Notes under the pieces: generated by a model
The model's input: only the letters and a program-made list of their open reading frames with translations
The model's database searches: none
What the model was told of the DNA's origin: nothing
Source of the DNA: Myxococcota bacterium
Lineage (GTDB): Bacteria > Myxococcota_A > UBA796 > GCA-2862545
Reading direction: 5' to 3'
Assembly (NCBI GenBank): GCA_039208735.1
Contig: JBCCQY010000005.1
Span: 1 to 64,000, forward strand
DNA length: 64,000 nt
Part shown: in pieces, positions 1-64,000 of the stretch
Layout: every line of letters starts with the position of its first letter
Position numbering within the stretch: the first letter of the stretch is position 1
Translations under genes and position numbers: made by a program

Positions 1-355
1 ATGGCACCCTCCCCACCACCTCCACCAAGTCGTAGGCCACATTCGCGTCGATGTAGCGCCCCCGACTGCCCGCAATCACATGCCCCTGCAGGTGGTCGAC
101 GGCGTCGGGTGGCGCTCCAGCGCGGAGGAGCCCCTGGCCGGCGACGGGATCAACCAGACAGCGTCCCTCGACCAGCCCTTGAGCTGTTCCACGAGGTGAG
201 CACTCATTGGAATGCGCTTTGATCTCGGGACACGGCCCGGCCACCAGGTCGCTCTCGCCCGCCCATCGCCACATCAGCTGAACCACCTTCACGACCTTCC
301 TCGCGGTGACCTCGGACGTTGTCCGGTTCAGGTGGCTCGTCGTTCCCAGGCGCTG
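1..355 (-). pseudogene. Degenerate tyrosine recombinase/integrase remnant (runs off window start)
   Basis: Minus-strand translation gives integrase-like pieces: SEVTARKVVKVVQLMWRWAGESDL (core-binding helix), SKRIPMSAHLVEQLKGW (in a different frame), GLLRAGAPPDAVDHLQGHVIAGSRGRYID (box II GH...Y). The R box and HxxR box are absent. Confidence 0.45.
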
Positions 356-383
356 GGTTGACCGGGGCCGTTAGACTGCGTCG

Positions 384-2288
384 ATGGCCTGGATGACCCT
401 GCAGTTCCTGCCTTGGCTCGCGATGGGCGCTCCCATCGACGATGTGCGTGCCCAAGCGATGGTTGATGCACTCGTGCCCGTCGTCGAAGCGCAGACGGAG
501 CGGCGGTTCGTGCGCGTACCCCGGGTGGGCATTACGGTCAGGGGCTCGCTACGTGCGCGCCTCCTCCGTCCTACGGGGCTCGCCTTGGCGCTCCAGGGCG
601 TGGCCCAAGAACGTCTTGAGCTGCGTCGCCTCGTGGAACCGCTCGTGTCGGATGCGCTCGCCGTCTACGTGCCCTACGACGAGCGCATCTACCTGGTCCA
701 AGAGGCGTTCGACGAACTCGGTGCGAGCTTTGATCTCGCGATGGAGACCCTTGAGCCGTTGATCGAGTGCGTGCTCACCCACGAGATGATTCACGCGCTC
801 CAACATCAATACGGGGTCGAGCTGGCGACCACGTCCGAGATGCGGCGCGGCCAGCAGGCGATTCGTGAAGGGCATGCCTCCCTTGTGGCGTCGATCTACT
901 GCGCCGCGGAGCACGGGGATGCGGTGGTTCGTCTGATGGAGACCGTACAGGGCATCGAGCTTGAGGCCAGCCTGTCACCGGACGACGATGCGGCGGTCTA
1001 TGGGTGGGGGCGAAGGGTCGCAGAAACGCTAGATGCCGAGGGCCTCCTGTGGTCTGCGATGGCGGCGCCAGCGCCTCAATGGCCGGACCTCGTGGCCGCC
1101 GTCGAACCCACGTTGCCGCCCGATTGGCGCACGGCATCTTCGTTGGGTCGCACGATGCGTGCGCTCGACGCCAACCTCGAGGCCAAGTCCGCCCTTCCCG
1201 TCTCGCCTACGTTCATCTTGACGCCCTTCTTCGGGGACCGCTGGGGCCTCGACGCGATGCCACGGGCTCTCGGCGGCTTTGCTCTCGAAGCGGTTCGAGA
1301 GACCGATGATGTGATGATCCTCGCCTTTCTGCTGGACCGGCGAGGGACCGCGGCCGAGCTGGTTGCGGGACGGCGGGCTGCGGCGGGCCGCTCTGCGTCA
1401 TCTTGGCGAGGGTTCGGGACCGATTCGGGGGCACTGCTGCGAGCACCCCGGACCCGACTGTATTCGAGGGCATTGCGCGATTCACGCGTGGTCGATGCGC
1501 TGTGGCTAAAGGCCAAAACCGCGGGAGATGGACCCTACACCGAGGCGTGGATCGCCACGCCACGCCGCCTGTTTGCGGTGATGGCGTCCGGTCCGCGACC
1601 CTCTCCACGGGCGTTGTTCGACGCCGTGCGTCCCATGATCAACGCGATGTCACCGCGGCGGGGCGCTGAACTGGGTCTGTCGTCGCTCGAAGCTTGGATT
1701 GCCGCGGTCCGTCAGGTCGACGATGCCGCGACCCGGGAACCGAGTTGGCAATACCGGATGCACGAGGCGGCTCGCCTACTCGAATCCGGTGATGAACTTG
1801 GATGTTCCAAGGTCTTCGGTGAGCGGTTGGTGCCAGGGACCGTCATCGACCACGAATGCCATGCGCGGGCAGCCTTTCAGTGCGCGGCCGCCCCGGGTGA
1901 CCTCGACCTTGCGCTACAAGCCGTCGCCCAACTTGAAGTGGCGCCCGCGAATGCGGCCCTGACCTTGGCTTCCCAATCCCTCGAGGCGGACCGACCGCGG
2001 GATGCTCGGCGCTTCCTCGACAAGATCGAAGAAAATCCAACGCTCGCCCTCGACATCGCGACCCAGCGGCTCGGGGTGGCGGTGGCCCTGCGCCGGTGGC
2101 GTGAGGTAGAGGAGCTGCTACGGCGAAACCCCATCTTACCCGGAGCCGCGCGCGCCGCTGCGGGGGCGGCGCTGTTCGAGCGAGGTCGGCGGTCCAGAGG
2201 CCTTGAGGTGGTTCGGGCGGCGTGCCCCGATCTGGCCGGAGCGGAACGACGGCAGTGCGTCGAGTTCGTGGCTCAGCACACGCCATAG
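384..2288 (+). CDS. Secreted zincin-type metallopeptidase-like protein with C-terminal TPR-like helices
   Basis: 634 aa ORF; LTHEMIHALQHQ (HExxH) plus downstream EGHA glutamate; hydrophobic N-terminus; Ala-rich helical C-terminus. Confidence 0.6.
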   Translation: MAWMTLQFLPWLAMGAPIDDVRAQAMVDALVPVVEAQTERRFVRVPRVGITVRGSLRARLLRPTGLALALQGVAQERLELRRLVEPLVSDALAVYVPYDERIYLVQEAFDELGASFDLAMETLEPLIECVLTHEMIHALQHQYGVELATTSEMRRGQQAIREGHASLVASIYCAAEHGDAVVRLMETVQGIELEASLSPDDDAAVYGWGRRVAETLDAEGLLWSAMAAPAPQWPDLVAAVEPTLPPDWRTASSLGRTMRALDANLEAKSALPVSPTFILTPFFGDRWGLDAMPRALGGFALEAVRETDDVMILAFLLDRRGTAAELVAGRRAAAGRSASSWRGFGTDSGALLRAPRTRLYSRALRDSRVVDALWLKAKTAGDGPYTEAWIATPRRLFAVMASGPRPSPRALFDAVRPMINAMSPRRGAELGLSSLEAWIAAVRQVDDAATREPSWQYRMHEAARLLESGDELGCSKVFGERLVPGTVIDHECHARAAFQCAAAPGDLDLALQAVAQLEVAPANAALTLASQSLEADRPRDARRFLDKIEENPTLALDIATQRLGVAVALRRWREVEELLRRNPILPGAARAAAGAALFERGRRSRGLEVVRAACPDLAGAERRQCVEFVAQHTP

Positions 2289-2296
2289 GAGGTTCC

Positions 2297-2932
2297 ATGC
2301 GTGTTGAACAGGCGGTGGCCAATCCGTGCGGCATTGCCGTTCTGGGAACATCGATTTGCCGGGTGCCGCCCGACCATGCAATCATCCGATGTACCGTCGA
2401 GCGAACGGACCATGCACCGGGGGCGGCCTTTGAGCAGGCCCGGGTGGCGGCGGCTTCGGTGCGGGGTGCCTTCGAGCGCCTGGGGGTGGCCGAGGTCAAG
2501 ACGTCCCGCATCTCGCTTAGCCAGGATCGCCGCTGGGACCCTGATCAGAAGCAGCAGATCGACGTGGGGTACACCGCCCGGTTGTCGTTTCAGGCGGCGG
2601 TGCAAGACCTGGACACGCTCGAGACCGTACTCGTCGACATCATCGAGGCAGGGGCGAACCGCCTGGACGGGGTTGCCTTCGAGACGAGCATGTTGGGAGA
2701 ACTCCGAGCCCAAGCGCGTCGTCAGGCCGTGGAGAACGGTCGGTCCAAGGCGGAACACTATGCCAGAGCTGCAGGCGTGGCCTTGGGCCGTCTTTTGCAC
2801 CTCGAGGACACCGATCCCAAAGGGCTTCGCGGCCGAGAAGAGGTCACGCGAGGCGGCGCATCAGATGCCGTCGATCCGGGTTGGATCGAGGTTGGGGCTT
2901 CCGTTCACCTGACCTTCAAGCTGGAGCGCTAG
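2297..2932 (+). CDS. SIMPL/DUF541 domain protein
   Basis: GGAGG RBS before ATG 2297; IAVLG..PDHA, GANRLDGVAF, ARRQAVENGR.KAEHYA..AGV.LG motifs. Confidence 0.85.
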   Translation: MRVEQAVANPCGIAVLGTSICRVPPDHAIIRCTVERTDHAPGAAFEQARVAAASVRGAFERLGVAEVKTSRISLSQDRRWDPDQKQQIDVGYTARLSFQAAVQDLDTLETVLVDIIEAGANRLDGVAFETSMLGELRAQARRQAVENGRSKAEHYARAAGVALGRLLHLEDTDPKGLRGREEVTRGGASDAVDPGWIEVGASVHLTFKLER

Positions 2933-4317
2933 CGGAGTTGGTCGAGGCCGGCGGTGAGTCGGCCTAAGGCCTGCATCGCATCGGCACTTAGGCTCTCTTC
3001 GCCTCCGAGCAGGAGGTCCGGCCCATCGTGAAGGCCCCGCGGGTCGATTTCGAAGAAGGCCGTGGTGCCATCGACGTCTTTGACCACCTTGAAGCGGTCG
3101 TCTCGGAGGGCTCGGTAGTGCTGCTCCCACGGCCCCGGGCCCGTATGCGAGACAGACTCGAGGTAGACCGTGTCGCGAAGGTAGTCGGCATCCCCGTGCC
3201 ACACCGCGACCTGTGACACCCCATCGATCGGGCCCGCTGCACTGCGTTCGTCCTCGGGCAACCCCGCGAGATCCGCGAGCGTCGGCCACAGGTCGACCAC
3301 CGAGATGAGCGCGTCACTGACCTCACCCTGTGGCACGCCGGGTCCCGTGACCACCATGGGCACTCGCACGCCGCCCTCGGCGACAGTGCCCTTGGCCCGG
3401 TTGGGATCGCTCGGGGCGGTGGTGACCTGGCGCGGCGTTCCGTTGTCACCGACCACCACCACGTACGTGTGATCGCGCAAGCGGTTCGACATCCCATCGA
3501 CGAGACGGCCGAGTTCCCGATCGACCGCTTCCGTCGCGGCGAGGTGCTTTTCGACGATGTTGAGCCCCGTCCCGTAGCTGTGCAGGTCCTGCGGTGGCGT
3601 GTGCCACGGATTGTGGGCCCCGTTGTAGGACACCACGAGGAGGAAGGGCTCTTCCAGGGCGTTGAGCTGGTCCAGGGCGTCGTCGGTGGTGTCGGTGGTG
3701 GCGTATTGCTGTTCAATGGCGACGGATCCGTCGGGCTGGACCTTTTCGAACTCGAAAAACCCGTAGCCCCCACTCTCGTTTTCCGAATCGACCCACAGGT
3801 TGTTCATCGAACCCGAGAACCACCCGAATCCCTGCAGCGTCGGCAGGTGCGTGGTGGACGGTGAAGCGTTGCTCGACAGATGCCATTTGCCCGCCAGCGC
3901 ACTGTCGTAGGGAACCTCGGCCGTGGCCAGCAGCTCGGGCAACGTGACTTCATCGAGGGGCAACTCATCGACTGTGTCGAACGGCCAAATCACCGCGCCG
4001 GTATGGTTTCGGAAGACGTGGCGACCGGTGAGCAATGCGGCGCGCGTCGCCGTGCAGGTGGGCATGGCAAAAGCGTGCTGAAACCGAAGCCCTTCATCGG
4101 CCAGGCGGTCGAGGGTCGGCGTAGGTGCGGTCTCGGGATGGACCCTGTACGAAGCCACCTTGTCGATGCCCACATCGTCAATGATGACCACCACGAAATT
4201 GGGACGTGCGGCGGGAACCGACGGGGATTCATGGGGGCTCGGCAAGGCCACGATCGCCTCGTCGGGGACGGCACACGCCACAAGGCCCCAAGCCACCAAC
4301 CCCATTCGTGCGATCAT
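2929..4317 (-). CDS. Arylsulfatase (formylglycine-dependent), lipoprotein
   Basis: PNFVVVIIDD, CTATRAALLTGR (CxxxR signature), GKWHL, GDNG, EGGVRVP; lipobox LVAC; GGAGG upstream of ATG 4317. Confidence 0.9.
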   Translation of the reverse strand: MIARMGLVAWGLVACAVPDEAIVALPSPHESPSVPAARPNFVVVIIDDVGIDKVASYRVHPETAPTPTLDRLADEGLRFQHAFAMPTCTATRAALLTGRHVFRNHTGAVIWPFDTVDELPLDEVTLPELLATAEVPYDSALAGKWHLSSNASPSTTHLPTLQGFGWFSGSMNNLWVDSENESGGYGFFEFEKVQPDGSVAIEQQYATTDTTDDALDQLNALEEPFLLVVSYNGAHNPWHTPPQDLHSYGTGLNIVEKHLAATEAVDRELGRLVDGMSNRLRDHTYVVVVGDNGTPRQVTTAPSDPNRAKGTVAEGGVRVPMVVTGPGVPQGEVSDALISVVDLWPTLADLAGLPEDERSAAGPIDGVSQVAVWHGDADYLRDTVYLESVSHTGPGPWEQHYRALRDDRFKVVKDVDGTTAFFEIDPRGLHDGPDLLLGGEESLSADAMQALGRLTAGLDQLR

Positions 4318-4406
4318 TGCGTCCGCCCTCCGATTGCCACGTAGGGTACCCCGCGTCAGGGAAACTCCGCGCAATAATCGGCGCCTCGTCACACCCGGGA
4401 GCCCCG

Positions 4407-5927
4407 ATGGCCTTTTTCGATCGACTCCAAGGCGAAGCCCCCCGATACGGCTGGGCTCGCGATGCCCACAAGGCGCGATGGAACCCCGCGGAGGTCGCGA
4501 GACGGACCAGCCGGCAACGCGATGAGCGAAGGGTCTGCATCATCGGGGGGGGAGCGTCGGGCATCCACATGGCCTGGCTGCTGCGCCGTCGGGGATTCCG
4601 CAACGTCACGGTGTTTGAACGCAACGACTACGTGGGGGGCAAGGTGCTCACCCTCGAAGCGGGTGGGGTCAAGCATGAGATGGGGGCCTGCTACACAACC
4701 CCTGCGTATCGACAGGTTCGCGCACTACTGTCGGAGTTTGGGCTCTATGACCGGGCTCCCGTGGCCGGCCGAACCATCATTCGCGCTGACGGCACCGAAC
4801 AGACCTTCGGGGATTGGGCTTCTGAGGAGTTTGCAAGTCAGCTCCAAGGCATTGCGGGACGACTCCCCTCGTTGGGGGTGGGACTGTTCGTGTTGCGTGA
4901 CATTTGGCGCTACAACCGGCTCCATCGCTCGATCTTCGGTCGGTACGACGGCACCTTCCCACCCCGGCCCTCCCAGCGCGGTCTCGAGCAGATGCAAGGG
5001 ACGTTCCTCGAATACCTCGAGCGGAACAAGCTCCAGACGCTGATTCCTGTCATGCGATTGTTCCAATCGGCCCAAGGCTACGGCTACATCGAGCAGGTTC
5101 CGGCCTACTACGGACTGTTGTGGAACGATCCGGGCACGATGAAAATCGTCATCGAGCAGCTGACGGGGCGGGGGCGACAGGGCGGCGCGGACCTCACCAA
5201 GGCCGGAATGCAGACCCTCTTCACCGAAATGGTGGCTCGCTCCTCGATCGACGTGCGGCTCTACCACGAGGTGGTGCGTATCGAGCGCGACGACCCCATC
5301 CAGGTGCGGACGCGAGACCGTCGCAGTGGAGCCGAACTCGTCCACGACTGCGACTTGCTTGTGGTGGCCACGAATGCCCGGCAGGCCCTGGATTGGCTGG
5401 ATTCGCCGACCGACGACGAACGGGCTTTGTTCGGCACCCAGACGACCCACCAGATGACCACGTCGCTGCAGAAGGGGCGCCAACGGAATCGGCACGGCAT
5501 CGACTCGTGGCTCCACCACGCGGTGCCCGGCAAAGACCATCACGTCACGACGCAACGACTCTCAAGGTTCTATCTTGATCCCGAAGGCTACGAGGCGCAG
5601 CCCGTCGAGGAGCCGGACTACCGAGTGGTGTTTCAATACGGTGCGATGCCGGCCTCAAGGGAGCAGATCAGCGACCGGTACGCCCGGCACTACCGGGGTG
5701 AGGATTCGGGCATCGCGGTCGACGGGGAAGAGGTCATCGACCGCCGCTTTTGGACCTACTTTCCCCACTGGGACGACGTGGGCATCCAGGCCGGAAACCC
5801 GTGGAAGGTGTTGGACCTGCAAGGGCAGAATCGAACGTTTTGGGTGGGCGCGTCGGCGTGCTTCGAGAGCCTGCGTGACATCGTGAACTACAACCTGCTC
5901 CTCATGTCCGAGCACTTCGACGAGTAG
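4407..5927 (+). CDS. FAD-dependent oxidoreductase, polyenoic/linoleate fatty-acid isomerase (PAI)-like
   Basis: IIGGGASG Rossmann motif, ERNDYVGGK, HEMGA, GYGYIEQVPA, WTYFPH...LQGQNRTFWVG. Confidence 0.75.
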   Translation: MAFFDRLQGEAPRYGWARDAHKARWNPAEVARRTSRQRDERRVCIIGGGASGIHMAWLLRRRGFRNVTVFERNDYVGGKVLTLEAGGVKHEMGACYTTPAYRQVRALLSEFGLYDRAPVAGRTIIRADGTEQTFGDWASEEFASQLQGIAGRLPSLGVGLFVLRDIWRYNRLHRSIFGRYDGTFPPRPSQRGLEQMQGTFLEYLERNKLQTLIPVMRLFQSAQGYGYIEQVPAYYGLLWNDPGTMKIVIEQLTGRGRQGGADLTKAGMQTLFTEMVARSSIDVRLYHEVVRIERDDPIQVRTRDRRSGAELVHDCDLLVVATNARQALDWLDSPTDDERALFGTQTTHQMTTSLQKGRQRNRHGIDSWLHHAVPGKDHHVTTQRLSRFYLDPEGYEAQPVEEPDYRVVFQYGAMPASREQISDRYARHYRGEDSGIAVDGEEVIDRRFWTYFPHWDDVGIQAGNPWKVLDLQGQNRTFWVGASACFESLRDIVNYNLLLMSEHFDE

Positions 5928-5929
5928 CG

Positions 5930-8900
5930 TCAGAACAGCTCGGTCGGTTCGTCATTGCGCACGGTGGCGACGAAGCGAGGATGGGCCAACGGATCGGGAT
6001 CCGGAACCACCTTTTCGAGTTCGGTGCACACCACCTCGGCGGTGGGTCGTTGGTCAGGGTCGACGCAGAGCATGCGGCCGACGAGGGGCCGCCAGGGTTC
6101 GGGCAGCCGGTCCTCGTCGTAGTCCGCCGCTTCGACTTGTTCCCGGATGAGCCACACGGGACCATTGATGAAGGGGCTGCGACCCGCGAGTAGTTCGTAA
6201 AGGATCGCTCCAAGACCCCAGACATCGGCGGCGGGTCCCACGCGCGTTGGATCGGTGTATTGCTCGGGCGAAGCGTAGATCGGGGTGCCGATGAACTGGC
6301 CCGGAAGGGTTTCGGTGACCGCTCGCCGGCGATCGCGGGCCAGGCCAAAGTCTGCCACCCGAGGCACCACGTCGCCCGTCGATGTGTCGAGCAACACGTT
6401 GGCCGGCTTGAGATCGCGATGCACGATGCTCCCTTTGTGCGCCGCGGCCAATCCGCGACCCACCGCGAGCGCAACGGCCGACGCTTCGTGGGGCGTGACC
6501 TCGTAGCGAGTCAGCAGATCCTCAAGGGAACACCCGTCCACGAGCGGCATCACCAAGCCATGCTTGCCGTGGATGTCGATCACGTCGAGGACAGGTACGA
6601 TGTGCGGCGACATCAAGCGGCTCTGGATCTTGCCTTCTTCGACGAGCCGAGTGGCCAAATCGGGCTTGGCATCCAGCAAGACCTTGAGTGCATTGGGCCG
6701 GTCGAGGGTCTCGTGGAGCACCTCGTAGACCATCGCCATGGCGCCCTGGCCGATGAGCCCACACACCCGATATGGTCCGAAGCGCTCGCCGTTCGCAAGC
6801 TCGGAGGGGGAGCCTGCCGCCGGCGTGCGGTCCTGCCCCAGCTGAAACAATGGCAGCGCCCCGACCCCTTTCACGTCGAACGGTCCGATTTGAACGACGT
6901 CGTCGGGACGTCCGAGGACGTCGGCAATCACCCCTGAGACAAACGTGCACCCCGGCCGACACACCGCATGAATGCCGAAGGCGAGGTTTACGCTTGGCCC
7001 CACCGCGGTGTATTCGGTTCGGCGGTCGGTCCCGAGGTAGCCCACTGCGGCGGGTCCGTGGTGAATGCCCACCCGCAGTCGGGTCTTGCCCTGGCACCGG
7101 ACCTGCCAGATCGCATCGAGTTCTCCGGTGCGTTGATGCAACGCCTCCGCACAGGCCGCAGCGCGCTTGACCTGCTGTTCGATGGGGACCTGTACCGGCA
7201 CCCCAAAGTGCACCAGCACGCCGTCGCCAAGGAACTTGTCGAGGAAGCCTTCGTGCTCGAACACCACGTCCGAAACGAGCCGGAAGTAGTCCGAGAGGTA
7301 GGCGGCAATGCCCCCGGCTCGAAGGCGCTCGGTCAAGGCGGTGAACCCGACGATGTCGACCACAAGGGTGGTGATTTGGCGCATCTGAGGCGCATCGTCG
7401 AAACTGGCGCGGCCTTCGACCACCGCGTTCACGAGGGCTGGGGGAAGGAACCGCCCAAAGAGTTCCTCTCGCAGCTGTCGGTTGAGTTCGCGAACCTCCC
7501 CTTCGCGCTCCTTCAAGCGCAGCAGATTCGTCACGGTGCTCAGCAGCTCGCCTTGTTCGAAAGGCTTGCCGATGAACGCGTCCGCTCCGACCTTGGTGCC
7601 CGCGGTTCGGCTCTCGGGGTCGGAACGAGCCGTCAACAAGATGATGGGGACCGAGCGGTGTTCGGGGTCCTCCCGCACGCGGCGAATGAGGTCCGGACCG
7701 TTGAGGCCATCCATCATCCAGTCCGTCACGATGAGTTCGGGCGTCCGCATCTGGATGTAGACCCACGCCTCTTCGCCGTTCTTGGCGCGGCACACGGTAA
7801 AGCCTTCGCCCTCGAGCAAGTCCGCGACGAAATTGCGCAGGTCGAGATCGTCCTCGACGACCAGCACGTAGGCATCGGGCAGCACGCTCGGCCGATCGAT
7901 GGTCGGGCCGTCGGGGTCGAATTGTGCATCGGTAAGGATGACGGTCGGCTCGAGGTACTCCACCTGAGCGGGGCCACTCGGCGCTTCCGCACGGGTCAGG
8001 GTGATGTAGAAGTGGCTTCCGAATCCCTCTCGGCTGTCGACGCCCACGTTCGCACCCATTTCGCCGGCGAGTCGCCGCACCGTGTGCAGGCCGATGCCGG
8101 TTCCACTTCGGCGCGAGGTGGCGTCGCCCAGGGTCGCGAACGGCTGAAACAGCTTGGGTTTATCGGCATGGCTGATGCCAGGGCCCTGATCGCTGACCAC
8201 GATTCGAGGTCCTGTGGGCGTGGTGCGCACGCTCACGTCGACCACACCCTTGTCGGGACTGTATTTGATCGCGTTCGTGACGTAATTGACGAGGACTTCT
8301 TCGAGCTTCTCGGGATCTGCAAGACCAAAGGCCGCTTGGGCGCCATGCGCCTTCACGCGAACCCCTCGCGCCGCGGGAACGCCGTAGTATCGAGCCACGA
8401 ACTGTTGGATGAAGCTCGAAAGATCAAGTCCCTGAAGCGAGGACGAGCCGAGTCGAGCGGCGAGGGCCTCGTGCCGAAGCAAGGCGTTGAGTTGGTGCGC
8501 CATGCGCCGCGCGTTGGCCTGCGCCACTTCGAGCCATCGGGAGTCGGGATCGGTGCGGCGCAGGTGCTCGAGCGGTCCGAGGATCATGGTGAGCGGGTTG
8601 CGGATGGCGTGGGAGACCTGCCGGAAGAACTCGACGCGCTGGTTCGACAACGTCGCGATGGCCTCTCGACGGGCGGTGAGGCGGTGTCGGATCGCGTGCT
8701 GCTGGCCCGCGAGCACCGCCATCATCCCGAGCGAAGGCATCCAGATCGCGAGGAAGTACAGGTCGATCCAGAATCGCTGATTGGCGCCGAGAACGACGGG
8801 GGCCAGGGCACTTGCCCCCACGAACAAGGCCGCCAGCGAAATGCCGTAGGCCAGCGCCTGGGCGAGCGTGGCGCGCAAGAAGAGCATCGCCAACAACACC

Positions 8901-9232
8901 ATCGACATCAGCAAGGTGACCGGGCGCACGTTGTCGGCCGAAAGGGTGCCCAGCGCGTAGACGGGCAGCTGCGACACCATGGCGCCCCAGAAGAAGACGT
9001 CCATGAATGCATCGTCGTAAGGCTTACGACGCGTCAGGTTGATGGTCGTAAAGACCCCGAACGACGTCGCACCGATGACCATCGCCACGGTCAGGGGACC
9101 CCACGCAATGTGAGCCCATCCAAACGTGTGAGCGATGACGAGAGCCGCTCCGGCGAAGAGGTTGGCGACGAGTCCAACGGTGATGTTGGTTTGATTGGTC
9201 GCCCGCCGCGGGCGATCGCGAGGGTCCAGCAT
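5930..9232 (-). CDS. Membrane hybrid sensor: TM region + HisKA/HATPase + receiver + class III nucleotide cyclase + Ser/Thr protein kinase
   Basis: About 6 hydrophobic segments; SHAIRNPL, NYVTNAIKY, DQGPG, GTGIGL; EDD/TDWMM/GKP; VDIVGFT/DKFLGDG; GQGAMA, ALK, HRDLKPAN, DFG, SPE. Confidence 0.9.
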   Translation of the reverse strand: MLDPRDRPRRATNQTNITVGLVANLFAGAALVIAHTFGWAHIAWGPLTVAMVIGATSFGVFTTINLTRRKPYDDAFMDVFFWGAMVSQLPVYALGTLSADNVRPVTLLMSMVLLAMLFLRATLAQALAYGISLAALFVGASALAPVVLGANQRFWIDLYFLAIWMPSLGMMAVLAGQQHAIRHRLTARREAIATLSNQRVEFFRQVSHAIRNPLTMILGPLEHLRRTDPDSRWLEVAQANARRMAHQLNALLRHEALAARLGSSSLQGLDLSSFIQQFVARYYGVPAARGVRVKAHGAQAAFGLADPEKLEEVLVNYVTNAIKYSPDKGVVDVSVRTTPTGPRIVVSDQGPGISHADKPKLFQPFATLGDATSRRSGTGIGLHTVRRLAGEMGANVGVDSREGFGSHFYITLTRAEAPSGPAQVEYLEPTVILTDAQFDPDGPTIDRPSVLPDAYVLVVEDDLDLRNFVADLLEGEGFTVCRAKNGEEAWVYIQMRTPELIVTDWMMDGLNGPDLIRRVREDPEHRSVPIILLTARSDPESRTAGTKVGADAFIGKPFEQGELLSTVTNLLRLKEREGEVRELNRQLREELFGRFLPPALVNAVVEGRASFDDAPQMRQITTLVVDIVGFTALTERLRAGGIAAYLSDYFRLVSDVVFEHEGFLDKFLGDGVLVHFGVPVQVPIEQQVKRAAACAEALHQRTGELDAIWQVRCQGKTRLRVGIHHGPAAVGYLGTDRRTEYTAVGPSVNLAFGIHAVCRPGCTFVSGVIADVLGRPDDVVQIGPFDVKGVGALPLFQLGQDRTPAAGSPSELANGERFGPYRVCGLIGQGAMAMVYEVLHETLDRPNALKVLLDAKPDLATRLVEEGKIQSRLMSPHIVPVLDVIDIHGKHGLVMPLVDGCSLEDLLTRYEVTPHEASAVALAVGRGLAAAHKGSIVHRDLKPANVLLDTSTGDVVPRVADFGLARDRRRAVTETLPGQFIGTPIYASPEQYTDPTRVGPAADVWGLGAILYELLAGRSPFINGPVWLIREQVEAADYDEDRLPEPWRPLVGRMLCVDPDQRPTAEVVCTELEKVVPDPDPLAHPRFVATVRNDEPTELF

Positions 9233-9340
9233 GAAGCCATCCTACCGGGGGTGTCTCGTCGTGTTGAGCCAACGGCATAGAAGGGCCGTGAGGAGGAAGT
9301 CAATCCTGCGGTTGATGCGAATTCGCGAGGAGGAGGCCGT

Positions 9341-9889
9341 GTGAAGAGCTGGGTTTTTGCCCGGGAGCGCGTCTTTGAAGCCCTGGCGCAACATCCCGAC
9401 TGGGCGCTGTTGTCGATCAATGACGCGACGAGTGACGAACCCAACTTCGGCGCCCACGGTGGGCCTATCCAACGGGTGTACTTCGATGACTTGACCCACG
9501 CGTCGCCCGCCGCGATGCGCACGGGTTTTGTGCCGCCGTCTTGTCAAGATGCCGAGCAGATCGCTGGGTTTCTCAAACAACTGTCACGGCAGCCGCCCCC
9601 AGGGCTTTTGGTGCATTGCATGGCGGGCATCTCGAGGTCGACCGCCTCGGTGTGTGCAGCGGGTGCGGTGTTCGAAGGGCCGGAGCGTGCGCTGGCGGTG
9701 TTGGATGAAGCCGTGGAAGAGACCGAGCGGGTCGGCTTGCGCCATGGTCAGGAGGCCTTGCCGAACCCGCGACTTGTCGCGCTGCTCGATGAAGCGCTAG
9801 GGTTCGAACGCAGGCTTCTAACCCCGGTCATTGAACGGTTTTGGCCCCTGCGCACCCTCGAGGAAATCGTGGCCGACGCCCAACGCTGA
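9341..9889 (+). CDS. Protein tyrosine/dual-specificity phosphatase-like protein
   Basis: HCMAGISRS (CX5R) loop, FDD acid loop, PNPR; GGAGGAGG upstream. Confidence 0.85.
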   Translation: MKSWVFARERVFEALAQHPDWALLSINDATSDEPNFGAHGGPIQRVYFDDLTHASPAAMRTGFVPPSCQDAEQIAGFLKQLSRQPPPGLLVHCMAGISRSTASVCAAGAVFEGPERALAVLDEAVEETERVGLRHGQEALPNPRLVALLDEALGFERRLLTPVIERFWPLRTLEEIVADAQR

Positions 9890-9891
9890 TC

Positions 9892-11430
9892 TCAACGTTG
9901 CCAGACGACTTCGCCTTCGACGACCGTCGCGATGGGCACGAACTCGTCTTGCCAAAGCGTAAGGTCCGCCAGTTTGCCGGGCGTGAGTGAACCGAGGCGG
10001 GCCTCGTCTCCTACGGCGTACGCGGCGCCCTGCGTGAATGCTGCGATCGCTTCGTCGAGGGTGACCACTTCTTCGATGCGCCAACCGTCTCGAACCGTGG
10101 CGGCTCGTAGGCCATCGGCGGGTGACGGGGCTTCGACGGGCAGGTCGGATCCGAAGGCCACGGCGGCCCCTGCATCGACGAGGGAGCGCCAACGGTAGCC
10201 CCAGGCCATCCGATCGGGGCCGAGGCGATCTTCCGCCCACGGCCGATCGCTCGTCGCGTGGGTGGGCTGCACCGATGCGATCGCCCGCAACGTGGCAAAT
10301 CGGGGCACGTCCTCGGGTTTTACGACTTGGGCGTGCTCGACGCGATGCCGCACCCCGCTGGATCGGGCCCCGCGGGCTCCTTCGATCGCGTCGAGAGCGA
10401 TGGTCACGGCGCGATCGCCAATGGCGTGAATGGCGACCTGGCCGCCCGTGGCATCCAGCGCGACGGTCCATTCCGCCATCTCCTGGGCCGAGGTCAAGGC
10501 AAGCCCTATGTGGTCGGGTTCATCGGCATAGGGCGCCGAAAGCAACGCGCCTCGAGACCCCAACGCTCCATCGCCATACAGCTTGACGCCTTGCACCCGG
10601 AGTCGCGCCGGTCCATGCCAAGGCCCCTCCGTGCGGAGTCGCTGGGCCGCCTTCGAATCCGGGCTCATGTAAACCCACAACCGCATGGGTAGGGCCCCCT
10701 CGGCGTCTGCGGCGGTCATCACATCGAGGGTCGCATCGTCGATGCCCATCACATGAACGCCAGTGAGCCCGTACGTGACGAGGTCGGCGAGTCCGCGAGT
10801 GAGGTACCGACGAAGATCGTCGGGGGTAGGGGATGGAGGGCTCACCAAGCTCATCGCGGCGTCGATGAGAATCCCGTTCGGGCGTCCCTTCGCGTCCCTA
10901 AGGATTTGTCCCCCGGGAGGATCTGGTGTTTGGGCGGTGATGCCCGAGGCATCGAGCGCCGCCTGGTTGACCCACACCGCGTGTCCGTCCACGCGGCCCA
11001 GTCGGGTGGGCCGACCCTCGGTCCGAGCGTCGAGATCGGCGAGGCGGGGCCACGTGCCGGCTGGGGCGTCGGGCCAGTCGTTCTGGTCCCATCCTCGGCC
11101 CAGCAGCCACCCTTTCCCGGAACTTGCCGTCTCGATCCGATCGAGGGTTTCGGCGTAGGTCATAGCCCCTGTCAGGTCGAGTTCCTCAAGCACGCGGCCG
11201 TAGGCCACAGGATGGGCATGAGCGTCGACGAAGCCGGCCGTGACGCGGTCTGCGTGCAACACGACGGTCTGGGGGCCCACCCGAGCCGTCGTGCCTGCGG
11301 GGGCCACGGCGGTGATGCGACCGTCTTCGACCACCACATCGACATCCGCCTGGATCACGAGGTCGGCTGGGGGTTGGGTTGCTGGGGAGGGCGTGGGGCG
11401 CATCGTGCACCCCCAAAGCCACCACGTCAT
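9892..11430 (-). CDS. Amidohydrolase 3 (YtcJ-like)
   Basis: GFVDAHAH, GRGWDQNDW, KLYGDGALGSRGA, HAIGD, RHRVEHAQ, FGSD, GKLAD. Confidence 0.9.
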   Translation of the reverse strand: MTWWLWGCTMRPTPSPATQPPADLVIQADVDVVVEDGRITAVAPAGTTARVGPQTVVLHADRVTAGFVDAHAHPVAYGRVLEELDLTGAMTYAETLDRIETASSGKGWLLGRGWDQNDWPDAPAGTWPRLADLDARTEGRPTRLGRVDGHAVWVNQAALDASGITAQTPDPPGGQILRDAKGRPNGILIDAAMSLVSPPSPTPDDLRRYLTRGLADLVTYGLTGVHVMGIDDATLDVMTAADAEGALPMRLWVYMSPDSKAAQRLRTEGPWHGPARLRVQGVKLYGDGALGSRGALLSAPYADEPDHIGLALTSAQEMAEWTVALDATGGQVAIHAIGDRAVTIALDAIEGARGARSSGVRHRVEHAQVVKPEDVPRFATLRAIASVQPTHATSDRPWAEDRLGPDRMAWGYRWRSLVDAGAAVAFGSDLPVEAPSPADGLRAATVRDGWRIEEVVTLDEAIAAFTQGAAYAVGDEARLGSLTPGKLADLTLWQDEFVPIATVVEGEVVWQR

Positions 11431-11553
11431 GCTGCCCCCGAAGGCTCGTTGGAAGACCTGTCTTAAGATCGATTAAGCGGAGGTTCATTCCTCCGATGCC
11501 TACAACGTTCCCACCACGAAGGCCCGCTGGCCACGCTCGGAGGGAGACCGATC

Positions 11554-13023
11554 ATGAGGCTTCAACTGTACACCGCGCTCGCTTTAGCGGGCCTCCTCGC
11601 CGCCGGATGCACGGGAGAGTCCAACGAAGACAACCCCGAGGACCCCGGGACGACCGAGACCGGCACTGCAGACCCCGAAGACACGTCAACCGACGACACC
11701 GGCACCGACGACACCGGCACCGATCTTCCGGAGCCCGATGTCCAGGTCGTCCTGCTGGCGGGCCAGTCGAACATGGCGGGCCGAGCCAGCGCCGCGGACC
11801 TTCCGGCCCAGCTCCAGGTCTCGCAGGACGACGTCCAGCTGTTCTACAGCGGGGGTGGGTCCCTCATTCCCGACATCCTGACCCCGTTAGAGTCGGGCAG
11901 CGGCTCCGACCTTGGGCCCGAGGTCACCCTGGGTCGCACCCTGGCCGACCTGGTGCCTGACGACGACTTCGTGCTCATCAAGCACGCGGTCGGCGGCACG
12001 AGCCTGTTCGAAGACTGGGATCCGGACACCGGCGTCGAGTATCAGGAGCTGTCGGACACGGTGGCCGACGGCCTGCAGGCGCTCGTCGATCAGGGCCTGA
12101 CGCCCGAGGTTCGCGGTTTCGTGTGGCTCCAGGGCGAGGCTGACGTGGTGCAGGGGCGCACCCAGGAGCAGTACACGGCAGACCTGACCGCCTTCGTCAA
12201 TGCCGTGCGGACCGACTTCGCCGGCGGCGACGATCTGCGCTTCGTCGTCGGACGGCTCTCCGACCGGCAATTCGCCGGTTCTGGATTTTCGAACGGCCGA
12301 GAGGATATCCAGGCAGCGCAAGACGAGGTCGCGGGCACGGTTGCCAACGTGGCGCTTGTCGACACCGACGACCTCACCCTGAACGACGACCGCCACTACG
12401 ACACGGCGGGGCAGCTGGCGATGGGCACGCTCCTCGCCCGGGCGTTGCTCGAGCAGCCGCAAGCCTCCGACACGGCGCAGTTCGACTTCGGACTCGTGGG
12501 ACAGAAGCTGGACATCGAAGAGCCGGGGTTCACGCCCTTGCAGCTCAAGTCGGGCGGGAGCTCCGACTCCGTCCTCGTGGTCGATCCTGCGTCCGGATGG
12601 ACGATCCGCCTCGACTCTGCCGATCCCGACACCAACCTCATTGGGCGCAACCGGGGCCCATTGGGGACCCCCGTCGGTAGCGCGTTCACCCTCGAGGCCG
12701 TGTACATCGACTTCGTCACCGCCATCAGGACATTCACGATCGGCGGGCTCGATCCTGCGCGCACCTACGACGTGCAGTTCTGGATGTTCGACGACAACAC
12801 TTCGGACCTCCGCACGCAGACGCTCACCTTGACAGATGGCACCGAGCTCGGCAGCACCGACGGCCCAGGAAACGAGGACCGAGAGCTCACCGACGACGAC
12901 GCGTTCTCGATCGTGGGCCGCGCGCTTACTCCCGAGCCCGACGGCACGCTCACCCTTACCTGCGCCAACAGCGTCACCGTCGACCGCTGCCTCACCAACG
13001 GCATTGTGATCACCGAGAACTGA
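11554..13023 (+). CDS. Sialate O-acetylesterase/CE6-type SGNH esterase lipoprotein with C-terminal beta-sandwich domain
   Basis: Lipobox LAAGC; LAGQSNM, WLQGEAD, DDRHY; Thr/Asp-rich linker (DDTGT repeats). Confidence 0.85.
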   Translation: MRLQLYTALALAGLLAAGCTGESNEDNPEDPGTTETGTADPEDTSTDDTGTDDTGTDLPEPDVQVVLLAGQSNMAGRASAADLPAQLQVSQDDVQLFYSGGGSLIPDILTPLESGSGSDLGPEVTLGRTLADLVPDDDFVLIKHAVGGTSLFEDWDPDTGVEYQELSDTVADGLQALVDQGLTPEVRGFVWLQGEADVVQGRTQEQYTADLTAFVNAVRTDFAGGDDLRFVVGRLSDRQFAGSGFSNGREDIQAAQDEVAGTVANVALVDTDDLTLNDDRHYDTAGQLAMGTLLARALLEQPQASDTAQFDFGLVGQKLDIEEPGFTPLQLKSGGSSDSVLVVDPASGWTIRLDSADPDTNLIGRNRGPLGTPVGSAFTLEAVYIDFVTAIRTFTIGGLDPARTYDVQFWMFDDNTSDLRTQTLTLTDGTELGSTDGPGNEDRELTDDDAFSIVGRALTPEPDGTLTLTCANSVTVDRCLTNGIVITEN

Positions 13024-13194
13024 AGCGGGCTCCCCGTTTGGCGACGCGCTGCCACCGGTTCGCTCGGTCGGTGGTTGCCCGTCGTTCCGATCTGCGAGAC
13101 GGGCTCGCACAAGGGTGACGTCCGCCCTATGCTGACGACCGGGCGACCGCGGAACGTCCACCCACGCCCGTTTGACCAGCTTCCGGGGGCACCC

Positions 13195-14562
13195 ATGTGG
13201 GCATGGCTGTTGGCACCACTGGCGATGGCCACCGATGCAGATAGCATCGGGATTTGCGGCTATCGTGCCTTGTTGATCGGCGTGGAGGCGTATGCCGACC
13301 CCGACATCAACGACCTCGATACGCCCCACGAAGACATCGCGGCGCTCTCGCAAACCTTGGCCGATCGCTATGGCGTACAGACCGAGGTGCTCGAGGATCC
13401 GAACCGTCGGGCGTTGCTCGATGCCTTGGACGGTTTGCGCACCACGACCCGGGAATGTGAGGCGGTCATCGTCTACTTTGCGGGCCACGGCATCTACGAT
13501 GAGGCGGCTGACGAGGGCTACTGGTTGCCAAGTGACGCGGACGAGAACAGTCGGGCCACGTGGATTTCCAACGCAGATGTGGCCAGCGGCGTCAATGCAC
13601 TTGAGGCCCGGCACGTCCTATTGGTGTCGGATTCGTGCTTTGCCGGGTCGTTGTTTCGCACGCGAGGGATTGACGTGGCGCGTTCGGGCGACGCGGCCAC
13701 CCAAGAGGCCTCCCGTCTGGCGCGAGATCGCAGTCGATGGGTGCTGACGAGCGGCGGGAACGAGCCTGTGGTGGACCAGTATCGTGATGGCCTTTCGGTC
13801 TTTGCCTACTTCCTGCGACAGCAACTTTCGACCGTCGAGTCCCGGTTCGTCGTTGTGGATGCGCTCTTTCCTCAAATCCGTTCGCTGGTGGTGGCGAATG
13901 CGGCGCAGACGCCCCGCCAGGGGCCGTTTCGGGGCACGGGCCATGAGGGCGGCCAGCTCGTTTTGGTCAACCGCGACGCGTCGGCGAACGCCGGCCTCAA
14001 CACCGCGGTGTTCACGGCGCCCCCGGCGAGCGAAGGCCCGGCCCAACGCGACAGTCGCCCGGAAGCGCCGGCGTGGTGGGTGGCCGGCATCGTGCTGGGG
14101 CTCGGTGCGTTCGGCGTGGGGGGCTTGTTCTGGCTGTTGCGTCGGTCGACCGCACCGCCCGACGCGCCAGCGTCCCCGACGTTGCGGGGCCTAAAGCGGC
14201 AAACCTACCAGGGGTTGTGGAACCGAATCGAGCGGCTTCACGTTGACCTACGGCGAGGTCAGGTGGACCCCGAGGACTACGCCAAGCGTGTGGGCGACGT
14301 GAACGCCTTTGTCATCGAACGGGGACTGCACATTGAACCCGACGATGCCGCCTTGATTGACCGCTACCTGAAGGGGTTGGTGCGATTGAAGGAGGCGGCG
14401 TCGGCGGCCGGTGACGACGCCGAGGCAGACTTCGAAACCACGGGGGCGTTTCAAGCGAGCGTGCTTCAGGACGCGCCCGAATTGGCCTCGGTCGACGAAG
14501 AGGTGAGGGGACTGCGCGAAGCACTTCGTCAGAAGGTGCAGTCCCTCTACGCGGAACCGTGA
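13195..14562 (+). CDS. Caspase-family (peptidase C14) protein with internal TM helix and C-terminal helical domain
   Basis: ALLIG..Y, YFAGHG, SDSCF dyad motifs; TM WWVAGIVLGLGAFGVGGLFWLLRR. Start chosen at ATG 13195. Confidence 0.85.
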   Translation: MWAWLLAPLAMATDADSIGICGYRALLIGVEAYADPDINDLDTPHEDIAALSQTLADRYGVQTEVLEDPNRRALLDALDGLRTTTRECEAVIVYFAGHGIYDEAADEGYWLPSDADENSRATWISNADVASGVNALEARHVLLVSDSCFAGSLFRTRGIDVARSGDAATQEASRLARDRSRWVLTSGGNEPVVDQYRDGLSVFAYFLRQQLSTVESRFVVVDALFPQIRSLVVANAAQTPRQGPFRGTGHEGGQLVLVNRDASANAGLNTAVFTAPPASEGPAQRDSRPEAPAWWVAGIVLGLGAFGVGGLFWLLRRSTAPPDAPASPTLRGLKRQTYQGLWNRIERLHVDLRRGQVDPEDYAKRVGDVNAFVIERGLHIEPDDAALIDRYLKGLVRLKEAASAAGDDAEADFETTGAFQASVLQDAPELASVDEEVRGLREALRQKVQSLYAEP

Positions 14563-14605
14563 CGGTGGACAAGAACTGTCCGGTTTTGCCGTTACGTCCC
14601 ATTTC

Positions 14606-16171
14606 ATGGTTCGACGGTTGGCCAGTGTAGATTTAGGGGCGGTGCAACGGGCCTGGCGCAGGCGTGATTTGTCCGCGACCACCATGGCCCTTGCCGATCT
14701 GTGGCGAGCGTCGGCGCACCCGTTGGTGGCCAAGGCGCTTCGTGAAATTGGGCAGGCTGCGGCCGAAGCGCTGGATGCGCGAACCGCCCTGTCGGAGTTC
14801 CCAAAGAGCGTCCCTTCCTCTGTGGCGATTCCCTTACTTGGAGCGTGGGTCCGGAAGCGCACGCGCGGTGATGCCGTGGCCTTGCGGGTTCAAGCCATCG
14901 TCGATGGCTACGACCGTGACCCCCGCTTGTCGGACTTGGCGATCGATCTGTTGGCCAATTCGCCTTCGAAACGCAGCATTCCGCTCGATCGGGCGGTGTG
15001 GCGGCTCCTCAAGAAGCAGCGCGACCCACGGGCCTTCGTCAAAATCCTTGAGGTCGACGACCATCCCCATCTGCGTCGGGGGCGCCAGGGGTGGATGGCC
15101 GATGGCGTGGGCCGGGTGTTCAACAAGCAACTGTCGCGTTTCATGGATCTGAAGGGAACCCCTGGTTGGTCGCCAAAGCGTGTACCGGTCGAGGTGCTGC
15201 GCGATTTGCGGGAACTGCTCCGAGCGTTTCGGCGCGAACGGCGGCTCGGACCCGGCGGGGATTCGGCGAGAGAGCTGCTCGAAGCCATCCTGGCCGATCC
15301 CAAAGAAGATGGACCGCGCGCGGTCTACGCCGATTTGCTGACCACCCAAGGGCTGCCTAGCGGCGAGTTCATTCTGTTGCAACTCCAAGAGGCCGCCGGC
15401 ACGCTCGATGATGCAGGCCAGGCGCGCATGCAACAGTTGTTTGATGCGTATGGCCATGCATGGGCCAAGCGCGTCGTCCCCGATTGTGTGTTGGCTGTCG
15501 AGGATTTCCGAAGGGGATTCTTTACCCGAGCGCGTCTCCGTCACCCGTTGCTCGCCGATCCAGGCGCCGTCGACTGGTGGACGGTCGAGGAAGTTCGGCT
15601 GCTTGCGCCCGAGGCGCTTCTTGCGTTGGTCGAAGGTCGCTCGTTTCGTTCACTGCACACGGTTCACGGCGTGCGCATGTACAACCTGTCGCTCCTGGCC
15701 GATGCACATCCGCGGCTGCAGCGCCTCGTGTTCTCGAGAAACCCAAGGTGGATGGGAGGCAGTGCGGTGCCCAAAGATCCCTGTGGTTTTCGAAACCTTC
15801 GTGAATTGGCGCTTGGGCGTCGAGAATTCGAGGCATTCCCTTGGCTCACGGCCGGACTGGCGCGTCCCCTTCGGCGCTTGCGGGTCGATGTGCAGCAGGC
15901 CCGGTGGGCATCGGATGTAGGCTGGATCCTCGAGCATCGCGAAGCCATGGCCAAGGGCGTGGATTTGGTCGTGAAAGACCGGATGCGGATCCACTTTCGC
16001 CGTCGCGACGGGGGCTGGTCGATCGGGGTTCACTGCCAGAGCCCTCTCGGAGGCGGAGGACTGTCTGCATTGCCTCGCGAAGAGGTGGTGCTGTTTTGCA
16101 GTGAAGACGCCGATCAACGGGCTAAGGCCGCGCGCCGGTTTCCCAATGCCCGCCTCATCGAGCGGCCCTAG
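14606..16171 (+). CDS. TIGR02996 (repeat-companion) domain protein
   Basis: LLEAILADPKEDGPRAVYADLL...GEFILLQL...FRRGF, followed by LRR-like segments. Confidence 0.75.
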   Translation: MVRRLASVDLGAVQRAWRRRDLSATTMALADLWRASAHPLVAKALREIGQAAAEALDARTALSEFPKSVPSSVAIPLLGAWVRKRTRGDAVALRVQAIVDGYDRDPRLSDLAIDLLANSPSKRSIPLDRAVWRLLKKQRDPRAFVKILEVDDHPHLRRGRQGWMADGVGRVFNKQLSRFMDLKGTPGWSPKRVPVEVLRDLRELLRAFRRERRLGPGGDSARELLEAILADPKEDGPRAVYADLLTTQGLPSGEFILLQLQEAAGTLDDAGQARMQQLFDAYGHAWAKRVVPDCVLAVEDFRRGFFTRARLRHPLLADPGAVDWWTVEEVRLLAPEALLALVEGRSFRSLHTVHGVRMYNLSLLADAHPRLQRLVFSRNPRWMGGSAVPKDPCGFRNLRELALGRREFEAFPWLTAGLARPLRRLRVDVQQARWASDVGWILEHREAMAKGVDLVVKDRMRIHFRRRDGGWSIGVHCQSPLGGGGLSALPREEVVLFCSEDADQRAKAARRFPNARLIERP

Positions 16172-17938
16172 AGCACCGATCAGCATAGAGCGGGAAATCG
16201 AAGTCTAGACCGGAAAGATGGTGGCGGGACTCGGGGACTGCTGAGGTTCTACGATCGGAATCGGCGGGTGCCGCCCGGTGTGCGGTGGATGACCCTCGAC
16301 AAGGCCGACCGTGTCTGATCTTCTGGGGCCCGGAGGTACCCGATGGCCCGAGCCGCTCGATGGAGACCGCCCGTGGAACTGCGCGCCGAGGAGAAGCCGA
16401 TCATCAAGCGGCTGAAGCGCGTCGGGAAGTTGTTCGCGTTCTTGCGGAAGCGTCGACACGAGCTGTTCGACGAGCCGTTCCGCGAGGAGCTGGATGCGAT
16501 GTACGCCGACGCGCCGCGAGGAACGCCGCCGAAGGACCCCATGTTGATGGGGTTGGTGCTCCTGCTGCAGGCCTACGAAGGCGCTTCGGACGCGGTGGCG
16601 GTGGAGAACGCCATGTTCGACCGACGATGGCAGCTGGTGCTGGACTGCCTGGGGATGGAGCGTCCTCCGTTCTCGCAGGGAGCGATCGTCGACTTCCGGC
16701 GACGGCTGATCGCCCACGACATGGACCGTCGGCTGCTGGAACGGACGGTCGAGCTGGCCCGAACCACGGGAGACTTCGGGCACAAGGCCCTTCGGGTGGC
16801 GCTGGACTCCGCACCGCTGCAGGGGGCCGGTCGGGTGGAAGACACCTACAACCTCATCGCCCACGCGATGGAGGCCGTGGTGGACTGTGCGGCCATGTGC
16901 GCCGGACTCCGGCCCGAAGCCGTGGCGGAGCAGGCCTGCCTGGCGCTGTACGGCGACGCGAGCATCAAAGCCTCGCTCGACATCGACTGGTCGGATGACG
17001 AAGCGAAGGCCGAGGCCCTGCAGCGCATCCTGGCCGAGGTCGACACCCTGCGCTCGTGGGTCACGGCGCACGTGCCCGAACCGATGGACGGCGACTTGCA
17101 GCGAGCGCTCGACCTGCTCGCCAGGCCGTCGAGCAAGACCTCGAGCCCGATCCCGACCGCCCGGGGCGGTCCCGCATTCGGCAGGGGGTCGCCAAGGACC
17201 GCCTCATCTCGGTGACGGACCCCGAGATGCGCCATGGGCGCAAGTCGAAGTCGAAGACCATCAACGGCTTCAAGAAGCACGTGGCGGTCGACCTCGACGA
17301 AGGACTGTTCCTGGCCGCAACCGCACGTCCTGCCAACGAGCGGGAGCATGCGGCGGAGCTTGAGCTCCGACGCGATGTCGAGCGACTGGGCAAGGTCTCC
17401 GAGTTGCACGCTGACCGAGGCTACCTGCCCGGCTCCTGGCTGCCCGAGCTGCATCGCGAGGGCAAGTCCGCGGTCTCGAAGCCGTGGATGACCTCGAGCG
17501 CACGTTTCGCCAAGGCGGACTTCACCTTCGACTTCGAGCGGAACGAGGTGCAATGCGCGGCTGGCCAGACCACCGCCATTCGTGAGCGACCCAGCGGCCG
17601 CGCCGCGTCGTTCTTGGGCAAGATCTGCTGCGACTGCCCGTTGCACGACGACTGCCTGCCTGCCGGCAAGCGGCAAGGGCGCCAGATCAACCTCCATCCC
17701 AACGAGGAGTTCCTTCAGCACCTTCGGGGGCTCACCAGAACGCCCGAGGGGCGCGCACTTCAACGGCAGCGCGTCACCGTCGAGCACCGGCTCGCTCACC
17801 ATTGCCGTCGACAGGGCGCTCGTGCGCGCTACATCGGCGTCCGGAAGAACACGTTCGATTGCCGCCGCATCGCCGCCGTCGAGAACCTCCACGTCATCGA
17901 TCGGCTGGCTGCATAGCGGCATTTACCCGCTCGGTGCT
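16172..17938 (+). mobile_element. IS1182-family insertion sequence with CTAG target duplication
   Basis: Terminal inverted repeats AGCACCGA (16172-16179) and TCGGTGCT (17931-17938); CTAG directly repeated at 16168-16171 and 17939-17942; transposase inside. Confidence 0.85.
16343..17916 (+). pseudogene. IS1182-family DDE transposase, frameshifted near 17122
   Basis: N-terminal half (LLQAYEGASD, LDSAPL) and C-terminal half (ISVTDPEMRHGRK, GFKKH, ADRGY, CAAG..CCDCPL..C, RVTVEH) lie in different frames; one extra base at CTCGCCAGG would join them. Confidence 0.85.
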
Positions 17939-19017
17939 CTAGTCAATCGCTGCAGGCGTCGGGTGAGGTCGTCGAGGCGACGTTGCCAGTCCTCGACCGA
18001 CGCCATTCGTTCGCGCACATCGGGGAAGTGGGGGTCATCCCGACGGGCCCAATGCCAGGCGGTAAACCCCATCACGCGCATCAGCATGAGTGGCTCGACA
18101 AGCTCGGCCGCCTCATCAGGAAGTGCACGCCGCCGCCGGTATCCTTCGATGAGGAGTTGCCGGACCTTGGCTCTCGCGGCGTAATGTGCGTCGAAGGCGG
18201 CATCGTCTGCACTCGGGCCAAGGCGCACGGGCGTGGTGTCCGGCTGGCCAGCCACCGTGTAGCCCCAATCCAACGTGAGCAAGTCCTGCATCGCGGGGCC
18301 GACCATCGTGTCGTCGAAGTCCATGAATACCGGCTCAGGTCCTGGCCATAGCAGGTTGTTCATGCCGAGATCGCCGTGAATGCGGAGGAGCGGGACTCCG
18401 GCAAAGCGATTTGCGCAAACTTCGATGAGGGCCTCGACGCGTTCGCGGAAGGGTTGCTGGACAGACTTGGGCACGGCACCGGTCGACTCGAGGAACCGGA
18501 GGTTGCCGCCAAGCACCGAGGCCGGTGTCCAGCGGGGGCGATGGGGAGCGTCCCGCATTTCCCCGACATCGTGCAATTGTGCGACCCGCTCGCCAAGGTC
18601 GCGAACCTCGTCGGCGCGAAGTTCGGTTCGGTCCTCCATGGTGGACCGATCGCCGATCACCCGGTCGAGGACCACGTAGTGGATGCCGTGCCAGGTGCCA
18701 ATGCGCCCCCCATCGGCGAGCGGTTGGGGAACGAGCACGGCAAGCCCCGCCGCGGCGAGTTCCTCGATGAAGGTCACCTCATCTTGCAGGGCTGCGTGAG
18801 ACCAGCGGCCAGGCCGGTACATCTTGATGATGGGGCCTGGTTCATCGTGCGGTCCAAAGCCGTACACGCGGTTCTCGAGACTCTCGTAGTCCGTAAACCG
18901 CATGGGAACCTGGGTTCGCACGAGAGGAAGCACGTCGCGTGCGTTGAGCGTGTGAAACCGTTGGGCTGCGGCAGGGGCGCCGTCGGTCCAATGGGCGAGC
19001 CAGAAATCGGGATCCAT
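17923..19017 (-). CDS. srkA: SrkA/RdoA (YihE)-like Ser/Thr kinase, APH phosphotransferase fold
   Basis: SLENRVY, KMYRPGRWS, IHGD..NN, DFDD, GPAMQDL, RRDDPHFP. The stop codon lies inside the IS end. Confidence 0.75.
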   Translation of the reverse strand: MDPDFWLAHWTDGAPAAAQRFHTLNARDVLPLVRTQVPMRFTDYESLENRVYGFGPHDEPGPIIKMYRPGRWSHAALQDEVTFIEELAAAGLAVLVPQPLADGGRIGTWHGIHYVVLDRVIGDRSTMEDRTELRADEVRDLGERVAQLHDVGEMRDAPHRPRWTPASVLGGNLRFLESTGAVPKSVQQPFRERVEALIEVCANRFAGVPLLRIHGDLGMNNLLWPGPEPVFMDFDDTMVGPAMQDLLTLDWGYTVAGQPDTTPVRLGPSADDAAFDAHYAARAKVRQLLIEGYRRRRALPDEAAELVEPLMLMRVMGFTAWHWARRDDPHFPDVRERMASVEDWQRRLDDLTRRLQRLTRAPSG

Positions 19018-19075
19018 GATGGGAACTCGTATTGGGTCACGGCCCTGAGATCGCGTCGACGGGGCTCATGAGGCC

Positions 19076-21838
19076 TCAGGGGCGACCAACCGCCAAACGG
19101 AGGGTGTATCGCGAGGCCAAGGGGCTGTTTTGGTCTGGGCTTGCTCCGGTCGTCGGCATGTCGAAGCGCAGGAGTGACCCGCGGCTGTCGGCGTTGTCTT
19201 CCGCATCGGTCGAGTTCACCACCCAAAGCCTGCCTGACTCGTCGAAGGCAAGGCCCCAAGGCCCAAACAGCCCCTCAGTGATGCGGACCGATGCGTCTGC
19301 GATGCCGCGCGTGACCACGTTGCCGTCGAGGTCCCAATCTTGGACCAGTGCGCCCACCACGGATTGGCCGTACTTCGAGCCCGAAAACCACAATGCATCC
19401 TCGCGCCAGGTGATCGAGCGGACGGTGTCGAACAAGTCATCCCCCACCAGCGCGACGCCGGGGGTGACGGATCCGCTCGCTGAGGCCGGAAAACCCAGCA
19501 CGATTCCGTAGGTCGTGCCCAGGTAGATGTCGCCGTTGGGGGCGATGGCAATCGACAGCGGGTAGCCGTAGATCGAGGCATCGTAATGGAACGCCTCGAT
19601 GGCCTCGGAGGCGCCAGGGGCAATGCGGACGATCGCCGGCGTGCCGCGAGGGGTCCCTGTCCAATCTAGGGCGCTATTGACGACCAATGCGCTGCCGTCC
19701 GCCTCAAATGCGATGCCCGTGGGGTAGAGTAGGCCCGTCGACACCACCTCCCGCGGACTGGCTAAAGCGAAGCGGTCGTAGATGACCACGCGCCCCGCCG
19801 GCTGTGGAGCATCGGGATCGCCTACGTTCTCGACGACAAAGCGTTCGCCTGTGGGGCTGATGGCAATGGCGTAGGGCTGAGCGATGGCCTCGCCCGAGAC
19901 GCGGTCTGCCCGCGCGGGCTCTCCAAGCGTGGTGGGTTCGTCGAAGGCCACAACGTTCGAGAGTCCTGCATTGGTCACCCAAATCGTTTGTTCGTGGACG
20001 AACACAGGCACGTCGAGGTCGAAGGATGCACCGGCACCCCTCAAGGCGAGGTGGATGTGCCGCGGGCCGGCCTCGAGGGTGGCGGGATCGATGACGAGAT
20101 CGAGCGTGCCGCCGCTGGGCAACGTCGATTGCGTCACGCGGGCGGTGAGGCCCGAGGTCTCCAGGACCGAAACCTCCAACGCCTCGTTGAAGCCGCCCTC
20201 CCCGCGATGCTCGATGCGGAGGGTCACGCCCCGATCGGCGGTGACATGGGCGACCCTTGGAAACAGGGCGGCCGCGGGCCGTGGGGTGTCGACCCAGGGG
20301 CACGCTTCGGGAAAGGTCGTTGGAGGCTCCACGAAGAATTTATCTGCGTAGGAGGGAACGAACCGATGGTGCAGGGCTCGGTTTCGGGCGTAGCAGAGCA
20401 GGTCAGGGTCGGTGTCGGGGGTTCCGAAGTCCTGCGCCAGAACGACGCCACCGCTTAGGCGATAGTCCACGGCCTTTTCGACGATCTCGGGGTAGCCGGG
20501 CGCCTGGGTATCGGTTCGGGCGTAGTCCGTCTGTTCGAAATCGTACCGCGTGCTGAACACCTCGAACATCAAGGCGTCGACGTCCGGTCCTGTCTGGGGA
20601 ATGACGTTCATGCCTCGGTTCTGGACCAAGATGCCCTCAGGGTGCTGCGTGCGGAGTCGCCCGATCAACTCGACCATCCCCGGAATGGTGTCGGGGTAGA
20701 CGTCGACGGTGTCGACCGTGTCGAGAAACAGGCCGTCGTAACCAAGGTCGTGCAGTTGCTGCGCCTGTCCGAGCACGAAGTCCTGCCAGCCCACCTGCGT
20801 CGTGTCGGCGAACCATGAGTCGAAGAACGGGTTTTCGCCGAGGAACCACTCGGGACTTGCGTCGTAGATGGTTTGTCCAAGCACTTCCTCACCATCCACG
20901 AGGTAGGTGTTGGATAGCCCAATCTCGCCGATCGAAAGGTATGCCACGACCGGACCGCGGGCTTGAATGGCCCGTCGTTGTTCCGCCGTGAGGAGGGGTT
21001 GAACGATCGCGAGGTCGAGGTCGGCCATCGCATCGAGCGCGTTCGCGTCTCGGCCGTAGTACGTCGCGTAGGTTTGGACGTCGGCGAGGCGGGTGACCGA
21101 GGGGAAGTCGGTATCGCAGCTCACGACGTCGGTGCCATCGAGGGCCTCGTCGAGGAGCAGGCCCCGAAGCGCGCGGATCAGCATGTCGCGGCAGAATGCA
21201 GCGGGATCGGCCCGAAAGGAAGGTGAAAACTCTGCCACGAGCACGGGCTTGCCTCGTTCGGTGTACGCGTCGAAGGCCTCGCACGTGCCCTCGGAGGCGC
21301 AGCGAGGCGCAACCACAAGATCCGCATAGTCGACCAGCACATCGACACCGTTGGTCCATCCGCCTTGGGCGACGTCGAGCCCCCGCGCGTGAGCTTCATT
21401 CGCGAGGTGTTGGGCCAAGGCGCGTCGTTCCCCCGAGTCGGGTCCCTCCAGCTCGAACAGCACGACCCCGGCGCAGCCCGCTGCTTGGGCCGCATCCAAC
21501 TGCGCAAGGCCCCGGTCGACGGTTGATTGTCGTCCTACATCCAGGTCTGATCCGTCATCGGCCTTGGAGGGACGCATCTCGCAGAAGGTCGTGAACCCAG
21601 GCTGCGGTAGGCCTACGAGCAGGTCTGCCGATCGATTCGGAGCCACCGACCCTGACCGCTGCCAATGCCATGACATGTGGAGCGGCCAATCGGTTCCTTG
21701 GGTCGGTGTGGGCGCTTCGGCCAGGCCGGCCGGACCATCGGGGACCTGCACCACGGTTGGGTTGGTCTGGTCGTCGTCATCATCGTCCCAGTCGCAGCCC
21801 AGGACCCCCATCGCCCATGCAAAGTTCCACCACTTCAT
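19076..21838 (-). CDS. Lipoprotein with two endo-alpha-1,4-polygalactosaminidase-like domains (GH114-like and GH166/PelA-like) plus NHL-type beta-propeller
   Basis: Lipobox VLGC; AHARGL...GKPVLVAEF; VAYLSIGE, GYDGLFLDTVD, LVQNRG, LMFE; P.GIAF/PWGLAFD repeats; GAGG before ATG 21838. Confidence 0.75.
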   Translation of the reverse strand: MKWWNFAWAMGVLGCDWDDDDDDQTNPTVVQVPDGPAGLAEAPTPTQGTDWPLHMSWHWQRSGSVAPNRSADLLVGLPQPGFTTFCEMRPSKADDGSDLDVGRQSTVDRGLAQLDAAQAAGCAGVVLFELEGPDSGERRALAQHLANEAHARGLDVAQGGWTNGVDVLVDYADLVVAPRCASEGTCEAFDAYTERGKPVLVAEFSPSFRADPAAFCRDMLIRALRGLLLDEALDGTDVVSCDTDFPSVTRLADVQTYATYYGRDANALDAMADLDLAIVQPLLTAEQRRAIQARGPVVAYLSIGEIGLSNTYLVDGEEVLGQTIYDASPEWFLGENPFFDSWFADTTQVGWQDFVLGQAQQLHDLGYDGLFLDTVDTVDVYPDTIPGMVELIGRLRTQHPEGILVQNRGMNVIPQTGPDVDALMFEVFSTRYDFEQTDYARTDTQAPGYPEIVEKAVDYRLSGGVVLAQDFGTPDTDPDLLCYARNRALHHRFVPSYADKFFVEPPTTFPEACPWVDTPRPAAALFPRVAHVTADRGVTLRIEHRGEGGFNEALEVSVLETSGLTARVTQSTLPSGGTLDLVIDPATLEAGPRHIHLALRGAGASFDLDVPVFVHEQTIWVTNAGLSNVVAFDEPTTLGEPARADRVSGEAIAQPYAIAISPTGERFVVENVGDPDAPQPAGRVVIYDRFALASPREVVSTGLLYPTGIAFEADGSALVVNSALDWTGTPRGTPAIVRIAPGASEAIEAFHYDASIYGYPLSIAIAPNGDIYLGTTYGIVLGFPASASGSVTPGVALVGDDLFDTVRSITWREDALWFSGSKYGQSVVGALVQDWDLDGNVVTRGIADASVRITEGLFGPWGLAFDESGRLWVVNSTDAEDNADSRGSLLRFDMPTTGASPDQNSPLASRYTLRLAVGRP

Positions 21839-21937
21839 TGTGCACCTCGACTCTTTGGACCGGGCTATCGGTGAGGCCCTCGGGAGGACTGCAACAGCGT
21901 GCACCATTCCCACGTGCATCACGAGATAGTTGGCGAC

Positions 21938-22687
21938 ATGCCGATTACCCGTTTGTCGATCGAACCCTCACGCCGCTGCGCCAAGGCGTGCGCGTTCTGC
22001 TACAGCCACAGCACTCCGCGAGGCGAAGACGGCTACACGCCTGGCGAATTGGTTGAGTTTGTGCAGGATGCCGCAAGGAACGGGGTGGAGGCGGTCTCGT
22101 TCGGAGGCGGAGAGCCGCTCGAGTACCCCGGCCTCTTCGAGGTCTTGGACCGTCTACGCGGGGTGCTGGGGCGCACGTTCACCACCAACGGGCTGCTCCT
22201 GGACGAGCGATTCGATGAAGTCGTGGCCGCGGTTCCCGACAAGGTGCACGTCTCGATTCACTTTCCCGAGGTGGGCGATGAGGTGGCTCGGGTGGCGAGG
22301 CAGGTGGCGGCGTTGACTAAGGCGGGTGTTCCGGCCGGCGTCAACCTTCTCGTCGACGCCCGAAAGCTCAAGGCCGCTCGCGAGGCCTGTGCGTTCCTCG
22401 AGACGCAGGGCACCGGACCTCATCGCATGGTCTTTCTTCCCCGGCGCGACCGCCATACCCCGACCCCCCGTGAACTCGCACAGGTTGCGGGCACCGGGCG
22501 ATTCCAATCCATGACGTGCTTGCTCGAGTGTGGCCGAAGCCCCCGGTTTGCCTCGGTTGCGGCGGACCGTACCGTGGCGTGGTGTTCCTACACGACCGAG
22601 CGTCGGCCTCTGGCGGCGCTTACGTACAAGGCCATGACCGACGCCCTTAGTGGATTGGGGGTCACCTTCTGCGGAGAATCGCCATGA
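21938..22687 (+). CDS. Small radical SAM protein
   Basis: CAKACAFC (CxxxCxxC), SFGGGEPL, TTNG; extra C-terminal Cys (CLLEC...WCS). Confidence 0.9.
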   Translation: MPITRLSIEPSRRCAKACAFCYSHSTPRGEDGYTPGELVEFVQDAARNGVEAVSFGGGEPLEYPGLFEVLDRLRGVLGRTFTTNGLLLDERFDEVVAAVPDKVHVSIHFPEVGDEVARVARQVAALTKAGVPAGVNLLVDARKLKAAREACAFLETQGTGPHRMVFLPRRDRHTPTPRELAQVAGTGRFQSMTCLLECGRSPRFASVAADRTVAWCSYTTERRPLAALTYKAMTDALSGLGVTFCGESP

Positions 22688-23376
22688 CGCTCGAAGCGGC
22701 CCACAGCATGGACACGGTGTGGTTTTCCGTCGACGACGAAGGGCATGTCGCGGTGCTGGACTCCGGCGAAGCGGGCACGCTCCCCGAGGCGTGGAAGGGT
22801 GGAGAGGACGCAGGCTACGATTTCATGCAGCTGCTACCGCGACTGGGAATTTTGGTATCTGCGGATGCGGCCCCCGGGCGCGAGACCGACGCCAAGGAGA
22901 TTACGCTCGAAACGGTGTCATCGGTGGATTGGGGACGGGTGATTCTGGTGGAGAGCGCCCATCCGCGATTGTTGGACCGCTTTGTTGGGGCGACCGCCTT
23001 CGACGGCGAGTCGGCCACCTATCTGCTGATCCAGTCCGACGAAGCCAGTGAGGGCCAGCTTACCGAGGCGTGGCGTCGAGGCTTGGTGCGGCGGGCCTGG
23101 GCTCCCTTCTGGCGCACGGAGACGCCGCCGAGTGCCCTGTTTGGGGTCTACGAATACACCCACGACACCTACGGGGTCTCGCAGCCCTACGAACGCGTGG
23201 GCGTTCCGAGTCGACCGCTGCACATCGACGATCTTCCTACCTCCATCCAAGAGTTTGCCATTCGCCTGCCCGTGCGCTTTGCCGATGCGCCTCGGCTTCA
23301 GCCAGCGAGCCACCTGCCCTGTGCGAACTGGCAGAACGCGTGGGCCGACGTCGACGGAAACGTCTACCCAAGCTGA
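22684..23376 (+). CDS. Hypothetical protein (AAHSMDTxWFxVD N-terminal motif)
   Basis: ATGA overlap with the radical SAM stop; 230 aa with GC-rich codon pattern. Confidence 0.65.
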   Translation: MTLEAAHSMDTVWFSVDDEGHVAVLDSGEAGTLPEAWKGGEDAGYDFMQLLPRLGILVSADAAPGRETDAKEITLETVSSVDWGRVILVESAHPRLLDRFVGATAFDGESATYLLIQSDEASEGQLTEAWRRGLVRRAWAPFWRTETPPSALFGVYEYTHDTYGVSQPYERVGVPSRPLHIDDLPTSIQEFAIRLPVRFADAPRLQPASHLPCANWQNAWADVDGNVYPS

Positions 23377-24269
23377 CGGAACAACGGCCAATCGTCGCGG
23401 GTAGACCAGGCAAACCGTTCCGGCAGGGCCCGGTCCGGGGCCAGCCCATGCACAACGACCTGCCGCACATGGTCAGCCAGCCGCGCCGCAGCCTCGAACC
23501 ACGATTCGTCGAGGGCCCGAGGAGCCGGTTGCCAAACCACGGTTTCGACAGTCGACGGAAGGGGAGCCTTGATGAGAGGCAAACCATGAAGGCCGAGGGT
23601 CGTGACCGACTCGGCGCGGGCCAGCAGCTTTTCGAGGCCATTGGACCAATCGGTCCCGGCCACGTGCAGCTCGCGAACTTGGGCGAGGGGTGCGCTCACC
23701 GCAGGGTGCTGCAGCCCCAGATCGAGTCGAGTAAACTTGCCATCCGGCCACTCCGCGGCCGACTGGCCGTTCACCATCACCTCCAACACGCCAGGGGGCG
23801 TGTGGGGCGCCACTGGAATGGGCTTATCCAGGGTGGATGTGATCTCGATGCGCCCGAGCGAGTTCGGCAATCGGACGTCGACGGCAATGGGGTACTCGTC
23901 GCTGTAGGTGTAGTGCAGTGTCAGGGTACGCATCAAGGCCGTAAGTGGCGATTCGGCCGCGCGTTCAATCGTGTCGGTTCGGTCACGGGAATAGGTTCTC
24001 TCATCCACGCCCAATTCGCTGATCATGCCCCCGACCCAACGCAGATTGCGAAGGTGGTCGCTCGACAGGTGGGAGGTCGCGTGGGCGATCCGAAACCGCC
24101 GCGCACGCAGCTGGGCGTCAGAGTCATCGGAGCGCGCGGCGTCGTGGATGTAGTCGCCGAGCGGATGCCCGTGCTGGGCCCACCAATCGCCGTAAACCTG
24201 CACGAGTTCCGGCGTGAGGCCCTCGCGGGCAATGGTGGCATCGAGACCGGGCTCGCGGGGAATGTGCAT
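23364..24269 (-). CDS. TIGR02996-like domain protein
   Basis: LVQVYGDWWAQHGHPLGDYI...LRWVGGMI; LRR-like C-terminal part. Start chosen at ATG 24269. Confidence 0.55.
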   Translation of the reverse strand: MHIPREPGLDATIAREGLTPELVQVYGDWWAQHGHPLGDYIHDAARSDDSDAQLRARRFRIAHATSHLSSDHLRNLRWVGGMISELGVDERTYSRDRTDTIERAAESPLTALMRTLTLHYTYSDEYPIAVDVRLPNSLGRIEITSTLDKPIPVAPHTPPGVLEVMVNGQSAAEWPDGKFTRLDLGLQHPAVSAPLAQVRELHVAGTDWSNGLEKLLARAESVTTLGLHGLPLIKAPLPSTVETVVWQPAPRALDESWFEAAARLADHVRQVVVHGLAPDRALPERFAWSTRDDWPLFRQLG

Positions 24270-24323
24270 CGTTGTCCGACGTAGCGGACCGATTGAGGTT
24301 GGGCGAGCGAGTACGCTGCACAC

Positions 24324-25043
24324 ATGGATCATCTCGACCGACATCGCGTGCTTGATGCGATCGTACGGCGGCTATCGCGGCACGTCGAAGGTGAGCGTTG
24401 GTTGGTTCGCGGGGGCATGCACATGCGAGGCGCCCTCCCAGGGCTGGGTCGCGTGGTTCGTGACCTGGATCTGGTGGCACGGGAGCCGTTTGACCAAGCC
24501 GCGGTCCGCGAGACCTTTGCCGAGGTGCTTGCGTGGCCCATGGACGATGGGGTCGCATTCGACGCCCGCGTAGCCTCCGAGCCCCGGTTCAGGGTAGGTC
24601 GCCAGGATCATTGGCTTGCCGTGCGCGGGTTCATCGAAGACCGATCGGTCATCGTCGGCATCGATCTCGCCTACGGCGTGCCGTTTGGTCGCCCACAGCC
24701 GATGGGCCCAACGTCCAGGTTGCATCGGGCTGATCCGGCGAGTGTCGTCGCGCGCAAGATCGAGCTGCTGCGCGCCTTCGGGCCAGCGTGGTGGCGGCCC
24801 AAGGATCTCTACGATGTGCATCGTTGGCTCACGGTGGCCCCTCCCCAATGCCTTGGCGAGGCATTGGAAGCGCGACTGGGCACCGTGACGCGGGTTCGGG
24901 GAGCCCTTGCGCTCGGGCCTCATGCGAACCGACCCTGGCGGCGATTCGTCGAGGCATCCGCCCCAAGCGCGTTGCCAGATGTCACCTGGGTGCTCGAGGA
25001 AGTGCGGCACGAGCTGGCGCCCTTCCTTGGGAGCGCCTCGTGA
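24324..25043 (+). CDS. AbiEii/AbiGii-family nucleotidyltransferase toxin
   Basis: WLVRGG...RDLDL, IDLAYG, ARK, RPKDLYD motifs. Confidence 0.75.
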   Translation: MDHLDRHRVLDAIVRRLSRHVEGERWLVRGGMHMRGALPGLGRVVRDLDLVAREPFDQAAVRETFAEVLAWPMDDGVAFDARVASEPRFRVGRQDHWLAVRGFIEDRSVIVGIDLAYGVPFGRPQPMGPTSRLHRADPASVVARKIELLRAFGPAWWRPKDLYDVHRWLTVAPPQCLGEALEARLGTVTRVRGALALGPHANRPWRRFVEASAPSALPDVTWVLEEVRHELAPFLGSAS

Positions 25044-26359
25044 ACGTTCGGACGCTGGTCCGAATGGTGCCTGCTGAACCGCCGTTTCCCGCCATGGTGG
25101 AGGTGTGGGAAATCACTTGGGTCGACCGGGAGGTCGAGACGTATCGGCAGCGCGGTAGCCGCACCGAGGTGAGCCATGAGGTCTTTACGGACGCCGCTGC
25201 CGCCGAAGCGTTCGCGCAACAGGCGATCGATGCGCGAACGGCGGAAGGGTTTGTGCAGGGAACGCCTCCCGAACGAAGACCGCCACCCGATCGGCGGGCG
25301 CATGAGGTGGTCCGGTACGTCCAGGCCCATGCCGCGGACACGTCGTCCCGCCAGGTGTTGGGGGACTGGTTGCACGAGCGAGGAGACCCATTCGGAGGTT
25401 TAGTGGGCCGATGGTTGGGACTGACCTCGCCCGAAAGCCGCAAGGAACTCGGTCTGCAAGTCCACGAATCGGTGTTCGACGATTGGATCACCGGAGAGTG
25501 GGGGGCCGTCTGGGATCGGGGGTTTCTCGAGTGGCTTTCCGTTGCCGTCTGCCCCGATCGGCCGGCCACGCTGGCCGCCCGACTCCCCACGTTGCTGGCC
25601 CATCCCGCGTCGTGGTTGCTGCGCGGGCTGAAAATCGACGGTGCGGATGGTTACGTCGCGCACGAATCCAGCGACGCACACTACGCCGAACAGCCTGAGT
25701 CCGAGGAACTCTGGGTGCTGCTGGCGGCGATTGCGGAAACCGGCCCCCATGGATCGATCGAGCGGCTGGAGATTGAGGCGGAGGTCGAGGAAGACCCTTC
25801 TCTTGCGCTACTCAATGAGACGTTTCCCAACCTCCGAAGGGTTTCGTTCCGAGGTGCGCTCGACCGCATTTGGCCGCTGCCGGAGGCCTGGGCTCGTCAG
25901 CTCACGGTGCTTGAGGCCCATGTCGATGATGCGGCTTTGGAACAACTCGCGGTCGACCTGCACGACGGGGCGATGCCCATGCTTCGCGAACTCGGCCTTG
26001 AGACCAGAGGCCTGGCCCAGGCCTCCCCCCCGGGACAGGTGCGACTCGAAGCCGCCTGCAAAGCGCGCGGGATCCTCGTTCGGCAGATGCAAGGCTTGGG
26101 CATGCCCGAGACGTTTACCTGCCGCATCGACGGGCAAGCGGTGGCTTTGACCGCCCCCTCACGTACGACGCAGTGGGACAGCGATCCCTACGATGATGCC
26201 CTGTCCGAGATCTTCGAGCTGTGGCGGCCCGAAGACGATCGGCGTGAGGCCGCCACCCCCGATGGCTACTTCGACCCGGACCCGGAACGGGTTGACGCGG
26301 ACGCGTGGCAAGACGGCGATCCCGATGGCAACGAGGCGTGGGATGCGTCAGGGCATTAG
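25040..26359 (+). CDS. WGR-like + TIGR02996-like + LRR protein with acidic tail
   Basis: GTGA overlap with the AbiEii stop; WEITW...F.DAAAAEAFA...RTAEGF; VLGDWLHERGDPFG; WDRGFL; LLRGLKI, FPNLRRVSF, PMLRELGL. Confidence 0.65.
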   Translation: MNVRTLVRMVPAEPPFPAMVEVWEITWVDREVETYRQRGSRTEVSHEVFTDAAAAEAFAQQAIDARTAEGFVQGTPPERRPPPDRRAHEVVRYVQAHAADTSSRQVLGDWLHERGDPFGGLVGRWLGLTSPESRKELGLQVHESVFDDWITGEWGAVWDRGFLEWLSVAVCPDRPATLAARLPTLLAHPASWLLRGLKIDGADGYVAHESSDAHYAEQPESEELWVLLAAIAETGPHGSIERLEIEAEVEEDPSLALLNETFPNLRRVSFRGALDRIWPLPEAWARQLTVLEAHVDDAALEQLAVDLHDGAMPMLRELGLETRGLAQASPPGQVRLEAACKARGILVRQMQGLGMPETFTCRIDGQAVALTAPSRTTQWDSDPYDDALSEIFELWRPEDDRREAATPDGYFDPDPERVDADAWQDGDPDGNEAWDASGH

Positions 26360-26757
26360 TTCCAGGTCTCGTCGACCTCCGCTACGGGAGGCGGCCGACC
26401 GGGCAGGGGGCTTGCCTGATGGTGAACCATGCGCCAACCCGCCGGCTCTCGCACGAACAGGTTGGTCGCGGCAAGTTGAACGTCCTCGAGCACCTCGAGG
26501 CAGGTCACCCAGGCAAACTCCCCGACACGGCGGACTTTCGCGTTGAGGCAGCGCACGTCCGGAGAACTCGGATTGGACAAGATGCGCGCCCAGCTGTCGA
26601 GCACTTCGTCGCGACCCTCAAGCAACGGCCAACCCGGGTGAAGGCAGGCGACATCGGCTTCTGAGGCCCAAACGTCGGCCATCGCGTCGTAATCCCGGTC
26701 GGTGAACGCCGCGTAAAACGCGAGGTTCGTGGCCAGAACTTCCTCATCCGTGCTCAC
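26356..26757 (-). CDS. SnoaL-like/NTF2 family protein
   Basis: NLAFYAAF..RD..AM..VW, CLHPGW..L.GR, ATNLF...WRMVHHQAS; GGAGG before GTG 26757. Confidence 0.85.
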   Translation of the reverse strand: MSTDEEVLATNLAFYAAFTDRDYDAMADVWASEADVACLHPGWPLLEGRDEVLDSWARILSNPSSPDVRCLNAKVRRVGEFAWVTCLEVLEDVQLAATNLFVREPAGWRMVHHQASPLPGRPPPVAEVDETWN

Positions 26758-26953
26758 CTGTCCTCCCGAGCCCGAAGATCCAGGGGCTCGCTCCGCCGAC
26801 CCCCAGCGTACCGATGAGGAACAGGATCGTGCCGACCACGCCAATGCTCTGGTCAAGGGCCCGGTCCAACAGCCACTTGTGGACGATCCCGAACGCGACC
26901 GCAACCACCGTCGCCACGACGAGGCCCAAACCGACCCACGCCAAGCGGTTCAT
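26744..26953 (-). CDS. Small two-TM membrane protein
   Basis: 69 aa, two hydrophobic segments, GGAGG RBS; overlaps the next gene. Confidence 0.6.
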   Translation of the reverse strand: MNRLAWVGLGLVVATVVAVAFGIVHKWLLDRALDQSIGVVGTILFLIGTLGVGGASPWIFGLGRTGEHG

Positions 26954-27386
26954 GGACCCTCCATGCGCTCAAGGAGGCCTGCGCCTTTCAAATGGTCGCG
27001 AACACCTCGTGATTCAGGCACAGCAGTCACGGTCGTAGCGACCTGGCGGTACTCATGAACGTACACCTCGATGCGGTGTTGGGCGGTGAACGGTCGATGG
27101 CCCAAACCCTCCGACAATTCGCCGAGGATGGCTTGGCCCCCACGTCGTGGGGGGGGAGTCCCATCGCGCTAAACCGGGTGGGCTCGGGGCCACTTTCACC
27201 GTTCGGTCTGAACCGCTCCGCGGCGGCGTTGAGGGTGAATCCGTCTTCGACGACCTCGATGCTGTAGCTAAACTCCCGCGCGACGAGTGCATTCGCCAGC
27301 GTCTGGTACACGTCGTCGAGACGAGCGCCGGGCGTCAGCGCCAAGGCCACCCCAAACCCTCCCAATGCGTGGAGAGCGCTCCTCAT
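26950..27386 (-). pseudogene. Hypothetical protein apparently frameshifted at a G8 tract (27149-27156)
   Basis: The N-terminal frame (MRSALHAL...FSAMGLP) switches to a protein-like frame (GQAILGELSEGLGHRPF...LLERMEGP*) whose TGA overlaps the ATG of the next gene. Confidence 0.5.
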
Positions 27387-27388
27387 GG

Positions 27389-27535
27389 CTACTTGTCTTT
27401 GGTCGGCGTGAAGGTGCCACTGTCGGTCGCACACGTTTCGCGACGGCTGCAGTCGTCCTCTTCCCCAATGCAGCCCATGGCCAGTGTGATCCAGACGAAC
27501 CATACGATCGTACTGGCGAATCCCTTGCGACTCAT
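27389..27535 (-). CDS. 48-aa putative lipoprotein (not in ORF track)
   Basis: MSRKGFASTIVWFVWITLAMGCIGEEDDCSRRETCATDSGTFTPTKDK*; GGGGAGGGAG RBS; signal peptide with lipobox-like AMGC; stop 2 nt before the next ATG. Confidence 0.6.
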   Translation of the reverse strand: MSRKGFASTIVWFVWITLAMGCIGEEDDCSRRETCATDSGTFTPTKDK

Positions 27536-27658
27536 GCTCCCTCCCCGCGTCGGTGGACGGCCCATCTTACGTGGAAGGTCCGAGCCGGTCGCCGGGTTTC
27601 TTGGCCGTGTCGATCAGACCGTGACCTTCGGTGACGGATCGGTGCTGCGGGGGGGGAC

Positions 27659-30600
27659 ATGGGATGGTGGGCAGGGTGGTTGTGCGCCATGAGCGTGGGA
27701 TGGGCACAAGCCGGGCCGCGGTTGATGCCGCAGCTCGGCCATGGCGATGGGATTGCCGCACTAGCGATTTCGCCGGATGGCAAACGGGTGCTCACGGGCG
27801 GGCGTGACGCAAGCGCCATCGTGTGGGATCCCCAATCGGGACTGCAACGGTTGAGGCTCGATGGGCACACTGCTGAGGTTCGCGCCGTGGCCTTCGCCCC
27901 GGATGGCCGCTGGGCGGTGACTGGAGGGCGTGACAAGGCGGTGTACGTCTGGGACGTCACGACCGGCGCACGCATCCGGGCGCTTGGGGGTCATCGCCGG
28001 GCGCTTCGCTTCGTAGGGTTCACCGCCGATGGTCAACGTTTGGTCACCGCGGATCGAGGCGGCCTCGTGCAGGTCTTTGACCCCCAGGAGTGGACGGTCG
28101 TTCGACGGGAGTCGGTGAATGGCACCGCGATGGCCCTTCATCCAGAGGCATCGGAACTGCTGATCGCGGGCCCTGCGGGCGTGGCGTTGTGGGACCTCGA
28201 GGCAGAACGAGGCCGACGCATCCTCGCCGAAGCCGACGCACCGGTGACGGCGGCCGCCTACCTTGGGGATGGCACCGGGGTGGTGTTGGGGCGAGCGGAC
28301 GGCTCGATCGAACGATGGACGCTTGAACCCTCCATCTCGCGGGCCTTTGTGACCTCCCACCGCGGAGGGGCCATTCGAGAAGTGGCCGTCGATCCGGCTG
28401 GGACCGTGGCCGCGGTGGCCGCAGATGGCTCGGTGGCCGTGGGGGAGGCGCCGCCATTCGCCATCCTCGACGCCCAAGCCACCCACGTCGCCTTCGCCGG
28501 ACCTCGACTCCTGACATCCGGAAGCGGTTCCGCGGCCCGCGTCTGGGACCTGGCGAACGGCACGTCCCTGTTGCGTCTCGAAGGTCATGAGGCGCCCATT
28601 TCGGCCATCGCCGGCACCTCCACAACGGGGATCACCGTTTCGGAAGATGGGACCGGCCAGATCTGGGACCTGGCCACCGGGCGAGCCCTTCATGGACTCA
28701 CCAGTCGCCGTGACACGCTGAACTGGGCTGCATTCTCGCCTCGAGGGGACGCGATGGTGATGGCCCATGGCGATGGCACGGCCGTCGTGTGGAGCCCGGT
28801 TTCAGGCGCCCCGCAGGCGGTACGGTTCGGGCCGCACGTGCGGGAGTCCCCTGACGTGGACGATGCCGATTGGGTGGCCGGGTTTGAGGAGGTGGTTTCG
28901 GCGCAGATCTCGCCCGACGGCACCCGGGTGGCGACCGGCGGCGGACGGAACGCGTCGATCTGGGAGGTGCGTTCGGGGACGCGACTCCACGAACTCCCCG
29001 CTCCGGACGGAACCGTAGTGCAGACCGTGGCGTTCTCGCCGGATGGATCGCGAATCGTCGTGGCGAGTGGCGACCTGCAGGTCTTTGATGCGAGGTCCGG
29101 ACGCGAACAATGGCGCAAGACCCTGCGGGGCCGCAAGGCGGTGACCTACGCGGATTGGTCGCGCGATGGTCGATTTTTGGTCGCCGCGGGCAAAGGTGGG
29201 GTGGCGACCGTGTACCGCGCCAACGGCAAGAGGGTCCGAACGCTGACGTTTGGCGAGCGTGGACTGATGGCGGCCCAGTTTTCGCCAGATGGCCGCCGCC
29301 TCGCATTGGCCTCGGGAGCAGGTGGCGTGGGGATCTTCGATCCATCAACCGGCGAGCGCACCGCGACGCTGGCCGTGGTGCGACGTCGGCCCACGACCTT
29401 TGTGAGCTTCTCGCCGGACGGCGCCACCCTAGTTGCCGCGAGCGAAGATGGCCGCGCGTACGCGTATGACGTAGCTACAGGCGCCCGGCAGTTTCGACTC
29501 AAGGGCCACGGGGATGGGCTGTGGTCTGTGCAGCACTCCCCGGACGGTCGGCACCTGCTAACGGCAAGCCGGGACGGAACGGCCATGATCTGGGATGCGC
29601 AGACAGGCCGCTCCCTCGCCACGCTGATCGACTTTACCGATGGGTCTTGGGCGGTCGTGGACCCAGAAGGGCGATTCGACGGCAGCGATGACGGTCGGGT
29701 CGAACACCTCGCCTGGGTGGGGGACCACGGTGGGCTCACCCTCGCCCAATTGCGTCAGCGCTACTACGAACCCGGTCTTTTAGGTCGAATCCTGGGCCAT
29801 CATGGAGGTGTGGCGCGTACCGTTCCCTCGCTTTCAGGCTTGGGGCCGCCGACCCAGGTTGAGGTTGAAGGGCCTACCGCCGAGGGGCGGATGACCTTGC
29901 AGCTTGTGGATCGCGGCCAGGGGCCCGGACGGTTGTTCGTGACCCTCAACGCGGTCGACGTGTCCGCCCGCGTGCGGGCGCAGTGTCCCGAACTGGGGAC
30001 CGAGCGCTGTAGGGTTGACCTGTCCGCGTTCCCCCAGTGGGCACCCGGTCGCGAGAATCGCATTGCTGCGGAGGTGCGCCATGCCGTGACGACCTCGCGA
30101 GGGATCGACCGGCTCGTGATGGCGACTGGCGAGTGGACTGGTGAAGAGCCGGACTTGTGGATTCTCGCCGTGGGCACGAGTGACTACCAAGGCGATGAAC
30201 TCGATTTGGACTATGCCGCGCGCGATGCGACAGCGTTTGCCGACGCGTTTTCGCTGGCCGGAGGCAAGGCGTTTGGTGAGTCCCGGGTACACACGCGGTT
30301 GCTTACGACCGAACCCGGCTCTCGGGTGACGCGTCGCGAATTGGTCGACGCGTTTGTGTGGTTGTCGCAGGCCAGCGTCGACGACACGGTGGTCATCTTC
30401 ATTGCGGGCCATGGGGTGGCGCATCCCGACGCCTCGGGCCGAGACGAATACTACTATGTGCTCCCCCACGCGAAACGCTTCCGTGATGTGGCGGATCCCC
30501 ACCTTCGCCCTTCGTTGACCTGGTCTGGGCGGGAGATGGCCGATGCCCTTACAGACGTCCCCGCGTTGCGTCGGGTCGTCATCCTCGACACCTGTGGGTC

Positions 30601-31300
30601 GGGCGCGGCAGGGTCGATCGCGAAGCTGCCACGGGCGCAGGTCGTGCGGGCGCACGCGAGAGCCCGTGAGCGGACCGGAGCGTGGTTGTTGGCCGGATCG
30701 GCCTCCGATCGGGTGAGCTACGAATCGCCGCTGTACGGCCAGGGCCTGCTCACCCATGCGCTGTTGAGAGGGTTGCAGGGGCCTGCATTGGAGCCAACCG
30801 GGCGCTTGTCGGTGGGAGGGCTCTTTCGGCATGCCGAGAACGACGTGCCGGCCCTTGCCCAGAGCTTGGATGTGGTGCAGTGGCCCGTGGTGCGGCGAGG
30901 GGGCAGCGACTTTGTGCTCGGGCTTCTCGGCGCCGCGGAACGCACCGCGGTTCCGGTGGCCCGCCGCAAGGCCGTGTTGGCGCGGCCGAGCTTGGTGGCG
31001 CGCGCGGGGCATGCCGACCGTGCCGGACTCACAAGCGCGCTCACCCGCGCGTTGACCGAAGCGAGTGCCGAGGTTTCGGCGCCGTTCGTGTTGTGGGACA
31101 CCGCACCCCGTTCTGACACCTGGCAAATCACGGGGCTCATCCAGCGCTCCAGAGCGGCCTGTGCACTGCGCGCGGAAGGATTCTTGTCGCGGACGGACTC
31201 GTCCGAACAGATTCGTTGGCGAGCGTGCGGTCAAGATGCCGATGATGTCGCAGACAAGATCGTGGCCGAGGTGTCGGCGGCGCTCATGACTGGGCGGTGA
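27659..31300 (+). CDS. Secreted WD40-repeat protein with C-terminal caspase (C14) domain
   Basis: Signal peptide; many GH...FSPDG...WD repeats; LWILAVG, FIAGHG, ILDTCGSG. Confidence 0.9.
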   Translation: MGWWAGWLCAMSVGWAQAGPRLMPQLGHGDGIAALAISPDGKRVLTGGRDASAIVWDPQSGLQRLRLDGHTAEVRAVAFAPDGRWAVTGGRDKAVYVWDVTTGARIRALGGHRRALRFVGFTADGQRLVTADRGGLVQVFDPQEWTVVRRESVNGTAMALHPEASELLIAGPAGVALWDLEAERGRRILAEADAPVTAAAYLGDGTGVVLGRADGSIERWTLEPSISRAFVTSHRGGAIREVAVDPAGTVAAVAADGSVAVGEAPPFAILDAQATHVAFAGPRLLTSGSGSAARVWDLANGTSLLRLEGHEAPISAIAGTSTTGITVSEDGTGQIWDLATGRALHGLTSRRDTLNWAAFSPRGDAMVMAHGDGTAVVWSPVSGAPQAVRFGPHVRESPDVDDADWVAGFEEVVSAQISPDGTRVATGGGRNASIWEVRSGTRLHELPAPDGTVVQTVAFSPDGSRIVVASGDLQVFDARSGREQWRKTLRGRKAVTYADWSRDGRFLVAAGKGGVATVYRANGKRVRTLTFGERGLMAAQFSPDGRRLALASGAGGVGIFDPSTGERTATLAVVRRRPTTFVSFSPDGATLVAASEDGRAYAYDVATGARQFRLKGHGDGLWSVQHSPDGRHLLTASRDGTAMIWDAQTGRSLATLIDFTDGSWAVVDPEGRFDGSDDGRVEHLAWVGDHGGLTLAQLRQRYYEPGLLGRILGHHGGVARTVPSLSGLGPPTQVEVEGPTAEGRMTLQLVDRGQGPGRLFVTLNAVDVSARVRAQCPELGTERCRVDLSAFPQWAPGRENRIAAEVRHAVTTSRGIDRLVMATGEWTGEEPDLWILAVGTSDYQGDELDLDYAARDATAFADAFSLAGGKAFGESRVHTRLLTTEPGSRVTRRELVDAFVWLSQASVDDTVVIFIAGHGVAHPDASGRDEYYYVLPHAKRFRDVADPHLRPSLTWSGREMADALTDVPALRRVVILDTCGSGAAGSIAKLPRAQVVRAHARARERTGAWLLAGSASDRVSYESPLYGQGLLTHALLRGLQGPALEPTGRLSVGGLFRHAENDVPALAQSLDVVQWPVVRRGGSDFVLGLLGAAERTAVPVARRKAVLARPSLVARAGHADRAGLTSALTRALTEASAEVSAPFVLWDTAPRSDTWQITGLIQRSRAACALRAEGFLSRTDSSEQIRWRACGQDADDVADKIVAEVSAALMTGR

Positions 31301-32063
31301 GCGGCCGCACGAAGTTCGGCAGCGGTCGCCAACCTGGGATGAGCCGGGGGACGCGCAGCATGTAGTCGCGGTACACATCGCCGTATTCCCGGACGAGAGC
31401 ACGCTCTTCGAAGTACAGGCCCACCTGGATGTACAGTGACATCAGCAAGGCGAAGACGAGATGACCGACCGTCATGATTGGCGTCACCCACACTCCGATG
31501 AGCACGCCGAGCTGGATGGGATGGCGCACAAAGCGGTAGAGAACGCGCTGCTGGAAGGGCACTTCAGGGGTGGGGAGGCCGCGCCAGGCTCGCCAGGGCT
31601 GAGCGAGCCCAAAGAGATCGAAGTGGTCGATCTCGAAGGACGCCGCCAGAAGCACCACCCAGCCCATGGCTTGGGCCACGCGCAAGCCGATCGCGGTCGG
31701 ACCTTCGATCTCCCAAAGCACGCCGTCCATGGGAATCCACAGGGCACAGACCGCAAACAGGGTGGCGCCCGAGGCAAGACAGTAGAAGGCGCGTTCGGTG
31801 TGGGGAGGGATGACTTGGGTCCACCACCGTTTGAACCGCGCCCGAGCCATCACCGAGTGCTGAATCCCCCACGCGATAACGAGGCCAACGTTCGCGAGAA
31901 GGGCGGTGAGCCAGGACCACCGCGGGCCAGTATTGACGTCGATAGGCGATCCCAGCCCGCTGACGAAGCCGATGAAGGTAACGAGGCCCACCAGCGTTAC
32001 CGCGTAGCAGAACCCTGCGAACAGCACGGCCCCGAGGGAGCCAGTCGATTCGGAACGAAGCAT
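31284..32063 (-). CDS. mddA: Methanethiol S-methyltransferase (ICMT/NnrU-like family)
   Basis: QHSVMAR..FK.WW...IP...ER..Y, IDHFDLFGL.Q, LYRFVRHPI, FEERAL...YG..Y; multi-TM. Confidence 0.7.
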   Translation of the reverse strand: MLRSESTGSLGAVLFAGFCYAVTLVGLVTFIGFVSGLGSPIDVNTGPRWSWLTALLANVGLVIAWGIQHSVMARARFKRWWTQVIPPHTERAFYCLASGATLFAVCALWIPMDGVLWEIEGPTAIGLRVAQAMGWVVLLAASFEIDHFDLFGLAQPWRAWRGLPTPEVPFQQRVLYRFVRHPIQLGVLIGVWVTPIMTVGHLVFALLMSLYIQVGLYFEERALVREYGDVYRDYMLRVPRLIPGWRPLPNFVRPLTAQS

Positions 32064-32221
32064 GACGATCTCCTTGATGGAGTCGATGTCGTTCGGCCTC
32101 GTGTGGCCGTTCGTGTGAGGGACCGTTGAAATGGCACGGATGGTTCGGCCGCAAGGTTGACCAACCGTGCGGTCGCGATTCCCTTCGTCTGTCGCTACGG
32201 CGATGATTCAGGGGGAATTCG

Positions 32222-33928
32222 ATGCGTACGTTCGATCACGAAGACGGCGGGCGAATCCTGTTTGGTCCGGGCACCGAAGCTCGCGCAGCCGAGGTCCTAA
32301 GAGAGATGGGCGCCAAACGGGTGCTGCTTGTCGCCCAGTCGCGGCATCGGGAGGGCGCACAGCGCATCGCGGCTCAGCTCGGTGCCCAGGCGGTGGGCAT
32401 CTTCGATCAGGCGCGCCAGCACGTGCCCACCGACCTCGTCGATCAAGCTCGTGCGATGGTGCGCGAGGCCGAAGCCGATTGGGTCGTGGCCCATGGAGGA
32501 GGGACGACGACGGGATTCGCCAAGGCCCTAGCCCTCACCGAACCCGTGAAGGTGGCGGCCATCCCCACCACCTACGCAGGGTCGGAACGAACCTCGATTT
32601 GGGGCCTCACGGGACCGAACGGTAAACAGACCGGCCGAGATCATCGAGTGAAGCCCGCATTGGTCATCTACGATGCCACCCTCACCCTGGCCCTCGACCC
32701 GAAGATCTCGTTGCAGAGCCTCTTCAACGCTCTGTCGCACTGCCTGGCTCTGCTCACCGCACCGCCCTCTTCTGCGCATGCGGAAGACGCCCAGGCGGCG
32801 GCGAGGCAGTTGCTTTCGGCCATGGACGCGGTGAGCGCGGACCCCACGGACCTTGAAGCTCGTAACGAGGCGCTCTATGGGGCATACCTCGCGGCGGTGA
32901 ACATCGAGCGGGCGCCCCTCGGGCTCCATCACAAGCTGGCTCATGTGTTGGGCGGCACTTTCGACGTGGTCCATGCCTCCGCGCACACCGCGGCACTGCC
33001 GTACTCCTATCACTACAACACGGTCGCCGTGCCGGGGCTCATCGACGCGCTTTCGCCCGTTCTCGGCGAGGACCCAGCGGCCGCGCTCTATGACCGTGCG
33101 CGGGCGTGGGCGTTGCCGCACAGCTTCAAGAGGCTGGGCCTCACCGTCGACGATCTGCCAATCATGGTCGACCGGTTGAGCGTTCGGCCGTACCCCAATC
33201 CGCGACCCACTCCACCGGAGGCGCTTGCCGAACTGGTTAGTGACGCGTACCACGCGCGCCGGCCGTCTCGGTTCAGTCGGCGGCGGGCGCTCCCAGGCCA
33301 CGGGCCCCACGCCACCTTGCGAGCCACGGAACGAGGAACCCCCCTGGACCAGGCGCAGCTCGTGTTGATCGGCTTGCATGGGCGAGGTGCGGCCGCAGAT
33401 CGCTTCACGCGGGATCTCGAGGCGCACCTGGGAACCGTCGATGGCCTTTGCATCCTTGCGCCTCAAGCGTTCGACAACCGGTGGTACGCAAAAGGCTTCA
33501 CGGTACCTCCTGCGGATAACCAACCCGATTTGGACAGTGCGTTGTCCATGGTCGATGCGGCATGGGAGGCCGCCACCGCGGTCGTCGCGCCATCGCACGT
33601 CCTGCTTGCGGGATTTTCGCAAGGCGCATGTTTGGCGTTGACTTGGGCCAAGCTTCGTGATGTCGCGCCAGGGGCGTTGCTCGCGTTTTCGGGGGCCGAG
33701 ATGGACGTCGCGGGGGATTACCGCAACCTTGCTTCGAGCCGAGTGGTTTTGTCCAAGAGCGAGGGCGACCGATGGATTCCGCAGGACTGGTTCGACCGCA
33801 CGCTGACGGCGCTTCGTCCGGTGGTCAGCGACCTGGAAGGTCGATTGGTGCTTGGTGATGGGCATACGGTCACCCCAGCTGACGGCCAAGATCTGGCCGC
33901 TGCGGTCACTCGCGCTCAAGAACGGTAA
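32222..33928 (+). CDS. Fusion of maleylacetate reductase-like Fe-ADH and phospholipase/carboxylesterase
   Basis: GGGTTTG, PTTYAGSE, NALSH, HHKLAH, YPNPRP; then LHGRG, GFSQG, GD.WIP, GHT, all in one uninterrupted frame. Confidence 0.85.
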   Translation: MRTFDHEDGGRILFGPGTEARAAEVLREMGAKRVLLVAQSRHREGAQRIAAQLGAQAVGIFDQARQHVPTDLVDQARAMVREAEADWVVAHGGGTTTGFAKALALTEPVKVAAIPTTYAGSERTSIWGLTGPNGKQTGRDHRVKPALVIYDATLTLALDPKISLQSLFNALSHCLALLTAPPSSAHAEDAQAAARQLLSAMDAVSADPTDLEARNEALYGAYLAAVNIERAPLGLHHKLAHVLGGTFDVVHASAHTAALPYSYHYNTVAVPGLIDALSPVLGEDPAAALYDRARAWALPHSFKRLGLTVDDLPIMVDRLSVRPYPNPRPTPPEALAELVSDAYHARRPSRFSRRRALPGHGPHATLRATERGTPLDQAQLVLIGLHGRGAAADRFTRDLEAHLGTVDGLCILAPQAFDNRWYAKGFTVPPADNQPDLDSALSMVDAAWEAATAVVAPSHVLLAGFSQGACLALTWAKLRDVAPGALLAFSGAEMDVAGDYRNLASSRVVLSKSEGDRWIPQDWFDRTLTALRPVVSDLEGRLVLGDGHTVTPADGQDLAAAVTRAQER

Positions 33929-34042
33929 GGAGGATGGGTGCGAGCGTTCGTGGCTCGTGCCCTTGCAGGTCGCTGCGCTTCGGACTTTCGTGGCTCGCGG
34001 TCTGGAGGGGAGTGCTATCTTTTGGGAGCTTGGGGGGGATAA

Positions 34043-34345
34043 ATGAGCGGGCTTATGGCCTTCGGTCTGGGCGTGGTGGTTTTGGCAGCCTTGGGCGCCG
34101 TTGCGGTGCTTGCCCGGCAAAAACGTCCCCCTGCGCCCGAGCCTGACGTGGTCGTGGCTTCGGCGGTTGCCGATAACGGTCCAGAGCCGCTCGGCGCCTC
34201 TCGTGTCCCAAATCTCCAAACGCTTGAGGAGCGGCATCGTTCGCCGAGCGGCCATTTGCGCATTTTGTTTGCCAAGGACGCGGCGAAGGTGACCGACCCC
34301 GGGTTGCGGGGTCGTCCCGAGGATGCGTCGGATGAGGACGCTTAA
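34043..34345 (+). CDS. Small hypothetical membrane-anchored protein
   Basis: N-terminal TM helix, G-rich RBS, fills the gap between flanking genes. Confidence 0.5.
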   Translation: MSGLMAFGLGVVVLAALGAVAVLARQKRPPAPEPDVVVASAVADNGPEPLGASRVPNLQTLEERHRSPSGHLRILFAKDAAKVTDPGLRGRPEDASDEDA

Positions 34346-36231
34346 GGCCGCGTCCGTAGGCGACGTCGAGCGATCAGCGCCAGCAAACCAAGCAGCGGCA
34401 GTCCAGATGCGGGCGTGACCGAGCCCGCGGCACAACCGCACTGCACCACCGTCGGCTCCTCCGGCAAGGGAGTGACCGCGTCCATGCCGTCGCAGTCCTG
34501 ATCGATGCCGTCATCGGCGATGTCGATGGCGTTAGGAGAAACCTCGGCCGTGGTGTCGTCGCAGTCTTCCGGCGAATCTACACCGTCGCCGTCCTGATCG
34601 AAGTCCGAGGCACCGTCGCAGTTCTGGTCGATGTCGTCGTAAAACACCTCGGGAGCGCCAGGGAAGATGGCATCGTCGGTGTCGTCGCAGTCCTCACCGT
34701 CAAACGCGTCGCTGTCGAAGCCATCGCCATCCTGATCGAAATCGGAGACACCGTCGCAGTTTTGGTCGATTCCGTCGTACCAAACTTCAGAGGCATTGGG
34801 TGCAATCTTGAGGTCTTCGTCATCGCAGTCGTCGCCGTCGAACGCGTCGCTGTCGAAGCCGTCGAGATCCTGATCGAAGTCGGAGGCGCCATCGCAGTCT
34901 TGGTCGATTCCGTCATACCAGATCTCGGTGGCGTTCGGGTTCTGGACATCGGACAGGTCGTTGCAGTCGGTACCGCCGAACATGTCGCTGTCGAAGGTAT
35001 CGAGGTCCTGATCGAAATCGGAGCCGCCACTGCAGTCCTGATCGATGCCGTCGTACCAGATCTCGGTGGCCCCCGGGAAGGCTTCGGCGACGAAGTCGTT
35101 GCAATCGGTGCCGCCAAACGCATCGCTATCGAAGCCATCGAGGTCTTGGTCGAAGTCTGAGGCGCCGTTGCAATCCTGGTCGACGCCGTCGTAGTACGTC
35201 TCGGCTTGACCGGGCGAGATATCCGCGGTTGTATCATTGCAATCGGTGCCGCCAAATGCGTCACTGTCGAAGCCATCCAGGTCCGCATCGAAGTCGGAGA
35301 AGCCGTCGCAATTGTCATCGAAGCCGTCGTAGGGAATGTCGATGGCGTCGGGCGAAATGTCGGCGTTGTCGTCGTCGCAGTCCTCGCCCCCGAACGCGTC
35401 GCTGTCGTACCCATCGAGGTCTTGATCGAAGTCCGAGTTTCCGTCACAGTTCGAGTCGATGCCGTCGTAAAAGACATCCTCGGCGCCAGGAAACACGGTG
35501 TCGTCGGAGTCATCGCAGTCGGTACCGGCGCACCCAATCGCGATGAACCCGTCGCTGTCATCGTCGTCGCACGAAACAGGGATGTAGAGGTTCTTGAGGA
35601 ATTCGTAGTTCCCGTTTGGGAGCGTGCACCCATCCACCGAAATGTTGACGTCACCACTGAGCACGATCTGGTCTTCGACGGCGATCAAGGCGGTGCCGTT
35701 CAGGTTGTTCACCAACGTTGTGCCCTGTCCCGGCAACACTTCAACGGCCCAGGCATACTCGATTTCCGTCACGTTCAACATCAAGGGGTCGGTCGGCTCG
35801 ACAATAGTGCCCGATTGACTGCACCCCGGACTGATGTCGCCCGTACCAAACGACATCGTGCTGCCAAGCTCGAGCAGCAGCCGATTGAACACGTCGTTGT
35901 GGCTTTGGAAGTTCCCCTCGTTGTCGCCTTGGATCAACAGGTAGCCGCCGCCCCGAAGGAACTCTTCGAGTGCATCGATTTGGTCGGTGGTGTAGTCGGC
36001 GGGTGTGGTTGTACTGCCGGTCAGAATGATCACGCGGTAGGGCGACAGATCATTGGGCCACACGGTCTGTTCCTGAACGCCCGTTGAGCCCACATCGATG
36101 AAGGCTTGAATGCTCTCGGGTTTCAGTTCCGTTGTGTTCTGGACGTAGTAGTGGAGAACGTCCTGGCCCTGGGCGGACGAAGCGAACAACGCGAGTAGAG
36201 CAGTCACCACACACCTCCAACCTCCAGCCAT
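34342..36231 (-). CDS. Cell-surface protein with 8 putative metal-binding (MopE-related) repeats and MYXO-CTERM tail
   Basis: Signal peptide; 8 x DC(D/N)D...P...DG(I/V/F)DxxC(D/N/S)G; C-terminal GCAA...LLGLLALIARRR. Confidence 0.85.
   Translation of the reverse strand: MAGGWRCVVTALLALFASSAQGQDVLHYYVQNTTELKPESIQAFIDVGSTGVQEQTVWPNDLSPYRVIILTGSTTTPADYTTDQIDALEEFLRGGGYLLIQGDNEGNFQSHNDVFNRLLLELGSTMSFGTGDISPGCSQSGTIVEPTDPLMLNVTEIEYAWAVEVLPGQGTTLVNNLNGTALIAVEDQIVLSGDVNISVDGCTLPNGNYEFLKNLYIPVSCDDDDSDGFIAIGCAGTDCDDSDDTVFPGAEDVFYDGIDSNCDGNSDFDQDLDGYDSDAFGGEDCDDDNADISPDAIDIPYDGFDDNCDGFSDFDADLDGFDSDAFGGTDCNDTTADISPGQAETYYDGVDQDCNGASDFDQDLDGFDSDAFGGTDCNDFVAEAFPGATEIWYDGIDQDCSGGSDFDQDLDTFDSDMFGGTDCNDLSDVQNPNATEIWYDGIDQDCDGASDFDQDLDGFDSDAFDGDDCDDEDLKIAPNASEVWYDGIDQNCDGVSDFDQDGDGFDSDAFDGEDCDDTDDAIFPGAPEVFYDDIDQNCDGASDFDQDGDGVDSPEDCDDTTAEVSPNAIDIADDGIDQDCDGMDAVTPLPEEPTVVQCGCAAGSVTPASGLPLLGLLALIARRRLRTRP
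34480..35560 (-). repeat. Degenerate coding tandem repeat, 8 units with ~138-nt period
   Basis: Recurrent plus-strand motifs such as GCTGTCGAAGCC, GATCGAAGTC and CGCAGTC encoding SDFDQDLDGFDSDAFGGTDC units. Confidence 0.8.
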
Positions 36232-36360
36232 TATGCGTGGGTAGGTTGACTGTCCGCCAAAATGTCAACGAAGTCTCCAGGCTTTGGTTGGGGCGGGATC
36301 GTGAAACGATCGGGGCCCCACCCGGTCGGGATGGCATCGTGAGCGGGCGAAGGAGGCGAG

Positions 36361-37086
36361 ATGATCGCGTGGGTCTTGATGGGGATGGGCATCGCGGCAG
36401 AGCCAGACACGGTCTTGGCGCAGTCTGCGGTCGCGCATGGGCTGACGCGGGACCGCAGAATGGACGTCTCATTTACCTTTCGAGGCACGCCGTACCGGCT
36501 CCATCTCGATGGATCGGACATTCGCTATGAGCGAACCGTGAAGGGACCCCAAGGGGAACGGGTGGATCGTCTGGTTGGGTCGGTGTTCAGCTCGCTCCAC
36601 AACGGTGCGCCGATGACGGTGGCACCTGAAAACGAGGGAGCGTGGCGGCGGTCGCTCAATTCCGTCGCCTACTTTGCCACCCTGCCCCGCCCGCTCTTTG
36701 ATGACGCGGTCATCGCGACGTTCCTCGGCCGCACGACGTTTGCGGGGGCCGAGTGGGACACCGTTGAGGTTCGCTTCCAAGAGGAAGGCGGGGGTGACGA
36801 CCATGACGACGTCTTCCGCTATTGGTTTCATCCTGAGACCCACGAGATGGGCTTTGTCGCCTACGTGTTTCATGTGGGGAAGGGCGGGGTTCGCATCCGG
36901 AAGGCCGCGCGACGCCACGAGGTGAACGGGGTGGTGTTGCTCGACTGGACGAACCTGGGCTGGGATGGAACCCACACCCTCGAATCCGCCATGGCGGCCT
37001 ACGAACGGGGTGGTTTGCCCACATTGTCGACGATTGCCCTCGAGAACATTGAAGTCACGCCACTGGATGCGTCCGCCAAAGACTGA
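36361..37086 (+). CDS. DUF6503-like secreted protein
   Basis: AHG...FTFRG, SLNSVAYF..LP..L.D, F.EEGGGDDHDD.F.YW, GG.RIRKA. Confidence 0.7.
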   Translation: MIAWVLMGMGIAAEPDTVLAQSAVAHGLTRDRRMDVSFTFRGTPYRLHLDGSDIRYERTVKGPQGERVDRLVGSVFSSLHNGAPMTVAPENEGAWRRSLNSVAYFATLPRPLFDDAVIATFLGRTTFAGAEWDTVEVRFQEEGGGDDHDDVFRYWFHPETHEMGFVAYVFHVGKGGVRIRKAARRHEVNGVVLLDWTNLGWDGTHTLESAMAAYERGGLPTLSTIALENIEVTPLDASAKD

Positions 37087-37136
37087 ATGCCGAGACCAAG
37101 GCCTGCGTCCAACGAATCCTCTCCTGGAGGTCGTCG

Positions 37137-37904
37137 ATGCATGCCTGGTTCATGTTGCTCACGCTCGCCGGGGCCGCGCCCCCATCCGTCGAAGATCAGT
37201 TCGTCTTCGTCCCCGGGGAGACCTTTCGCATGGGAGCACCCGAGGGATTTCCTATGCGCAACCGCACGGAGTTGCCGGTCCATGAGGTCACGGTGGGGGA
37301 TCTGTGGGTGTTGCGTACCGAGGTCACCCAGGCCCTGTGGACCTCTGTGATGGGGACAGCCCCAAGCTCCTCGATCCATCCAAGATTCCCGGTCGACCGG
37401 GTGTCGTGGCTCGATGCCGTGCACTTCGCCAACCGCCTCTCCGATCGTGAAGGCTTGACGCGCGCCTACGAGATTCGAGGGGGCGAGGTGCGCTGGAACC
37501 AGGATGCGACGGGGTACCGTCTCCTCACGGAAGCGGAGTGGGAGCACGCGGCTCGCGCGGGTGAGAATACGCGGTTTTCAGGCACGAACGACGAATCACA
37601 AGTGTGGATCGAGCCGAAGAGTGGGGGGCGGCTCCATGCCGTGTGCACACTGCCCCCCAATGCCTACGGTCTGTGCGACCTTTCCGGCAATGCCGCCGAG
37701 TGGGTTTGGGACCGCTACGCGGGCTATGGGGCCGCGTCGCAAGCGAACCCCAACGGCCCGGCGCGCGGTGACTATCGGGTCAATCGCGGAGGCGCATTCG
37801 ATGACACTGCTCGGTTCGCGCGGGTCACGTCGCGGGGACGTGCACTGCCATCCTTTCGTCAACCAGGGCTCGGATTCCGCATCGCGCGGTCTGCCCGGCC
37901 GTAG
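37137..37904 (+). CDS. FGE-sulfatase (SUMF1/EgtB/PvdO) domain protein
   Basis: FRMG, TEVTQ, VSWLDA, YRLLTEAEWEHAAR, PNAYGL.D.SGN..EW, RGG, GFR. Lacks the FGE catalytic cysteines. Confidence 0.9.
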   Translation: MHAWFMLLTLAGAAPPSVEDQFVFVPGETFRMGAPEGFPMRNRTELPVHEVTVGDLWVLRTEVTQALWTSVMGTAPSSSIHPRFPVDRVSWLDAVHFANRLSDREGLTRAYEIRGGEVRWNQDATGYRLLTEAEWEHAARAGENTRFSGTNDESQVWIEPKSGGRLHAVCTLPPNAYGLCDLSGNAAEWVWDRYAGYGAASQANPNGPARGDYRVNRGGAFDDTARFARVTSRGRALPSFRQPGLGFRIARSARP

Positions 37905-38057
37905 TGGAACGGACGATCGCGCGGGCTTCGGCCCAGGATGATGGAATCTTGCGGCGCCTTGCAGAACCGCGGTTGGGAATTCGGCACGTCGCGGACTCGC
38001 GCGTTACTCGCGCGGCCGACCGCTGCTGGTCGACGGAAATTCGAAGAGGCACATTCG

Positions 38058-40181
38058 ATGCACAATCGTGAGGATTTGGTCAAAGGCGCCACTGCGGAGG
38101 AGCCTTTGGACAAGGCCGAGGATCGCGCAGTACCCGAAGTGAAGGAAAGTGACGTCGCGGCAACCCCCACCGTCGCGGAACCGTCGCCATTTGCCAGCCC
38201 GCCGGTCGAAACGCCTCCTGAACCTGCCCCTAAGCCCGCTCCGGCGCTTGTTCCGGAGCCTACCCCCGAGGTGATTCCCGAGCCTGCCGAGGACGATTCG
38301 GCTTGGTCGGATGAGAATCGTCAGTACCTCGTGGCGTGTGTTCGACAGCTCCAAGGGGTGCTTCAACGGTCACCATCGGCGCGACAGGCCGATGAAGCCA
38401 TCGTCGCGGACGCCCGCGCCCGCATGTCCCGAACGCCCGCCCTTGAACAAACCGTGGCGGCCTTTGGGCTTTCACCATTCGAACGTGACGTGCTGCTGCT
38501 TGCGGCGGCCCCGGAACTGGATCCGGAGTTTGCCGACATCGTTGGAAAGACCCTTGGCGATCGGAAGCGGACCCGACCGACGCTAGGCCTTGCCCTCGCG
38601 TACCTGACCGACCCCCATTGGTCCGCCTTTACGCCCGGGGCCCCACTGCGACGGTGGGGGCTTGTGGATCTGCAGGCGGGACCCATCCTGACCCAGCGTC
38701 CGCTGGTCTGTCCCGAACGAACGTTGCATCACCTGCTCGGGGCCAAGGTGGTTGAGCCCGAGCTGGCGGCACGCGTTCGCACGGTCCCCCAACCCTCGTC
38801 GGTCTCCGCCAGCCGAAAACCGGCCGTGGAGGCTTGCGTGGCGGCATGGGCGCAGACGCCATCGCCGGTTCTGTTGGTCGTGGGACGAGAGGTGAGCACG
38901 TTGGAGCAAACGGTGTCGGCGGCGGCCCGTTCGCGCGGAGGTCGGGTCCTTCGCCTGCGAATCGACGATCTGCCGGCCACCGCCGAAGCAAGGGCGCGAT
39001 TCCTCACCGTGTTGGGGCTCGAAATGGCGCTCGAGCAAGCGGTTCTGCTCATTGACGCCTTTGATGCGAGGCCCGAGGACCTCGCGGTGCTGCGGGCGCT
39101 TGCCGAAGACGCGACCGCGCCCATCGCGGTGATCGCCCGGAATGCGATCGGCCTGGGCAGAGCACCCGTCGTGCGGGTCGAGGTCGAACCTGCGACGCCG
39201 GACGAACAGCGTGTCGCCTGGCAGCAGGCGCTAGCGGGAGCCACCGATGCGGTCGTCGATCGCTTCGTGGCGACGTTCGATCTGGATCCCAACGCGATTG
39301 CGGAGCTAGGCATTGGCGATGCGCCCCTCGATGAGGCGACGGCCTGGCAGGAAGCCCGCGCCCACGGGCGTCCGCGGATGCTGACATTCACTCATCCCAT
39401 TTCGACCGGGGCCACCTTCGATGACATCGTGCTGCCCGAACTGCAGACCACGATGCTGCATGACATCGTGGCTCAGGTCCGGCACCGGGCCACGGTGTAC
39501 GAACGTTGGGGGTTTGCCAAGCGATCGGGCCGTGGGATGGGCATCGCGGCGTTGTTTGCGGGTCCCAGCGGGACGGGCAAGACGCTTGCGGCCGAAGTCA
39601 TCAGCCACGCGCTCGAACTGGACCTGTACCGCATCGATCTAGCGGCCCTCACCGGGGCGCCTGGCGAGGCGGAGCGGAACCTTCGGGGGGTGTTCGATGC
39701 AGCCGCGGCCAGTGGGGCGGTTCTGCTCATCGATGAAGCCGACGCGTTGTTCGGAAAACGGGCCGAAATCCAGCAAGGCGCAGACCGCTACGCGAATCTC
39801 GAGGTGGGGCATCTGCTGCAACAGCTGGAAGCGTACCGAGGGCTCGCCATCCTCACGACCAACCACAAAGGGTCGCTCGACCCGTCGTTGTTGCGTCGGC
39901 TTCGGTTTGTGATCGACTTCCCCATGCCCGATCCCGAATTGCGGGAGCGACTGTGGCAACGGGTGTTCCCGGCGACGGTTCCCGTGGCGGAAGACCTCGA
40001 CATGGCGCGTCTCGCAACGCTAAACCTGACGGGCGGAAACATCCAGAACATCGCGTTGGGAGCAGCGTTCGCCGCGGCAGATGCCGGTGAGCCGCTCGGG
40101 ATGGTGCACGTGCAGCGAGCCGCCAGAGCCGAGTACGCCAAGCTGGGCCGAAATCCTTCGGAAGTCCGCATCACGTCCTGA
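38058..40181 (+). CDS. AAA+ ATPase with N-terminal winged-helix, Afp15/Pvc15 (eCIS-associated) type
   Basis: FGLSPFERDVLLL...ELD, PLRRWGL; ALFAGPSGTGKT, LLIDEADALFGKR, DRYANLEV, RRLRF, GG.I.N. Start at ATG 38058. Confidence 0.85.
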   Translation: MHNREDLVKGATAEEPLDKAEDRAVPEVKESDVAATPTVAEPSPFASPPVETPPEPAPKPAPALVPEPTPEVIPEPAEDDSAWSDENRQYLVACVRQLQGVLQRSPSARQADEAIVADARARMSRTPALEQTVAAFGLSPFERDVLLLAAAPELDPEFADIVGKTLGDRKRTRPTLGLALAYLTDPHWSAFTPGAPLRRWGLVDLQAGPILTQRPLVCPERTLHHLLGAKVVEPELAARVRTVPQPSSVSASRKPAVEACVAAWAQTPSPVLLVVGREVSTLEQTVSAAARSRGGRVLRLRIDDLPATAEARARFLTVLGLEMALEQAVLLIDAFDARPEDLAVLRALAEDATAPIAVIARNAIGLGRAPVVRVEVEPATPDEQRVAWQQALAGATDAVVDRFVATFDLDPNAIAELGIGDAPLDEATAWQEARAHGRPRMLTFTHPISTGATFDDIVLPELQTTMLHDIVAQVRHRATVYERWGFAKRSGRGMGIAALFAGPSGTGKTLAAEVISHALELDLYRIDLAALTGAPGEAERNLRGVFDAAAASGAVLLIDEADALFGKRAEIQQGADRYANLEVGHLLQQLEAYRGLAILTTNHKGSLDPSLLRRLRFVIDFPMPDPELRERLWQRVFPATVPVAEDLDMARLATLNLTGGNIQNIALGAAFAAADAGEPLGMVHVQRAARAEYAKLGRNPSEVRITS

Positions 40182-40231
40182 CTCAGTGCGGAATATTGCA
40201 CAACGGACCGCGATGAGGCACATTCGGGCGC

Positions 40232-41128
40232 ATGCGGTCCGATTCCGAACCTTTGCGTCTTGAAGATCTGCAGGCCTTTGTCGCGGTCACCGAAGCGGGC
40301 AGCCTCACGGGAGCGGCCCGGCGCACCGGGATTCCGAAGTCCACATTGATACGTCGCATCCGCCGGCTCGAGGAAGGGCTGGGGTTGCGAATGCTGACTC
40401 GGACCGCTCGTTCGGCACATCCCACCTTCGTAGGCAGCGAGAGTCTGGCCCGCATCCGAGGCCTTCTCGAGGACGCCGAGGGCGTGCGCGCCGAGTTGAT
40501 GGGCCACGGCGAGGCGCCTCGGGGCAGGCTGCGGGTGAGTGCGCCGGCGGACCTCGCCCACGACGATGAGTTGTGGTTGTCGTTCATGGAGCGCTACCCT
40601 GATGTAGAGCTGCATCTCGACCTCACGAACCGGTTCGTCAACGTCGCTCATGAGGGCTTCGACGTGGCGCTGCGGGGTCGAAGGGGCGAAGATGAGCGAC
40701 TCGTTGCCCAGCGCATCGGCGACCTCGACATGGTGGCGGTGGCCAGTCCCGGGTGGGTCGAGTTGAACGGGGTCCTGACCACCCCCGCTGACTTCATGTC
40801 GGTGGACTGCCTTTTGCTCAAGGAGTTCGTAAGCGAGACTCCCCAGTCCACAACTGCACGCCATCGGGTGTGCAACCAGCTGTCGGTCGTGCGTCAGGGC
40901 GCGTTGCGAGGGTTAGGGGTGGCGATTCTGCCGTGGCATGGCATTCACGAGGACCTTCGGGCGGGCACCCTCGTCCCGGTGCTCGAAGGGTTCAATCCCT
41001 TGACCGTCCCCATGTATGCCGTGTACCCAGATCGGCGTTTCGTGCCCGCGTCAACTCGGGCGCTGCTGGTCTACCTTCGAGAGGCTTTTGAACAGCGTCG
41101 GTCCGAAATTCGTCCAAATGAGACCTGA
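40232..41128 (+). CDS. LysR-family transcriptional regulator (CrgA-like)
   Basis: F.AV.EAGSLT.AAR..G..KST...I.RLEE.LG; PRGRLRVSAP; EGFDVALR. Confidence 0.92.
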   Translation: MRSDSEPLRLEDLQAFVAVTEAGSLTGAARRTGIPKSTLIRRIRRLEEGLGLRMLTRTARSAHPTFVGSESLARIRGLLEDAEGVRAELMGHGEAPRGRLRVSAPADLAHDDELWLSFMERYPDVELHLDLTNRFVNVAHEGFDVALRGRRGEDERLVAQRIGDLDMVAVASPGWVELNGVLTTPADFMSVDCLLLKEFVSETPQSTTARHRVCNQLSVVRQGALRGLGVAILPWHGIHEDLRAGTLVPVLEGFNPLTVPMYAVYPDRRFVPASTRALLVYLREAFEQRRSEIRPNET

Positions 41129-41187
41129 ATCGCACTCTGCCGTCCGAAATCAGTCCTCCATAGAAATCCTGCGTTCTTGGAGGACAC

Positions 41188-41973
41188 ATGCGAACGACGA
41201 TGTTGGCTTGCCTGCTGATGGGATGCACAGGCGGTGAGGGCTCAGCGCCCGAGACCGGAACTCCCGCAGAAACCGGGGCCCCTGTTGAAACAGGAGCCCC
41301 TGACAATGATGCGACCGACGATGTCGGAGGGCTGGTGATTCGCCAGTTGAAGCCCGACGTGGCCTTGGCCGACTTCGAAGCGGCACGGGACGCCTATGTG
41401 GCGGCGTTGGAGGCACAGCCTGGGATTTCGACGGATCGTGAATTCGAGGCCTTTGTCGACTTTGGCACCTTTGCCGCGCCCGAGCCGGCTGTGTTCATTG
41501 GGTTTACCCAGGGAGATTCATTGGCCGCGTTTCAGGCTGCGGCCGATGCTGTGGGCACGACTCCTGAGGCGGCGACCTTCTTTGGAAGCTTCGATCTCGT
41601 GACATTCGGCCTGCTGGCTCCGCTCGAAGCGGGAACGCCGGTAGATCTCGCGGGGATTGCTTCGGAGGAGGGGCAGATCCTTGAAGTCGCGGTTCGGGAC
41701 TTTTCGACCTACCCCGACTTTGACCTCGCGGCGTACGAGGCCGCGCGCGACACCTTCCTCCCCATCCTGGGAGCGCAGCCGGGGGTGGTCGCGGAGTTTC
41801 AGTGGATCTCGCCTGCGGATCCCAACCTCGCGGTCGGCATGACCGTTTACACGGATCAGGCAAGCTACGTGGCCGTAGCCACCGACGAAAAGCTCACCGG
41901 CTCGCCCGAATACATCGCGTTTGTGCAGGGTTATCCGCTGGCGGCGGGGTACGCCGCGACCGTCGTGAAGTAA
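41188..41973 (+). CDS. Lipoprotein with two tandem alpha+beta-barrel-like (ABM/Dabb-like) domains
   Basis: Lipobox LMGC; PxETG linker repeats; duplicated FEAARDAYVAALEAQPG / YEAARDTFLPILGAQPG. Confidence 0.65.
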   Translation: MRTTMLACLLMGCTGGEGSAPETGTPAETGAPVETGAPDNDATDDVGGLVIRQLKPDVALADFEAARDAYVAALEAQPGISTDREFEAFVDFGTFAAPEPAVFIGFTQGDSLAAFQAAADAVGTTPEAATFFGSFDLVTFGLLAPLEAGTPVDLAGIASEEGQILEVAVRDFSTYPDFDLAAYEAARDTFLPILGAQPGVVAEFQWISPADPNLAVGMTVYTDQASYVAVATDEKLTGSPEYIAFVQGYPLAAGYAATVVK

Positions 41974-42007
41974 CAGGGCATCGCCCGATCGAAGCCTGCA
42001 GGCCGTA

Positions 42008-43174
42008 CTACTGCTGAAAGCAGTACAATCGCTTCTCTACGTTGCATCCCGCCGTATTCGCTGAGGACCAAGTCGACGCGCTACTCGTCGACCCCGCCCG
42101 GCCCTTCTGTGCGTTGCCGCCGATGGTCCAATCGAGGCAGTTTGCTGAAGGAAACGCGTTGCCCGCGTCGTTGGTGCCGGTCCAGACATTGCCAAAAGCG
42201 GTGTCCTCTTCCTGACCATGCTCATTGTGATCGATGGCCCTTGCGAGGTCACCATCCACGAGGTCGACCCAATCACTCGCGATGATGGGGTCGGTTCCGC
42301 CAAGCAACGAATACTCGCCCGCAAACTGGCGGAAACGACTGCTCGGTGCGTCGGCGGCCTCGGTCGATAGCCAGGCCCGGAATACACCGTCGAGGGGCGG
42401 GGAGGCGCTGTCGCGAGCGAGCCTGTTGCAGGCGATGTCACCGCCGCGGATGCCGCCCAGGTCTCCGTCATAGCTCATCGAGGTCACAAACACGTCCTTG
42501 ACGACGTCTTCATCGGCCATCTCGACGCAGTACAGCCGCCGCTCGTCATCACAGTCTCCGGTGTTGCCTGACGTCCAGCCGGCATCGGACCGCGTCAGGA
42601 CACCGCCCACTCCGTTCTGGAATGAGAGGTTGCTCGTCCAATCGATGCAATCCTGCCCCGAGGCTTGCCCGGTCGGCGTTGTGGCGGTCCACACGCCAAT
42701 GTCATCGGTGATGGCCTGTCCAAGTTCGTCGCGGTCGATGGCCACGGCGTGTTTGGGGGTCGTGAACTCCGAGAAATTCTCGGCGATGCGCACGCCGTCG
42801 GTCCGCTCATAGGGGGTGTCGGACCCAGGGAGGCGGTCCGTGACGTCCTGGCCGCTTACCGACAACCAAGCCCGAAACAGCCCATCGAGCCCCGCCGCTT
42901 GGGCGTGGTCGTTGCAGATCACGTCGGCTCCCACGGTCCCCTGAAGGTTGCCGTCGTAGACGGCGCTCGTGGCAAACACCCGGAGGGGGGGCCGCACGAG
43001 CCCAGTCTCACCCGTTTGGCCGGTTTGACCAGTCATGGCGGTGGCCTTCGGGGTGGGAGCGGTGTCGGTCGTCCCGGTCATGTCTGGGTTGCCGGTCTCT
43101 TGGTTCGTGTCGGTCGGGAACGGAACGGGTACGACCGGAGCACTCACACACCCGCCTAAAAGCAAAATGACCAT
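42008..43174 (-). CDS. Lipoprotein with two DUF1554-like (endostatin/C-lectin-like) domains
   Basis: Two copies of VF.TS..YDG.L.G..G.D..CN..A...FRAWLS...VWT.T...C.DWT...C....RLYC. Confidence 0.8.
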   Translation of the reverse strand: MVILLLGGCVSAPVVPVPFPTDTNQETGNPDMTGTTDTAPTPKATAMTGQTGQTGETGLVRPPLRVFATSAVYDGNLQGTVGADVICNDHAQAAGLDGLFRAWLSVSGQDVTDRLPGSDTPYERTDGVRIAENFSEFTTPKHAVAIDRDELGQAITDDIGVWTATTPTGQASGQDCIDWTSNLSFQNGVGGVLTRSDAGWTSGNTGDCDDERRLYCVEMADEDVVKDVFVTSMSYDGDLGGIRGGDIACNRLARDSASPPLDGVFRAWLSTEAADAPSSRFRQFAGEYSLLGGTDPIIASDWVDLVDGDLARAIDHNEHGQEEDTAFGNVWTGTNDAGNAFPSANCLDWTIGGNAQKGRAGSTSSASTWSSANTAGCNVEKRLYCFQQ

Positions 43175-43628
43175 ACTCCCCTCCTCCTCGGGAGCGCAGC
43201 ATAGTCAGCGATGCCCATGGTAACTTTGCACACATGCATGAACGCTTTTGGATCCATACGATTTTCTACTTGTGGTGGCCCTCCTTCGGCTCTGCAGAGA
43301 TCGCGTTGACAGGGTCAACCGGTCCATAGGCACAGCGAAATCTACGAACCGGCGCTTTGGTGCCTGGCCTCAGGCCATCCCTTCCACAAACGCCAGCGGC
43401 TGCACCTACCTCATCTTGCCCTGAACGAGAAAGACGCGTATCGGGGGCCGTCGGAGCGATCCGGCGATCTACCCTACGCGCTGGAGGTCGTTGGCGACTT
43501 GGGGGTCGTTGCCGCGAAGGATGTCGATCAAACTTGCAAGCTTGCTCATATTGCGTAAATGGTCAATACCGCAGTGGCTATTCTCCTTGATTGCGCGTTG
43601 CTGCTGGCTCACAATTGCAAGGTGGTTG

Positions 43629-45572
43629 ATGATCAGCTCAAGAGTACTTCTGGGGTGTCTGTTCTTAGCCCCAACGCTGGGATTTGCGTCGGAGCCGGAT
43701 GACCTCGATTTTCCCGAGGGTGAAGCGGATCTGGACGACTGGGTCGATGACGATGGCGTTCCCGACGGGCCACCGGGCGACGAAGAGGACGAGTCGACTT
43801 GCAGCCTGGCGTCGGGCCAGGTCGGTTTGTCGTTTGCGTCGGTGGATCCACCCTCGTTCGTTCTCCCCGCCCTTCTGCAAGGGGAGTCCTGGACCGTGGA
43901 GGGCGTCGGAACGAACTACTTCACTCGTGATGAACACCTGGTCGTTCCGCCCGGCTCCGCGACGGTTGACACGCAGTTTACCTACGTTCCAACCCAGACC
44001 ATGAAGGATGCGACGGCCATTCGTCCGCTCGTGGTCAAGCTCCGAGCTCTCCGCAAGCGTCTAGACGGGCAAATCCTAGGCGTCTACCCACTGCGGCCTC
44101 TGCTGTACAGCAAGTTCAATGGTACGCACTCCTGGAAGTTGCTGCAGCATAACCCAAATTACTACGTAGATCCTGGATTTCTAGACTTCCCGTCGTGGTA
44201 CGCCGACCTGGTCACGCCGACAAATCCTGAGCCCTTCAATACAACGGGGGGGAGCGGAAGTGTCGGGTCGACCGTCGACGTGAATGTCTGTGTCTGGATC
44301 CAGACGTCCTTTACGGATTTCGAACCGAACAATGGTTGGGACGGGTTCGGTCGCGAGGACTTCTTCTTCGATGATTCGAACAAACAAGCACGGGGCGTTT
44401 ACGTCGGTGCTACGTCGATCAACAACATCGCAAACGGCGGCTCGGATCAACACTTTGCGGGCGCATTCCTGAATTGGAAGGACAACGAGCCGCTCAGCGC
44501 GTCAGGTGGCGGCGTGATTCCTGCCGGCTGTACCGTGCTCGACCTGGTTCCAGGGGAAACCTATGAGTTCAAAGCAGGTAGCATTCTCGAAATCGACCAC
44601 ATCGAACTCAACGTTCTCGATGGGACGTTCCGGAAGGGCATCACGGTTACCGTTCTTAGAGATTTGAACGCCACGCCTGGGAGCGCGGCAGAAACTCGCT
44701 ACACGGTTCCCGCCACGTTCGGAACGTTTCAGTCCGTGATCGACAACGGACACGTCGCCTGGAACATGGCCGCTATGTTGGGCTTCGGTCTCTACCGGAA
44801 GCGAATCAACGACATGAACTTGGTCGAAGCCTACTGGGACGACTCTCCGATCGGCTGCACGACCTGCGCCAACCGACACAAGCTCTTCGTTGACGAAACC
44901 ACACTGCACGAACAACGATTCCCCATGCTCCACGAGATGGGTCATGTGGTGGCGTACTACGCCGATGATCAGCGCAAGCCTAACTTCTCGTACAAGGCGA
45001 ATGCCTCTGGTAGCTGCGACGCCAACAACTCACACCAAATCGAGCACGAGGAGTGGGCGTCGGCAGCGGCCGTCGAGGGCATGGCGCACTTCTACGCCGG
45101 AACAGTGCTCAACAAACAGGTCGAGTTTGATTGTCAGGTGGTTCAGGTCGGCATCGATTTCAACAACGATGGGGCAGTAGGGCAGCCGGTCACAGGCAAC
45201 GAGTTCTTCCTCCCTCACTCCTGCGAGGACGGTCCCTACCTCGTGTCGGGCATCGAGGATCGGCTAGACGGTACCGCCTGGGATGACGGCGACTACATGG
45301 AACAGGAGTGCGAGATGCCGGGCCCCGACGATCGGCACACGCCGTACGACTGGATGCGCTTCTTCTGGGACCTCGATACTGACCAGAGCTTCACTTTCGG
45401 GCGCATCATGAGACTTTGGAACAACGCCGACCCCCACAACTGGGACAAGAATTCGGCCAACATGAGCGATCCGGACAAGGTACGCAACCGGCTCATCCTC
45501 ACGGCAGGTCCCGCAGTGAATCGGCCAAACGAAGTGAGCATCGAAGCCGCCGCGAACGGAGTTCATCGGTGA
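43629..45572 (+). CDS. Secreted zincin-type metallopeptidase-like protein
   Basis: Signal peptide from ATG 43629; LHEMGH plus AAAVEG.AHFY; Cys/Asp/Asn-rich. Confidence 0.6.
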   Translation: MISSRVLLGCLFLAPTLGFASEPDDLDFPEGEADLDDWVDDDGVPDGPPGDEEDESTCSLASGQVGLSFASVDPPSFVLPALLQGESWTVEGVGTNYFTRDEHLVVPPGSATVDTQFTYVPTQTMKDATAIRPLVVKLRALRKRLDGQILGVYPLRPLLYSKFNGTHSWKLLQHNPNYYVDPGFLDFPSWYADLVTPTNPEPFNTTGGSGSVGSTVDVNVCVWIQTSFTDFEPNNGWDGFGREDFFFDDSNKQARGVYVGATSINNIANGGSDQHFAGAFLNWKDNEPLSASGGGVIPAGCTVLDLVPGETYEFKAGSILEIDHIELNVLDGTFRKGITVTVLRDLNATPGSAAETRYTVPATFGTFQSVIDNGHVAWNMAAMLGFGLYRKRINDMNLVEAYWDDSPIGCTTCANRHKLFVDETTLHEQRFPMLHEMGHVVAYYADDQRKPNFSYKANASGSCDANNSHQIEHEEWASAAAVEGMAHFYAGTVLNKQVEFDCQVVQVGIDFNNDGAVGQPVTGNEFFLPHSCEDGPYLVSGIEDRLDGTAWDDGDYMEQECEMPGPDDRHTPYDWMRFFWDLDTDQSFTFGRIMRLWNNADPHNWDKNSANMSDPDKVRNRLILTAGPAVNRPNEVSIEAAANGVHR

Positions 45573-46990
45573 AACACTCGAAAGCTCTGGTGGGGGTCGT
45601 TGGTTTCGCGATCTTCGGATGTTCACAACCCGACATGGCCCGCAACGGGACCCGTCTGCCGGTCGTCGAGCCTGACGAGCACGCCAGGGGGTTCGTCTAC
45701 GGCGACATCGAAGGACACACACTTGGAAGTACCGTTGCGTGTGGACCCGACGTGGATGGGAACGGGCTTGGTGATGTTTCCTTCACGGCCGACAACTTTG
45801 ACTACCAGATTCGGCTCGCCGACACGAGTCGGGCGATCTACCGTGCGAATGGACCCCTAGTCGATCGTGTCCGCCACGACGAAATCGATGGCTGGCATAT
45901 CCGCGAGGGGGCCCTCCTCACACCCAGCTTTGGCCATGGGCACGTGCTCCTCGAGGCTCCACACCCAGCAGGACTCCTCTTCGTGGGCACGACCAACGAC
46001 CTTGATCGAGAGCCTGAACAAGATGGCACGCAGATGGCCCGCTTCGCGAGGACGAACGAGGCCGAGGTGGCCGATGTCCGTGATGCCTACATCAACTTCG
46101 CGGGGACAAGTGCACTGAATGCCCAGCTTCTTCCTGACCTCAATGGAGACGGCCTTCCGGAGGTGGCGCTTGGCCATAATCGCTTCGGCGTGCTGATCCT
46201 GACTGCGCCGCCGAATGGCGAGGTGGATGTCGAGGAAGCTGCGTGGGCAACACTCGGCATCCCGGAGGAGAACTCGACCGCAATCGTTGGCAGTAGCTTG
46301 TTGCCCGGTGATTTCGACGGCGACGGGTCCACCGACCTCTCGGTTCAGGTGATCGGGGCGGACCATCCGTTTCCGGGTGAGGTGGTGGTCGTCTTCGGGC
46401 CTTTGGAGCCGGGCTCCTACGCGCTCGGCACGGGCAGCCGTGAGCTCGCCATCGACGGGCTTCGCGAGGCCGGTTTGACGCGGTTGGGTCAAGCGTCAGG
46501 GGACTTGAATGGCGATGGAATCGACGATCTGATTTTGGCGACCCATACTGGACCGGATGGGGGTTGGGTTCGGGTCTACTTCGGCCCTCTCATGCCAGGC
46601 ATTCTCAGTGCAGACTCGGCGGATGTGGTTCTTGCACCTGAACAACCCGGAGCTTGGTTCGGCACGTCCGTCGTCGTCGGGGACTTCGATGGATCAGGCG
46701 ACCCTGCTCTTGCGATTGGTGCGAGCATGAACGGCTTTTATGACGAGGATGCCCCTCCCGGACTGGTGTACGTGATGCGGGCCCCGTTCCTGGCCGGAGC
46801 TCGGGTTCCAGACGATGTTCAGACCGTGCTCCAAGGGAAGCACCCCCGGGACAACTTTGGGTGGTCGCTTGCGGCTTGCGATACCGATCGAGACGGTCGC
46901 GATGAGCTCGTGATTGGAGCGACGGATCACACGGAGCGGCGACGAGCGCAGCGAGGTGGCGCGGTCTATCATTCGGTCGTCCCACCGTGA
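45569..46990 (+). CDS. FG-GAP/integrin-alpha repeat lipoprotein
   Basis: GTGA overlap with the upstream stop; lipobox-like IFGC; DVDGNGLGD, DLNGDGLPE, GDFDGDGSTD, GDLNGDGIDD, FGWSLA..D.D.DG.DE.VIGA. Confidence 0.85.
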   Translation: MKHSKALVGVVGFAIFGCSQPDMARNGTRLPVVEPDEHARGFVYGDIEGHTLGSTVACGPDVDGNGLGDVSFTADNFDYQIRLADTSRAIYRANGPLVDRVRHDEIDGWHIREGALLTPSFGHGHVLLEAPHPAGLLFVGTTNDLDREPEQDGTQMARFARTNEAEVADVRDAYINFAGTSALNAQLLPDLNGDGLPEVALGHNRFGVLILTAPPNGEVDVEEAAWATLGIPEENSTAIVGSSLLPGDFDGDGSTDLSVQVIGADHPFPGEVVVVFGPLEPGSYALGTGSRELAIDGLREAGLTRLGQASGDLNGDGIDDLILATHTGPDGGWVRVYFGPLMPGILSADSADVVLAPEQPGAWFGTSVVVGDFDGSGDPALAIGASMNGFYDEDAPPGLVYVMRAPFLAGARVPDDVQTVLQGKHPRDNFGWSLAACDTDRDGRDELVIGATDHTERRRAQRGGAVYHSVVPP

Positions 46991-47094
46991 ATTCCCGACG
47001 AAGCCAGTGGGTAGCGGAAGACCGATGACGTGCGTCCGCCCCGCGTCAGGGTTCGATACTCGATCATGGCCCGCGCTGGACGTCGGACCAACGG

Positions 47095-47633
47095 ATGCAG
47101 GATGCGCTCGCCGAGCCTCCAGCTCTGCCGCCGCCGGCGTCGGCAAGTCCGAGAGGTTGCGGCAACGCGATGCCGCACCCTGGACCCAGGCCTGTCCGAA
47201 CGAAGCCCAACGCATCCCCCTATGCACGGTGTGGACGACATGGGTGCGAAACACGGGCCCCGACGATCTGTGGGTCGAGGCCTTCGTGTTGCGGGCCGAC
47301 GGCACCACCCGAACCTTGCAGGGCGATGCGGGGCGCCACCGACTGGCCGGTGGGGGCAACGGAGGGGGGGCTCGTGGTGGGCTGCCGAGGCGACTTCACT
47401 CCCGAGGCCACCGCAATGACCGAGCACTTCGTCAGCTGCCTGCAGGGGCCCTACCGGACCGGCGATGTGCTGGTGTGGCAGGGGGTTGGCCCACCAACGA
47501 CGCATGGGTCGGGCACACGGTGATGGTGGTCGACCCCGACCGTTACCTCGGCTGGGGCAGTCACGGATGGGCCACCTCCGACAACCCCGATGCCCGTGCC
47601 CACGGCGGCGGGGCTCTCCTCCTGCGACCCTGA
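47095..47633 (+). pseudogene. Fragmented NlpC/P60-like peptidase remnant
   Basis: Pieces in different frames: TGDVLVWQG and VGHTVMVVDP...WGSHGW; no intact start or catalytic DCS motif. Confidence 0.4.
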
Positions 47634-47740
47634 CACATGTGCTGAGTAGCAGACGAACGGTCAATACAGTGGCCGCTTAGATTGCGCGCAAGCCGCTAAC
47701 CGGCCGCTGGGCTGAGCGACTCATGGGGGCGGACCGGGTT

Positions 47741-47763
47741 GCCGCCCACAAAGCGTGGGCGGC
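47741..47763. terminator. Stem-loop just downstream of the ATP-grasp gene
   Basis: GCCGCCCAC-AAAGC-GTGGGCGGC, a perfect 9-bp stem 10 nt past the stop at 47774; no clear U-tract. Confidence 0.5.
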
Positions 47764-47773
47764 CGGTTCGTAA

Positions 47774-48715
47774 CTACGCCGCGAGGTCGACGGACCGAAG
47801 CTCGCGTTCAATCAGCGCAGCCAGGGCGCCCATCCCCGACAGCCCGTGCTGGGCTTCGACATCGCCGTTGTAGTTGGTCGTGCCGTTGATGTCGTAGGTG
47901 TAGCGGACCCGGTTGGCGTCTTCGACGAACTCGATGCCCGCCAGGTCCAAGCCGTTGTTTCGCATGAGTTCGATGTACGACTGCACGAGCGGATCGTCGG
48001 CCGTGATTTCGCTACGAAGGCTGAATTTGCCCGTGTCTCCGACGGGGCAGAACTCATCGTCGATGGCGCAGGCGTCGGCCGGGCAAAGCTCGAAGCCGTC
48101 TTCCGTGCTCGACCGCAGCGCGTACTGGAACACGCCATCAACGATCTCGATGCGGGTGATGAAGGCCTCAGCGGGCGTGACGTACTGCTGGAGGAGCGTG
48201 ACGCCATCGGGGCCTTCGATGAAGTCTGGGCCGTCGACATAGGCATCGAACGCCGCGAGGTCCCGGAAGAGCTTTACGCCAAGGCCCTTTCCGCCCTGGT
48301 TGTCCTTTGTGATGAAGGGCAGGGGGAAGTTGCGGGCCGCCGCCTTGAGGGGTTCGGGACCGCCTACGACGGCTACGGTGCGCGGTGAACGAATGCCCGC
48401 GCGGCGAAGGGCCAGGTCCTGGGCGACTTTGCTCACCTCGAGCGCGAACGCCTGGCTTCCATTGATCACCCGACGGCCGTGGTGCTCCAGGTACGTCAGG
48501 TACTGCTGCAGGAAGCGAACGCCTCCCTGGTGGCCACGGGTATGGGCCGAGGGACTCATGCGATTGAGGAAGATGCCTTCTGGCGGTGGGACCGACAGGT
48601 CGATGTGGCCGCCCGTCACGCGGTGCTCTTCCCAAGTCACACCGCGCGCGGAAAGGGCGGTGCGAAGCGGAGGCATCCAATCTTCATTTTCGAACAGCAC
48701 ATGGAGAACAGACAT
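47774..48715 (-). CDS. RimK/glutathione-synthetase-like ATP-grasp ligase
   Basis: NRMSPSAHTRGH, VING...LEVSK, TKDNQGGKGLGV, LLQQYV, GIEF, YDINGTTNYN; Cys motif ELCPADAC..FCP; GGGAG RBS. Confidence 0.85.
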   Translation of the reverse strand: MSVLHVLFENEDWMPPLRTALSARGVTWEEHRVTGGHIDLSVPPPEGIFLNRMSPSAHTRGHQGGVRFLQQYLTYLEHHGRRVINGSQAFALEVSKVAQDLALRRAGIRSPRTVAVVGGPEPLKAAARNFPLPFITKDNQGGKGLGVKLFRDLAAFDAYVDGPDFIEGPDGVTLLQQYVTPAEAFITRIEIVDGVFQYALRSSTEDGFELCPADACAIDDEFCPVGDTGKFSLRSEITADDPLVQSYIELMRNNGLDLAGIEFVEDANRVRYTYDINGTTNYNGDVEAQHGLSGMGALAALIERELRSVDLAA

Positions 48716-48824
48716 CGGCGACTCCCGCAGGGGCCTGCCGAAGGTTCTCTACTCCCGTCAGCAGGCTACACCTGCCGTGACGAGTTGAGGCTTGGTTCGT
48801 TTCGCTAGCCCACGCCGTCACGGC
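48716..48824 (-). promoter_or_regulatory. Putative attenuator with alternative RNA pairings
   Basis: mRNA segments 1 GCCGUGACG (48824-48816), 2 CGUCACGGCAGG (48782-48771), 3 CCUGCUGACG (48765-48756) and 4 UCGGCAGG (48741-48734) allow 1:2, 2:3 and 3:4 pairing; segment 4 can also pair with CUGC next to the SD. Confidence 0.65.
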
Positions 48825-48879
48825 CGCTGGAACAACAGCAGCAACAACAACAAGTGGCGGTGGCGACGAAGCGATTCAT
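48805..48879 (-). CDS. Poly-cysteine leader peptide MNRFVATATCCCCCCCSSGRDGVG
   Basis: ATG 48879 to TAG 48805; seven consecutive Cys codons TGT TGT TGT TGC TGC TGT TGT (48852-48832); same strand as, and 89 nt upstream of, the ATP-grasp gene. Confidence 0.8.
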   Translation of the reverse strand: MNRFVATATCCCCCCCSSGRDGVG

Positions 48880-48891
48880 GTGAGTGGCGAC

Positions 48892-48920
48892 GTCGTATCG
48901 ACGGCGACTGGAAATGGCAA
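48892..48920 (-). promoter_or_regulatory. Possible sigma70-type promoter for the leader
   Basis: TTGCCA-17 nt-TACGAC, ending 12 nt before the leader ATG; the -10 match is weak. Confidence 0.35.
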
Positions 48921-48955
48921 CCGACCCGACGCGGACGTCGCTACTCAGCACGTCA

Positions 48956-49834
48956 TCAGCCCTCGGAGTCGGTCTCGAGCCAGGCCATACCCGTCGGATT
49001 GGTATCTGTGGCGTTGTTTTCCATCGACTGCAGCACGCCGCCGCCGACGTCTTCGATGGTCATGTCGATGAGGGGCTTCAGCACGAAGGGGGCCGTGCTG
49101 TCGTCGGGCACGGGTTCCACCGAGATGACGGCTGTGAGGCCCACGAGATCAAGTTCGGGCTCCACGAAGTCCTGACCGGGGAACGGAGGCGTGTCGTCCG
49201 GTCCCGCCGCGGGGCCACCGGCATCCGAGTCCGCCCCTTCGCCCGAGGCGAAGGTACCCGTCGAGATCGGACCGTCGCTCGTGACAACCCAGCCTTCGTA
49301 GACCCAGCCTTCGGGAAGGGTCGGCAGGTCGGCCGAGGCCGCGGGGCCAGCCGGGTCGAGGAACCAGATGCCGAGCGAGAAGTCGTCCATGATCATACTG
49401 GTCGACGGCGTTTCGAGGATGAAGTCAGCCGTCGCGTCGGTCAGATCGGTGCCCAACGCGGCGGGATGCGCGATCGACAGCGATGCGGTGTCGTCCTCAC
49501 CGAAGTCTCCGCCCAGCAGCTTGACCGCGGAGGGCGCGGGATCGTCGCCCTGTTCGGGCTCGATCGACAACACGTACGCTTCGAGGCCGGCCACCTGGTC
49601 GGCGGTCAGGTCGAACGCATCGAGGCTGGCCGTTCCGTCGGAGCCCACCGAGAAGCGGCCCGTCGAGACCGGGGATCCATCAACGATGGCCCAGGCTTCG
49701 TAGACGAATCCAGTTCCTAGCGGCTCGAGGCCTTCGAGCTGCCAGCGCAGCGTCGCGCCGTCATTGGTCTCGGTCGCGGGGTCGCCACAGGCCGCAAGCG
49801 CCAACAACCCAAGCATCGAAAAGCGCGTCATCAT
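48956..49834 (-). CDS. Lipoprotein with internally duplicated domain (family often labelled 'anti-sigma factor')
   Basis: Lipobox LAAC; repeats LEPL..GFVYEAW.IVDG.PVSTGRF / LPTLPEGWVYEGWVV..DGPISTGTF; SIEP/SVEP..DD. Confidence 0.7.
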   Translation of the reverse strand: MMTRFSMLGLLALAACGDPATETNDGATLRWQLEGLEPLGTGFVYEAWAIVDGSPVSTGRFSVGSDGTASLDAFDLTADQVAGLEAYVLSIEPEQGDDPAPSAVKLLGGDFGEDDTASLSIAHPAALGTDLTDATADFILETPSTSMIMDDFSLGIWFLDPAGPAASADLPTLPEGWVYEGWVVTSDGPISTGTFASGEGADSDAGGPAAGPDDTPPFPGQDFVEPELDLVGLTAVISVEPVPDDSTAPFVLKPLIDMTIEDVGGGVLQSMENNATDTNPTGMAWLETDSEG

Positions 49835-49901
49835 CGTACCTCCTGGCTCTTCAATCGCTTTGGTCGGCTCTGAAGTCCAACGAGATAATCTGACCCTACT
49901 G

Positions 49902-49916
49902 TTTAGAAATTTTAAA
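49902..49916. promoter_or_regulatory. LysR-type T-N11-A dyad site between divergent genes
   Basis: TTTA-GAAATTT-TAAA, an AT-rich dyad 22 nt upstream of the LysR start. Confidence 0.55.
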
Positions 49917-49938
49917 TGGTTTGAGAAAGGGTTGGACG

Positions 49939-50832
49939 ATGGAACATCTTCGGCGAGTGAGCCAGCTGTGGAATTGGCTACCGGCGTTTCGAGCTGTGGC
50001 CGAAACCGAGCATCTGCCTACAGCATCGAAGGGACTGCATGTCACGCCGGCCGCCTTGTCACGCACCGTGCGACTGCTCGAGGATGACTTGGGGCATCCG
50101 CTGTTCACGCGCCGAGGCCGACGCCTGCTTCTCAATGACGACGGGCGGATCTTCGTGAGCGCGGTGCGGTCGGCGATGCGGCTTGTGCACGACGCCATGG
50201 AGCAGCTTGGGCGATCGACCTTGGCCGGACCGGTACGGGTCGCGGCAGGTGGCGTGTCGCAGGTGTTTGCCCGACGGGCGCTTGGGGAGGTCCGACGCCG
50301 CCATCCGGCGCTGGTCCCCCACATGCTCACCCCACGGCCGAGCACCACCTCGGGCGATCTACGTCAGGGAAACCTCGATCTCGTTGTGTCCAGCTTCATC
50401 GTGCGTGACGACGGGATCGAGACGGAACTGCTGGGGCACGACACGAACGGGGTGTACTGCGGGATCGGCCATCCCCTTCACGGAACAGACGCTTCGCTCG
50501 ACACCATCCTTGAGCATCCGTTTGCGGCTCCGCCGGCCGATGCGGCAGGGGTCACGCCCGAAGGGTGGCCACCGGAGGTTCCCCGCATCGTGGGCATGGT
50601 CCTCGACCGCATTTCCGCCGGAGTGGAGGTGTGCGCGATGGGGGATCTGCTCGCGGTCCTGCCCGATGCCCTGGCCAGGACAGACCCGCGATTGCAACGA
50701 TTGAACGTCGAGCTGATTCCTCCGACGCCCATCGTTGCGATGTACCGGCCTCACCTGGGGACCAAGGGGCCGGTTGCGGTGGTGCTCGAGTTGCTGCGGT
50801 CCGAGCTTAACGGTTCGACGAACCTGGCGTGA
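49939..50832 (+). CDS. LysR-family transcriptional regulator
   Basis: FRAVAETEHL..AS..LHVTPAALSRTVRLLEDDLG.PLF.R.GR.L; LAGPVRVA; GNLDL. Confidence 0.9.
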   Translation: MEHLRRVSQLWNWLPAFRAVAETEHLPTASKGLHVTPAALSRTVRLLEDDLGHPLFTRRGRRLLLNDDGRIFVSAVRSAMRLVHDAMEQLGRSTLAGPVRVAAGGVSQVFARRALGEVRRRHPALVPHMLTPRPSTTSGDLRQGNLDLVVSSFIVRDDGIETELLGHDTNGVYCGIGHPLHGTDASLDTILEHPFAAPPADAAGVTPEGWPPEVPRIVGMVLDRISAGVEVCAMGDLLAVLPDALARTDPRLQRLNVELIPPTPIVAMYRPHLGTKGPVAVVLELLRSELNGSTNLA

Positions 50833-51217
50833 CCATGGGCAGCCGTTGCCAGTTCGGGGCTGCATCGGGTAGCCGACCGTAGCCTTCTTCCGGCGTCATG
50901 GCAGGGAACATCACCACGTCGACGACCCGGTCGTCGGGGTCGATGAGCGTGAGTTCACCGCCGTCGTCGGAAAGCGCAAGGTCCGACAGCACGGCGAACG
51001 CGCCGGCGTCGAGGGCGGTGTCTTCGAACGACATCGGTTCACCGTCGACTTCGACCGTCCAGCCCGCCAGACTCATCGGCTTGTCGGTGACGTTCATGAC
51101 TTCGACCCAGTCGGCGTCGGACTGAGCGGATGCGATTTCGTTGATGCCGACCTGATCGATGGCATCGTCGGTCGTACAGGCCGCCAGCGCGGCGAGCCAG
51201 ACCAGGCGTGAGTTCAT
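50807..51217 (-). CDS. Lamin-tail-domain lipoprotein
   Basis: Lipobox LAAC; INEI...DWVE..N...SLAGW...LSDDG..L.L, YGRLPD, TPGSSN. Confidence 0.8.
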   Translation of the reverse strand: MNSRLVWLAALAACTTDDAIDQVGINEIASAQSDADWVEVMNVTDKPMSLAGWTVEVDGEPMSFEDTALDAGAFAVLSDLALSDDGGELTLIDPDDRVVDVVMFPAMTPEEGYGRLPDAAPNWQRLPMVTPGSSNR

Positions 51218-51244
51218 CGGGCCTCCCGTGCGAATCTACCCCGC

Positions 51245-51715
51245 TCACCCATTGAACCACCAAATCCATGCGTTGAGGGTCCAAGCGAGGGTTACCCAGG
51301 CTAGGTACGGAGCGAGCAGCGCCGCGGCAAGGCCGCTACGGCTTCTAAAGGTCACGATCGTCGCTACGATCGCGGCCCAAAGGGCGGTGATGACGACCAG
51401 GGCAAGACCGGTCTGTTGCCACGCGAAAAAGATCGGCGACCATGCTGCATTGAACGCGAGTTGAAGTCCCCAGAAGCCGAGGGCAGACCCGGGGTTTTCC
51501 GTTCGTGCGATCAGCCATGCAGACACCGCCATCAGCGTGTAGAGCGTCGTCCAGATGGGGCCGAACGCCCAATTGGGAGGTGTCCAAGGCGGCTTGTCGA
51601 GCGTGGGGTACCACTCTCGGATCCCTTCGGCCGTGGACACGCCACCAATGGCCGCCACCGCGAAGCAAAGGACGAGCAGACCAACGAGGAGCGCGATGGA
51701 GCGGGCGCGAGGCAT
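51245..51715 (-). CDS. tspO: TspO/MBR tryptophan-rich sensory protein
   Basis: WYPTLDKPPWTPPNWAFGPIWTTLY, QLAFNAAWSPIFF, PYLAWV..A..LN. Confidence 0.92.
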   Translation of the reverse strand: MPRARSIALLVGLLVLCFAVAAIGGVSTAEGIREWYPTLDKPPWTPPNWAFGPIWTTLYTLMAVSAWLIARTENPGSALGFWGLQLAFNAAWSPIFFAWQQTGLALVVITALWAAIVATIVTFRSRSGLAAALLAPYLAWVTLAWTLNAWIWWFNG

Positions 51716-51801
51716 GGCTTTCTCCGGGATGGGAGCGTAAGCGACCGCATAAGGTTTTCTGCGAGGGAAATTTGGGGAAATCGGAGGCGCGCGTAGCGCT
51801 G

Positions 51802-52860
51802 ATGCGGTCAAGCCGGATGTTTCGAGGCGATTTACGCCCCAGTCCGGCGGAACTATTGCGGGATGCCGCAGCGTGGTGCGAGGCCCATGACGTCACGTGG
51901 GATGCGTACGGCACAGGCAAGGCGCTGCAGGCGTTCGAGGCCCGTGTCGCCCAGCTGTTGGGGTACCCGGCCGCCCGCTTCATGCCGAGCGGCACCATGG
52001 CACAGACCGTGGCGTTGCGCATTTGGTGTGAACGAAAGGGAATTCGTACGTTTGGCATGCACCCGACGTCCCACGTGGAGCTGCATGAGGAGCGGGCCTA
52101 CGGTCACGTCCATCAGCTGCACGCGACGCTCGTGGGGCCCCAAGACCGCCCGCTGGTCGCCAAGCACTTGCGAGCGGTGACGGAGCCGCTCGGGGCGCTG
52201 TTGACCGAATTGCCCATTCGGGAGGCCGCAGGGCAGTTGCCGACGTGGGAGGAGCTGCAGGCCCTCAAGGACCTTGCGGCAGCGCGCAACCTTCCTTTAC
52301 ACCTCGATGGGGCTCGCCTTTGGTGCTGCGGAGTGGCTTACGAACGCCCCCTACACGAGATTACCGCAGGATTTTCGAGCTGCTACGTCTCGTTCTACAA
52401 GAGCGTCGGCGCGCTGCCCGGCGCCATGCTGTTGGGGCCTGAAGACTTCATTGCCGAGGCGCATTTGTGGCAGCGACGATTGGGCGGAAACTTGTACTCC
52501 TTCGCGCCAAATGTGGCGACTGCGGCCCTGCGGCTCGATGCGGCGCTGGCGTCGATGCCGGCTCGGCTTGCCGGCGCCAAGGCCATTGTGGCCGCGTTGG
52601 CGGATCTGCCTGGGTTGACCCCATTTCCCAGTCCGCCCCACACCCATCTGTTCCACATGCTGATCGACCGGTCGCCGGAGCAAGCCTACGAAGCCCGCGA
52701 TCGCGTCGCCGAGGAGCTTGGCATTTGGCTGTTTCGGGGCGTGTCACCGGGTCCTGTGCCGGGGACCTCCCGATTTGAGGTCTCCGTGGGGAGCGCCACC
52801 TTGAGCCTCGAGGTGGCCGAGATTCGTCAGGCCTTCGAGCGCTTCATGGCCTTTGGCTAA
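51802..52860 (+). CDS. Low-specificity L-threonine aldolase (PLP)
   Basis: D.YG.G, FMPSGTMAQ, ELP.RE..G.LP, LHLDGARLW, YVSFYK. Confidence 0.88.
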   Translation: MRSSRMFRGDLRPSPAELLRDAAAWCEAHDVTWDAYGTGKALQAFEARVAQLLGYPAARFMPSGTMAQTVALRIWCERKGIRTFGMHPTSHVELHEERAYGHVHQLHATLVGPQDRPLVAKHLRAVTEPLGALLTELPIREAAGQLPTWEELQALKDLAAARNLPLHLDGARLWCCGVAYERPLHEITAGFSSCYVSFYKSVGALPGAMLLGPEDFIAEAHLWQRRLGGNLYSFAPNVATAALRLDAALASMPARLAGAKAIVAALADLPGLTPFPSPPHTHLFHMLIDRSPEQAYEARDRVAEELGIWLFRGVSPGPVPGTSRFEVSVGSATLSLEVAEIRQAFERFMAFG

Positions 52861-52861
52861 A

Positions 52862-53551
52862 CTAAACCCCGATGAACAGCTTCTCGATGCACACATCTTG
52901 GGCGTTGCTCAGACGGCCCGTGGCCGCGGTCATGCCCCAGTAGACCGTGGACTGGCCACCGAACGTGCGCATGACCGCCTCCGCGGAGTACGCCGCTCGC
53001 AGCTTGTTGTCGAGGTAGACCTGAAGTTTTCCGCCGGGCTTCCACGTGATGCGAAGGGGATGCCGCTGGCCGTCTTCGAGGTTCCCGACTTCGACCGGAG
53101 GGGTGCCCGATCCGCCGCCGTGGAACGACTCGCCGTTCGACATCAGGGCCACGTGGTCCAGAAACGGGTCGTCCAGGTGGAAGTTCTGGTAGGTGTCGAG
53201 CTCGATTCCCACCGAAGGAACCAGGCCCGCAAACCCCATGCCCTCGCCTCGGAAACCGGTTTGCGGCGTGGGATGGAACACGAAGACGATGCCATCCGCT
53301 CCTTCGACGTCCTTTTTGCCGAGCACCACGTCCAGACGCATCTCAAACGACTGCTTGAGGTCGATGGCCTGATTGAACCAGGCCGAACCGCTCGTGTAGG
53401 GCTGGTCGGGGGTGAGGCGGATGCACTCCTGACTCAATACGCGTGCGCTTCCGCCAAGCTTGAAGTCTTGGATGCTGCTTTGCGCGTTGGCCAGCCCAGG
53501 GGTGAGCAGAGCGACTACCAAACCGGGGAACAGCCATCGGCGAGCGTGCAT
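52862..53551 (-). CDS. Secreted legume-like (L-type) lectin domain protein
   Basis: RLTPD...SGSAW, GADGIVFVF, GIELDTYQN, VYWGMTAATG..SN.Q. Confidence 0.85.
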   Translation of the reverse strand: MHARRWLFPGLVVALLTPGLANAQSSIQDFKLGGSARVLSQECIRLTPDQPYTSGSAWFNQAIDLKQSFEMRLDVVLGKKDVEGADGIVFVFHPTPQTGFRGEGMGFAGLVPSVGIELDTYQNFHLDDPFLDHVALMSNGESFHGGGSGTPPVEVGNLEDGQRHPLRITWKPGGKLQVYLDNKLRAAYSAEAVMRTFGGQSTVYWGMTAATGRLSNAQDVCIEKLFIGV

Positions 53552-53696
53552 CGCAACTCCCTTGCGTCGGGTCCCAGACCCAATCTTGTCCCTACCATTC
53601 CCCGGTCCGGTCCGGGTCGTTCGACGAACCTACGCCTCCACACTCCCCAACTCCCGTGGACATGAGGATCGTCTTCGTCTGAGACATGCATCTCGA

Positions 53697-54872
53697 TCAC
53701 TCCGTGACGGAGACGTAGGGCTCGGTGTCTTGGTCGCCGACGTGCAGTCGGTTGCCAAACGCCGCTTCGAGTTCGCTCGTCGCGTCTTGCACGGCGTTGT
53801 CGTTGATGTCCAAGCGGACCAACTCAGGAAACGCCGATCGATGCTCGAGCAAGGTCCGGGCGCCTTCATCGGTCAGGGTGCCGAGCGACAAATCGAGGGT
53901 CCGCAGGCCCTTCGCAACGGGCTGCTTGACCAGCCAGTCGACAAACGCATCGGTGAACTCGCAGTTGCGAACGCCGAGATGCGACACCGTAAGATGAGCG
54001 AGCGCTTCGAGGTCTTCCAGCTCCACGTTCCCGCCGTACGCATCGCTGCTCGTCCACAGCTCGAGATGCTGCATCGGCTTGCCGCGGGCCAGGATTTGGC
54101 GGACGACGTTGCCCAGCACCACTGCGCTTTCGAGGGTGAACGATTCGACGTTATCGGGCAGATCGAGCGCATCGACGTTGCCTTGGACGGTGACCTGAGT
54201 GGCGTTCGGGAAACGCTCGCGAACCAAAGACCAGTCTCCCAACATGGACCAAGAAGCTTCACATTCGTCGGGATAGATAAAGTCCCCGATGCGGAGCGTT
54301 CGGACGGTGGGGTAGGTCCCGTCAAGCTTTACATCTTGAAGGTGGCTGCCGGCGAACGTGAGGTCGCGAAGCACCCAACACGAACGGTGATTGAGAAACG
54401 CCGAAATCGTTTCGGGTGGGGGGCCCGGTTGCCCGTTGTCGCCGACGCGAGGCCGAATCCACAGTCGCTCGACGAACCCGTAGCGCCACCCGATGACGAC
54501 GCCGCGGGTCTCGGGTTCCTTGCTGTGCCAGGTGTCGCCGGCGAGGCGTTTCAGCGGATGGGCGGGGCCAACGTCGACGTGACCTTCATCGCGGAGGGGC
54601 CCATAGAAGCGATGGGTATGCGCGACGAGCATCTCGACGGGTATCTTACCCTCACGCATGGCAAGGATGAAGTGCCCACGGGGATCGTCTTGCTCGAGCA
54701 GCCAATCTGCGAGAACCTGGTAGCATCCAGGGTCGTCTGGCTGGGCACGCAAAGCGGCAAACATCTCTGGATGGAAGGCGGATTCGGGCTCGGGCTCGAC
54801 CACGGCCGGGGCTTCTTCTGTGGGGGGGCCGCCTCCTCCGAACAACCGCTGGATCCATCGTGACCATGCCAT
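53697..54872 (-). CDS. TIGR02996 + leucine-rich repeat (STM4015-like) protein
   Basis: PDDP...QVLADWLLEQDDPRG.FI; WRYGFV; ECEASW; LELW...YGG; LRTLDLSLGTLTDEGA; YVSVTE end. Confidence 0.8.
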   Translation of the reverse strand: MAWSRWIQRLFGGGGPPTEEAPAVVEPEPESAFHPEMFAALRAQPDDPGCYQVLADWLLEQDDPRGHFILAMREGKIPVEMLVAHTHRFYGPLRDEGHVDVGPAHPLKRLAGDTWHSKEPETRGVVIGWRYGFVERLWIRPRVGDNGQPGPPPETISAFLNHRSCWVLRDLTFAGSHLQDVKLDGTYPTVRTLRIGDFIYPDECEASWSMLGDWSLVRERFPNATQVTVQGNVDALDLPDNVESFTLESAVVLGNVVRQILARGKPMQHLELWTSSDAYGGNVELEDLEALAHLTVSHLGVRNCEFTDAFVDWLVKQPVAKGLRTLDLSLGTLTDEGARTLLEHRSAFPELVRLDINDNAVQDATSELEAAFGNRLHVGDQDTEPYVSVTE

Positions 54873-54954
54873 CGCTTCGCCTCCGCGCCCTCCCGTAGCG
54901 CATCGAGACCGGTTGGCGAGGTTGGGGCTGTACTCCGCGGCTCGGGAGCCGTCA

Positions 54955-57114
54955 TCAACGAGAGTCCCAGGTGGCGATGAGGTTGCCGCGATGGGCCTCG
55001 ACGAGGAAGCGCAGGAGCGAGACCCGATCGTGACGACGGTCGCGGTCGTCCAGAGCGTCCCAGTGCACCATGCTCTCCCGCAACCGGCGCACGTCGTCCC
55101 GAAGTCCGAAGCGCCAGCCCTTGAGTAAGCGTTCGCCCATCCAGCGATTGTGCTCCATCTTCGCAGGCAGATCGGGATCGTGGCCTCGATCCTTCAGCTC
55201 CCCTTGGATGCGTTGAATGGCCGCATCGAGGATGTCGAACACGACCGTGTCACCGTCCAAAGATACGGACTCCTCGGCAACATGGCCGTGCAGCACGAGG
55301 CGTTCCCGAACGTCCGGGTCGAGGCCCGTGAGCATCTGCCGCGTGACGCCCTTCGGATGCCGGCGGACAAGCTTCGCCACCGCGGTGTCGACGGTGCGCG
55401 TAAACAAGGGTTCGAGGACCGGTGTGGCGCCCTTGGGGGCCGGTTCGGACTTGGGCCGCAAGGTGATGCCGACCGCGGCACATTTCACGGCCGCGTGCAG
55501 CGCAGCATCAAGGTTGGACGTCGAAAAATCGAGGTGGTCATGGGCCGCGCGAAGGGGGGACAGCAACCGGTAGAGGGCCTGTGAACGGGTGGCGTGCTGC
55601 TGCTCAGCCGTCTCGGCAACGTGCTGGTAGGACGCAACCTCGTCGCGAATCCCAAACACCCGTACGGGAAAGTCCTGGTCACGCGTTTGGTGTTGGGGCG
55701 TCAGCCACGATGCCGCATCGGTCTGCTGGAGTACGGCGGCGAGGCCGCGTTCGGGCAGATGTACATAGACAGGAACCGGGCCCGGCTGCTCCGCTGCCGG
55801 TCGCTCGGCTCGCGCCGCAGCCAGCGCATGTTGGATGCGTAATGCCGCTTCGAAGCTGGCCCGATCCTCTTCCAAACACACCACGACGGCCATGCGCACC
55901 GGCGTCACATCATCGAGCGGTGCCGCACGTTCCAAAATCTTGTCGGAGAGCGACTGGGCGGCGAGGTCCCCCGGAAGCTGGAGAACCTCGGCGTGCACGG
56001 CGTACTCGACGGCTTGGTCGGCGTCGACTTGCTGACGCGGAGCCTCGGGACGACCTACGTAATTGTCCCACACGTCGCTACCCGTCGATCGGAGCTCGGG
56101 GCTGCCCAGATCGAGCCGGGAGGGGGAATAGGCGGGGTATTGTTCCAAGAAGGCCTTGAACGCCGATTCATCGTCGTCGATGACCGTGAGCCGGGGGCGA
56201 CACAGCGACGCAAAGTGGGCGAACCGGGCAAGGTGGCGGGCCACCGTGCGACCCATGAAGCCAAATCCCACCACCACGAGGTGGAACGGTTGTTGGCCCA
56301 ACGGCCGAAGCGCCTCGTCGGCCACAAGCCCGCGGTCGCCGAAGAACAGGTCTCGCGCCGCGAGTTCTTGGTAGGAAAACGGCACCAAGCGTACGTGCTT
56401 GGATTCGTACGACCAGATCTGCTGCCATCCGAGCGTTTCCGCGAACTTCGGATCGGTGATGTGGACGTAGCAGCGCAGGGCATCCCCACGGCGTCGCCAC
56501 TTCTGGGAGGCCTCGAGTAGGTTGCCCGCGAGTTCGACGTTCAGGGCATCGTCACCGGTGGCCACGAAGACTTCGCGGGCGCGGGCGAGGGGCACGCGGT
56601 CGCGCGTGCGAGGGTCGGTGGCATCGCCGATGACCATGAGGATGCCCATGCGCCGGGCTTCCGCGACCAAGGGGCTTTGCTCGTCGGTGGCAATCGCAAA
56701 GACGGGACGTCCCGCCGAGCGCAGGGTGGAGGAGATCGGAGCGCCGATCCAGCCGAGTCCAAGCAAGATGGCGGGGGGGCGCCCGCGGAGTTCCATCATG
56801 GCGCGCATGAGCGTGATGCGCAGGAGTCCTTCGAGTTCGACGGCCACCGCAAGTCCCGTCGATACGGAGAACGCGGCCGCCCCCATGCGAGCCCATGCCC
56901 AGAGGAAGTAGGGGTCCGCCAGGCCATCGGGTTGCTCGAACGCAAGCACGGCTACCGAATAGAAGGCCAGCCGAGCGAAACCTTCAACGGTAAGGGACAT
57001 GCCGAACGAAGGCGTATGCCAAAGCGCGTATGCGGCGATCGCCACCGTGGCGACGGCGCTAAACACGGCGAATAGCAGAGGAAGCTGGGTTCTACGGGTG
57101 TCGTAGGGTTTCAT
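54955..57114 (-). CDS. Membrane protein with TrkA-N NAD-binding domains and C-terminal RyR domain
   Basis: N-terminal TM/pore-like helices; LLGLGWIG, GDATDP, ATGDDALN, VVGFGFMG; AKMEHNRWMGERLLKGW.FG.RDD......VHWD.L. Confidence 0.8.
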   Translation of the reverse strand: MKPYDTRRTQLPLLFAVFSAVATVAIAAYALWHTPSFGMSLTVEGFARLAFYSVAVLAFEQPDGLADPYFLWAWARMGAAAFSVSTGLAVAVELEGLLRITLMRAMMELRGRPPAILLGLGWIGAPISSTLRSAGRPVFAIATDEQSPLVAEARRMGILMVIGDATDPRTRDRVPLARAREVFVATGDDALNVELAGNLLEASQKWRRRGDALRCYVHITDPKFAETLGWQQIWSYESKHVRLVPFSYQELAARDLFFGDRGLVADEALRPLGQQPFHLVVVGFGFMGRTVARHLARFAHFASLCRPRLTVIDDDESAFKAFLEQYPAYSPSRLDLGSPELRSTGSDVWDNYVGRPEAPRQQVDADQAVEYAVHAEVLQLPGDLAAQSLSDKILERAAPLDDVTPVRMAVVVCLEEDRASFEAALRIQHALAAARAERPAAEQPGPVPVYVHLPERGLAAVLQQTDAASWLTPQHQTRDQDFPVRVFGIRDEVASYQHVAETAEQQHATRSQALYRLLSPLRAAHDHLDFSTSNLDAALHAAVKCAAVGITLRPKSEPAPKGATPVLEPLFTRTVDTAVAKLVRRHPKGVTRQMLTGLDPDVRERLVLHGHVAEESVSLDGDTVVFDILDAAIQRIQGELKDRGHDPDLPAKMEHNRWMGERLLKGWRFGLRDDVRRLRESMVHWDALDDRDRRHDRVSLLRFLVEAHRGNLIATWDSR

Positions 57115-57170
57115 GGCGGCCTCGCGAGCGGGGCCCGACTATCGCACGGGTCTGGTGCCCTCACCTCAGG

Positions 57171-59822
57171 ATGAACATGGAGCCGACCAACACCTTCTTC
57201 GTGGCCCACGCGTTGCTGGACGAGGCTTGGGCCAACGCACTCGGTGATGCCCTAGAACCCGAATCCTGCACCTTCGATACTCCCGGTGAAAGCCTGGTTC
57301 AGGTGCTGCTGCTCTCCCGGCAGGTGCCGGGGTCGTTCTATGTGCAACCGGTCATTGCCCGAGCCGTGGCGGCGCTGCGGAAGGGCAGTCGTCACGCCGT
57401 GCCAGTCTGGATCGACGGCCTCCCGAAACAGCCGGATGAGGCCCCCTACGGCCTGTCCACCCTCCATGCGTTGGACGGCGACGCGTTGGGCCCCAACGGC
57501 GTTGCGTCGCGATTGCGTGAACACGTGACGATCTTGCGGCAAGAGGGCCAGGGGCATCGCCCGAGTGCGATCGACTTGTCCGTCGTGGATGGGCCATGGA
57601 GCGCGCGGCTGGGGTTGGCGCGCGGCTTGACCTTCGAGACGCTCGAAGCCACCGCGCGGAGCCTGCAGGCCCCGGTGAGCCACTTCCGTTCCGAGCGCGG
57701 CGCCTTCGCACTGGATTTGGTGCTGTGGGCGATGCACGACGGGGCCGTGCCGGCCGATGACCTCGAAGCGGCCTTGCGCGATGCGCTTGAGTCCGAGCTG
57801 CGAGACTCGCGGGTTGCGCTGTCGGTGGGGTTTGCGGTGGCCCTCGACAAGCTCGATGCGCATGCGCGGGAGCAGGTGCTGCATGCGCTGCCCTCCATCG
57901 TGCGGCGCTTCCCGAGCCTTCGCGAGCAGAACCTTGGCGATCCGCAGGGATTCTTGTGCCTCGAAGTGAACCACGGGGCCCACGGCGTGGTCGCCATCCG
58001 CCACGAACAGCAGCTTCACCTTGCGCACGTCGAGGAGTACACCGCAGCCCTGGCCTGGGCGCGGACTCACCGGGTAGCGGCGGGGGCGGTGCTCGCGATC
58101 GATGAGGATGCGCCGGTGCCGGTTGGCGGGCCGGATGCGGCGGACCTCGAGGAGATCGAGCCGCCGGGACCGCTTGCCCACTTCAGCCGCAGCAAGTTCG
58201 TCCGGCTCGGGCTGCCCGACCCATGGGCGCGGGAGATGGGCGCCCTCGATGAGGACCAGATCCATGCCCTGAGCAGCGTGTTGCGGCCCCACGTTCACGA
58301 TGCGCTTTACGGGCTGGCGACGGGTGAGCCCTACGAGACCGTGATTCAGCGATTCGACGAGGCGTCGTCAGAACATTCCCCGGCCCAGGCATGGCCTGGC
58401 ACGCCGGCATCCGAGATCCGGCGGGCCATGCAGCGCGGGGATTGGTCGGTCTACTTGCATCCCTCGCAGGTTCGTCTCATTCGGCGCGACGCGCGGGGGG
58501 CCATGAAGATCACTGGCGGACCGGGCACCGGCAAGACGGTGGTGGCGGTCCATCGAGCCCGCTTTTTGGCGGAGGGGCCATTCGCGGCGACCCGGGCGCC
58601 GATCCTGCTTACTACCCCGGTGAGCCACCTGGCTGGGCCCCTACAGCAGATGGTCGACCGGGCTTGCGCAGATCGGCCCGAAGTCGCTTCCCGCATCGTG
58701 GTTCGGTCGGTGCAGGGGTTGGCTCAGGCCATCGTGGCCAAACATCCCCAGCCGAGGCGCTTGGCCGATGCCGCAACCCTCGGCGAACTCTGGGCGCAGG
58801 CCATGGGGCCCTCCGACCTGCCTTGGAGCAAGGACGAGCTGGCTCAGGAGCGCATCGACGTCCTCGATCGCAACGATGCGTGGACGTGGGAGGCCTACCG
58901 CGATGCCCGTCGAGAAGGTCGCCGGCGTCGCTTGGGCGCCCGGCAACGCGAAGCGGTGTGGCGCGTGCTCGAGGCGTTCGAGGGGGCCATGGCGGAGCGA
59001 GGGGTCGCCGATCCGGTCACGATGGCGCGGTTGGCACTGGGCCACCTTCGGACCGATCCGTCGGTGGTGCGGTTTGCCGCCATCGTGTGTGACGAAGTGC
59101 AGGATGCATCCAGCGCGGAGCTGCGCTTGCTCGCAGCGTTGGCGAGCGATCCGGCTCACCCCACCATTCGCGCCAATGGCCTCACCCTATGCGGCGACGG
59201 ATTTCAGCGGTTGTTTGCCAGTCCGGTGGTGCTTTCGCGGTGTGGCATCGAAGTGCGCGGACGCAGTCATCGCCTGCAGGTCAGCTACCGCACGACCGAA
59301 GGCATTCGCCGGGCGGCGGTGGCCCAGGTGGCCCAGATTCCACCCGATCCGTTCGATCGTGTCTCGGACGACGATGACACGCCTCTCGAAGGGTTCCGGA
59401 GCTTGCTCGCGGGACGTCCGCCGCAGCGGCGCTGGTTCCGTACTGACGCCGAGGAACTCGGGTTCATTCGGGATCGTTGGTTGGACGGCGAAGGCGGCCT
59501 TTTGGTGTTGACGCGGACCGAGGCGGATCGAGACCGGTTGGTCGAAGGACTGCGGGGCCTCGAAGACGGGACCGAACCGGTGATGCTCGATGCAAGGACC
59601 GCCAAAGAGCCCGACCCTCGCGGGCTTACCGTGTGCACGATCGCCCGTGCCAAAGGCCTTGAGGCGCCCCGGGTGGTGATCGCGGCCGCTCAACATCTCG
59701 CCGCGTTCACCGACGGGCCCGACTACGCCTCCGCCTACGAGTGTCGTCTTGCCTACACTGCGATGACGCGCGGCCGGGACTGGTTGGCCGTCACTGGAGT
59801 GCGAACCGAATCGAACCGGTGA
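57171..59822 (+). CDS. SF1 UvrD-like helicase with N-terminal TIR-like and degenerate RelE-like domains
   Basis: TFFVAHA..DEAWA..L (TIR beta-A/alpha-A), VPVWIDG; W.VYLHPSQ, GGPGTGKT, DEVQD, GDGFQR, SYRTT, AKGLE, YTAMTRGR. Confidence 0.8.
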   Translation: MNMEPTNTFFVAHALLDEAWANALGDALEPESCTFDTPGESLVQVLLLSRQVPGSFYVQPVIARAVAALRKGSRHAVPVWIDGLPKQPDEAPYGLSTLHALDGDALGPNGVASRLREHVTILRQEGQGHRPSAIDLSVVDGPWSARLGLARGLTFETLEATARSLQAPVSHFRSERGAFALDLVLWAMHDGAVPADDLEAALRDALESELRDSRVALSVGFAVALDKLDAHAREQVLHALPSIVRRFPSLREQNLGDPQGFLCLEVNHGAHGVVAIRHEQQLHLAHVEEYTAALAWARTHRVAAGAVLAIDEDAPVPVGGPDAADLEEIEPPGPLAHFSRSKFVRLGLPDPWAREMGALDEDQIHALSSVLRPHVHDALYGLATGEPYETVIQRFDEASSEHSPAQAWPGTPASEIRRAMQRGDWSVYLHPSQVRLIRRDARGAMKITGGPGTGKTVVAVHRARFLAEGPFAATRAPILLTTPVSHLAGPLQQMVDRACADRPEVASRIVVRSVQGLAQAIVAKHPQPRRLADAATLGELWAQAMGPSDLPWSKDELAQERIDVLDRNDAWTWEAYRDARREGRRRRLGARQREAVWRVLEAFEGAMAERGVADPVTMARLALGHLRTDPSVVRFAAIVCDEVQDASSAELRLLAALASDPAHPTIRANGLTLCGDGFQRLFASPVVLSRCGIEVRGRSHRLQVSYRTTEGIRRAAVAQVAQIPPDPFDRVSDDDDTPLEGFRSLLAGRPPQRRWFRTDAEELGFIRDRWLDGEGGLLVLTRTEADRDRLVEGLRGLEDGTEPVMLDARTAKEPDPRGLTVCTIARAKGLEAPRVVIAAAQHLAAFTDGPDYASAYECRLAYTAMTRGRDWLAVTGVRTESNR

Positions 59823-59856
59823 AGGTCGAACGACTTTCGTGGCATACTCGCGACCC

Positions 59857-60444
59857 ATGGACCAGTGGGCCCCCTCGCATTCCCCTCCGCCCCGCGTCAT
59901 GCTGATCGTGGGTGCGTTGGCGTCGTTGTTGGGGGCGCTGTCGATGATGGGTCCACCGACGGTGGCGGAGTCGTCGGCGCGGAGTTCGACGACCCTGTTT
60001 GGCGCCGCGTTCGTCGCGCAGCCGCGAGCCCTTGGTTCAATCCGTTCCGTCGAGGCGCCCGACGACCCCGAGCCCTCGGATGGGATCGACACCGGCGCAC
60101 CGCCGATTCGGTTCGACCCGACGCCGCCCGATGTCGTGCTTGTGGCCACCTCGGTGAGTCCGAATCCCAGGCTCCATACGGTGGCCCTTCGCCGACGCGA
60201 TGCGGCGGTCTCCAAGTTCCTCAACCTTGGCGATCGGGTGGATGGCTACGTCGTCAAGGTCATCGACCGCCGCGAAGTGACGTTGGAAGCACCCGATGGC
60301 ACAGGGTGGATCTACAGCTTGTCGTTCTACCCCGACGATGTACCCGAGCCCCGAAGAGTGGGAGAGCCCGAACCGCCTCCTCGCGAACGGGGGGTCTCCG
60401 AAGAGGCAGAGCCGTCTGCCGAAACCGGCGACACCGGGCTTTGA
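59857..60444 (+). CDS. Hypothetical protein with GspC/PilP-like beta domain
   Basis: N-terminal hydrophobic segment; LVATS...VAL...LNLGDRVDGYVVKVIDRREVTL. Confidence 0.5.
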   Translation: MDQWAPSHSPPPRVMLIVGALASLLGALSMMGPPTVAESSARSSTTLFGAAFVAQPRALGSIRSVEAPDDPEPSDGIDTGAPPIRFDPTPPDVVLVATSVSPNPRLHTVALRRRDAAVSKFLNLGDRVDGYVVKVIDRREVTLEAPDGTGWIYSLSFYPDDVPEPRRVGEPEPPPRERGVSEEAEPSAETGDTGL

Positions 60445-60481
60445 GCCTCAGGTGCGTGAAATCACCTGACGGCGCATGACC

Positions 60482-60916
60482 TTACATCGTGGCTTGCCAC
60501 GCCCGCAGCTGCGGCAGCATCGGCCACAGGTTGATGGCGAGGGCCATGAAAAACAGGGGCAGGTGGAACGGCAGCAGCGTCACCGAAAAGAACGTCATCA
60601 GCCAAGGCGAGACATCGCCTGTGTAGGGCTGGATGTTCATGGTGTAGCGCTCATCGGTCTGCCCCTTGCGTACCGCGTCATAGAGCTTGCGAAACAAACG
60701 CTCCTGACGCAGGTAGTAGGCGTCGAGACCCCAGAACAACAACGTGATGAGCAGGGTCAGCCAGCCAAGGAAGGGCTGAGCGTCAGCCTGAATGCTGGAA
60801 GCGCCGGCGATGAGCGCGGACAAAATTGCGATCGACCAACTCTTTAGGCTGAACGAGTTGTTGGCGAGCCGACCGACCACACTCTGGATGAGTTCCAGAT
60901 GTTTATCGAGGGACAT
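60482..60916 (-). CDS. Small 3-TM membrane protein (HLE.IQ..V.RLA.NSF.LK.W family)
   Basis: KHLELIQSVVGRLANNSFSLKSWS, FWGLDAYYLRQERLFRKLYDAVR; three hydrophobic segments. Confidence 0.75.
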   Translation of the reverse strand: MSLDKHLELIQSVVGRLANNSFSLKSWSIAILSALIAGASSIQADAQPFLGWLTLLITLLFWGLDAYYLRQERLFRKLYDAVRKGQTDERYTMNIQPYTGDVSPWLMTFFSVTLLPFHLPLFFMALAINLWPMLPQLRAWQATM

Positions 60917-60959
60917 GGGGCGTCCGGAGGGAGAAGGAGGGACGCCCTGCGTAACGCGA

Positions 60960-61928
60960 TCAGCAACATCCGCCGCCGTTGTAGTGCCAGGTCGACTCGG
61001 TCACCACGAGGTCGTCGCGGCCCAAGGCCGCGAGCGCACCGGCGGTCTTGTCGCATACCGGCGCGGGCACGTCTTGGCGCAGCTCGTGGCCTTTGCCGTC
61101 GTCGAACCAGGGGTGGGCGCCAAAGTAGATCGCGGTCTTGCCGGTGAAGATGCAAGGCCCATCTTCGGGGATGGGGTGCTTGTAGGCCACGACTTCGACC
61201 GACTCGAGCAGGATCGACGTCTCAAGTCCAAACCGGGCCTTGTCGAGGAGGCGGTAGGGGCGGCGACCTCGGATCTCGATGGTGCCAAAGCCCGCCTTTA
61301 CGATGCGGTCTAGGTAGTTCTCGAGGGTCAACGAGCCCGACAGACACATCGCACGAAGGCGGTCATCGTCGACGAGGTGCCCAGGCAACGGCACCGGCGT
61401 AATCGGATCGGACAGGGACAACGCGCCCTCGGGGGCGAGCACGCGATGCGCCTCGTTGAGCGCCTGCTGTAGCTCGTCTTCGCGGAAGATGTTGAACAAG
61501 CAGTTTTGGGCCACGAGGCCCATGGAGTTGTCCTCGAGGGGCAGATTCAAGGCATCGCCCTGACGCAGATCGATCATGGCTTCGGTGAGCCACGGGTTCT
61601 GCTCCCGTGCGGTGGCCAGGTTGCGCTGGCACACCTCGATCATCTCGGGGACCGGGTCGACGCCCACGACGCCCTGGGGGCGCCGCGCAAGCGAGGCAAA
61701 CTGGATCAGCTCGAGTCCCCCGCCGACCCCGATGTAGAGCACCGGAGCGTCATCCGGAATGTCGCGTGGATGGACGGTGGTTCCGCAGCCGTAGTTCATC
61801 TCGACCATGACTTCGGGAATCGTGAGGTCGGGCATGTGCCAGGGCGGCGTCGACACACAACAGAGCTGGTCGTCTGGGGTGAGGGCCGCCGCTGCGTAGA
61901 GATCCTTGGCGGCCTGCAGGTAGGTCAT
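60960..61928 (-). CDS. arsM: Arsenite methyltransferase, arsenosugar-biosynthesis type
   Basis: QLCC, MNYGCGTTV, YIGVGGG.E, AQNCLFNI, RAMCLSG, VCDKTA, C-terminal GGGCC; GAGG before ATG 61928. Confidence 0.85.
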   Translation of the reverse strand: MTYLQAAKDLYAAAALTPDDQLCCVSTPPWHMPDLTIPEVMVEMNYGCGTTVHPRDIPDDAPVLYIGVGGGLELIQFASLARRPQGVVGVDPVPEMIEVCQRNLATAREQNPWLTEAMIDLRQGDALNLPLEDNSMGLVAQNCLFNIFREDELQQALNEAHRVLAPEGALSLSDPITPVPLPGHLVDDDRLRAMCLSGSLTLENYLDRIVKAGFGTIEIRGRRPYRLLDKARFGLETSILLESVEVVAYKHPIPEDGPCIFTGKTAIYFGAHPWFDDGKGHELRQDVPAPVCDKTAGALAALGRDDLVVTESTWHYNGGGCC

Positions 61929-61993
61929 CTTTTCCTCGGGGCGAACACGGTCGTGTAGACGTCTCCGAGGCCTTGGTTTCGTTGCGTTCGCGA

Positions 61994-63385
61994 TCAGGGG
62001 AAGATGCTGCGGAACGTTCCGATGAGATCGCGGTACTCGGGGGTCAGGCGAAGCGCGGCGAGGGGTCGGTCCTCGAGATCGCCCTCGCAAGGCTCATCTT
62101 CTTCGGTCTTTCCGCAATGACTGAAGAAATGCACGGCCGCCACCGCCGGGGTGCCGCGGTGGTAGACATACAGCGGCGATCCGCTGTCACCCGCCGATGC
62201 GTCACAGCTATGGTGCACGATTCTGGACCACCCATCGTTGTCGACCTCCTCGAACTCGCCTACGTCGCACGTCGCCGCATTGCCGTAGAGGTGGTCATCC
62301 TCGCAGGGCGTGGGGTCGTCGATGCGCTCGACGCCATCCGAGACGAAGTCGCAAATGGGGTAGCCGCGGCGGTAGATGTTGGCGTCTTGGAGGTCGGCCG
62401 CTCCATAGGTCACGCGACCCATCCAACCCACTTCGTCGCCCAGTCGAGCGGGGAGCACCAGGATGCCGTAGTCGGAGCCCCAGGTCCGGCTCGCGTTGCG
62501 CCAGGCGGAGGGGGTGTAGTACCAGAGCGCCTGGCCAGCGGGGATGTCGTTGACGTCGATGCGAACCTTGGCCACCTCGCTGGACCCGTTGGCGCCCGCC
62601 CGAACATCGAAACCGCTGTACCAACGGTCGTCCTTGCGGCTCCACAGACAGTGGCCCGCCGTGACCACGTGCCGAGGGCCGACCAGGGTGCCCGTACATC
62701 CGCCGCCCATCTGCACGATGCGGCGGTGGGCGGACAGGGTCACGTCAGCATCGATGCCGTAGATGCGGGTCCGGTCGTCTGCACCATTGCTCCAGGCCTG
62801 GGGGTCGGGGTAGGCCGAACGGGCGTCGTGGTCCTCTTCGGACGGCTCGGTACGGCTGCCCAGATCTCGGCGGTTTTCAATGTCGTACTTGCCGATCGAA
62901 TCGAGGAGCCCTCCTTCGAACGACACCGAGAACTCGTTGCCGGTGGCGCCATTGAACGCGGCGATGCTGTTGAGCAGATGATCTTCGATGGCGACCGGGC
63001 CGTCATGCGGCTTGGGCTCAATCTCGCCGCTATCTCCCTTGCCAAGGTAGCTAAGGACGATCCGATGGTCGGCGTCGTCGCGAAGGGGGACGATGCCGTC
63101 CAAGGCACCCAAGATCAGGGTCCGGGCGTCCTCGATGACCGTTGGATCATCCCGGCCATCGAACAGGTCGACCACAAGATGGCCATCGTCGGCCAGCTCG
63201 GTGATGCGCGGGTCCCCGAGTCGCTCGACGTCCGATGGGTCTGGGGTGCCGGTGTCCTCTGTCGGGGGCGGGGGGGCTGGCAGAGAAGGGGTGTCGCTGG
63301 AGGGCCTTTCGGGCAAGTCGTTGACCGGCAATTCCAGGCAACCAACCAGGGCAAGCGTAAGGGCGAGGGTGGAGGTGCGAATCAT
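61994..63385 (-). CDS. Trypsin-like (V8/glutamyl endopeptidase-type) serine protease lipoprotein
   Basis: Lipobox LVGC; CTGTLVGPRHVVTAGHC, DYGIL, CDASAGDSGSP. Start at ATG 63385. Confidence 0.88.
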   Translation of the reverse strand: MIRTSTLALTLALVGCLELPVNDLPERPSSDTPSLPAPPPPTEDTGTPDPSDVERLGDPRITELADDGHLVVDLFDGRDDPTVIEDARTLILGALDGIVPLRDDADHRIVLSYLGKGDSGEIEPKPHDGPVAIEDHLLNSIAAFNGATGNEFSVSFEGGLLDSIGKYDIENRRDLGSRTEPSEEDHDARSAYPDPQAWSNGADDRTRIYGIDADVTLSAHRRIVQMGGGCTGTLVGPRHVVTAGHCLWSRKDDRWYSGFDVRAGANGSSEVAKVRIDVNDIPAGQALWYYTPSAWRNASRTWGSDYGILVLPARLGDEVGWMGRVTYGAADLQDANIYRRGYPICDFVSDGVERIDDPTPCEDDHLYGNAATCDVGEFEEVDNDGWSRIVHHSCDASAGDSGSPLYVYHRGTPAVAAVHFFSHCGKTEEDEPCEGDLEDRPLAALRLTPEYRDLIGTFRSIFP

Positions 63386-63489
63386 CGTGGGCCTCGTGGG
63401 TTTCACCGAAGCCGAATCGCAAGCCCCGTGCCACGACCGCGCCGTGGCAACGACCTCGTAATGATGGGGGTCGTCGAGCAATGAGCGGA

Positions 63490-63532
63490 GCGCTTGGGAT
63501 GCGCGCGATGAGCGAGCGCGCATCCCAAGCGC
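63490..63532. terminator. Strong intergenic stem-loop
   Basis: 17-bp perfect stem GCGCTTGGGATGCGCGC / GCGCGCATCCCAAGCGC with 9-nt loop, 4 nt after the stop at 63537. Confidence 0.65.
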
Positions 63533-63536
63533 AAGC

Positions 63537-64000
63537 TTACGGGTGGGTGAAGCGAACCACGTTGCCTTGGACCATGCCGCCGTCGAAGCAGCTGTACTCC
63601 AAGAACACGCTCTGGTTGCCCTGAATCCCTGAGGTGGCCGAGGCCCCGTTGTCGATGCCGACCCCGGCCAGGGTGTCGACGTAGCAAATCTCGATGTCGT
63701 TGGAGCCTTCGCGGAGCACCGCGCGCACGTCGATTTGGCCGCCATTGAAGTGCGGAACCTTCCACTGCACTTCGAACTGTTGGTTTGGAGAAACGCCCGA
63801 AGTGCGCGCCCAGACCTGACCGCCCGCGGGGTTGAGGTCGTCCCACCACGCCATGATGCTGCGGCTCTGGGTGTTCACCGGCAGGCATTGGTTGTTGGGG
63901 GGTGAGACCGGCTGTTCGAAGTTCAAGGTGCCGTTCGAACCCACCCACACGCTGCTGTAGTCGATGCCGTAGAAGTCGAAGGCGAAGTTCAGCTGAACTT
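63537..64000 (-). CDS. C-terminal part of a secreted protein with nidogen-like domain (partial)
   Basis: Frame is open to the window end; FAFDFYG..Y..VWVGSNG.L.F, IMAWWDDL.P, FEVQW, SATSGIQ. Confidence 0.7.
   Translation of the reverse strand, partial: VQLNFAFDFYGIDYSSVWVGSNGTLNFEQPVSPPNNQCLPVNTQSRSIMAWWDDLNPAGGQVWARTSGVSPNQQFEVQWKVPHFNGGQIDVRAVLREGSNDIEICYVDTLAGVGIDNGASATSGIQGNQSVFLEYSCFDGGMVQGNVVRFTHP

Follow-up and report, generated by a model that had tools for sequence, protein, structure and literature searches.

A candidate cysteine-codon attenuator with competing RNA helices upstream of an ATP-grasp ligase gene in a Myxococcota bacterium

In the mycobacterial Ms5788A system, or "Cys ribulon," a leaderless poly-Cys short open reading frame (sORF) controls access to a Shine-Dalgarno (SD) sequence (Canestrari et al., bioRxiv 10.1101/834739, accessible text of the preprint). 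In the literature found, experimentally shown cysteine-codon attenuation is confined to mycobacteria. For translation attenuation by cysteine, the accessible text of a 2026 paper (PMC13236596) refers to M. smegmatis alone, and the part of PMC2965389 consulted describes no Cys leader. Literature searches covering open main texts turned up nothing about Cys leaders from Myxococcota or Deltaproteobacteria, nor about the ligase family described below. Here, we report a computational analysis of a poly-Cys leader upstream of an ATP-grasp ligase gene in a 64,000-nucleotide stretch of a Myxococcota contig (the window). As far as the preprint text goes, this locus shares with the Ms5788A type consecutive Cys codons and the lack of a terminator; a (nearly) leaderless sORF and control of SD access, both predicted here; an OFF state of the untranslated RNA, measured in mycobacteria and predicted here; and the recurrence of the element at several independent sites within one genome, ahead of genes related to cysteine. 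The leader is very probably a real, conserved cysteine-codon attenuator. For the whole model, a ribosome-mediated cysteine sensor with translational output through a helix relay that frees the ligase SD, we estimate a probability of about 70%.

The original prediction described a 24-codon minus-strand ORF with seven tandem Cys codons, a mixture of TGT and TGC within the run, and no SD upstream of the ATG, and all of this was confirmed from the sequence (Table 1). The encoded peptide is MNRFVATATCCCCCCCSSGRDGVG, followed by the stop codon (layout MNRFVATAT-C7-SSGRDGVG), and its Cys codons run as three TGT, two TGC, and two TGT. The leader ORF is separated from the ligase gene by 89 nt, and the whole element is shorter than 170 nt. 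On both strands of the 9.4-Mb genome, TGY runs of four codons occur 58 times, of five codons 4 times, of six codons never, and of seven codons once, the seven of the leader ORF being the sole run of at least six Cys codons. Among 78 leaders, TGT accounts for 249 of 403 Cys codons (62%), versus 30% in this genome's long ORFs. Because the single tRNA-Cys decodes TGT by wobble, this bias would sharpen sensitivity; pairing constraints could be an alternative cause. The GTG of a possible 48-codon version lies directly past the stop of the upstream gene, and this version might be usable on a read-through transcript only.

Table 1. Features of the leader and the ligase gene, with positions in the window
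Feature	Position	Strand	Basis or remark
-35-like hexamer TTGCCA, predicted promoter	48915..48920	-	Sequence; TTG positional peak in relatives
-10-like hexamer TACGAC	48892..48897	-	Sequence; TA peaks in relatives
Possible in-frame GTG extension, 48-codon version	48880..48951	-	GAGGG 8 nt upstream of GTG
Leader ORF, 24 codons, no SD	48805..48879	-	Sequence; conserved as a class
Segment 0, C-rich 5' half of the ORF	48853..48870	-	Ribosome-free folding: predicted pairing with segment 1
Seven tandem Cys codons, control codons (5 TGT, 2 TGC)	48832..48852	-	Sequence
Segment 1 (GCCGTGACG), within the ORF, 7 nt past the Cys run	48816..48824	-	Helix 1:2
Segment 2, partner of segment 1 or segment 3	48771..48782	-	Folding; helix 1:2 comparison
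Segment 3, partner of segment 2 or segment 4	48756..48765	-	Folding
Segment 4 (anti-SD), partner of segment 3 or of the SD and pre-ATG bases	48734..48743	-	Folding
Ligase SD GGGAG	48722..48726	-	Sequence; GGAG-to-ATG gap 6 nt
ATP-grasp ligase, 313 aa, RimK/LysX/ArgX/DcsG-like fold, stands alone	47774..48715	-	
C211-P-A-D-A-C216...C223-P loop of the ligase	48047..48085	-	Low-confidence model loop

Ligase loci were gathered by genome and metagenome searches (179 loci; 142 distinct without near-copies), and nine were dropped with the gene start missing or less than 200 nt of upstream sequence, leaving 133. A leader was called where at least 4 Cys fell within 7 codons and a stop followed within 30 codons. 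Conservation of the Cys run upstream of homologues had been set in advance as a refutation test, and the run recurred ahead of 61 of the 133 loci, against 0 to 2 in the controls (antisense strand, 0/133; downstream, 0/127; 350 to 700 nt upstream, 2/126); 60 of the 133 had fewer than three clustered Cys codons upstream. The leader peptides share merely the Cys run, of about 3 to 10 residues, and a G-rich tail, with flanking residues not conserved; what is retained across leaders is the Cys run and the RNA segments, not the peptide. Of 71 labelled leaders, 25 were terminator-type, 42 terminator-less, and 4 unassigned. The two types are clustered yet interleaved on the ligase tree, where this locus falls within a mostly terminator-less group. 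Four of 78 leaders are tandem (L067, L069, L187, and L197), with a Cys ORF with a U-tract terminator followed by a terminator-less one ending at the SD, an arrangement that suggests two separate outputs. The leader was also present in six of seven genomes from a second family of the same class (L019, L228, L231, L232, L233, and L235) and in one Gemmatimonadota record (L018). Elsewhere in the phylum, 1 of 24 loci from other classes reached the threshold; it is a Cys-Pro repeat that lacks the layout.

Related leaders precede sulfur-assimilation genes. In this genome, 15 candidates emerged from a scan for Cys-rich sORFs ahead of genes; apart from the leader studied here, two were convincing, before cysH-NirA/Sir-like reductase-cysG (G000:C78) and before metY-metX-thrA (G000:C25); the remaining candidates look like chance frames. 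Within the order, 30 cysH loci were sampled from 66 matches, and 15 of the 29 with enough upstream DNA carried a leader (antisense, 0); Cys-rich or Met/Cys-rich leaders were found at four of five metY loci. A covariance model was built from 18 terminator-less leaders and searched against 49 genomes of the family; besides the leaders on which it was trained, it retrieved two ligase leaders from outside that set (G003 and G016) and eight further hits. Three of these eight were Cys leaders before sulfite-reductase-like genes, two were Cys leaders before cysteine-synthase-like genes, and three had no leader layout. The model did not hit this window's leader, the segments of which are a sequence variant. 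The genes downstream of the sister leaders serve cysteine and methionine supply, and cysH, sulfite reductase, and cysteine synthase genes with the same ORF type have no adjoining ligase. From the recurrence of the leader before both the ligase and sulfur-assimilation genes, it is most likely a ribosome-read cysteine gauge.

The leader start was compared across relatives. An in-frame ATG or GTG lies shortly 5' of the Cys run in 73 of 78 leaders, just 6 of these 73 having an SD ahead of the start. Hexamers starting with TA peak 6 to 7 nt 5' of the leader start (32/73 relatives), TTG peaks 29 to 30 nt 5' of it (22/73 relatives), and minor peaks of matching hexamers occur 9 and 12 nt before the start. 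This spacing of the TA and TTG peaks reads as a leaderless-mRNA signature of the leader class. At this locus, which belongs to a smaller group with the -10-like hexamer shifted to 12 nt, the originally proposed pair (TTGCCA-17 nt-TACGAC) is indeed placed 12 nt upstream of the leader ATG, but it fails a sigma-70 consensus scan, which found no promoter site in 47500-49200. Relatives are thus what supports the promoter position proposed here, from which a 5' leader of only about 5 to 6 nt before the ATG is predicted.

The pairings on which the proposal turns were all found, including the alternatives 2:3, 3:4, and 4:SD. The perfect 9-nt complement at the 3' end of the ORF (48824-48816 with 48782-48774) is real, though modest on its own, as 66 of 5,000 shuffles (1.3%) reached 9 nt. 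Segment 4, which had been described as pairing next to the ligase SD, does so, but it is not merely adjacent: it pairs with GGGAG itself, in two possible registers. The U-tract terminator is missing, as originally noted (terminator scan of 47500-49200, no terminator-like site and no U-tract), and Rfam cis-regulatory RNAs gave no match at gathering score in 46277-50215 (L021). One pairing had been overlooked: in helix 0:1, either the first half of the ORF or its Cys codons pair with the ORF's 3' half. The predicted OFF folds have the SD bound to segment 4 and the Cys codons paired within the ORF. The site of segment 3 is that of the 3' arm and U-tract in terminator-type relatives, and segment 4 has matching columns in 18 related leaders.

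Comparative support is clearest for helix 1:2, which was 93% paired in nine close leaders, with two-sided changes at 4 of 10 pairs (L054 and L065 were left out of this nine-row count because of MAFFT misalignment); the signal was above shuffles and slides, in tests that kinship of the sequences inflates. In a column scan of the 18 other leaders, helices 1:2, 2:3, and 3:4 ranked as the top three (94, 85, and 83%) and 4:SD as seventh among the ten listed (72%), with look-alike cross pairings among the helices. Helices 2:3, 3:4, and 4:SD were complementary in 75 to 85% of cells in the 18 leaders, and their covariation was weak (22 to 49 of 500 shuffles equally high).

We propose the following mechanism. 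The mRNA would be nearly leaderless, starting about 6 nt before the leader ATG. When charged tRNA-Cys is scarce, translation would be held up at the run of seven Cys codons; a ribosome halted at Cys 1 to 6 would cover segment 0 and leave segment 1 free, so that 1:2 could form, segment 3 capture segment 4, and the SD lie open (ON). A ribosome that reaches the stop codon would instead cover segment 1, allowing helix 2:3 to form and segment 4 to sequester the SD (OFF). In untranslated RNA, helix 0:1 would form and lead to the same OFF fold.

Folding was constrained by removing the ribosome-covered RNA, with three footprint sizes and varied 3' ends. With the ribosome stalled at Cys 1 to 6 and the RNA ending at the SD or the ATG, helix 1:2 formed with a probability of 0.8 to 1.0 and helix 3:4 with a probability of 0.95 to 1.0. 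A ribosome at the stop codon gave 2:3 plus the SD hairpin as the predicted fold. In ribosome-free folds, segment 1 was taken up in pairing with the first half of the ORF and the Cys codons, and the RNA went back to the OFF fold; by way of helix 0:1, untranslated RNA is thus predicted to fold OFF. For 3' ends up to ATG+12, opening the SD cost 1.1 to 3.1 kcal/mol in the stalled state versus 4.7 to 8.3 kcal/mol at the stop; the stalled-versus-OFF difference in SD opening at this locus was 2.7 to 6.9 kcal/mol under constrained folding. When the post-Cys segment was shuffled, the real difference was reached in 0/200 and 3/200 trials. With 30 coding bases included, the stalled-versus-stop difference was only about 1.3 kcal/mol, because segment 4 then also pairs around the start codon. 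The ON fold is therefore favored mainly while the first coding bases are transcribed, so the decision, and with it the ON state, would probably be confined to a co-transcriptional period. Folding thus reproduced the originally proposed stall logic at this locus (1:2 with 3:4, and a freer SD), but weakly once 30 coding bases are present.

Across the family, the same logic held for some leaders but for under half of the terminator-less ligase leaders. An SD switch of at least 1.5 kcal/mol was found in 14 to 18 of 42 terminator-less ligase leaders (opposite sign in 4 to 7; L030 counted as terminator-less), in 6 to 10 of 14 cysH leaders (opposite sign in 0 to 2), and in none of 22 terminator-type leaders. 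For the 13 closest leaders, the switch is predicted in 6 and reversed in 2, one of the latter being L002 of the same genus (-2.3). Part of the difference outlasted shuffling (at least 1.5 in 12/41). The cysH leader of this genome shows a similar switch (SD opening, 8.4 to 9.3 versus 15.6), and its metY leader shows no SD switch in the same folding test (3.7 versus 3.6). These counts use opening of the SD only, an earlier opening test over the SD through the start codon having been noisy (18/43 up, 9 down). Automated cascade counts (full cascade with best-hairpin picking, 11/41, 4/14, and 1/22) were set aside as evidence, since long-duplex matching and best-hairpin picking often mistook helix 3:4 for 2:3, at this locus as well. 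By folding, the response is predicted to be translational rather than transcriptional.

The ligase model (pLDDT 88; residues 210 to 227 below 50) is closest in fold to ArgX, DcsG, LysX, and RimK; the graspetide ligases PsnB and PruB come 16th or lower in the ranking of fold matches. The motif CP[AS]xxC occurs in 140 of 140 ligase sequences, with a third CP in 107. A Pfam search gave no hit, the TIGR00768 (RimK-family) match was weak and far below the cut-off, a sequence search for solved relatives found none beyond weak RimK hits (E 0.04), and the ESM Atlas offered RimK-like cluster names only; relatives are annotated "alpha-L-glutamate ligase." Scoring of 8,000 candidates gave 3,504 family hits. 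Little came of sampling beyond the phylum (0 of 351 in a set of small genomes centered on a Bacilli record; 3 of 251 in Actinomycetota). Identity with GshB was rejected (no TIGR01380 hit at E up to 1), as was replacement of gshB by the ligase, a separate gshB scoring over the cut-off in 136 of the order's 154 genomes, this one among them.

The ligase gene usually stands alone across loci, and no conserved operon partner, carrier-protein gene, or pathway gene was found among 159 neighboring ORFs. The order Cys leader-ligase-CysM-like gene occurs at two loci, metY-metX is divergent from the ligase at L005, and in a Bacillus record the homologue is preceded by a SAM riboswitch and by an SfnG-like monooxygenase that scores below the cut-off. 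In Pediococcus, a homologue comes after a dicarboxylate/amino-acid symporter, under a T-box with a UGGU box. This T-box does not look Cys-specific, which speaks against a strict cysteine link of the ligase. The placement of the ligase in sulfur metabolism, part of the original prediction, draws its support from regulation and neighbors rather than from substrate. The chemistry is the weakest step of the model: we tentatively suggest, at somewhat below even odds, formation of an amide (or a thioester) on a small sulfur-containing molecule, as part of cysteine supply or of the salvage of organic sulfur.

The chief competitor of the translational model keeps the cysteine sensing and makes its output transcriptional: hairpin 2:3 would terminate or pause transcription without a U-tract, or Rho would load on the C-rich spacer after the ribosome has left, and SD pairing would be secondary. 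Several findings fit this reading: in terminator-type relatives hairpin 2:3 is the terminator, leaders of both types are interspersed along the ligase tree, and more than half of the terminator-less ligase leaders, like the metY leader, lack an SD switch. Rho has also been proposed for actinobacterial cys leaders (PMC1262725, accessible part). It sits poorly with the lack of a U-tract at this locus, with the complementarity of segment 4 to both segment 3 and the SD, which is kept in many leaders, and with the four loci at which a terminator-type leader precedes a terminator-less one that ends at the SD. On balance we consider transcriptional output unlikely, if a serious contender.

Other explanations change what is sensed, or what the ORF is for. 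Cys-rich peptides can bind metals, and the ligase carries a conserved Cys loop, so the stall might be set by metal binding or oxidation of nascent poly-Cys in the exit tunnel. Such a stall is improbable given the unconserved flanking residues, the variable Cys runs (about 3 to 10), downstream genes of cysteine and methionine supply, metY leaders that mix Met with Cys codons, and the bias toward wobble-read TGT. Slightly less probable still is that the peptide is itself a product, either a RiPP precursor of the ATP-grasp enzyme or metallothionein-like, as the adjoining ATP-grasp gene and the low-ranked PsnB and PruB matches might suggest: the peptides have neither a leader nor a core sequence in common, ORFs of this type also stand ahead of cysH, sulfite reductase, and cysteine synthase genes with no adjacent ligase, nearly half of the ligases lack a leader ORF, and the top fold matches are ArgX, DcsG, LysX, and RimK. 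Graspetides are defined by a conserved precursor with a leader and a core of Asp/Glu plus Ser/Thr/Lys; a graspetide cluster was rejected here, as the peptides share Cys runs only and the ligase is nearest to those four enzymes. A chance triplet repeat in a GC-rich spacer, to which the 1.3% of shuffles with one 9-nt complement might be held to point, is refuted by strand- and position-specific recurrence in 61 of 133 homologues versus the controls, the run also being unique in the genome, and we give it almost no weight.

The translational cysteine-sensor model thus remains our preferred reading. A wider proposal, which we offer as speculation with the odds a little against it, is that one class of Myxococcota controls sulfur assimilation through genome-wide Cys-codon leaders built on one RNA module, with a terminator or an SD-closing relay as output, sometimes in tandem, and that the widespread CPxxxC ATP-grasp family represents a hitherto undescribed enzyme that serves cysteine supply or the salvage of organic sulfur. 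If true, ribosome-read cysteine sensing would be a general design that includes an uncultured Gram-negative lineage, and one added segment would rewire a transcription attenuator into translation control. For the orphan ligase family, the leader offers a lead toward sulfur-containing substrates. The attenuation logic itself is textbook; the new part is the RNA architecture, in both terminator and SD-closing forms.

Compared with RimK, LysX, ArgX, and DcsG, the ligase shares the fold (TM-score about 0.7) but has its own invariant CPxxxC loop and only 14 to 20% identity. The leader shares with the classical attenuators (trp, his, leu, thr, and pheA) control codons and exclusive helices set by ribosome position, the mutually exclusive helices 1:2 and 2:3 being present here together with a control-codon ORF; segment 1 corresponds to the 5' arm of the antiterminator, and the terminator-type relatives have the classical layout. 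It differs in that the control codon is Cys, there is no U-tract, and the 3' arm of the terminator hairpin competes for the anti-SD segment. With the translational attenuators of ermC and cat it would share a hairpin rearrangement by a stalled ribosome that frees a downstream SD, predicted here; their stall is caused by an antibiotic and nascent-peptide contacts, whereas here amino-acid shortage is proposed. The predicted leaders of actinobacterial cys/cbs operons likewise have Cys runs in a short ORF and no intrinsic terminator but, in the accessible part of that report, no conserved hairpins, in contrast to the conserved competing helices here (PMC1262725). In Ms5788A, according to the preprint text available, the SD region is bound by the Cys codons themselves in a single stable duplex (bioRxiv 10.1101/834739), whereas at this locus a segment 3' of the Cys run would start a predicted relay (1:2, 2:3, 3:4, and 4:SD), in a different phylum and with sister leaders that use terminators.

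The genome of the window (9.4 Mb) encoded a second Cys leader, located upstream of cysH, a NirA/Sir-like reductase gene, and cysG. It was terminator-less, as is the leader of the window's ATP-grasp ligase, and had a strong hairpin over the Shine-Dalgarno (SD) sequence and a predicted SD switch (the difference in SD opening cost between ribosomes stalled at Cys and at the stop codon) of ~5 to 7 kcal/mol. Four collected loci carried two successive attenuators (L067 and L069, ligase; L187 and L197, cysH): the first of the two Cys ORFs had a U-tract terminator, and the second a hairpin that closes the SD. A similar upstream U-tract was also seen in L195, L196, and L199.

In the Cys/Met-rich metY-metX-thrA leaders, the control codons lay close to the stop; that of the window's genome lacked a U-tract, and no SD switch was predicted. 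The covariance model of terminator-less leaders also weakly matched L250, where the listed interval lacked a Cys run and the gene 3′ of the two hairpin elements resembled a tRNA gene.

No terminator was found between the upstream RskA_C-domain gene of the window and the in-frame GTG, and read-through could yield a 48-codon version of the leader. The lengthened same-genus leader had an additional ARCACARF stretch 5′ of its main Cys run and a weak predicted SD switch. Upstream of the ligase in L090 and L154 were ORFs with spaced Cys codons (CKPCKxC), differing from run-type leaders.

Features and their coordinates
Feature	Location	Strand	Source
SD-like GAGGG and in-frame GTG, directly 3′ of RskA_C-domain gene stop	window 48880-48964	-	
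Same-genus leader, ~50 codons	L001:2760-2916		
Cys leader (cysH)	L185:9497-9660	-	G000 (window's genome):C78
Cys/Met-rich leader, metY-metX-thrA	L184:6808-7034	-	G000:C25
Cys/Met-rich leaders, metY-metX-thrA	L273-L275		
Two consecutive hairpin-plus-U-tract elements	L250:1200-1800		G000:C65
SAM riboswitch, SfnG-like (score below cut-off) luciferase-family monooxygenase, ligase; overlapping	L053:4762-6957		Bacillus
T-box (sub-threshold match), thioredoxin-domain gene, dicarboxylate/amino-acid symporter, ligase	L052:3667-6918		Pediococcus plasmid

Two close ligases from the same family as the window's genome (L004 and L005) had no Cys leader upstream; both were followed by a TetR-like gene, and the ligase gene of L005, which is divergent from metY-metX, also by an ArsM-like methyltransferase gene. 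The Pediococcus T-box is probably not Cys specific. In L233 and L235, a Cys leader, the ligase, and a CysM-like cysteine synthase gene formed an apparent single operon.
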